Below, one piece after another: positions 1-37,894 of a DNA stretch of 37,894 nucleotides. Made by a program: the position numbers and the translations under genes. The stretch spans positions 1 to 37,894 of the forward strand of contig CBDANQ010000008.1 of assembly GCA_965197725.1 (NCBI GenBank). The letters run 5' to 3'. The notes below the pieces were generated by a model. That model made no database searches. It was not told where the DNA came from and saw only the letters and a program-made list of their open reading frames with translations. The DNA is from Longimicrobiales bacterium. Lineage in GTDB: Bacteria; Gemmatimonadota; Gemmatimonadetes; Longimicrobiales; Gaopeijiaceae. Numbering within the stretch: the first letter of the stretch is position 1; each line of letters opens with the position of its first letter.

Positions 1-214
1 GGCTCTTCAGGAGGCGATGGAGGCGCGGTTGGCGGAGGGCCGATCCGACTCCGGGACGGTGCTGGAACCCTTGGGCAACCGCCCGGATTCACGGTGTTGA
101 CACAGCCGGAATCGGCCTTCTCCGTGTACGGGTATGGAGATTCCGACGACCCAGGATTCCCGGTGCCGGGGGCTGTCTCGCGCCCTTAAGGTGCGTAAGC
201 CAGCACACGCAACG

Positions 215-357
<143 letters not shown>

Positions 358-367
358 TCAGTCGGGA

Positions 368-1465
368 TCATGCCTTCGCACACGGAAGGTACCTCGGCAT
401 CGACGAAAGGCGTCTCAGGCTGTGGTACAGCCGTGTGTTGAAGAATGGCACGTAGTTCCTCTTCTTCACCTTTCGCTTTCGCCGCAACCACTGTCGCAGC
501 CGCCGGGTCGAGTGTGCATCTACGGCCGCGTAGGCCGGGCTAACTTGCCCGATTGTGAAGTAGTTTGCCCATCCGGACATCATCCGATTGAGGCGCCCTA
601 CGACCTCCACTGCTCGCCAACCCTGGTACCGCCGGGCCGTTTGCTCACTAATCCTACGGCAGATGCTCTGAACGCTCGCCCTGCTCGGTCGCGTGCCGAT
701 GTACCGGCTTCCGTTCGTCGGGCGATAGTTCCAGCCGATGCGATATCCAAGGAACTCAAGAGGCTCCTCAGGGCATCGGGAGGCACCGGGTCTTCTGGGC
801 ATTGACCGGTAGCTTCAGTTTTCCCATGAGCCGGTTGACCACCGTCAGCATCTCTGCCGCCGGGGCCTTCCCAAGCACACAGAAATCGTCCGCATAGTTC
901 ACGATCTCCGCACCGAAGCGCCGGGCATAGCCCAGCACCTTCCAGCCAAAGATGAACCGCCGCATGTAGATGTTGCTCAGCAACGGCGAGATCGGAGCTC
1001 CTTGCGGGGTCCCCTTTCTCTCCTTCCGCGCCCGGCTCGTGCGGCGGCTGCCGCCCTTGCCGTCCTCCTCTATCACCGGCATTTCCAGCCACGCCTTGAT
1101 GAGTCCAAGCATCCGCCCGTCGCTCACGCGTCGTGCAATGCTCTTCATCAACTCGGCATGCGGTATCTCACCGAAGTAGTTGGAGAGGTTCTGCATCGAC
1201 CACTTCGTTGCGGCCACTGTTCAGCAAGCGGTGTATCCGCCCGACCGCGTCCTTGGCGCTTCGTCCCGGCCGGTATCCGTATTGCTCCGGCTGCAGGTCC
1301 GCCTCGAATATCGGCCCAAGCACCAGCATAGCCGACGTCTGCGCAACCCGATCCCTCAGGCACGGTATGCCCAAGGGACGGAACTTCCCTGGCTGCTTCT
1401 TCGGGATCAGCACCTGTCGTACCGGACTCGGCTCGTAGGTGCCGTCCAACAGCAGCGAAGACTGG
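368..1465 (-). pseudogene. ltrA: Group II intron reverse transcriptase/maturase, N-truncated, two frameshifts, no endonuclease domain
   Basis: Motifs IPKKQPGKFRPLGIP..RDRVAQ, GYRPGRSA, GTPQGAPISPLLSNIY, YADD, FLGY and GWANYF are spread over three frames; single-base insertions near 1189 and 779. Confidence 0.9.
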
Positions 1466-1542
1466 CCATTTAATCCCACTTTAAGCCGCAGACACCGTCC
1501 ACCGCCGGCGGGGACAGGTCAGACCTTTAGCGGAGATCGGCT

Positions 1543-2826
1543 TCATTCCCCCGCGCCGAGTATCATCTCTTCCCATCCTGGTTTTTCCGATTCTTGCAGC
1601 CGTTTCAGGATTCCGTTCCGGCAAATATCCTGTGCGGACGAGATCAGCTTCGCGTCCTTCGCTGCGTATTTTATTTTTCCTCCATGTACAACGCGCGACG
1701 AGTCGCTGTATACCTTGCGAAGCGTTTCCCGTAACTCATGCCGTTGCTCGAAGCTCTCTCCCAGATGCCACGCCCCGTAAGTTGAGATGCGAAATCCTTT
1801 TTCGTTCAAACCCCCAATCTCGTACAGCGCCTCAAGAGCGATCCGCAACTCAATGAGCTTGTCCGCGGCGGTCCCGGACCGCTTCGACTTGATCCAGCGG
1901 CGCAGCGCCAATTCCAAATTCTCCTTGGGCCCTCCGCCCCCACGACGTGCATGATGGATCTTGAGGGCGTCGTTCAGATCGGCCTGCGACATTTTGGCTC
2001 GACTACTGTCAGAACGATACTTGTGACTGGCACCTGATAACATGTTGGAGAACGCCTGCAAGTCTCCAAAGTCTCTCCATTCTAGGAACCAATCGACGTA
2101 TCTGTTACAGGCCAGCGACATCGACTCACAGAAACTACCCATCGACAGGTCCGGGACTCGGCCCGATGCCAATCGAAACGTCCCACTGCGGTCTGAAATC
2201 TTGCCAACTTCATTCTCGTCGGGCAAGTATAGAGCCGGAGACATCTCGCAGTCGATCGACATCACAACTCTGCCCATGAAGTCGGTCACTGTTGGCCCCA
2301 TTGGAAAGGACGGCAGAGATGCCGGAAGATCCGCGGACGATCCCGACAGTTTCACGAGGGAAATCCCCTCAGCCAGATGCAAGGACCCGTCTATATCCAC
2401 CCCTTCGAGCAATGCGCTGATTCGGTAGCGTAGCGGCTCGCCACCTGCCCATCCCAGAAGGAGTTCCGCTACTTGCCCGGCACCGAGCGTGACGGCTCCT
2501 ACAATCAGTGTCCTTGCGAATTCAGCGACCGTCGGGTGCGCCCATTTTCCCAGGCCGCCTTGCAGTAGAAACAATCCGTTGCCAAACCGGCCGGTCCCGG
2601 CGTGCAGGAATTCTGCAAGAACCGGCTCAAGCCTAGTAGCAAGATCGGCAATATGCCGCTCGTCGATCTCAAGCTTCGACGACCCCAATAGCATCCAGGT
2701 GGTATCGTTCCACCCCCTCCGACGGTAGCGGCGCCGATATTCATCCCATCGGATTCGTCCAATTCGATCCGAAACGAACGTGGCCTGCCTGATGCATCTC
2801 TCTAGGATGTCGATCAATTCCTGCAT
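1543..2826 (-). CDS. ApeA-like HEPN domain protein
   Basis: C-terminal LELALRRW...LIELRIALEALY...KGFRIS...LRKVYSDSSRVVHGG fits the HEPN helical pattern ending in xxxxxHG; 427 aa, intact. Confidence 0.7.
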   Translation of the reverse strand: MQELIDILERCIRQATFVSDRIGRIRWDEYRRRYRRRGWNDTTWMLLGSSKLEIDERHIADLATRLEPVLAEFLHAGTGRFGNGLFLLQGGLGKWAHPTVAEFARTLIVGAVTLGAGQVAELLLGWAGGEPLRYRISALLEGVDIDGSLHLAEGISLVKLSGSSADLPASLPSFPMGPTVTDFMGRVVMSIDCEMSPALYLPDENEVGKISDRSGTFRLASGRVPDLSMGSFCESMSLACNRYVDWFLEWRDFGDLQAFSNMLSGASHKYRSDSSRAKMSQADLNDALKIHHARRGGGGPKENLELALRRWIKSKRSGTAADKLIELRIALEALYEIGGLNEKGFRISTYGAWHLGESFEQRHELRETLRKVYSDSSRVVHGGKIKYAAKDAKLISSAQDICRNGILKRLQESEKPGWEEMILGAGE

Positions 2827-3107
2827 GAATGCTCCCGCTTCATTGGTCGCCCGGCGAATGTCCGCATTCCACCCGGCCTGAATGCAAAAGCAGAGTGGTC
2901 TGCCCTATGTTCGTCGTAGATTATCAGATCGGGGGGCGCTCCCAGGGCAACTCCCCGGACAAGGGCGGTTGGCACGGTCGTCTTTAAAGCTTCATACTAA
3001 CGTCGAGGCGCCGTAGCCATCGGGAAGTCGCTTGGCGCGGGCCAGCCAAGAGGAGCTTCGATGTCACTGTGCACCCTCGGTATGCCGCGGGAACATGCGC
3101 TGACCAC

Positions 3108-3308
3108 GTCCGGTGCCCAGGCAATCACGCCCGACGTGTACTTGTGCTCGAACGCCAGCGCGTCGGCCACCACGGCCACCTGATGGGGATCCCCCCGGAG
3201 GACCTCCACGCCCTCGCGCGGCTGCCCGGTCGCATCCCGCGCCCCGAGGAGGTAGTCGGCCGCCGCCCGGGCCGAGCCCGTTCCGCGGGCCAGGAACTTA
3301 ATGTGCAT
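3108..3308 (-). pseudogene. MbeA/MobA-type (MOB-P/HEN) relaxase, N-terminal fragment
   Basis: MHIKFLARGTGSARAAADYLLG..D..G..R..VEVLRGDP...KYTSGVIAWAP includes the catalytic Tyr; homology ends after about 67 aa. Confidence 0.8.
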
Positions 3309-3366
3309 CGGGGTCGGGGCTCCCGACGGGGGCCAACGCCGCGAGTGCCCGCTCGATGGCGACTAG
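3298..3366 (-). pseudogene. Probable mobC C-terminal remnant overlapping the relaxase start
   Basis: LVAIERALAALAPVGSPDPDAH* overlaps the relaxase ATG, the usual mobC-relaxase arrangement. Confidence 0.45.
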
Positions 3367-3602
3367 GTGGGCGAAAGGTAGGCTGTCTCGACGCCCATTC
3401 CCCGGGCGAGGGTCGCTAGAAGACTGGAGTCCTCGTCATCCGGGTGCGCTCCGATCATCAGGACCCGCTTCACCCCGTCGACCTGACGAAGCGCGAGTGC
3501 TACCTCCACGACGTTACTTCCCTGGGGTCCGACCTGGGCCGAGAGGGGCTCAGCCACAAACAAACCGACCACACAAACGAACGCCTTACCTGTCATCCTC
3601 AT
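3363..3602 (-). pseudogene. PIG-L family deacetylase, N-terminal fragment
   Basis: Signal peptide plus RVLMIGAHPDDEDSSLLA.LARG.G.ETAYLS; it breaks where LTRGDGGQN is expected, at a CTAG (3363-3366). Confidence 0.85.
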
Positions 3603-3782
3603 AGGCCGAACGTACCTCCAATATCGAAGTCGGGAAAACTCCGGCACGCCCGCAAGCGTGCACGAAGTCTACTCATTCGCTTGTCCTAAGTTCAAAGCCG
3701 CGGATATGTTGGGGCCGAAATCGGGATCATACCAGGCCCACAACCTTCCCCGTGTCCGCCTTCTGATGAGGGAGCGTCATTG

Positions 3783-5171
3783 ATGAACCAGCACCGCGAA
3801 AACTGGAGCTCAAACATGGGCTTCATCCTGGCGGCGACCGGGAGCGCCATCGGGTTGGGTAACCTGTGGAAATTCCCGTTCATCACCTGGGAGAATAATG
3901 GCGGCGCTTTCGTATTGCTCTATCTCATGTGCATCGCGGCGGTGGGCCTGCCCATCATGATGGCCGAGCTCCTGATCGGCCGGACGACGCAGAAGAGCCC
4001 GGTGGGTGCCCTGAAGGAGGCGATCGGACCCTGGTGGGGGTGGGTCGGCGCCTGGGGTGTCATGGCAGGCTTCATCATCCTCAGCTACTACTCGGTCGTG
4101 GCCGGCTGGTCGCTCTTCTACTTCGTCAAGACCATCGGGTGGAGTCTGGGCGGCTTCCCGCTGGGACTGCAGACCGGAGATCTCTTCGTGGCGGTGATCG
4201 GAAACGGGGGCCTCCAGTTCCTCCTCTCGGGGCTCTTCATGGCCGCCACGGTGGGGGTCGTGTACTTCGGGGTACACAGCGGAATCGAGCGGGTGGCCCG
4301 TATTTCCCTTCCGATCCTGTTCCTCATCCTGGTCCTACTCCTCGTCAGCGCGCTCACGATGGAGGGCTCCGGTGAGGCGCTCACCTTCATCTTCCGCCCC
4401 AACTTCAGCGAGCTGGAGCCCCGGAGCATCCTGGAGGCACTCGGCCACTCGTTCTTTACCCTGTCCCTCGGGATGGGGGCGATGATCACTTACGGCTCGT
4501 ACGTGGCCAGGAACCGATCCCTCGTGAGCGCTGCAGGCACGATCGTTCTTCTCGATACGCTGATCGCGCTCTTTGCCACGATCATCATGTTTTCCGTGAT
4601 CTTCTCGGTTCCGGGGATGGACGAGCAGGTGACCGGATCGGCGGCCGGGATGTTATTCATCTCGCTGCCGGAGCTCTTCTACAACGTCGTTCCGTTCGGG
4701 GCGGTTCTGGGACCTCTGTTTTATATCCTGGTGGCGGTCGCTGCGCTCACATCCACCATCTCGTTGCTCGAGGTCGTCGTGAGTTACTTCATCGACGAGA
4801 GGAACATGCCTCGGCCCAAAGCAACGCTGGTGAGTGGCGGTTCGATTTTCGTCTTCACCGTGCTCTCGGCGCTCTCCTTCGGCGCGCTTCCGGGCCTGTC
4901 GAACTTCGAGATCTTCGAGGGGAAAGTGGGTGTCTTCGGCACGCTCGACCACTTCGCTTCGAACTGGGCCCTGCCGCTCGGCGGTCTGTTGATCACGTTG
5001 GGCGCAGGGTGGTTCATGACCCGGGAGGCGACCGAAAGCGAACTGGTGGACGACACCACGCCCGGATGGTTCCGCTACGGCACCTGGCGATTCTTCATGC
5101 GCTTTGTGGCGCCGGTCGCGGTCGCGGCGATCCTGATCGCGGTGATCTTCTTCGGGGTGGACTTCTCGTAA
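3783..5171 (+). CDS. Sodium-dependent transporter, neurotransmitter:sodium symporter (NSS/SNF) family
   Basis: RENWSS..GFILAATGSAIGLGNLWKFP...GGAF, FFTLSLGMG.MITYGSY; many TM helices. Confidence 0.95.
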   Translation: MNQHRENWSSNMGFILAATGSAIGLGNLWKFPFITWENNGGAFVLLYLMCIAAVGLPIMMAELLIGRTTQKSPVGALKEAIGPWWGWVGAWGVMAGFIILSYYSVVAGWSLFYFVKTIGWSLGGFPLGLQTGDLFVAVIGNGGLQFLLSGLFMAATVGVVYFGVHSGIERVARISLPILFLILVLLLVSALTMEGSGEALTFIFRPNFSELEPRSILEALGHSFFTLSLGMGAMITYGSYVARNRSLVSAAGTIVLLDTLIALFATIIMFSVIFSVPGMDEQVTGSAAGMLFISLPELFYNVVPFGAVLGPLFYILVAVAALTSTISLLEVVVSYFIDERNMPRPKATLVSGGSIFVFTVLSALSFGALPGLSNFEIFEGKVGVFGTLDHFASNWALPLGGLLITLGAGWFMTREATESELVDDTTPGWFRYGTWRFFMRFVAPVAVAAILIAVIFFGVDFS

Positions 5172-5177
5172 GGGGGG

Positions 5178-5207
5178 AGGGCCCCACCGGTCGTCCGGTA
5201 GGGCCCT
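5178..5207. terminator. GC-rich hairpin between convergent genes
   Basis: AGGGCCC-C-ACCGG-TCGT-CCGGT-A-GGGCCCT just after the NSS stop; weak U-tract. Confidence 0.55.
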
Positions 5208-5246
5208 GTTCGTTATCGCAGTGTCGGTATCGACTCCAGCAGCTTC

Positions 5247-5732
5247 TTAGAAGCTGTATACGACTCGTAGGTACGTCATTCCACCGTGATAGCTGATCGG
5301 CGACCGGCGTGGGTAAGGCATGCCCTGTGACAAGCGCGTCGCGATCTCGTCCGGGAAATTGTTGAAGAGGTTGTTGGCTCTGCCGACCACGCTGAAATTC
5401 TCGTCGATCTGGTAGCTGAGCTCTGCGTCGATCAGCACTTCGGCGCCAACCACCTCTTGCTCGCCGCGTTCGTCAATGGTTCCGCTGTAGTAGTTGCCCC
5501 GGAGCGTCGCAGAGAATTGCTCGCCGAACCCTTCGGTCACCGAAAGCGTGGCCCGGTGCTTGGCCAGATTGTTCTCGATGTTGAAAATCAGGTCATCAGA
5601 CACGGGGTCCACGCCACCCACCTGCCGTTGTGTGAGAACTGTTGTTTCGTTGTAGTTGTATGCCAGACTGATGTCCGTGCTGTTGCCGTCGCCCCAAAGC
5701 GCGTTGTAGACCCCGACGACATCCAAACCGTC
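5247..5732 (-). pseudogene. TonB-dependent receptor, C-terminal fragment
   Basis: Amphipathic strands, DAELSYQ...ANNLFNNFP...GGMTYLRVVYSF with terminal Phe; the 5' part is replaced by IS256 sequence. Confidence 0.85.
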
Positions 5733-5771
5733 GGGCGGCATTCTTCCGCTGTTGGGTTGAGACGGGCTTTC

Positions 5772-6615
5772 AGCGAACGGGCTCTCGACCACGTTCGTCG
5801 TGCGTAGATGCTTCCAGTGATCCTCGGGGAAGTCGTAGAACGCCACCATCCGCTCCCAGTCGTCCTCGAGTACGTCCACCGCCTTCGGATACCACGGCCT
5901 GTAGCGCCTGGCGAACACTTCGCGGGCCTTCAGCGCCTCGGCCCGGCTCGGTGCGTATACCACGGCCCTGAGAAGATCCTTCGCCTCGCTCTGCTCGCGC
6001 TGCGGCAGCCGGTCCAGCACGTTCCTCATCTTGTGGTTCCAGCACCGTTGCTCGCCCGCCTCAGGCCATACCTGCCGTACTGCGCCCCAGATCGCCGTGT
6101 TGCCGTCCGCCATCAGAAGCCGCGGCGCCTCGATGCCGCGTGCCTTCAGATCCCGCAACACCTCCGACCAGGACTCGACCGACTCTCGGCAGCCCGATCT
6201 CAGGGCCAACACCTCCTTCGTCCCATCTCGCATCGCACCGAGAACCACCAGCAGCGCCGCCTTGTCCCGCTCGAGCCCTGCCTTCACGTAGATCCCGTCC
6301 GCCCATACGTAGACGACCTCACGGCCCTCCAGGCGACGCTGGCTCCATTCCTCGAACTCCCTTGTCCATCCCGCCCCAAGTCTCCGAATCGAAGACTTCG
6401 ACAGCGGTGCCCCCTCGCCTAGCAGTCCCCGCATCGCCAGCTCGAAGTCTCTCTCTGCCAGTCCGTGCAGATACAGCTCCGGAAGCAGAGCGCCCAGCTC
6501 CTTCGTCCGCCTCGCGAACAACAGCAGCACCCGACTCTCGAACCGCTCCTCGACGCCCCGAACCCGAGGGCGTCGGAGTGTGATCGTGCCCGAACTCATC
6601 GCCAACCGCCTCGGC
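5772..6615 (-). mobile_element. IS256-family transposase, internal fragment
   Basis: RRPRVR, LYLHGL, YVWADGIY, DGTKEVL...ES.ESW, ADG, QRCWNHK.RN, LRTTNVVES; both ends missing. Confidence 0.9.
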
Positions 6616-7229
6616 AGAGTAGCAGTGGCGTGAATCACGGCAAGGAATCGTCTAAGTTCAATTGGGACTGCACGATCTGCTGCACTTGCCGTCCTACCAT
6701 ACCTGATGCTGCCGTGCTTAAAGGGCGGGGAAACGGCATCAAGTGGCGGGTATGACTGGCAGGCATCTCGAACCCGGATCAAGGACCAGTTGTTTGGGGT
6801 CAGCACCGGTCCATTCGGATGTGTTGCAACTTTCAAAAATCAGCAAGAGAGCGACTGGTTGGGTCGACCAGGCTCCGTCTTATGCAGCCACTTCGAACAG
6901 CTTGTTGATGAACTGAATCTGTTGCCGAACATCCGAACCGCTCACCCACCTCGCCTGACCCTTCCGGATCATGTGAATTGCCTCATATCCTTGGATCGTT
7001 CGCCGTGCCGCGTGAAATTCACGAAGGCCCTGCTTGGCCTTCACGCGTCGTTTGATCGCTCTATGATCCTGCTCCAGGATGTTGTTCAAGTATTGGATCG
7101 GCCGGTGACGGCAACGGTGTCGCAGGATTCCTTACTGCTTCACTCCTGAAATCGCCGCGCCATAGAGGCGTGCTTTGGTCCGTATTGATAACCCGGGGCT
7201 GCCGATGCGACGGATTCGTCAGCGCCTTG

Positions 7230-8686
7230 GAAGCTGACCCAGCCGTAGTTGAAGGTCCCTGAAGAGGGAAAAGAAAAGTGGTGGCTCCGAGGGTGCCCGA
7301 TCCGATAGGATCGGGTGCGCTAAAAACCCAAAAACGGAGCCACCACGATGAAGAGAACGTACGAAGTAGCGAGTGACACGGACAGGCGTGCGATGGCTGA
7401 GTTCGTGAAGCGAGAAGGCCAGTTCCTGCTGCCGATGGTCGAGCTCGTAGAGCACACGGAGCTCGCGATCGACGAAGTCGTCCAGGTGATGGGCCGAGCG
7501 ACGATCGAGGCGGTACTCGAGATGAGCGCCGAAGGTGTGGCGGGCCCGAAGCAATCGGGCAAGGCACGCGAGGAGGGGGCGACGGTCTGGTACGGCCGCC
7601 AGGGCGGTCAGGTCTACCTGTCGGACCGAAAGGTCCGTATCCAGCGGCCTCGGCTGCGTGAGCGGACTGGCGGCCAGGGCGGCGAGGTCGAGGTGCCAGC
7701 GTACGAGGCGATGCGCAGGCCGGGCGCCATGGCGGACCGAATGTTGGAGATCCTGATGGCAGGTGTGAGCACCCGGAAATACGGCCAGGTGATCGGCGAG
7801 ATGGCCGACACGGTGGGGGTGAGCAAGTCGTCGGTGAGCCGCGAGACGATCGAAGCGTCGGAGCGCGTGCTGAAGGAGCTGATGGAGCGGCGGCTGGACG
7901 CATGGGATCTGTTGGTGATCTACCTGGACGGTATCCAACTCGGTGCGCACCACGTACTTGCGGCTGTGGGCGTGGACACGGACGGCAAGAAGCACGTGCT
8001 GGGGATGCGGCAGGGAGCGAGTGAGAACACCGAAGTGACGACGGCCCTGCTGCAGGATCTGGTCGAGCGGGGTCTGGACCCCGAGCGTCGACGCCTGTTC
8101 GTGATCGATGGCTCGAAGGCGTTACGGAAGGCGATTGTTCAGGTGTTCGGCGCGGGCCACTCGGTCCAGAGATGCCGAAACCACAAGCTCAGAAATGTGC
8201 TCGCTCACCTACCGAAGGATCAGCACCCGCAGGTGAAGGCCGCGATCCGCGCGGCCTGGAAGCTCGACGCGAGGGACGGCGTGCAGAAACTCGAGCAGCT
8301 CGCGCGGTGGCTTGAACGAGATCAGCCGTCGGCCGCAGCGAGCCTCAGGGAGGGGCTGGGTGAGATGTTCACGATCAACCGGCTTGGGCTACCGCCTCGG
8401 CTGAGGAAGTGCCTGGGGACCACGAACGTCATCGACAGCACCCACGCAGGCGTGAGGCAGAAGACCCGCAGGGTCACGAACTGGAAGAACGGAGCGATGG
8501 CACTGAGATGGGCCGCAGCCTCCTTCGTCGAGACCGAGAAGAACTACCGACGCATCGTCGGCTTCGATCAACTCTGGATGCTCAAAGCTCACCTCGATGA
8601 CCGCGAGCCGGTTGCCGAAATGAAGATGGCAGGTTAATCACGAAAGCCTCGGAGCCACCACCTCCAACTACAAACGGGTCATCTTC
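7230..8686 (+). mobile_element. Complete IS256-family element with 8-bp TSD GCGCCTTG
   Basis: IRs GAAGCTGACCCAGCCGTAGTTGAAGGT / GAAGATGACCCGTTTGTAGTTGGAGGT; GCGCCTTG at 7222-7229 and 8687-8694. Confidence 0.95.
7348..8637 (+). CDS. IS256-family transposase (intact)
   Basis: GVSTR, IYLDG, G.K.VLG...G.SEN, FVIDG.KAL, QRC..HK.RN, TTNVIDS. Confidence 0.95.
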   Translation: MKRTYEVASDTDRRAMAEFVKREGQFLLPMVELVEHTELAIDEVVQVMGRATIEAVLEMSAEGVAGPKQSGKAREEGATVWYGRQGGQVYLSDRKVRIQRPRLRERTGGQGGEVEVPAYEAMRRPGAMADRMLEILMAGVSTRKYGQVIGEMADTVGVSKSSVSRETIEASERVLKELMERRLDAWDLLVIYLDGIQLGAHHVLAAVGVDTDGKKHVLGMRQGASENTEVTTALLQDLVERGLDPERRRLFVIDGSKALRKAIVQVFGAGHSVQRCRNHKLRNVLAHLPKDQHPQVKAAIRAAWKLDARDGVQKLEQLARWLERDQPSAAASLREGLGEMFTINRLGLPPRLRKCLGTTNVIDSTHAGVRQKTRRVTNWKNGAMALRWAAASFVETEKNYRRIVGFDQLWMLKAHLDDREPVAEMKMAG

Positions 8687-9347
8687 GCGCCTTGCGGAAC
8701 AGGCGTTTGGCCGTAGCGGCATCGCGCAACCTCGAGAGCACGAAGTCGATCGTGGCGCCGGTGGAATCGATGGCTCGGTAGAGGTAGCACTAACGGCCCT
8801 TGACACGAACGTAGGTGTCATCGACGCGCCAGGACCTGTTGGTTGGCTTGAGATGACGGCGCAGCCGCGCCTCCAGTTCGGGACCGTAGCGCTAGACCCA
8901 GCGCCAGATTGTCGTGTGGTCCGCCTCCAGGCCGCGCTCGCTGAACGGCTCTTCGACATCGCGGAACGAGAGCGAGTACCGAAGGTACCAGCGCACGGCG
9001 CAAAGAATCAGCTCGGGCTCGGTTTGTCGCCACTTGAAGATCGCCGGTCGGATTGTCTTTTTCATGATCTCTTCAGGTTACCAGCCGCTGTCCGCCAAAG
9101 TTGCAACACAACCCTTCGAAGTGCAGTTCCGACTCCGTCGTCTTGCTACCCTCAACTAAATCCATCGCTTTCAAGCTTGTACCACAGATCGAAAGGAGTT
9201 AAGTGTCAGGTGAGGAATCCGTGGGAAAAGCCCGGATTAGAACCGAGCAGTGCAACGATCCGGACGAGCGCCCTTGACATCGGTCAGCCGGTGGGTCATT
9301 CCCCGTAATCAAAATTGCGCGCTATGCGGCCTATCAGGAGAAGCACG

Positions 9348-10286
9348 ATGCAAGTCATCTTGGCACAACCGCGCGGTTTTTGCGCCGGTGTCGAGCGCGC
9401 CATCGAAATCGTCGAAACGGCCCTGCATCAATACGGCCCCCCGGTTTACGTGCGCCACGAAATCGTCCATAACCGGCGCGTCGTGGAGGATCTGAAGGCG
9501 AAGGGCGTGCGTTTCGTCGACCAAGTCGAGCAGATTCCCAGCGGGGCCCTCACGGTATTCAGTGCCCACGGCGTGTCGGCAAAGGTCGAGCAGGACGCAT
9601 CGGTGCGCCGCCTGCGGACGCTGGATGCTACTTGCCCGCTGGTCTCCAAGGTACACATCGAGGGGCGCCGCTACGCCGCCAAGGGCTACACCATCATTCT
9701 GATCGGTCATGAAAACCATCCGGAGGTCGAGGGCACCGTGGGTCAGATCCCGGGGCGGGTACTGCTGGTGGGCGACGTGGCCGATGTGGAAATGCTCCAG
9801 GTCCGCGACCCCGACAGAGTTGCCTATATCACACAGACGACTCTGTCGGTCGACGACACCCGGGACGTGATCTCAGCCCTGCGCAATCGATTCCCCAAGA
9901 TTGTCGGCCCGGGGGTCAAGGACATTTGCTACGCGACCCAGAACCGTCAGGCCGCCGTAAGAACGCTCGCCTCCTTCGTGGATCTGGTGTTCGTGGTCGG
10001 TGCCCAGAACAGCTCCAATTCAAACCGCTTGTGCGAGGTCAGTAACGACAGCGGCGTGCCGAGCTATCTGATCGAGGATCCGTCGGCGCTCGATCCGGTT
10101 TGGCTCCACGGCAAGAAGAGCGCCGGCATTACCGCCGGTGCCTCGACCCCCGAGGAACTGGTGCAGGACCTCATCGCGAAGATGCGGGAATACGTTGACG
10201 TCGAACTCTCGACGATGGATGGCATCGTCGAGAACGTTCGCTTCAGCCTGCTTCCAAAACTGAGCCAAGCCGCCGTTGCCCAATAG
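9348..10286 (+). CDS. ispH: 4-hydroxy-3-methylbut-2-enyl diphosphate reductase
   Basis: [73 protein letters not shown] upstream. Confidence 0.97.
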
Positions 10287-10619
10287 CGGGAAGGTGTCAC
10301 ACCGATTGCCACGACACCCGCGGCCGAGATCTCGATACACTGGACCGCGACGGCAGGCGGTCAAAGAGTACCGGCCTGGTAGCGCGTAGATGCTTGCGCA
10401 CTTGAGCCGGAGCATGCGGATAGCGGCGCGGTCCTCGCCGAGACAGAAAGCGTTCGGCTTGACTAGGGACCCTCAACCAGTCCACATATATGCCCACTGG
10501 CCACACACACCAAGCCACCAGGGGCGGCGTGTGGGAGTCTTTAACACTGACGGGCATGGTTCTGTTACCATCCGCGGATGGAACTCGCCAAAGCTACCGC
10601 GCTTTCGCACCTGACCCGC

Positions 10620-10700
10620 GACGCTCTCCGCCGAATTTTCTTCGACAAGCTTGACGTGGTCTTCCTCGGATTCATCCTCTTCGCACTCATCCTCGGAGGC
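10620..10700 (+). mobile_element. IS5-family transposase C-terminal remnant
   Basis: RRIFFDKLDVVFLGFILFALI resembles the RRIFSRFEKLDVMFLGFL.FALI tail of IS427-group transposases. Confidence 0.55.
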
Positions 10701-10788
10701 CGCCGTCATGCCAGGGCTTTAGCGCCCCCGATTTCTCTGGACAGTAGATTGGCAGCGACGATGGGGTCCAGAGAGAGGGGGTGTTTTG

Positions 10789-11157
10789 ATGTCTCCCAAG
10801 CCTGGGGAGTCGAAAGCGACCGAAGGTCGTGAAGGAAGGGCGGAGCTGCCCAAGCGTTGGAGCGCGGGGCAGAAGACGGAGGTGGTGCTGCGACTGCTAC
10901 GCGGGGAGGACCTGGGCGAAGTGAGCCGTGAGGTCCAGGTCTCGCCTGCGGAGCTCGAGGAATGGCGGCGCGTGTTCCTGGAGGGAGGTCAGCAAGGTCT
11001 GAAACGCCGTAGCCGCGATCCCGGGGAACGTGAGCTGATCCGGACCCGGGCGAAGCTGGGCGAGGTGACGATGCGGATGGAGCTCGCGAGCGAGCTCCTC
11101 GAAAAAAGGGGCTACGGGGACGACCTGAAGAAGCTCTTGAAGCGCGGCAGCGAATGA
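10789..11157 (+). CDS. IS3-family OrfA (HTH)
   Basis: RWSAGQKTEVVLRLLRGE...L.EWR..FL; A6G run at 11102-11108 whose -1 frame is open into OrfB; ATGA overlap. Confidence 0.85.
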   Translation: MSPKPGESKATEGREGRAELPKRWSAGQKTEVVLRLLRGEDLGEVSREVQVSPAELEEWRRVFLEGGQQGLKRRSRDPGERELIRTRAKLGEVTMRMELASELLEKRGYGDDLKKLLKRGSE

Positions 11158-12035
11158 GTCCGGCGACGGGACGGCGCTACCCGCTGACGATGATCTGCGA
11201 GGTCTGGAGCATCGCTCGCTCGACGGTCTACCAGGCTGAGGAGCGAGGCAACGATGAGTCGAGGGAGCCGAAGAAGCGGGGCCCCAAAACGGAGCTGAGC
11301 GACGAGGCCTTGGTGGAAGAGATCCGGCAGGTACTCGAGGAGAGCGACTTCCTCGGCGAGGGGCACCGGAAGGTGAGGGTACGGCTGCGGCCCAAGGGGA
11401 TCTGGGTGGGCAAGAACAGGGTGCTGAGGCTCATGCGAGAGAACCGACTCCTGGCGCCGGTGCGTAAGGGAAGGCATCCCCGGGGCGACCGCAGCCACAG
11501 CGGCCGAATCACGACGGACACGCCCAACGAGCTGTGGGGCACGGATGCGACCAGATTCTATACGAAGGCCGACGGCTGGTGCTGGTTCTTCGGGGCCGTC
11601 GACCACTGCGTGAGCGATGTCGTCGGCTGGCACGTCGCGAAGAAGGGTGACCGGTGGGCGGCGCTCGAGCCGATCCGTCAGGGTGTGAGGACCTACATGG
11701 ACGGCTACGCTCCGAAGATCGCGCTCGGCCTCGGGCTACGACACGACTGGGGTCCCCAGTACACCGCACACCAGTTCCAGGGCGAACTCGCCTGGCTCGG
11801 CATCCGCTCGACGGCCTCCTACGTCGGCGAGCCCGAGTGCAACGGCGTGATCGAGCGGTTCATCAGGACGTTGAAGGAAGAGTGCCTCTACCTGCACGAC
11901 TTTGAGAGCCTGGAGGAGGCGAGGACGGTGATCGGAGGTTTCATCGAGCGTTACAACCGCGGTTGGCTCATCGAGCGGCACGGCCACAAGACCCCGGCCG
12001 AGGTCCGCGAGCAGCTCACCCGCATGGCGGCCTGA
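11154..12035 (+). CDS. IS3-family OrfB DDE transposase
   Basis: [41 protein letters not shown]...TP. Confidence 0.93.
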
Positions 12036-12090
12036 TTACGCCGCCCACTTGTCCAGGAAACCAGGACCGGTTCAGGGCCTGTTACCGCTA

Positions 12091-13122
12091 ATGTGCTCCG
12101 ATGGGATATCAGACAGCGATCTCGCCTACCAGGCAGAACTCCTGCAGCGCGTATCCCGCACCTTCGCTCTCACGATTCCGCAGCTTCCAACCGGGCTCCG
12201 CGATGTGGTGGAAAACGCCTACCTCCTGTGCCGGATTACCGACACGATCGAAGACGAGCCCGCGCTGTCCGCCAGGCAGAAGCGGGTGTTCTGGGAACGG
12301 TTCATCGACATTGTCGCTGGTCGGGACACCGTGGAGCCGTTCGCGCGCGAGCTCGGTGCCGGGCTGTCGTCGTCGACCCCCACTAGTGAACATGACCTGA
12401 TCGCCAACACTGCCCGCGTAATCCGCACCACACGCGGGTTTGAGCCCGCGCAGCGCGAGGCGCTCGCACGCTGCGTGCAAATCATGGCCCGAGGCATGGC
12501 GGACTTTCAGTTGCAGGCAACTCCTGTTGTCGGCCTAGCCGACCTAGCTCACCTCGACCGCTACTGCTACTACGTCGCTGGCGTGGTAGGCGAGATGCTT
12601 ACCGAGCTGTTCTGTGATTATTCCGCGGAAATCAACGCGCATCGGGAGGAGTTGCTCAGGTTATCCGTGTCGTTCGGCCAAGGGCTGCAGATGACCAACA
12701 TCCTCAAGGATGTATGGGACGACTGGCAGCGCGGGGCGTGCTGGTTGCCGCGGGACGTCTTCCTGGATGCCGGTTTCGACCTGCGCTCCCTGTCAGCGAA
12801 CCGGAACGATCCGCGCTTCGCTAATGGACTTTTCACCCTGGTGGGCATCGCCCACGGTCACCTGGCAAATGCGCTGCGCTACATCCATATCATCCCGGCC
12901 CACGAAACCGGCATCCGCCGATACTGCCTGTGGGCGTTGGGCATGGCTGTGCTGACGCTACGCCGCATTCACGCGACGCCGGCGTTCCAAAGTGGCCGGC
13001 AGGTCAAGATCTCGCGGCGCAGCGTGCGGACAGTCACCGTCGTCACCAGCAGCCTGGTCCGCTCGAACCTGGCGCTAACGCTGCTGTTCAGGGCACTCAC
13101 TCGCGGACTGCCACGTGGGTGA
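12091..13122 (+). CDS. Squalene synthase-like head-to-head prenyl synthase (single-enzyme SQS type)
   Basis: [56 protein letters not shown]; start inferred at ATG 12091 because the ORF-track start lies inside the IS3 end. Confidence 0.85.
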
Positions 13123-13125
13123 TTC

Positions 13126-13186
13126 AGACGCGTTGCAACTTTCAAAAATCAGCAAGAGAGCGACTGGTTGGGTCGACCAGGCTCCG
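13126..13186 (-). mobile_element. Second copy of the IS6 right end
   Basis: 13132-13186 is identical to 6823-6877 (55 bp), same orientation. Confidence 0.9.
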
Positions 13187-13310
13187 CCTTCCGCAGCCGG
13201 TTGATGACCTGTGCGGGACTCAGCCTCTTTCGTGCGGCCATTCTGCCCTCCCTCTCCATGTCTCGACCCGTCCGGATCATAAAACTGGACTCGGTCTCGT
13301 TTCTAGCTGC
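13187..13310 (-). mobile_element. IS3-family left-end remnant with OrfA start
   Basis: GGAGAGGGAGGG SD then MAARKRLSPAQVINRLRKAE (ATG at 13241), similar to IS3 OrfA N-termini. Confidence 0.55.
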
Positions 13311-13368
13311 TCCCCTCTCCCCGGGCCCCCGTGAAGGGTGTGGAGCCGGCTCTAGCGGGCCGCTGTAC

Positions 13369-13387
13369 TTCTACCACGGGCTGCTAG
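13369..13387 (+). mobile_element. Orphan IS1182-like right end abutting CTAG
   Basis: TTCTACCACGGGCTG|CTAG resembles TTCTTCCACGGACTG|CTAC at 21730-21748. Confidence 0.6.
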
Positions 13388-14046
13388 AACGCTTCGAGCT
13401 TGTGGAAGACCTCGGTTCCGTTCTTGAACCAGTGCTCGCGGAACGGAGACTCGGAGACCTCGCCTAGGAAATGGGCGGCGGTCATCGAGTGAGGGAAGAG
13501 CTTCATCTCCCCTTGCTCGTTCTCGTGCACGGTGTAGTCCCCGCTGATCTGCAGCGTGGTACGGAGCCGTTGATCTCCGTTCATCATGAAGCCCTGCAGT
13601 AGATGCGTCGTGGTCTCCCACGCGCCCTGGGTAACGCTGAGGTCCATGATCGGATCCCCGCCGCCGAAGATACGAACCCGCAGCTTCTCGTCGGTCTCGA
13701 TGAACTGCGCGTCGATGCTCTCGGGCTGGTATGGGAAGTGGAAGCGCTCGGACTTGATGCGGCGCGCTTCCGCGGAGCTCGTGGCGGCGAGGAACGGGAA
13801 GAAGGCCGCCTTCGCGTGCTGGCCCCACTCCGCGACGATCGGCGGCACGATCACCGAGAACATCAACTCGGTATAGGGGCCCACCACGCTGTCATCGAAG
13901 AGGAACGCTGTGACTGAGAGCACGCTTCGCTGGTGGGTCACCTCGATCGGTTCGAGGTGCTCTGGCAGCACCGCGCGCGCGTCCGCCGTCGCCATCTCGA
14001 AGAACGCGCTGACGCCTGAGTGAAATCGATAGCTTCCTACGGACAT
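13384..14046 (-). CDS. Acetoacetate decarboxylase (ADC)-like fold protein
   Basis: ARAVLPEHLEP...LSVTAF.F.DS.VGPYTE..FSV resembles the ADC-superfamily N-terminus; overlaps the upstream gene by 10 nt. Confidence 0.65.
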   Translation of the reverse strand: MSVGSYRFHSGVSAFFEMATADARAVLPEHLEPIEVTHQRSVLSVTAFLFDDSVVGPYTELMFSVIVPPIVAEWGQHAKAAFFPFLAATSSAEARRIKSERFHFPYQPESIDAQFIETDEKLRVRIFGGGDPIMDLSVTQGAWETTTHLLQGFMMNGDQRLRTTLQISGDYTVHENEQGEMKLFPHSMTAAHFLGEVSESPFREHWFKNGTEVFHKLEAF

Positions 14047-15398
14047 ACGTCGTACCTCTGGAGGACCCGAACGAGGGCGGCCGCGCCTTCCTCCAATTCT
14101 CCCTTCGAGTGTGCCGCCGAGATGGACATGCGGAAGCGCGACTTGTGCTTGCCGACCGCCGGGTACCTCACGGGGTTGATGTAGACACCTGCGCGGAAGA
14201 TGTCCTCACCCATCTGAAGGACACGCGCGTCGTCGCGGACCATGACAGGGATGACCTGCGAAGCGGAGTCGCCGATCGGGACCCCTGCGTCCGCGAGAAG
14301 CTTCTGCATGTGGGCGACGTTTTCCCACAGCTTGGTGCGCAGCTCGGGCTCGTTACGTGCCAACTCCAGCGCCTTCAGGAGGCCCGCAACCACGACGGGC
14401 GAAAGCGCACACGAGAAGACGCGGGAGCGTGAGAAGCCGCGCAGGTAGTTGATCAGCTTGTGCGAGCCGGCGGTGTAGCCACCCTGGCCCCCGAGGCTCT
14501 TCGAGAACGTGCCGAGATGGATGTCGACCTCGTCGTCGAAGCCTTGGTCCTCGACGACACCTTTACCGGTCTCTCCGTAGACGAACGCGGAGTGCGCCTC
14601 GTCTATCATGATGCGGGCACCGTACTTCCCGCACACCTCGACGATCTCGGCGAGCGGCGGCACGTCACCGTCCATCGAATACACACCCTCGACGATCACG
14701 AGCTTCTTGCCATCGAAGCCTTTCAGCTTGCGCTCGAGGTCGTCGACGCGGTTGTGGCGAAAGAAGCGTGACTTCGCCTTTGACAGGATCATCCCGTCGA
14801 CCACGCTGGCGTGCGCGAACTGGTCAGCCACGATCAGGTCACCGGAGCGCATGAGCCCGGCGATCGTACCCATGTTGGCGCTGTACCCCGTGGGGAATAC
14901 CAAGGCCGCCTCCTTGCCCTTGAAGGCGGCGACTTCCTCGGCGAGCTGTTGGTGTAGGGCGGTCGTCCCGCTCAGAATGGGCGAGCCCGACGAGCCACCG
15001 CCGTAGATGTCCACGGCGTCCTTGATCGCCTGCTTGACCTCCGGACGATACGATAGCCCGAGGTAGTTGTAGGAGGAGAAGTTGACGAGGCCGCGCCGGA
15101 TTTCGCCCGTACTGGTGTCCTCGACGTCGACCCGAGTCCCCGGCCGGGAGTGCAGCGGCAACTCGTAGAGGTAGTAGCCGGACGGCTTGACCTCACGCCA
15201 CCAATCGTCGAACGGTTCCAAGAGGGCGAACGCATCGCTCCCGGAGCCGAAATAGAAGTTGGTATAGTCGTACTCCATCGCGCCCGGGACGGCGGGCGGT
15301 GCATCGACAGTGCTGTCTCCCATAGGGAGGCGACTCGTCGGTTGCCTGGCCGCTTCGGTGGCTTCGGCCGTGGCGCTTCCGTCTTTCGACTTGGACAT
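14037..15398 (-). CDS. PLP-dependent alpha-oxoamine synthase (BioF/Kbl/serine palmitoyltransferase family)
   Basis: NFSSYNYLGL, FPTGYSAN, D..AHAS.VDG, FRHN, EGVYSMDGD, DEAHS, GTFSKSLG. Confidence 0.92.
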   Translation of the reverse strand: MSKSKDGSATAEATEAARQPTSRLPMGDSTVDAPPAVPGAMEYDYTNFYFGSGSDAFALLEPFDDWWREVKPSGYYLYELPLHSRPGTRVDVEDTSTGEIRRGLVNFSSYNYLGLSYRPEVKQAIKDAVDIYGGGSSGSPILSGTTALHQQLAEEVAAFKGKEAALVFPTGYSANMGTIAGLMRSGDLIVADQFAHASVVDGMILSKAKSRFFRHNRVDDLERKLKGFDGKKLVIVEGVYSMDGDVPPLAEIVEVCGKYGARIMIDEAHSAFVYGETGKGVVEDQGFDDEVDIHLGTFSKSLGGQGGYTAGSHKLINYLRGFSRSRVFSCALSPVVVAGLLKALELARNEPELRTKLWENVAHMQKLLADAGVPIGDSASQVIPVMVRDDARVLQMGEDIFRAGVYINPVRYPAVGKHKSRFRMSISAAHSKGELEEGAAALVRVLQRYDVCP

Positions 15399-15585
15399 AT
15401 GGTTTTCACCGGCTTGCTTGCGTGGAGTCAGCCCACAATCTCCCCAAAGGAGCCGCCGGATTCAAGGAGAAATATGCTAGCCGCCCCCGCCGACCGGCCC
15501 TACTCTCTGAGATGCAGGGAACCGCCCCAGCCGGGGTGGTCTTTGGTGAGCAGCGTTCTCGCGTTCCACCAACCCCGAGAGAATC

Positions 15586-16743
15586 ATGACGAGCACGCGC
15601 GTCGAAGCAGCAGTAAGGGAAGCCTACGCGGTCGGTGCGGACCACCGCGTCGAGGACCTTTGCTGTCCCGTCGACTACGATCCCCGCTATCTCGAGGCGA
15701 TTCCCGCCGAGGTCGTCGAACGCGACTACGGATGCGGAGACCCGAGCCGCTACCTGCGGGAGGGTGAGACCGTACTGGACCTCGGAAGCGGCACGGGCAA
15801 GATCTGCTTCATCGCCTCGCAAGTCGTGGGAAGCGAGGGGCGTGTGATCGGCGTGGACATGACGCCGGAGATGCTGGATATCGCGCGGCGGCATCTCCCG
15901 GAAGTGGCGAGTCGCATCGGGTATTCAAATGTTGAATTCCGGCGGGGGCGCATCCAGGATCTCGCGTTGGACCTGGATGCTCTGGAACGCGTGCTCGAGA
16001 ACGATCCGGTGTCCGACGTCGATGGCCTTTTCGCCGCCCAGGCGATCGCGGACGACCTTCGCCGCACCGAGCCGATGGTCGAGGACGAATCCGTGGACGT
16101 CGTCGTCTCGAACTGCGTGCTCAACCTCGTCGACCGGCGGGACAAGGCGCACCTCTTCCGCGAGATCTTCCGCGTCCTGCGGCGTGGGGGTCGTGCCGTG
16201 ATATCCGACATCGTCTCGGACGAAGTCGTGCCAGAGCCAATGCGAAACGACCCCGAGTTGTGGAGTGGATGTGTGGCCGGCGCGTTCACTGAAGGGGACT
16301 TCTTGAAGGCCTTCGAGGACGCCGGCTTCTACGGCATCCGGATTCGCGTGCGCCAGGACGAACCATGGCGGACCGTGGAGGGCATCGAGTTCCGCTCAAT
16401 CACCGTCGAGGCGTTCAGGGGTAAGGAGGGGTCATGCTTCGAGCGGAAGCAGGCGGTGATCTACCGGGGTCCCTTCAAGGTGGTGCTCGATGACGACGGG
16501 CACCGGCTCATGCGAGGCGAGCGAGCCGCTGTGTGCGACAAGACCTTCCAGATCTATCGCGGAGAACCGTACGCAAGCCACTTCGACTTCGTTGAGCCGC
16601 TCGAGCCGATCGCGCTCGGGGACGCGGAACCGTTCGATTGTTCACGCACAGCACCGCGGCATCCGCGCGAGTCGAAGGGGTTGGAATACGACGTCACGAG
16701 CGAGGCTTCAGGGGAGGTTTGCGGACCGGATGAGTGCTGTTGA
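15586..16743 (+). CDS. ArsM/AS3MT-like SAM-dependent methyltransferase
   Basis: LCCP, YGCGDP, VLDLGSGTG, VIGVDMT, VSNCVLNL, LWSGCVAGA; Cys-rich tail. Confidence 0.8.
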   Translation: MTSTRVEAAVREAYAVGADHRVEDLCCPVDYDPRYLEAIPAEVVERDYGCGDPSRYLREGETVLDLGSGTGKICFIASQVVGSEGRVIGVDMTPEMLDIARRHLPEVASRIGYSNVEFRRGRIQDLALDLDALERVLENDPVSDVDGLFAAQAIADDLRRTEPMVEDESVDVVVSNCVLNLVDRRDKAHLFREIFRVLRRGGRAVISDIVSDEVVPEPMRNDPELWSGCVAGAFTEGDFLKAFEDAGFYGIRIRVRQDEPWRTVEGIEFRSITVEAFRGKEGSCFERKQAVIYRGPFKVVLDDDGHRLMRGERAAVCDKTFQIYRGEPYASHFDFVEPLEPIALGDAEPFDCSRTAPRHPRESKGLEYDVTSEASGEVCGPDECC

Positions 16744-16788
16744 GCGGGGACTCCGGCGATGTCGCCAGCGGACTGAGCTAAGCTCGCG

Positions 16789-17145
16789 TCAGAACGGCAG
16801 CCCGTCGTCTCCGTCGCCAGGGTCCGGCGGGTCTGGAAAGGGCTCGCCGTCGGGCATCGTCGGCGCGCCGCCAGAGTCGTCCCGCTCGATCTTCCAGGCC
16901 TTCACGTCCGTGTACCACCGCTCGTTGTACTCTCGGCTGGCGATGTCGATGGAGACCGTGACGCGCTCGTCGATCTGCACGCCGAACGAATCGATATTGT
17001 CCCCCCACTGCACGATGCAGATCTGCTTCGGATAGTTACCCTCGGTCTCGAGGATGAACTCCTGCTTGCGCCAGGGTCCCTTCTGGCTTTCGCCAGACTG
17101 CTCCTCCAGCAACTTCTTTACGGTTCCGGTGATCTTCAGGTCCAT
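16789..17145 (-). CDS. DUF3127 family OB-fold (SSB-like) protein
   Basis: MDLKITG.V...GES.KG.WRKQEFILET...YPK.I....WGD...SREYN.RWYTDVKAWKI; acidic tail ending DDGLPF. Confidence 0.85.
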   Translation of the reverse strand: MDLKITGTVKKLLEEQSGESQKGPWRKQEFILETEGNYPKQICIVQWGDNIDSFGVQIDERVTVSIDIASREYNERWYTDVKAWKIERDDSGGAPTMPDGEPFPDPPDPGDGDDGLPF

Positions 17146-17250
17146 CCAGCGTCTTGTCGGCGGTGGGGTGGCTGGCTGCGGGGGAAACAAGGTATGGGGA
17201 TGGACCCGCCCCCTGCCAGATCGCACGCGACGACGCGCATCGACAGCCTT

Positions 17251-19824
17251 CTAGCGACCGGGCCCGAGAAGTACGGCGTTGATGAAGAGCAACTGCGTCG
17301 CTTCGGCGTACGCGCGGTAGTTAGGATCCTCCGCGAAGGCGATCAGCTGCCCGCCACCCATCGGCTGATGCACGAGGAATGGCTTGCTCGCGAGCTGGGG
17401 CTTGGCGTCCTCCCAAACGATGCCACCCATGACCAGGTCGTCGCCACCGGCGTACCGGCCGACGTTGGCGCCGCGGTCGAGCGTAATCGGGCTGAAGATC
17501 CGCGTGCCTTCGACCAGCACTCCGATCTCACCGTCGGTACCGCTAGCGAGCCAATGCCCGGTGTCCAGGACCCCGCGCACGATCGCACCGGGGGTCTGTT
17601 CGGGCGCCTCGTCCCTCGGGGCGATCGATTCCAGGTAATCGATCGGCTGGTCCGCGGTCCCCGAGTCTGGCGGGTCATCTCCTTCCTCGCGTCCGCCGCG
17701 TCGCTCGGCGGTCGTCGCGAGCAGCTCGGCACGCGCCGCCCAGCGGGTCGACTCCGCCATTGTGATCATCGTGCCGCCGTCGCGCATCCACGCGCGCAGC
17801 TTGTCCTGCATTCCTTCGCGCACGGCGCCGGCGTAGTCGCCACTCGGGAAGACGATGACGTCGAAGTCCGAGAAGTCGACGCGGCCAAGGCTCGATGCCC
17901 GTACAGCGGTGGTGCGCTGCCCGTATCGCTGCTCCAACACATAGCGGGCCCACCCGACCGAGTATGTTTGGCCGGGCCGGTCGTACACGAGCAGCACGCG
18001 TGGCTCGGTGAGGTGACTGACCCGGCTGCTGCCGAGCGACATGCCCTCGCGTACATACGAGTCGTCGATCGGCACCACTTCGGCGCCGTGCTTGGTTGCG
18101 ATGCGCGCCAGCCTCCGCGGCAGATCGCTTCCGTTGTCCGAGTTACGGATGATTGCCGTTCCGACCGCGTATTCCCGCCCGCCGAGTGTGAACTCGCCAC
18201 CGGCGGACCGGACGCGAATGCCTTCTCTCAACACTTCGGCGACCGCGGCTGCCGCGTTCGTGCCCCACGGCATGAGATAACCGACCGCGGCGTCCCGGAG
18301 TGACGCGACGTCACTCATCTGGCGGGTGTCGTTCAGCGACACGGTCGCCGCGCCTGTCGCACGATCCGCCATGATCAACTCGACGTCCCAGAGTGAAGGC
18401 ATGCTCCACGCCGTGACGTCGTAGATCTGATCCGGTAGCCGGTTCGAGCGCCGCTCGATCTGCCGTGCGACGAAGTCGGCATCCATCGGCGTGTGCGGAT
18501 CGAGCAGGTTGCGGATGAGCCTGTGCGTGGGCTGATCCATCGGCACGATGTAGGTGCCCTCGGCGGGCAGCGTGCGTCCACTCACCGAGACCGGCTCGAG
18601 GGCTTTGTTCACCTCGATGCCGGAGCGCACGAGCGTCTCGGCGAGGCGGCGCGCCATTCCCGGGTCATGCTCGGACGTGAGCACATACTCCCTGGCTCCG
18701 GAACGGCCCAACGCGACCGCGCTCGCCCGGAACTCCAGGAACGTGCGCAGAATGCGTTCCCGGTGGGTCGCAGCCGTCGCGGCGGTCTGGATCGCGGCGG
18801 TGAAGTGGTGCAGCACTCCGTCGCCGTAGGTCAGTTGGTCGCCGTCACCGCGCAGGAATACGAGCCCGCGCGCCGAGGCTTGTTCGTAGGTGGCACCGAT
18901 CGCTCCCTGAGCCATCGGCCACGAGACTCCGTATCCGGGATAGAAGGCGTCGTAGGTGTCACGGTTGAAATACGCGAAGCCACGCTCGTCGAACGAGGCG
19001 GCATTCGCGGCACCGAAGATATCGTTGAGCGCCTTCTGCTCGTCGGTCGTCCACGTGTTCCCGGGGATCGCATTGGGCGGGAAATAGTACGTCGAGTTGC
19101 CGCCCATCTCGTGCAGGTCGATGACCACATGTGGCATGAACTCGAGCAATGCGGCCACCCGGCCGCGCGTTTCCGGCTGTGTCTGCGCGAACCAGTCACG
19201 GTTCAGATCGAACAGGTAGTGGTTCACGCGTCCGCCCGGCCACGGCTCGTCGTGCTCAGCCGACGCCGGGGCTGCATCCTCCCAGCGAGCGCGCGCCATC
19301 GTGTTCTGGAAGACGAAGCGCGCGCGGCCGTCGGGGTTTTGCATCGGGTCGATCAGTACGAGCGATTCACGCAGGATCAACTCCACGGTCGCGTCACCCT
19401 GCGCCGCGAGCAGGTGGTACGCCTCGGCCATCGCCGCTCCGCTCGAACTGATCTCGTTTCCGTGTACGCCGTGCACGAGCGCGGTGACGACCGGCAGCTC
19501 CGCGATGAGACGCTCGGCGTCCTCACCCTCGAGCGCGCGTGGGTCAGCGAGGCGGCGCAGGTCGGTCTTGACCGACTCGAGACTTGCCATTCGTTCCGCG
19601 GACCCGATCACCAGCATGACAGTCGGTCTCCCTTCCCAGGTCTCGCCCGTCCACATCAGCTCAGCGCGGTCCGGCGCCGCCTCGGCCAAAGCCTCCAGGT
19701 ACGCGACCACTTGATCGGGCGGTGTGATTTCGCCTCGGAAGTCGTGTCCGGCGACCTGCCCGAGCGTGGGGATCGACGCATCGTACCGCGTGCCAGGTGA
19801 CAGCTCCTGAGTGGGTGCGGGCAC
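17251..19824 (-). CDS. M14 family zinc carboxypeptidase with C-terminal GATase-like domain
   Basis: G.T.EGRP, GVHGNE.S, NPDGR, GR.NHY.FDLNRDW, DLHEMG; no in-frame signal peptide, so the start is uncertain. Confidence 0.9.
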   Translation of the reverse strand: MPAPTQELSPGTRYDASIPTLGQVAGHDFRGEITPPDQVVAYLEALAEAAPDRAELMWTGETWEGRPTVMLVIGSAERMASLESVKTDLRRLADPRALEGEDAERLIAELPVVTALVHGVHGNEISSSGAAMAEAYHLLAAQGDATVELILRESLVLIDPMQNPDGRARFVFQNTMARARWEDAAPASAEHDEPWPGGRVNHYLFDLNRDWFAQTQPETRGRVAALLEFMPHVVIDLHEMGGNSTYYFPPNAIPGNTWTTDEQKALNDIFGAANAASFDERGFAYFNRDTYDAFYPGYGVSWPMAQGAIGATYEQASARGLVFLRGDGDQLTYGDGVLHHFTAAIQTAATAATHRERILRTFLEFRASAVALGRSGAREYVLTSEHDPGMARRLAETLVRSGIEVNKALEPVSVSGRTLPAEGTYIVPMDQPTHRLIRNLLDPHTPMDADFVARQIERRSNRLPDQIYDVTAWSMPSLWDVELIMADRATGAATVSLNDTRQMSDVASLRDAAVGYLMPWGTNAAAAVAEVLREGIRVRSAGGEFTLGGREYAVGTAIIRNSDNGSDLPRRLARIATKHGAEVVPIDDSYVREGMSLGSSRVSHLTEPRVLLVYDRPGQTYSVGWARYVLEQRYGQRTTAVRASSLGRVDFSDFDVIVFPSGDYAGAVREGMQDKLRAWMRDGGTMITMAESTRWAARAELLATTAERRGGREEGDDPPDSGTADQPIDYLESIAPRDEAPEQTPGAIVRGVLDTGHWLASGTDGEIGVLVEGTRIFSPITLDRGANVGRYAGGDDLVMGGIVWEDAKPQLASKPFLVHQPMGGGQLIAFAEDPNYRAYAEATQLLFINAVLLGPGR

Positions 19825-20249
19825 CTGGATCAGCGCGACGAGCGATGAACTCCGATGTAGTCTTCAGTCCGTGGCGGGGACTGCAGTATAGCGAGGGACT
19901 TCGCCCCCTGCCCCGGCAGGTCGACAGCAGATGCCCGCCGGCCGACGTGCTGTCAACCGGCGGGCGTGTATCCCGGGTCCGCCCGAGTGGCGGGCCGACG
20001 TCACCCCACGATCCATCCGAGCAGCGTTGTGATCCGAGGGCCGCCCTTAGCGAACGCTACAGCGACGTTCATAGGGACGTAGAGGTCGCCGAATGGCATC
20101 GTCGCACCTGCCGCGATCACCATGGACGTGGTGGGGTCGCTGTTTTCCTTGGTGATGCTGATGTTCGGCCCGACCCCGAACTCGAGCCCGTTGGGCAGGC
20201 GATATCCAGTCATCCAGGCAAGGGACAGGTTGAGCTCGTCCTGCTCTAC

Positions 20250-21744
20250 CAGACCGTGGATCAAGTCCGGTCATCGCTGTTGTGTTAAATCAGGAGGACA
20301 CGAGGGTTTTTGCAGCGAGGACGGCGATGGCGGTAGGCAAGCGGCCCGAGGCTCGGCAGGGCGAGATGTTCGTGGTGGCGAGCGAGATTCGGGCCTTGGA
20401 CAACCCGTTCTACCGGGCCTTGAACGAGCTTCTGGCGAAAAGCGGGTTTGACGAGTTCGCGGAAGAGGCATGCCGTGAGTTCTACGCGGACAATCGGGGT
20501 CGGCCGGGGATTGCTCCCGGGGTGTATTTCCGAATGATGATGGTGGGCTACCTGGAAGGGATCGGCTCGGAGCGGGGCATTGCCTGGCGGTGTGGGGACT
20601 CGTTGTCGTTGCGTGAGTTTCTGGGATACGGGTGGGCGAAGAACCCGCCGGAGCATTCGACCCTGTCGAAGACGCGCAAGCGCCTGAGCGTGGAAGCGCA
20701 CGCGGCGGTGTTCGGGCGGGTGCTGGAGCTGCTGAAGGGGTCGGGGTTGCTGAGCGGCAAGACGCTGGGCGTCGACTCGACGACGCTGGAGGCGAATGCG
20801 GCGATGCGCACGATCGTGCGGCGCGACGACGGGTTGGGCTACGATGAATGGCTGGAGCAGGTGGCCCGGGCGTCGGGGATCGAGACGCCGACGCGCAAGG
20901 ATCTGACGACGCTGGACCGGAAGCGTCCGAAGAAGGGCTCGAACAAGGACTGGGTGCATCCGCACGACCCGGAGGCGCGGATCACGAAGATGAAGGACGG
21001 CAGGACGCGCCTGGCGCACAAGTTGGAGCAGGCGGTCGACATGGAGACCGGTGCGCTTGTGGCGGTGACGGTGCAGACGATGGACGGGGGAGATGTGGCG
21101 TCGCTGCCCAACACGCTGGACGAGGCAGAGCGGCAGCTGGAAGTAGTGCAGGTAGAGCCCGAGGAAGTGGTGGCCGACAAAGGCTACCACTCGAACAAGA
21201 CCATGACGGGCGTGAAGGAGCGGGAGCTGCGCAGCTATGTGAGCGAGCCCAACCGCGGGCGCCGGAAATGGAAGAACAACCGGGACGCGCAGACGCCGAC
21301 CTACGACAACCGCCGCCGGATCCGCGGCAACCGGGGGATGCGGCTGCTGCGCCAGCGCGGCGAGAAGGTGGAGCGGGGGTTTGCGCACTTGCTTGTGACC
21401 GGAGGGCTGCGTCGCGTCCACATACGGGGCCAGGAGGAGATTCGAAAACGGATGTTGATCCACGCGGCGGCCTTCAACCTCGGCCTTCTCATGCGCAAGC
21501 GGTTCGGGGTTGGAACCCCCCGTGCGTTACAGGGCCTCGCTACCGTACAAGCTGCGCTCGCAACTCAGGTTACAACCCGCGTCTCGCGCTTTTTCCGCCG
21601 TATTCGGCGCTATTTCGCCTTCCTTGGGCCGAATATCGCCTCGTCAGACCCCAAAACCCGCTTCTTGCACAACAACACAGCCCCCGCGTGTCTGCCTTCT
21701 CTCCCACCCATCATCCGCTGGGAACCTATTTCTTCCACGGACTG
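20250..21744 (+). mobile_element. Complete IS1182/IS5-like element with 4-bp TSD CTAC
   Basis: IRs CAGACCGTGGATCAA / CAGTCCGTGGAAGAA; CTAC at 20246-20249 and 21745-21748. Confidence 0.93.
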
Positions 21745-22003
21745 CTACGCCACCGACGAGGAAGACCCACTCCATCAGGGCCTGATTTCCGCCGGTCATC
21801 GACACGATCTGGGTCTCGAATTGCCATCCGAATTGGCTCATGATGACTTCCTTGCCGATCGAGTTGCGCTGATCGGCCACGTCGCCGGTGAACGTGGTGA
21901 AGCCGAAGCGGGGTCCCGAGAGGTGCTGACGGGGGAGCTGTTTCACCCTCATGGCCTCAGGGACGTCGGGCCGTTGTGCGTGGGCAGGCTGGAAGGACGC
22001 TAA
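20327..22003 (+). CDS. IS1182-family transposase that reads through past the IS end
   Basis: GRPG..P..YFRM, GI.SER, PEHSTLS, GVDSTTLEANA, VVADKGY, R..VER.FA; no stop inside the element. Confidence 0.9.
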   Translation: MAVGKRPEARQGEMFVVASEIRALDNPFYRALNELLAKSGFDEFAEEACREFYADNRGRPGIAPGVYFRMMMVGYLEGIGSERGIAWRCGDSLSLREFLGYGWAKNPPEHSTLSKTRKRLSVEAHAAVFGRVLELLKGSGLLSGKTLGVDSTTLEANAAMRTIVRRDDGLGYDEWLEQVARASGIETPTRKDLTTLDRKRPKKGSNKDWVHPHDPEARITKMKDGRTRLAHKLEQAVDMETGALVAVTVQTMDGGDVASLPNTLDEAERQLEVVQVEPEEVVADKGYHSNKTMTGVKERELRSYVSEPNRGRRKWKNNRDAQTPTYDNRRRIRGNRGMRLLRQRGEKVERGFAHLLVTGGLRRVHIRGQEEIRKRMLIHAAAFNLGLLMRKRFGVGTPRALQGLATVQAALATQVTTRVSRFFRRIRRYFAFLGPNIASSDPKTRFLHNNTAPACLPSLPPIIRWEPISSTDCYATDEEDPLHQGLISAGHRHDLGLELPSELAHDDFLADRVALIGHVAGERGEAEAGSREVLTGELFHPHGLRDVGPLCVGRLEGR

Positions 22004-22364
22004 CGTCAGAATGGCGGCGATTGCCGTGAGGACAGTCTTGCGGAACATGGTTCTCTCCGTGATGGGAGTGGGCGTGTTTGTGTCTTTGCGCCCTAACCAT
22101 GTCTGCGCCGGGATCCCGTCTCCGTACGTCGCCCTACGCAGCAGGGAAGTGTTGTTGCGTAGGCCCTACGTAGGCCGGCGAGTACCGCGTCGAGGACCTC
22201 GCGCTGGCCGGGTCGGAAGTCCTCGAAGACTCTCGATTTCGATGCGAGGCAACGTCGCCACGCACGTTCATTTCACCGCGGGTCCGGTCAGTGATGAAGA
22301 GGAAGCGCTTGGGAGAACGAGTTCCTCTCCGCGAAAAGGGCTAGCGCAACATCGCTGCGAGGAA

Positions 22365-22746
22365 CCCTTCGGCATCTGAAAGTGCGCCTCGTCTCCGGTC
22401 CTGAGTGTCCCGTCGGCCGTCATCGCGTCCGCGGTCGCGCCCTCGAGCGCGGTCCGTCCTTCCGCAACCGCGCCGTCGAAGATCGCGACCATGTCCGCCA
22501 TGTTCATGGGATCCGGCTGATCGAACCCAGCGGCGAGGTCCAGCTCGTCCGTCGCGAGCGTCAGGCCGATCCATCTGGGCGGGTTGGCGAAGGGCGCAGC
22601 GAGCGCGAGCAGCGCCCATGACTTCTCATGGGGCTGAAAGTCGAGCTTTTCGTCGGGGATCGCCGCGAACATGCGGCGCGTATTGGATGCCGAATAAATA
22701 CCGAACCTGGGACGCGCGCAGGGTCAGCCGACTGGGTCGTGGTCAT
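22365..22746 (-). pseudogene. DinB/YfiT-family protein, degenerate
   Basis: SNTRRMFAAIPDEKLDFQPHEKSW.L..LA...W...L..DELD; start out of frame and the C-terminal His-bearing helix is absent. Confidence 0.7.
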
Positions 22747-22816
22747 CGGATCTTGCAAAATTGGTTTCTACGTGACCGATTGCTCAGTCAGACGAGCAAT
22801 GCCTTGATGGGTGGAT

Positions 22817-23038
22817 ATGGAAATCACCGATGCGATGCGTGCCGAGGTCCTCAAGAGGGCAGGGCGCCGGTGCGAGTGCGTGAGTGGGCAGTGCCGCCAT
22901 CACCGCGAGGGAGCTCGGTGCCCGCGTGGATTGCGCCCGGAGGAGTGGAAGATCTACTACAGAACGGAATCGGCTGGGGCCGCGCTTTGGAATCTTGAAG
23001 CGTGGTGCCAGGAGTGCTTCGAGAACAACTACGGTTGA
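22817..23038 (+). CDS. Small Cys/His-rich Zn-binding protein, degenerate HNH-like
   Basis: R.EVLKRAGRRCEC....C.HH....C...NLEAWCQEC; SD-like sequence upstream; 7 nt before the next gene. Confidence 0.65.
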   Translation: MEITDAMRAEVLKRAGRRCECVSGQCRHHREGARCPRGLRPEEWKIYYRTESAGAALWNLEAWCQECFENNYG

Positions 23039-23045
23039 GGATCCG

Positions 23046-23483
23046 ATGAGCGAACCTGTGCAGAATTTCGAGAACCACGCCAAAACGGTGCCCGCGTACC
23101 ACGGTGCCGCCACCCTGATGCTGCTGGTGCCGACGCTGTGGTTCGCCTACCGCACCGTAACAGACTTCAACGTCGACGCGCTAATGTTCCTGGTCTTCTG
23201 CGGTGGCGTAGTCGTCACGGCATTGTTCGCGAGGATATTCCCGCTCGGTGTTCAAGATCGCGTGATCCGCCTCGAGGAGCAGATGCGGCTGAAACGGCTG
23301 CTTCCTGACGACCTGCAGAACCGCGTCGGCGACTTTACGACCAGTCAGCTCATCGGGTTGCGGTTCGCTCCGGATGAGGAGCTGCCCGACCTCGCGCGCC
23401 GGGTCCTCGACGAGGGCATTTCGGACCGGAAGCCGATCAAGCAATCCGTGAAGAACTGGCGCGCGGACAACCAGCGCATCTAG
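23046..23483 (+). CDS. DUF6526-like membrane protein
   Basis: QNFENH....PAYH, two TM helices, QDRVIRLEE..R, QLIGLRFA.D.EL, IK...KNWRAD..RI. Confidence 0.75.
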   Translation: MSEPVQNFENHAKTVPAYHGAATLMLLVPTLWFAYRTVTDFNVDALMFLVFCGGVVVTALFARIFPLGVQDRVIRLEEQMRLKRLLPDDLQNRVGDFTTSQLIGLRFAPDEELPDLARRVLDEGISDRKPIKQSVKNWRADNQRI

Positions 23484-23565
23484 TCCGATACGACCAGGCC
23501 CGGCAGGAACCGTTCAGACTGGCCTGGGCGGCTCGGTCCGTGTGTGGTCACGCGTCCGCCAGCGT

Positions 23566-23829
23566 TTACTCGGCGATCCAGACGTCTGGAGGTGCCAACA
23601 CACCGGCGTCCTGCATCTTCTGCTTCAGACCCTCGTCGGCTAGCATGGCCTCGACCCCGTCGACGTTGTCCGTGCTCCACACGAGCAGCACCGAGTTCGG
23701 ATCCGACGCGTCCTGGAAGATTCCTATGTCGGTGAGCCCCGCATCGTCACGGCGGTGAACGTCCTCATCGTAGTGCGGCCGCCAAGTATCGAAGTCGGCC
23801 ACGGGGTGACGGATGAATACGGTGGCCAT
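23566..23829 (-). CDS. Small dimeric alpha/beta-barrel ('cyclase'/ABM-like) protein
   Basis: FIRHPVADFDTWRP.YD....R..AG......D..DPN.V...LKQKMQDAGV..PP; AAGGAGG SD. Confidence 0.75.
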   Translation of the reverse strand: MATVFIRHPVADFDTWRPHYDEDVHRRDDAGLTDIGIFQDASDPNSVLLVWSTDNVDGVEAMLADEGLKQKMQDAGVLAPPDVWIAE

Positions 23830-23908
23830 GCCGGGGTCCTCCTTGAGCGGGTTGCTGAGAAGATCGAAGGAATATGCATTCGCACCGTGATGCGCTAGAG
23901 CGCGGGTC

Positions 23909-25039
23909 ATGTCCATCGACGTGTCAGAGCGGCTGCGCGCCGCCCAAGCCGCCGACGAAGTGCCGGCGATCGTAGCGCACCACCGTATTGACGGACCGGG
24001 TGCCACGCTGGACATGCGCGAGTTCCAGCAGGCGCTCTGGTCCGCGCCCGATTGGCCAGAGGATCCCTACGCGGACGAGAGCGCGGCGTGGACCAGGAGA
24101 CTTCCTCGGACCGTCTGTCTCACTATCGACACGGGGACTCGCGTAGTCGCTCGACCCTTCGATCCGGGCCGCCTCTGCGTCCGGTCCGCCGAGTACCGGA
24201 CCGAGACCGCCGGCGACGCTGGACTGATTGCGGCCCACAAGGACAACTGGCTTCTGAAGGCGCTCGACGCCTTCGGCCTGAGCGGTGCCGCCTTCGAACT
24301 GGAGAGCCTGAGGCCGGGGCTGCTTTCAGCGGGCTTGGGCGGGTCGGCGACCGCTATGACCGCGGTTTGTCTGCTCGCGAACCGACTCGCAGGCGACCCC
24401 ATGGACGGGTATCAGGTCGTCGCTCTCGCGGCGCGTCTCGAGAACGACCTGGGCAATTCCCTCACGGGCACTCAAGAACAGTCCAACGTCGTCTGGGGTG
24501 GCGTGCGCGACTACGTCTGGTTGCCGTGGGGCATGCCCGGCGAGCCGCGGCAGGGACTCGGAACCTCTCTGCAGTACGAGCTCTTGGGCCCCGACGCCTA
24601 CGAAGACGCCCGTGCGCACCTGATGATCGTGCACACCGGCAAGACTCGCTTCAGTGCGACGGTGAACCAGGAGTGGGCGGACACGCTCCGACGCGAGGAT
24701 GCGTTCCCCGCGCTGACGCGCCTGCCCGCCTGGACGTACGAATACCGTGAGGGGCTGCGCACCACCGATTGGGTGCGGGTTTGCGAGAGCCTACGCGGTT
24801 TTCGGGAGGTCCGAGAGCGGTTCGTCCCGGCGTACATGGCGGGGGCCCACGCGCTCGCCGAATTCGTGCGGCTGGCGGGCGGCGAGGTTTTTCCGCTGGG
24901 TGCGGGGGGTGGAGGGAGCTGCCTCGTCGTTGCCGCCGATCCCGCGGTTCTCTCGGCTGTTCGTGACGGTCTGCCTGCGGGCCTCCGCAAGCTCGAGTTC
25001 GATTTGCTCGAGCGTGGCCACCGGTTCGAGCACTGTTGA
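23909..25039 (+). CDS. GHMP-family kinase (HddA/sugar-kinase-like)
   Basis: RID..G.TLD, SAGLGGSA ATP loop, TGTQE, TG..R.S, LGAGGGG. Confidence 0.8.
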   Translation: MSIDVSERLRAAQAADEVPAIVAHHRIDGPGATLDMREFQQALWSAPDWPEDPYADESAAWTRRLPRTVCLTIDTGTRVVARPFDPGRLCVRSAEYRTETAGDAGLIAAHKDNWLLKALDAFGLSGAAFELESLRPGLLSAGLGGSATAMTAVCLLANRLAGDPMDGYQVVALAARLENDLGNSLTGTQEQSNVVWGGVRDYVWLPWGMPGEPRQGLGTSLQYELLGPDAYEDARAHLMIVHTGKTRFSATVNQEWADTLRREDAFPALTRLPAWTYEYREGLRTTDWVRVCESLRGFREVRERFVPAYMAGAHALAEFVRLAGGEVFPLGAGGGGSCLVVAADPAVLSAVRDGLPAGLRKLEFDLLERGHRFEHC

Positions 25040-25049
25040 GGGCGTGGTG

Positions 25050-25814
25050 ATGGCGACGTGCTACCCGGTGCTGGTGCACGGCTTCACGGGGTCGTCCCAC
25101 TCCTGGGGCGAGCACCTGGTGGACGGGCTCGCGTCGGTGGGTTGTCCACCGGTCTTGCTCGATCTGCCAGGTCATGGTCGCAACGTCGCGGCTCAGCATC
25201 CGAGGCACTTCTCACTCCACTCCGCGCTGTCCGCGGTGGAGGACTCGGGACATTGGCCGGCAGGACTCGTCGGCTACTCGATGGGAGGGCGGCTCGCGTT
25301 GCACTTCGCGGCCCAGCGCCCTGACGCGGTGCGGCGCCTCGTGCTCGAGTCCGCGTCGCCGGGGCTCGAGACCCAGGCGGAGCGTCGCCTGCGCCGAGAG
25401 GCGGACGACGATCTCGCGCGCATCATCGAGCTCGACGGCGTCGAGGCGTTCATCGATCGTTGGGAACGCTTGCCGCTCTTCGAGACACAGAGTGGCGCGG
25501 ACGAGACGGTGCGCTCGCGCCTGCGTGCGAGACGGCTCGAAAACTCGGTGGATGGCCTCGCGGGCGAGCTCCGCGGCTTGGGCACCGGTGCGCTTCCTTC
25601 ACTGTGGGACGCTCTGCCCGGCATCCATGTGCCAACCCTGGTCCTCGTCGGTGCGCTCGACGAGAAGTTCGTGTCGACGGGCGAGCGCATGGCCGCGGCA
25701 CTTCCAGACGCGCGACTGGTGGTGGTCCCGGGCGCGGGGCACGCCGTACATGTCGAGCGACCGGACGCCTGGCTCGAGGCGGTCACGGGCTTCCTGGTCG
25801 CTCCCCGTTCATGA
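25050..25814 (+). CDS. menH: 2-succinyl-6-hydroxy-2,4-cyclohexadiene-1-carboxylate synthase (alpha/beta hydrolase)
   Basis: VHGFTGS, DLPGHG, GYSMGGRLAL, LESASPGL, R...D, W...PLF..Q, GALDEKF, AGHAVH.E.P. Confidence 0.85.
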   Translation: MATCYPVLVHGFTGSSHSWGEHLVDGLASVGCPPVLLDLPGHGRNVAAQHPRHFSLHSALSAVEDSGHWPAGLVGYSMGGRLALHFAAQRPDAVRRLVLESASPGLETQAERRLRREADDDLARIIELDGVEAFIDRWERLPLFETQSGADETVRSRLRARRLENSVDGLAGELRGLGTGALPSLWDALPGIHVPTLVLVGALDEKFVSTGERMAAALPDARLVVVPGAGHAVHVERPDAWLEAVTGFLVAPRS

Positions 25815-27556
25815 CGACAGCTCCTCCAGCTCCCGTGCACGCGCCCGTCTCGGAGCGCGACCGTACGGTCATCTATCTGTCGATTCTCCTGGCGCTATTC
25901 CTGGCTGCGCTCGATCAGACCATCGTAGCGACCGCGCTACCGCGTATGGTCGAGGATCTGGAGGGTGTAGAGCGGTACGCGTGGGTCGCGACAGCGTACC
26001 TGCTCATGTCGACCGCCCTCGCGCTGGTCTACGGCAAGCTCGCCGACACGTACCCGCGCAAGTTCGTCACACTCGGCGCGGTCGGCCTTTTCCTCGGCGG
26101 TTCCGTGTTGTGCGGTCTCGCCGGCGAGTTCGGGGACCTACCGCTGCTCGGCAACGCGATGAGCCAGCTCGTCATCTTCCGGGGGATCCAAGGCGCAGGC
26201 GGTGGCGGCCTCTTCGCTATGACGTTCATCGTGATCGCCGACCTGTTCACCCCAGCCGAGCGCGGCAAGTACCAAGGCTTCGTCGGTGCGGTGTTCGGCG
26301 TCGCGTCTGTGCTCGGACCTCTGATCGGCGGGTTGCTCACCGACCACGCGGGTGGCTGGATAACGGGCATCGAGGGATGGCGCTGGGTCTTCTACGTGAA
26401 CGTGCCCCTCGGAGGCGTCGCCGTATGGTTCATTATCAGGCGCATGCCCAGACTCGACCCGCCGGTGCCACAGGCACGTCCCGACCTGCTCGGGGCAGCG
26501 CTGCTCGTGGGTGGACTCATTCCGCTCACCCTGTCGCTACAGGTCGACAAGCGCCGCTACCCTTGGCTTCCGGGAGTGAGCCCCGGTGCCGATGCGACGG
26601 CTTTCGCGTCGTGGGTCACAACAGCGCTGTTCGTCGGAGGCTGCGTTCTGCTCGCGCTTTTCATCATGCGCTCGCGGACTTCGGCAGGGCCCATTCTCGA
26701 CCTGCGTCTTTTCCGGGACCCCGTCTTTCGCCGTGTGAATGCGTCGACCTTCTTCATGGGCGCATCGTTCATCTCCGTGACGATCTTCCTTCCGCTGTTT
26801 CTCGTGAACGTGCTGGGTGTCTCCGCCACGCGGGCCGGTGCGGCGCTGATCCCGTTCTCGCTGGGGCTGGTCTTCGGCGCGACGCTTGCTGGTCAGATCG
26901 TCGCCAAGGTTGGGTACCGGAAACAGATCGTGCTCGGCGCCGTCCTGTTCTTCGTGGCAGCTCTTCTGCTCGCGGGCATGGAATCCGACATCGCGTACTG
27001 GCAGATTACTCTGTACATGGTGATGTGCGGGGTAGGTGTGGGGCCGGGCATGCCTCTCTTCACGCTCGCGATCCAAAACGCCGCCGCCGTCCGGCTCATC
27101 GGGCAGGCGACGAGCGCGTCTCAGTTTTTCCGGCAGATGGGAGCGACTGTGGGTGCTGCGCTCATGGGAACGGTACTCGGGGTGACGCTCGCCTCCTCGT
27201 TCGCCGAGATCGGAGTCGAGGTCGGGCCACTGACGAACGGGGCGGTCGTGGTTGAGGAGCACGTCTCCACGGGAGGCGCGGAGCTGCCCGCAGTCATTCT
27301 CACAAGCTTCGAGGAGAGGGCTGGTCGATCGGAGTCCGAGCAACAAGCCCGCGCCATCCGCGCAGAGGGAGATCTCGTTGCGGTCCGAGTCGGGGCGTCT
27401 GTTCGTGACGCCTTCCGCGACGCGACTCAGCGCATCTATTGGTTGACCGCGATCATGATCGCTATCGGTGGAGGACTGGCCATGAGGATCCCCGAGCTCC
27501 CGCTTCGCACCACGCACGATCGCGCCGCTGCAACCGCCAACTCGGGGCTGACATGA
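25811..27556 (+). CDS. MFS DHA2 (EmrB/QacA) efflux transporter
   Basis: LAALDQTIVATALP, WV.TAYLL, YGKLAD, FRGIQG.GGG, ERGKYQG, GPLIGG, WRWVFYVNVP. Confidence 0.93.
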   Translation: MTTAPPAPVHAPVSERDRTVIYLSILLALFLAALDQTIVATALPRMVEDLEGVERYAWVATAYLLMSTALALVYGKLADTYPRKFVTLGAVGLFLGGSVLCGLAGEFGDLPLLGNAMSQLVIFRGIQGAGGGGLFAMTFIVIADLFTPAERGKYQGFVGAVFGVASVLGPLIGGLLTDHAGGWITGIEGWRWVFYVNVPLGGVAVWFIIRRMPRLDPPVPQARPDLLGAALLVGGLIPLTLSLQVDKRRYPWLPGVSPGADATAFASWVTTALFVGGCVLLALFIMRSRTSAGPILDLRLFRDPVFRRVNASTFFMGASFISVTIFLPLFLVNVLGVSATRAGAALIPFSLGLVFGATLAGQIVAKVGYRKQIVLGAVLFFVAALLLAGMESDIAYWQITLYMVMCGVGVGPGMPLFTLAIQNAAAVRLIGQATSASQFFRQMGATVGAALMGTVLGVTLASSFAEIGVEVGPLTNGAVVVEEHVSTGGAELPAVILTSFEERAGRSESEQQARAIRAEGDLVAVRVGASVRDAFRDATQRIYWLTAIMIAIGGGLAMRIPELPLRTTHDRAAATANSGLT

Positions 27557-27927
27557 TCAAGAAGCTGTTGCTTTTCGTCTTTTTTGTTTTCGCGGTTGCT
27601 ATGGCTGTGCCGAGCTCGCGCGCCAAGCTGCAGCAAGAGGTTTTCCAGCCGATCATCGACAATATCAACGGGCGTCTGGTTCCAGCTCGTCTGAACGCCA
27701 TGGCCGACCAACTCGATGTGCGATTGCGCCGGGCCGAGGGTTTCCCCGGCAATTGGGAGGCCTGGTTGCGGCGTGACTATACCGGTACGCCCCAAGATCC
27801 TTGGGGCAACCTCTACTACCTCGGGGTCGGACGGCGCGACTATACAGTCGGCTCGGCGGCGGCCGACGGCGAGCCGGGCACCGAGGACGACATCACCGTC
27901 ACGCGCCCGCTGCCTGGGGGGCGCTGA
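27553..27927 (+). CDS. GspG C-terminal (T2SSG) domain protein
   Basis: N-terminal hydrophobic segment plus DPWGN.Y...S.A.DG..GTEDDI; no prepilin G|FTLIE motif. Confidence 0.7.
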   Translation: MIKKLLLFVFFVFAVAMAVPSSRAKLQQEVFQPIIDNINGRLVPARLNAMADQLDVRLRRAEGFPGNWEAWLRRDYTGTPQDPWGNLYYLGVGRRDYTVGSAAADGEPGTEDDITVTRPLPGGR

Positions 27928-28000
27928 GGGCTCGATGACGCAGGCGTGCGCCCGGATCCGGGCCAGCCGTTGACCGTACCCAAACCATCAGGGGGATGAG

Positions 28001-28481
28001 GTGAGCGAAGAGGGTGGCACTAATGAGCTCGCCGCTATTCGGCTGCACAGGCGGCGGCAGCCCCGGCGCTGGCTGGCCGCGCGCGGCAGGCGAGGACCGT
28101 TGTTGCTGGCGGCGCTCGTGTTCACGGGCTGCGATGTAAAGCCGGCGAGCAGCGCTCCGATTCGTCCCCAGCAGGCGCTCTCGGACGCGGACTTCGCAGC
28201 CCTCATTGAGCGGATCTCGGAGCCCGGCGGCTTCTTCGACACCGACAACCTCATCTCCAACGAGTCTGGGTACCTCAAGGTGATTGACGCGCTCGCTGGC
28301 GGACGATGCGGTGATCATCCGGAGCTATTTCCCGAACGCCGGAGGCCGGCATCCCTCGATGGTGCCCGGCTACTACAGCACGCAGACGCTACAGCCGGCC
28401 GCAACCTTTCTCGGGGGAGGCTTCACCAGTTACTGGGACGCTGTCACCCGGGGGGTGCTCGAGCTGAAAGTCGCAGGATAG
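28001..28481 (+). pseudogene. Hypothetical lipoprotein, probably internally deleted
   Basis: Lipobox LVFTGC and SEPGGFFDTDNLISNE are joined out of frame near 28295 to a C-terminal piece LADDAVIIRSYF...SYWDAV. Confidence 0.55.
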
Positions 28482-28504
28482 TCAGCCTCCGGTGAGAGCG
28501 AGGT

Positions 28505-29404
28505 ATGCCCGAACTTCCCGAGATCAACGCGTACATGGAAGGACTGGAGCGCGTGATCCTCGGTGAGCCGCTGGAGAGGATCCGCGTACGCTCCCCGTCG
28601 CTTCTGCGCACGTGGGATCCGCCCTTGTCGGCTGCGCAGGGCATGCGGGTCACTGGTCTGCGCCGCATCGGGAAGCGTGTCGTCTGGCAGATGGAAAACG
28701 AGCTTTTCCTGGTCTTCCACCTGATGATCACCGGTCGCTTCAAGTGGGCCAAGCCTGGAGCATCGGTGCCCAAGAAGCGAGCTCACGGGGCTTTCGATTT
28801 CCCGAAGGGCACAGTGCTGCTCACGGAGCAGGCGACAAAGAAGCGTGCGTCGCTACACGTAGTAACCGGCGAGGATGCTCTTGCCGAGCTCGACCCGGGA
28901 GGAATCGAGGCGCTCCAGGTGTCGTTGCCCGCCTTCCACGAGGCGCTGATGCGTGAGAACCGGACGCTCAAGCGTGCGCTCACCGATCCACGCGTCTTCA
29001 GCGGCATCGGCAACGCGCACTCGGACGAGATTCTGCTCTTCGCGAAGCTCTCGCCGCTCCAGCTGTCGAGGAACCTCTCCGACGCGGAAGTGAAGCGGCT
29101 CTATGAGGTCACGCGCAGCTCGCTCACCGAGTGGACCGAGCGCCTGCGGGTCGAGTTCGCAGACGATTTCCCAAAGAAGATCACCGCGTTCCACCCCGCG
29201 ATGGCGGCGCACGGCAAGTACGGCGAACCGTGCCCGGTGTGCGGGTCGCTGATCCAGCGCATCAAGTACGCCGATCGCGAGACGAACTATTGCGCGACGT
29301 GCCAAACCGGAGGGAAAGTGCTCGCCGACAGGGGCATGTCGCGCCTGCTGGGGGACGATTGGCCTCGGACGTTGGAAGAGCTGGAGGAGCTGAAGCGGCC
29401 GTAG
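28505..29404 (+). CDS. Fpg/Nei-family DNA glycosylase/AP lyase
   Basis: MPELPE, RIGK, HLMITG, LTD...SGIGNA.SDEIL, C-terminal CPVC...YCATCQ Zn finger. Confidence 0.93.
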   Translation: MPELPEINAYMEGLERVILGEPLERIRVRSPSLLRTWDPPLSAAQGMRVTGLRRIGKRVVWQMENELFLVFHLMITGRFKWAKPGASVPKKRAHGAFDFPKGTVLLTEQATKKRASLHVVTGEDALAELDPGGIEALQVSLPAFHEALMRENRTLKRALTDPRVFSGIGNAHSDEILLFAKLSPLQLSRNLSDAEVKRLYEVTRSSLTEWTERLRVEFADDFPKKITAFHPAMAAHGKYGEPCPVCGSLIQRIKYADRETNYCATCQTGGKVLADRGMSRLLGDDWPRTLEELEELKRP

Positions 29405-29470
29405 GGGGCCGTCCGACACGTCAGCGCTCGAGGGAGTCCCTTGCGCGGGACATGCGTGGGACTCGAGGCT

Positions 29471-29543
29471 TTGACCAATCTCTATGGGCGATATATCGTA
29501 CGATACACTGTGCAATCTATTGTACTAAGGATCGAACGATACA
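29471..29543 (+). promoter_or_regulatory. sigma70-type promoter overlapped by palindromic operator candidates
   Basis: TTGACC (29471)-N17-TATCGT (29494); palindromes CGATATATCG (29489-29498) and TATCGTACGATA (29494-29505); repeat ATCGWACGATACA at 29495 and 29531. Confidence 0.7.
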
Positions 29544-29563
29544 ACGTTGATAGGAGTAGGGGA

Positions 29564-30136
29564 ATGAGGGCGCGAGCATACTGCGTGGGGGGTCCGCGAA
29601 TGGACCTGGACTGGATTTTCGATTGGGACATGGGGATGGGAGCTCGCCGAGGTGGCCGCCACCGCAAAGGCGGCCCCCGTCGGCGGTTCTTCCGTCAGGG
29701 TGAGGTGCGCATGGCGCTTCTCTCGCTCATCGCCGAGGAGCCTGCGCACGGCTATGAGCTGATGAAGCGGCTGGAAGAGCGCTCGGGCGGCATGTACAAG
29801 GCGAGCGCCGGTACAGTGTACCCGGTGCTACAACAGCTGGAGGACGAGGGCCTGATCAAGGTTCAGGAGGAAGACGGCAAGAAGGTGTACCACGTAACCG
29901 AGGCCGGTAAGGAAGAGTTGCAACTGCGCCAAGAGGACGTGGAGGGGATTTGGGAGCGGGCGCACGGGTGGAAGGACTGGGGTGCGCACATGGGGCCCGA
30001 GTCTGCCGAGATTTGGGGCAGTTGGGGTCGCTTGACGAAGGCGGCCTTTCGTGCCGCGGCGAAGTCCGACTTCGAGAATACGGAGAAGATCCGTGACATC
30101 CTCGAGCGCGCGCGAAAGGAGCTGAGGGAGCTGTAG
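29564..30136 (+). CDS. PadR-family transcriptional regulator
   Basis: G.VR.ALLSL..E.P.HGYELM..LEERSGG.Y..S.G.VYP.LQQLEDEGL; AGGAG SD before ATG 29564 (alternative start 29600). Confidence 0.93.
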   Translation: MRARAYCVGGPRMDLDWIFDWDMGMGARRGGRHRKGGPRRRFFRQGEVRMALLSLIAEEPAHGYELMKRLEERSGGMYKASAGTVYPVLQQLEDEGLIKVQEEDGKKVYHVTEAGKEELQLRQEDVEGIWERAHGWKDWGAHMGPESAEIWGSWGRLTKAAFRAAAKSDFENTEKIRDILERARKELREL

Positions 30137-30269
30137 GTTCTCCACGACCCTTGCCGCTGCGTGGCCGCCTCCGGATTCCGCCGGACGGACGGGTGCGACC
30201 GTAGCGGACGGTCCCCCTGCGCCTGGGGGCGCGGCGATGATCAACCACACCTGCCAGGGGGGCGCCACC

Positions 30270-30374
30270 ATGAGGGCAGTTCGGGTGAAGGAGCCTCTTC
30301 GGTTCGACGCCGCGCCCACCGAGCTCACCGAGGTCTGGATCGTCTTCGACGATGACAACGTCTACGTGGCTTGA
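30270..30374 (+). pseudogene. DUF5916/CBM9-like N-terminal remnant
   Basis: RAVRVKEPLRFD|AAPTELTEVWIVFDDDNVYVA aligns to RPIRLDTPPAIDG...APATEQTEVWVAYDSDHIYFA of the next gene, with an internal gap. Confidence 0.7.
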
Positions 30375-30481
30375 GTCGGACCCCCTGGAACTCTCGCGAT
30401 CGAGGGGCGGTTCCTTCCAATGAATGCCACCTTTAGAATAGGATCTCGGGTCCTTCCCATCGATTCGACTATAGGTTCAGC

Positions 30482-32851
30482 GTGGTACAATGCCATCTCG
30501 CGCCTCGCGCACAGCCGGGGCGTGCCGCCGGCGTCGCCTCGGCGTTTCTGGGTTTCCTGTTCTTTTCCGTTCCGACTGAAGCCCAGGTTCCCCAGGGACC
30601 TCAGAAACCACGAGCCGGTGATCCCGCGGCATCGCCGCCCGCCGTCTCCGTCCCGACGGACGTGGAACTCGGGCTCGTGGCTGGTCGCCCGAGAGTCCGC
30701 CCGATCCGTCTGGACACGCCTCCGGCTATCGACGGGCGCTTGGACGACGAGGCATGGCAGAGGGCTCCCATTCTAACGGAATTCGTCCAGCAGAGTCCAC
30801 TCGACGGGGCCCCGGCTACCGAGCAGACCGAGGTCTGGGTCGCGTACGATAGCGACCACATCTACTTCGCGGCCCACGTACATTACGAGGACCCCTCGAT
30901 CATGCGCGCCAACCGGGTGGACCGTGACCGGGCGTTCGCCGACGACCTCTTCACCGTCTACCTCGACACCTTCATGAACCAGCAGCGGGCCTACGACTTC
31001 GACGTGAACCCGTACAACGTGCAGGGCGACGGCATCCTGAACGCGGGTGGACGGGGCTCTGGGAGCCAGGCGATTCCCCGCGCCGACCGGTCGTGGGACG
31101 TGCTCTTCGACTCCGGCGCTCAGATCGTCGACGACGGATACACGGTCGAAATGGCCATCCCCTTCAAGAGCATCCGGTATCCGCGGCGGAGCGAGGGGGT
31201 CCCTCACCACTGGGGCTTCCAGATCGTGCGCGAGATAAAGGGGAAGGATGAGGAGAACATCGTGTGGGCGCCCATGTCGCGGGACGAGTCGAGCTTCTTC
31301 CAGCAGATGGGCGTCATCGAGGGAATGACGGACCTCTCGGTGGGCCGCAACCTCGAGATCCTTCCCTCGTTCACGGCGATCCAGTTCGGCGAGATCGATG
31401 CCGCCCGGCCCGGTGGGCCCGGCTTCGTCAATGAGGACACGGACCCCGATGCCGGCCTCAACCTGAAATACGGGATCACGTCTAACCTCACGCTCGACGC
31501 GACGATCAACCCCGACTTCTCGCAGATCGAGTCCGATCTTCCCCAGATCGAGGTCAACCAGCGCTTCCCCCTTTTCTTTGAGGAGCTCCGTCCTTTTTTC
31601 ATCGAGGGTGCCGACATCTTCGACATCTCGGCGCCCCTGGTGATGGTGCATTCACGCACCATCGTCGACCCCGATTTCGGAGCGAAGCTGACCGGGAAAG
31701 TGGGCAAGCTCAGCTTCGGCGCGCTGGTAGCCGACGATGCGGGTCCGGGCCGGGTCGGCGATCCCGCGGACCCGTTGTTCGAGCGGAAGGCGCAGACATA
31801 CGTCGGCCGTACGCGGTTCGATCTCTATTCGGAGTCTTTCATCGGCGCGATCTTCACGGACCGGGAGTTCATGAACAGCTACAGTCGGCTGGGTGGATCG
31901 GACGGGATCCTACGGCTCGATGCGACGCGCATACTGAACTACAATGTGATGGGGACGAGCCGGCGGGGTCTGGACGGGGTAGAGGAGACCGGCTTCATGT
32001 GGGACGTGCGGGTCCGGCAGAGGGCCCGCAACCTCAGCTGGAGCCTGCTCGCATATCAGGTATCGCCCGACTTCGAGACGGACGTCGGCTTTGTTCGCCG
32101 GAACGATCAACAGATTATGCGGGGTCAGGTCGGCTACCTCTTCTGGCCCGAGAGCACAGTGATCAACTGGGGTCCGGAGGTTCGCTACGAGCGGAACTGG
32201 GACTTCGACGACGTGCTGCAAGACGAGGACCTTCAGTTCACGCTGAACTTCAACCTCGCGAATAACATCAGTTTCAGCGGCGACTACAATCGTACGCTCG
32301 AGCGGTTCGGGGGCATCGACTTCGACAAGAACCGGTTCTCCGTACGGGCGAACGTGAATTCGAGCCGACGGTTTTCTTTTGGAGGCTCTGCTCAGGTCGG
32401 CGACGAGATCCGGTTCGATGACGATCCGTTCCTCGGCGACGCGGTGCGGTGGAACGTCTTCTCGACCCTCCGGCCGATCCCGCGGCTGACCTCGAACGTG
32501 AGGATCCAGACGAGTCGGCTCACGGATCCGCGGAACGGGAATCAGGAGGTCTTCGACGTGAAGATTTTGCGGGCGCAGACCACGCTGCAGCTGACCGACC
32601 GGCTCTCTCTGCGTAACATCTCCGAGTTCAACACCTTCGACGAGACGCTGGACCTCAACATCCTCTTCACCTATCGGGTGAACGCCGGCACGGTGTTCTA
32701 CGTCGGATACGACGATCACTACCGCCAGGCCGATCTCATCGGTGGAGACATCGACGGCGACGGGCTCAACGAGCAGCTCTTCTTCGAGAGCGACCTCCGC
32801 CGCACGAGCCGAGCGCTCTTCACGAAGTTCCGGTATCTGTTCCGAATGTAG
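30482..32851 (+). CDS. CBM9-like/DUF5916 outer-membrane protein
   Basis: IDGRLDDEAW, TEV...YD...Y, EMAIPFKSIRY, NPDFSQIESD, RF.LFFEE.RPFF.EG, beta-strand C-terminus K..Y.FRM; start uncertain. Confidence 0.85.
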   Translation: MVQCHLAPRAQPGRAAGVASAFLGFLFFSVPTEAQVPQGPQKPRAGDPAASPPAVSVPTDVELGLVAGRPRVRPIRLDTPPAIDGRLDDEAWQRAPILTEFVQQSPLDGAPATEQTEVWVAYDSDHIYFAAHVHYEDPSIMRANRVDRDRAFADDLFTVYLDTFMNQQRAYDFDVNPYNVQGDGILNAGGRGSGSQAIPRADRSWDVLFDSGAQIVDDGYTVEMAIPFKSIRYPRRSEGVPHHWGFQIVREIKGKDEENIVWAPMSRDESSFFQQMGVIEGMTDLSVGRNLEILPSFTAIQFGEIDAARPGGPGFVNEDTDPDAGLNLKYGITSNLTLDATINPDFSQIESDLPQIEVNQRFPLFFEELRPFFIEGADIFDISAPLVMVHSRTIVDPDFGAKLTGKVGKLSFGALVADDAGPGRVGDPADPLFERKAQTYVGRTRFDLYSESFIGAIFTDREFMNSYSRLGGSDGILRLDATRILNYNVMGTSRRGLDGVEETGFMWDVRVRQRARNLSWSLLAYQVSPDFETDVGFVRRNDQQIMRGQVGYLFWPESTVINWGPEVRYERNWDFDDVLQDEDLQFTLNFNLANNISFSGDYNRTLERFGGIDFDKNRFSVRANVNSSRRFSFGGSAQVGDEIRFDDDPFLGDAVRWNVFSTLRPIPRLTSNVRIQTSRLTDPRNGNQEVFDVKILRAQTTLQLTDRLSLRNISEFNTFDETLDLNILFTYRVNAGTVFYVGYDDHYRQADLIGGDIDGDGLNEQLFFESDLRRTSRALFTKFRYLFRM

Positions 32852-33045
32852 GGGCCGGACGAGCCTCGGTCCCGGTCTCGCGTCACGTAGGACGTAGGGT
32901 CCCGTCCCACACCGACCAGACCAGACCGTGGGCTTCTCGGACGATGTCTGGCGAGGGCCGAGCTGGGCGGGTACTTTGGCCGGCCACATCCCTTGGGTCC
33001 CTTGGAAGCCACAAAGAGTTACCGCTGGTCATTTAGGAGGCGCTG

Positions 33046-33684
33046 ATGAATTTATTGATAAGAGACATTGATGAGATGATCGAAGAAAGAAGTTTACTTA
33101 AACATCCATTTTATCAGATGTGGTCAGACGGAGAGCTTTCTCACGAATCACTTGCGGGTTATTCTCAAGAGTATTTTCAATTAGTCCAAGCCATACCCCA
33201 ATTTATGACTCCTATAATTGAGCAAGCTCCAGAATCGATTGTAAAAGAATTAGTTCACAATCGACAAGAAGAATCTGAACACATTCAACCATGGATTAAC
33301 TTTGCTGACTGCCTAGGAATTTCTCAACAAGAACTTGAGCAATATCCCGGTCTAATAAAAACGCAACAAGCAGTTTCACAATTAAAGTCTCTCATGTCTG
33401 ATTATGCAAGCGGTTCATGTGCGATGTACGCATTTGAAAAAGAGATTCCGAAGATCAGCCAAGTAAAACTAGAAGGTTTAGCGCGATTTTATGGTATTAC
33501 TACTGGCGGTGCGATAGAATACTTTAAGCTTCATACTGAAGCTGACATTAGACATGCTGCTGTATGGAGAGATATTCTAGAATCAGTATGGACGGATCAA
33601 GAAGAAGCACTTATCCAGGTTGCTGATGAATCAATGTCAGCTCAAAATCTATTGCTTGATAGTTGTTATGAAGCTTACTGTTGA
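33046..33684 (+). CDS. CADD/PqqC/TenA heme-oxygenase-like diiron protein (putative pABA synthase), low GC
   Basis: LLKHPFYQMWSDGEL, YSQEYF, EE..HI..W..FA..LG, YAFEKEIPKIS..KL.GL, YF..H.EADIRH; AGGAGG SD at 33035-33040. Confidence 0.88.
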   Translation: MNLLIRDIDEMIEERSLLKHPFYQMWSDGELSHESLAGYSQEYFQLVQAIPQFMTPIIEQAPESIVKELVHNRQEESEHIQPWINFADCLGISQQELEQYPGLIKTQQAVSQLKSLMSDYASGSCAMYAFEKEIPKISQVKLEGLARFYGITTGGAIEYFKLHTEADIRHAAVWRDILESVWTDQEEALIQVADESMSAQNLLLDSCYEAYC

Positions 33685-33887
33685 GTTCTGTAACAATTTT
33701 ATACTGAGGGTATTCGCCGGCCTGCAGCGGCTGGCCGGCTGCTGAAAGGGGAAACGTGGATACTGTGACTTCCGCGACGTGTGCGGAGGCAGTCGTGCGC
33801 GCGCCTGGGCTGTAACAGGGGATTACTTGGCCCCCGAGCCTTACCGCGGTCACATGCCGCAAGCTGGGCGGAACCGGGCGCTTCCCC

Positions 33888-34337
33888 TCAGCCGCCCGGC
33901 TTGATCCGGAATCCCCCGTCCTCCGTCCGCTCGCGAAACTCCTGGTGGCAGGCGAGGCACGTCGACCTCAGGTCACCGAACGCCTGATCCGCCCGCTCGC
34001 CGTCCTCTGCGTCACTCGCACTCAAAAGTGCGGCGGTCGCTGCGAGCGCTTGCTCGGTGCAGTCGACGGCGCTCTGAACCTCACGTGCCATCCAAAACGT
34101 CTGCACCTGCTGCAGCAGCGACCTTAGCGCAACCATATCGTTTCTGACGTCCCCCCAGTACTTGGCTTCGATATGGCCCTCCGCATCCCCCCTCACGTAG
34201 TTCATCTCCTCCATGGCGGCGGCGTAGTCCGCCTCGTTCAAGACCGCCTGCTGGCACTCGACCGACGAGCGAAACGCGCCCAGCATGAAGGCGACTGACA
34301 CGACGGAAAAGACGATGATTGGTCCGCGAGAACGCAT
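33888..34337 (-). CDS. Class II (c'-like) cytochrome c
   Basis: Signal peptide, helical body, CLACH near the C-terminus. Confidence 0.75.
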   Translation of the reverse strand: MRSRGPIIVFSVVSVAFMLGAFRSSVECQQAVLNEADYAAAMEEMNYVRGDAEGHIEAKYWGDVRNDMVALRSLLQQVQTFWMAREVQSAVDCTEQALAATAALLSASDAEDGERADQAFGDLRSTCLACHQEFRERTEDGGFRIKPGG

Positions 34338-34461
34338 GTGGGTCCCTCTCCCAAGGTCGAATGAACCAAAGATACGTAAGGACGGACGGTCCTCCGAGTG
34401 TAGGCAATGCATCTCGTCAGCGACAGAACGTCGGGTAACTCACCGAGTCCGCCACCGGGAA

Positions 34462-34700
34462 CTACAGCGCGGCGTGGCTGGAGCCATTCATCCGCATGAG
34501 GAGCAGAACACGCAGTACCTGGTCCCCGCTCATCCCTCGGGCACCCCACTCCGGATGGCGCACGCCCGCACCAGGTCTTGCTCGATGAGCCCCGCCATGC
34601 CACGATGATCGTCTAGGATGTGGCTCATCTTGGCCAGTTCCTCCGCGTGGCTGTGCTCGATCCAGAGCCGGTCCAGAGACATCTGCTCGCGACGGCGCAT
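34462..34700 (-). mobile_element. ISNCY-like transposase N-terminal fragment, frameshifted
   Basis: MRRREQMSL...H.HAEEL.KMS.ILD......IEQDLV / GARGMSGDQVLR..LL..MNG. Confidence 0.6.
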
Positions 34701-34851
34701 TCAGCGGTCTTCTGTGTGCCCGTAGGCTGTGATTCGACACCACCAATCTACGCGCTACGCATGGATACGAATTCCGCAAGGATGTGTCGTTACTCGTTGG
34801 GACCTACGCGGTTGTAACTTTCCGGATGGGAACTAACTAAGAGAGGAGAGC

Positions 34852-37176
34852 ATGGCGAGTACGCCCGCGCGCGGCGGCGTCCGATCGGCGCTTCTCCCTT
34901 GGCTCACCCTGCTGGTCGGTCTCCTGATTGCGACCGTCCAGCCGGCGTGGGCCCAGCCGAGCGAGGAAGGCCTGTCCCCTGGCGGCGCGCCGGATACAGC
35001 CAAGGTCATCGACCCGCGTTCGATGGACCCGCACGACTTTCGTGCCGTCGCCGTCCGCCTCCCCGAGGGCGTGGCGCTGCGCATCGACGGTCAGCTCGAC
35101 GACGACGCATGGCAGCTCGCCCCCGCCTTCGGAGGCTTCATCCAGCGCGAGCCCGAAGTCGGGGCGCCCTCCTCACACCGCACGGAGTTCCGGATCCTCT
35201 ACGACGACGCTCGGATGTATGTGGCCGTCTGGGCGTTCGAGCCCCATGAGGGTGGCGTGATCGCAAGCGAGATGTTGCGCGGTTCGGGCCTGCGCAAAGG
35301 AGATGCGGTCCGGGTCACGTTCGACACCTTCCACGACCACCGAAACCTGTTCTACTTCAGCACAAATCCCCTGGGCGCCTTCAAGGATGGATACGCGACC
35401 GACAACGGGCGTATGAACTTCGATTGGCAGGCCGTGTGGGACGTCAAGACTTCCGAGGACGAACAGGGTTGGTACTCGGAGTTCGAGATCCCGCTGAGCC
35501 AGATGCGCTTTCTGGATCAGCCCGGGGAGCAGATCTGGGGCGTCAACGTCATGCGCATGATCATGCACAGCAGAGAAGAATCCTCGTGGGTTCCGCTTCC
35601 GCGCGAATGGGGACGTGGGGCCATCGCCCGGGCCTCGGGCAGTGGGCTTCTGCTCGGGCTGGATGATCTCACGCATCGCCGTAGGCTCGAGCTCATTCCC
35701 TTCTTCGCCCCCGGGGTCACTCGCGATTTCGATGCCGGGACGCCGACGGACTGGAGAAGAGAGTTAGGCGGGGACTTGCGGATCGGTCTCACCCAGTCGC
35801 TCAACGCCGATCTCACCTACCGCACGGATTTCGCCCAGGTCGAGGCAGACCAGGAGATCGTCAACCTCAGCCGCTTCAGTCTCTTCTTCCCCGAGAAGCG
35901 GCAGTTCTTCATCGAAGGCGCAGGCACCTTCGACTATGGCGTCCGAGGGGGGGGCGGCGGCAGAGTTACCGGGGGGCTCCTGCCCATCTTCTACAGCCGC
36001 AGGATCGGGCTCAGCAGCGCTGGTCAACAGGTCCCGATTCTCGGGGGCGGGAGGGTGACCGGGAACCCGGGGTCGTATACGGTGGGCCTGCTCAACATGC
36101 AGACAGACGTCGCCCGCTATGCCGCCGGTGATTCGATCGTCGAGATCCCCCGGGCCAACTACACGGTCGCGCGGCTCAAGCGCAACGTGCTCAGCTCCTC
36201 GAGCGTGGGCGTCATCGCCGTCAACCGTCAGGGCATGGTGGGTGGGAGCGCCTACAACCGCAGCCTGGGCGTCGACGGCGTATTCACGCTGCCGAACAAC
36301 GTGCGGGTCGTCTCCCTGCTTGCCAAGACCTTCTCGCCCGGCATCGAGGACCGTGACATGGCCGGCGCGCTCACGATCGACTGGACGTCCGACCGCTTCG
36401 GCGTAAGGGGCGGCTACACCGACATCCAGGAGGACTTCACCGCCGAGGTGGGGTTCATCCGACGGGTCGACATCCGGAGCTCTAACCTCGGTGCGAGCTG
36501 GACACCGCGCCCGGGCTGGCTCGGCGTGCGCAATCTCTTGGTGGACGCCGACCTGGAGAACATCGACAACCACCAGGGGACACTGGAGTCACGCAAGAGC
36601 GAGCTAAGCCTCTCCCTGATGTGGAACGACGCATCCAACGTTCGTGCCGGCGTGTCCAACGAGTACGATCTGCTGGTTTCACCGTTCGATGTCGGACCCA
36701 ATGCCGTTGCCCCCGGAGCCTATTCTTTCAACATCGTCTCGACCAGCTTCGGCACGGACGACAGCAGGCGCGTTTACGGGGGCGGCGGAGCGGAGCTCGG
36801 AGAATACTATGGCGGGAGCAGACGCACCCTGACCGCGAATCTGAACTTCCTGGCGCAGGCAACCCTCCTCTTCGAGAACGACTACACGCGCAACCGGATC
36901 GCCCTGCCGAACAGCCCGACGTACGTCACGAACACGCTCAACACGCGCGTCACCTATTCGATATCGCCGACCCTGTTCCTTAAGGCGTTCGTGCAGTACA
37001 ACGACGAGAGGAAGCTGACCAACCTGAACCTGCTGCTCTGGTCGATCTACCGACCCGGCAGCGATCTGTACATCGTATACAACCAAGGGTGGGAAATCGG
37101 CCTGCCCGGCCCCGACGGACCGCGCGTGCGGGGCCGTTCCCTGGCGATCAAGTTTACATACTGGCTGTCCCGTTAG
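34852..37176 (+). CDS. CBM9-like/DUF5916 outer-membrane protein
   Basis: Signal peptide, IDGQLDDDAW, DTFHD.RN, EFEIP, TDFAQVEADQE.VNL.RFSLFFPEKR.FF.EG; GAGGAG SD. Confidence 0.88.
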   Translation: MASTPARGGVRSALLPWLTLLVGLLIATVQPAWAQPSEEGLSPGGAPDTAKVIDPRSMDPHDFRAVAVRLPEGVALRIDGQLDDDAWQLAPAFGGFIQREPEVGAPSSHRTEFRILYDDARMYVAVWAFEPHEGGVIASEMLRGSGLRKGDAVRVTFDTFHDHRNLFYFSTNPLGAFKDGYATDNGRMNFDWQAVWDVKTSEDEQGWYSEFEIPLSQMRFLDQPGEQIWGVNVMRMIMHSREESSWVPLPREWGRGAIARASGSGLLLGLDDLTHRRRLELIPFFAPGVTRDFDAGTPTDWRRELGGDLRIGLTQSLNADLTYRTDFAQVEADQEIVNLSRFSLFFPEKRQFFIEGAGTFDYGVRGGGGGRVTGGLLPIFYSRRIGLSSAGQQVPILGGGRVTGNPGSYTVGLLNMQTDVARYAAGDSIVEIPRANYTVARLKRNVLSSSSVGVIAVNRQGMVGGSAYNRSLGVDGVFTLPNNVRVVSLLAKTFSPGIEDRDMAGALTIDWTSDRFGVRGGYTDIQEDFTAEVGFIRRVDIRSSNLGASWTPRPGWLGVRNLLVDADLENIDNHQGTLESRKSELSLSLMWNDASNVRAGVSNEYDLLVSPFDVGPNAVAPGAYSFNIVSTSFGTDDSRRVYGGGGAELGEYYGGSRRTLTANLNFLAQATLLFENDYTRNRIALPNSPTYVTNTLNTRVTYSISPTLFLKAFVQYNDERKLTNLNLLLWSIYRPGSDLYIVYNQGWEIGLPGPDGPRVRGRSLAIKFTYWLSR

Positions 37177-37303
37177 GGGGGGCGGGCTCCGCCCCGAGAC
37201 CTTTGGGACTGGTTGGAAGCGTGGATCTAGCCAAGTCGGGCGGGCATCTGTGTCGTAACCCGCGGGCCACGAGACGCCGCTAGATAGATAGGCGTGTTGT
37301 CCG

Positions 37304-37894
37304 TCACAAACGAAAGAGGCGGGTGAACTTGACGACGAGGGCCCGGTTCGACAGCTGGGAGAACCGATCGAAGACATCGGTATCCCGTTCCGACGTATAG
37401 ACGACAAACAGCTCACTACCGGGCCGGTACTCCCATCGCAGGCGCAGATTGGTGCTGAAGGTGTCGTCGCTCGAATTGTACTGCACGAGCCCGCCCACGA
37501 ACATGCGCGGCGTAAAGCTATAGTTGACGCGAGCGATCGCGAGGTGCGTGTTGAAGTTGCCTTCGGGCAGCTCCACCCAGTTGAGCGAGACACTGGGCTC
37601 GAGGGAGAGTCGCGGTGTCAGTCCGATCCGACCACGCTCGAAACCCACCGACGTTCGGTCACCGTCGAAGAAGCTTCCCGCTGCACCTTCAGGTTCCCCG
37701 CATACCAGCGATGTAGCCCGAAGGTGTAACCGACCTGCACGTCCTGGTACGCATAGCGGCCGGGCGTGACGATGACGTCGGGACTGATGCGGAAGGGTTG
37801 CTCCAGGAACTCGTAGGTGTAGGTGAAGGTCACATCGAACTCGTCACTGTTCTCGAACTCGATCCCGAACTGCCCCTCTCGCTGTCGAGTCTCG
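37304..37894 (-). CDS. DUF5916 protein C-terminus (partial at window edge; 1-nt frameshift near 37678)
   Basis: YEFLEQPF.I...GRY.Y / FFDG.R / LVQYNS...STNLRLRWEYRPGSELFVVY...NRALVVKFTRLFRL. Confidence 0.8.

Follow-up and report, generated by a model that had tools for sequence, protein, structure and literature searches.

Our analysis revealed that a single AT-rich gene in the genome of a marine Gemmatimonadota bacterium, encoding a predicted p-aminobenzoate (pABA) synthase of the CADD family, is of archaeal origin, a conclusion strongly supported by homologue searches, phylogenetic trees and flanking DNA. The window analysed here, a stretch of 37,894 nucleotides, is the entire contig C8 of a 61-contig, 3.0-Mb assembly (G000; 88.9% complete, 2% contamination). 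We consider it probable that the gene records a genuine inter-domain transfer, in which about 710 bp of chromosomal DNA from an ammonia-oxidising archaeon (Nitrosopumilaceae) was fixed in a GC-rich bacterial setting, with the encoded enzyme most likely still working; the comparisons reported below establish its origin, boundaries, substitution pattern and residue conservation. Many archaea-to-bacteria transfers are known; to our knowledge, they are rarely caught with both junctions resolved to about 10 bases and with the donor gene order and early steps of adaptation visible, and the present event is a well-resolved case of this known kind. The steps of adaptation on view are the apparent loss of a promoter, the gain of a putative ribosome-binding site and a rise in GC content under purifying selection, and the cargo is unusual, being an enzyme that would destroy itself to yield one molecule of a vitamin precursor.

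Archaeal origin and boundaries of the segment

The CADD/PabS-type open reading frame (ORF; 33046..33684, + strand) is intact and encodes 212 amino acids from an ATG start to a TGA stop, with a Shine-Dalgarno-like AGGAGG (33035..33040, + strand) 5 nt 5' of the ATG. Its GC content is 0.377 (0.259 at third codon positions) against 0.634 in the remainder of the window, and in 200-nt windows GC dips to 0.36-0.41 across 33000-33700 versus 0.56-0.71 on either side. Throughout the assembly (59,606 windows of 400 nt; mean 0.646, sd 0.031), the CADD region is the sole stretch below 0.45 GC. The initial annotation, made from the sequence of the window, had described an AT-rich one-gene islet with an intact ORF and a strong AGGAGG site, and this description held in full.

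A protein search returned 3169 relatives at E ≤ 0.001; the best 120 of these 3169 included the protein itself and 119 relatives of 69-84% identity, for which every organism name shown was Nitrosopumilaceae, and nothing in the protein collection was closer than 84% to the window protein. In the species-representative genomes, 339 stretches encoded a relative, and all 80 of the 339 loci that were kept carried archaeal record titles (67-74% identity). The best matches on metagenome contigs were L083 (83%), L084 (79%) and L085 (75%), whose contigs were 34-37% GC throughout (34% for L083 and L084). L083 and L084 shared the gene order conserved in archaea, which comprised nuoL/M/N-like genes, a polyprenyl synthetase (-), CADD (+), tRNA-Met(CAT) (+) and a phosphoribosyltransferase (-). 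The top protein matches (P0002-P0011 and P0014) were 97.6-100% identical to the L083 protein and therefore represent the same archaeal population. Clean ORFs were obtained from 157 of 160 loci and, after the removal of identical sequences, 138 were used for FastTree analysis. The nucleotide tree paired the window copy with L083 (support 0.994) and then joined this pair to L084 (0.999), while in the protein tree (150 tips, rooted on a 33%-identical bacterial homologue from G007) the window copy lay at least 12 nodes deep in the archaeal clade, with a terminal branch of 0.149 versus an archaeal median of 0.023. The initially suggested affinity to Nitrosopumilus-type homologues was thus borne out by the named homologues in the search and by the trees, and the proposed direction from archaea to bacterium found support in the nesting of the window copy within the archaeal clade and in the location of its nearest relatives on archaeal contigs of 34% GC.

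No close CADD homologue was found in 60 relatives of the host, four of them of the same genus; the only copy, in G007 (locus L002), a Gemmatimonadota genome of the same family, was distant (33% identical to the window protein). This copy matches the same NCBIfam model below its threshold (176 bits), has a GC content of 67% and lies 2.8 kb from the genome's own DHPS gene; it is a native-looking, folate-linked copy and not of the archaeal type. The Nitrosopumilaceae CADD genes (e.g., L083, L084 and L003), by comparison, show 67-84% protein identity to the window copy, a length equal to within one residue and non-coding flanks in common with it. The window copy differs from them in its bacterial DNA context, in a GC content 5 points above that of its nearest relatives and in the loss of both the tRNA-Met neighbour and a T-rich upstream box. 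GC contents of the archaeal CADD homologues ranged from 0.30 to 0.42.

Homology to archaeal DNA exceeded the ORF at both ends, taking in about 45 nt of non-coding DNA upstream and about 25-33 nt downstream in an alignment with four archaeal loci, which delimits an archaeal-derived segment of about 710-718 bp (33000..33717, + strand). Identity to L083, counted per 10 nt, climbed from 3-5/10 to 8/10 at 33000 and fell from 8-9/10 to 3/10 at 33710, with right-side homology to L084 traceable to about 33717. The segment ends about 10 nt short of the start of tRNA-Met in the archaeal loci, and it retains, at 33698..33704 (+ strand), the intergenic TTTTATA that in archaea stands just 5' of the tRNA-Met(CAT) gene. 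A tRNA scan detected no tRNA or tRNA remnant at the CADD locus, and an Rfam scan found no known RNA in 33700-34900. Donor-type non-coding flanks and a compositional contrast were therefore both found at the mapped junctions.

The same arrangement appeared in an independent assembly of the reads. In the Logan assembly of the probable source run (X15), a 3521-nt contig spanned 32300-34500 with 0 differences at a depth of 3.2, and X16, a second run from that sample, yielded a 157-nt unitig that covered 32966-33122 with 0 differences and bridged the left junction. The left junction was accordingly spanned in two runs of one sample and the right junction in the probable source run only, as contigs at a depth of 2-3. 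The depth of about 3x, the use of contigs only and the derivation of the right junction from the probable source run alone count against our main reading. No archaeal copy at least 90% identical over the CADD gene was detected in the source run. A plain assembly chimera is unlikely; spliced archaeal sequence would be expected to keep the T-rich box, which is lost in the window copy. A seawater run from another study (X1) contained two variants 89-99% identical to the CADD gene over 33173-33652, at depths of about 10 and about 5.8 (5.7-6.8), and pieces 92-97% identical to the right flank at a depth of 5.7-5.9; the gene-variant pieces showed no flanks, and no piece in X1 or in a further run (X2) bridged either junction. 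One right-flank piece in X1 stopped matching at 33713 and continued for 15 unaligned letters, which may reflect either an empty site or mere divergence.

Base changes and the rewritten upstream region

Changes were polarised by three-taxon parsimony, with the sister L083 agreeing with the outgroup L084. The window lineage had accumulated 52 unique changes versus 18 in L083 (binomial p = 6e-5), and 39 of the 52 were AT>GC and 8 GC>AT (binomial p = 5.5e-6 vs parity); two further outgroup sets gave a like picture at fewer sites. Because three-taxon parsimony is biased in AT-rich DNA, archaeal lineages were counted as a control, and the ratio of AT>GC to GC>AT changes in the window lineage differed (Fisher p = 7e-4) from the archaeal background of 613:428 (90 terminal lineages). 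The AT>GC fraction was 0.83 in the window lineage versus 0.33-0.81 in the 28 archaeal lineages that had 15 or more polarised changes; that 0.83 is barely above the 0.81 of the top archaeal lineage counts against the main reading. Codons with a single AT>GC change comprised 16 synonymous and 9 non-synonymous cases, while the neutral expectation was 63-71% non-synonymous, giving an omega of about 0.23-0.34 (p 0.0003-0.006), a signal of purifying selection that may be partly archaeal rather than purely bacterial, as part of the window branch is older than the transfer.

The upstream flank had been rewritten in the same direction: the 43 columns that could be compared there contained 9 AT>GC changes, 0 GC>AT changes, 2 changes of other kinds and 2 indels. 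The T-rich box TTTTTTAT, which we interpret as a putative TATA element, was present in each of the four archaeal loci of the alignment, and the window had GTTACCGC in its place (33018..33025, + strand). Where the window has AGGAGG and reads AGGAGGCG-C, the archaeal loci had AGGATATGAC, and the window motif may be used for translation. A promoter scan called no sigma-70-like promoter upstream on the + strand. Together, the AT>GC excess and the rewritten upstream region are consistent with the gene having spent time in GC-rich DNA. They also speak against the "recent" gain that the initial annotation had proposed, though the gene is rare among close strains. A GC-shifted gene of long residence should be common to close strains, unless a second transfer or frequent loss intervened. 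The 5-point GC shift and the absence from close strains suggest either a prior stay in other GC-rich bacteria or frequent loss.

Predicted enzyme and folate context

The CADD protein matched PF14518 (57.4 bits; cut-off 28.9) and PF03070 (37.5 bits) in Pfam, with a haem-oxygenase-like iron-containing redox domain (HDO superfamily) spanning its whole length. The best NCBIfam model was TIGR04305, "CADD family putative folate metabolism protein", at 168.1 bits, below the 200-bit cut-off; four archaeal homologues (165-172 bits) and the bacterial G007 copy also scored below 200, and the shortfall is a trait of the whole clade and not of this copy alone. The best PDB matches were to chains named 4-aminobenzoate synthase (9pj4, 8va9) and CT610 (1rcw), at E values of 2e-30 to 1e-28, and the alignment to the 4-aminobenzoate synthase chains covered residues 4-212. 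In the HMMER alignment to 1rcw, window residues E76, H79, E131, H163, D167 and H170 correspond to CT610 E81, H88, E142, H174, D178 and H181, which we take to be the dimetal ligands of CT610, and Y23, Y39 and K141 correspond to Y27, Y43 and K152. None of these nine residues varied in a set of 137 non-redundant archaeal homologues. Of the 117 columns conserved at 95% or more in that set, the window protein kept 111, together with all catalytic positions; the six departures were K30E, K41Q, K48Q, V50I, Q73R and T157I. Membership in the CADD family and retention of the metal ligands, the HPFY tyrosine and the QVKLEGL lysine, all recognised at the outset, were thus upheld by profile and structure matches, and the motifs quoted then (HPFY, QEESEH, YAFE, HTEADIRH, QVKLEGL, N-terminal IEERSLLKHPFYQMWSDG and C-terminal SAQNLLLDSCYEAYC) all occur in the translation. 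Judged from its residues, the enzyme is probably intact.

For CT610, published work describes a single-turnover enzyme in which Tyr27 is cleaved off to become the pABA ring, Lys152 is the amine donor and Tyr43 is essential (PMC9522330, PMC11965152, 10.1101/2022.08.01.502304). The window protein resembles this self-sacrificing Mn/Fe 4-aminobenzoate synthase of Chlamydia trachomatis (CT610/CADD; 1rcw, 8va9) in its full-length alignment (E about 1e-28) and in having all six ligands and the equivalents of Tyr27, Tyr43 and Lys152. It differs in that identity is about a third (by eye, from the HMMER alignment), Phe130 takes the place of CT610 Tyr141 (CT610 Tyr170 is kept as Tyr159), and its gene lies outside any folate gene cluster. 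NePabS (NE1434) of Nitrosomonas europaea belongs to the same family as the window protein and is described as an Fe/Fe pABA synthase with sacrificial residues Tyr25 and Lys159, in a family where Phe versus Tyr at two positions sets Fe/Fe or Mn/Fe use (PMC11965152). At what are presumed to be these two positions, going by the CT610 alignment, a Phe and a Tyr are found in the window protein, and the tentative mapping yields no prediction of its metal preference.

The genomic context of the host speaks less clearly for a use of the product. Neither the host nor four genomes of its genus (G000-G004) yielded a PabB; the only chorismate-binding enzymes found in them were TrpE (all five) and isochorismate synthase (G001-G003). 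FolC was present in 5 of 5 and DHFR (PF00186) in 0 of 5. FolB, FolK and FolP were found only in G002, in one cluster; searches of the host (88.9% complete) and of the other three genus relatives, two of them 99% complete, did not recover them, and a tblastn search with the FolK-FolP fusion of G002 returned nothing in the host. More broadly, DHPS scored above its cut-off in 41 of the 61 genomes searched, and its distribution was patchy within the host family. Two unpublished genomes, G037 and G056, each count as a match in this tally and enter into nothing else reported here. With FolB, FolK and FolP not found, no pABA-using enzyme is in evidence, and there is therefore no evident use for the product in this host. 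The folate-precursor bypass suggested by the initial annotation was consequently borne out only in part: the lack of PabB in the host and its four same-genus relatives agrees with it, and the failure to find FolB, FolK and FolP in the host does not. The latter finding, together with the lack of a sigma-70-like promoter upstream, counts against our main reading. Each of four complete archaeal chromosomes encodes a DHPS-type protein (about 290 aa) and just a single chorismate-binding enzyme, which would fit CADD as the pABA source of those archaea. Our literature search found nothing relevant to this transfer or to how ammonia-oxidising archaea make pABA; two Nitrosopumilus papers mention 4-aminobenzoic acid solely as a medium component.

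Neighbourhood, proposed history and rival explanations

The 90% clusters containing the Fpg and PadR proteins of the window have members named Gemmatimonadota, in keeping with the identity of the host. Cluster sizes contrasted sharply along the contig: 21 for IspH, 23 for Fpg, 38 for PadR, 15 for GHMP kinase and 7 for the left neighbour (DUF5916a), versus 1 for CADD, 2 for the cytochrome c'-like protein and 2 for the right neighbour (DUF5916b). That CADD is a singleton in the 90% clustering of the protein collection while neighbouring core genes fall in clusters of 7-38 members counts against the main reading. The left neighbour (30482..32851, + strand), a DUF5916/CBM9 protein of 789 aa, belongs to conserved host DNA; the seven members of its cluster lie on contigs of up to 3.67 Mb, and evidently about five close assemblies hold this gene without CADD. 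To the right lies a rare, high-GC cytochrome c'-like gene (33888..34337, - strand; 149 aa as called in the collection), whose protein matches PF01322 at 27.1 bits and retrieves just 9 proteins at E ≤ 1e-10, of which the closest besides itself is 87% identical. An insertion sequence (IS) remnant, a truncated 5' part of a DUF772-type transposase gene (34420..34839, - strand), follows 735 nt downstream of CADD, and beyond it a second, rare DUF5916 protein of 774 aa is encoded (34852..37176, + strand). Over 423 nt, the remnant matches the 5' end of a DUF772 transposase gene in a same-genus genome (G001:C73) at 79% identity; it comprises the upstream end and the first 119 or so codons, and contains stops and frame breaks; its own fragments gave no Pfam match, and its identification rests on the G001 copy, a 440-aa ORF matching PF05598 at 28 bits. 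From the cluster sizes and the IS remnant, the archaeal segment therefore sits exactly where conserved host DNA meets a rare accessory segment. An empty-site comparison within the genus was uninformative, as the genes that come after the left-neighbour homologues there (58-62% identical) bear no relation to those of the window, and G001-G004 show no synteny over the right flank.

We propose that a fragment of the core chromosome of a Nitrosopumilaceae archaeon, consisting of the CADD gene and short non-coding flanks and ending about 10 nt short of the adjacent tRNA-Met gene, would have become the left margin of a rare accessory segment containing the cytochrome c'-like gene and the IS remnant. 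After its split from the nearest archaeal relatives, the gene would have gained mainly AT>GC changes with purifying selection maintained, the T-rich archaeal box would have been overwritten, and AGGATA would have become AGGAGG; part of this GC shift may have occurred in another bacterial host, before the segment reached the present strain. Expression would probably depend on read-through from the upstream gene in combination with the Shine-Dalgarno-like site. The protein is most likely dimetal, O2-dependent and single-turnover, like its characterised relatives, and would cut the side chain of its own Tyr23, aminate it from Lys141 and release p-aminobenzoate.

Three other histories can be set against this proposal. 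That the transfer was real and the gene is a functionless passenger, brought in with the accessory segment from another bacterium or acquired directly, and left unused because the host would be unable to couple pABA to a pterin, we regard as unlikely, though the likeliest of the three. Such a history would accord with the restriction of FolB, FolK and FolP to G002 and the blank tblastn search in the host, with the singleton status of CADD beside equally rare right-hand neighbours, and with the proximity of the IS remnant and the lack of a promoter-like site upstream; but the ORF is intact, with no catalytic residue lost and 111 of the 117 conserved columns kept, the AT>GC changes are biased to synonymous sites, the Shine-Dalgarno site has been strengthened rather than decayed, and a folB-folK-folP cluster like that of G002 could hide on one missing contig of the 88.9% complete assembly. 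The donor might instead have been an unsampled archaeal lineage with a GC-richer gene, such that the coding AT>GC changes predate a very recent transfer, an alternative we judge improbable. The GC span of the archaeal homologues (0.30-0.42), the single archaeal lineage reaching an AT>GC fraction of 0.81, the X1 variants with no visible flanks over 33173-33652 and the absence of the gene from close strains would all suit it, yet the upstream flank shows 9 AT>GC and 0 GC>AT changes and has lost its T-rich box, which an archaeon would be expected to tolerate poorly, and the depth of an X1 gene variant (5.7-6.8) matches that of the bacterial right flank there (5.7-5.9).

Splicing of archaeal reads into a bacterial contig during assembly or binning would be in line with a gene seen once in the collection, in a metagenome sample at a depth of about 3x, but we find it very improbable: the insert gives way to bacterial DNA at either end of some 710 bp, each junction falls within DNA whose archaeal homology is combined with a shifted GC content, the 3521-nt contig recurs in an independent assembly of the run, the left junction is bridged in a second run as well, no other region below 45% GC exists in the 3.0-Mb bin, and no archaeal copy at least 90% identical over the gene was detected in the source run. 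A real transfer of a gene that most likely still encodes a working enzyme remains our preferred reading.

A bolder extension of that reading, namely that a marine Gemmatimonadota has domesticated an archaeal pABA synthase, with its promoter erased, a Shine-Dalgarno site evolved and the gene under selection in a host that lacks the pterin branch, appears doubtful. Were it true, it would point to a use of pABA outside the cell's own folate synthesis (e.g., its release to partners) or to some other chemistry. GC-shifted copies of the gene may also circulate among seawater bacteria, as hinted by the X1 variants of 89-99% identity. If active, the enzyme would represent a one-gene pABA route moving between domains, with a bearing on which marine organisms make folate precursors and which need them.

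Two further features close to the insert were considered and set aside. A GC-rich hairpin after the insert was viewed by eye, and readings of it as an integron cassette or as a terminator were considered, with no terminator-like site called at the locus. The insert lies between two copies of a 10-nt sequence (AGCTGGGCGG), repeated in direct orientation at 32961 and 33862; by our estimate, chance alone would supply about two such pairs in 2.2 kb. Elsewhere, the contig encodes IspH, a squalene/phytoene synthase, an MFS transporter, an IS3-type integrase, a DDE_Tnp_1 transposase and two Mutator-family transposases, and it carries a group II intron domain at 215-359.

Folate and chorismate genes in the host lineage

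Across the whole genomes of the host assembly (G000) and four other members of its genus (G001-G004), genes for the pterin-branch folate enzymes FolB, FolK, and FolP were identified in G002 only, where they form a single cluster (C2:344919-346634). DHFR (PF00186) was detected in none of these five genomes, and FolC in all of them. Most of this Gemmatimonadota genus appears to be incapable of dihydropteroate synthesis. The sole chorismate-binding gene found in the host encodes TrpE (G000, C55:27534-29145), with 91-96% identity to TrpE of G001. Its reading frame is broken into two frames, split near residues 425-448, which may reflect a frameshift or an assembly error arising from low coverage. 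Isochorismate synthase was present in G001-G003 but was not found in G000.

At the family level, the genome G007 carries its own GC-rich CADD-like gene (L002, C10:83268-83906), exhibiting 33% identity to the window's archaeal-derived gene and scoring 176 bits on the CADD family model TIGR04305. This gene sits 2.8 kb upstream of the genome's DHPS gene (C10:86666-87424), and the finding suggests that a bacterial CADD route is native to the host's family.

Mobile elements and repeats around the archaeal segment

Mobile elements are abundant on the window contig, including a group II intron domain (RF00029; 215-359, minus strand; 44.8 bits) and, given jointly, two Mutator-family transposases, an IS3-type integrase pair, and a DUF772+DDE_Tnp_1 transposase (5247-6836, minus; 7348-8637, 10786-12035, and 20282-22003, plus). 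Beside the archaeal segment lies the 5' part of a DUF772-type IS (34420-34839, minus strand), a truncated and frame-broken remnant with 79% identity to an intact-looking 440-aa copy in the same genus (G001:C73); a second, partial match occurs on G001:C10.

The exact 10-nt direct repeat AGCTGGGCGG (32961-32970 and 33862-33871) flanks the archaeal segment, one copy lying 30 nt from it and the other 145 nt, and is at chance level for a GC-rich region of 2.2 kb. A GC-rich inverted repeat (GCCGGCC ... GGCCGGC; 33717-33745), lacking a T run, lies immediately 3' of the segment.

Close variants in seawater

In a seawater sequencing run from a study other than the source's (X1), two variants displayed 89-99% identity to the window's gene over 33173-33652; no archaeal homologue in the searched collections comes nearly so close to it.
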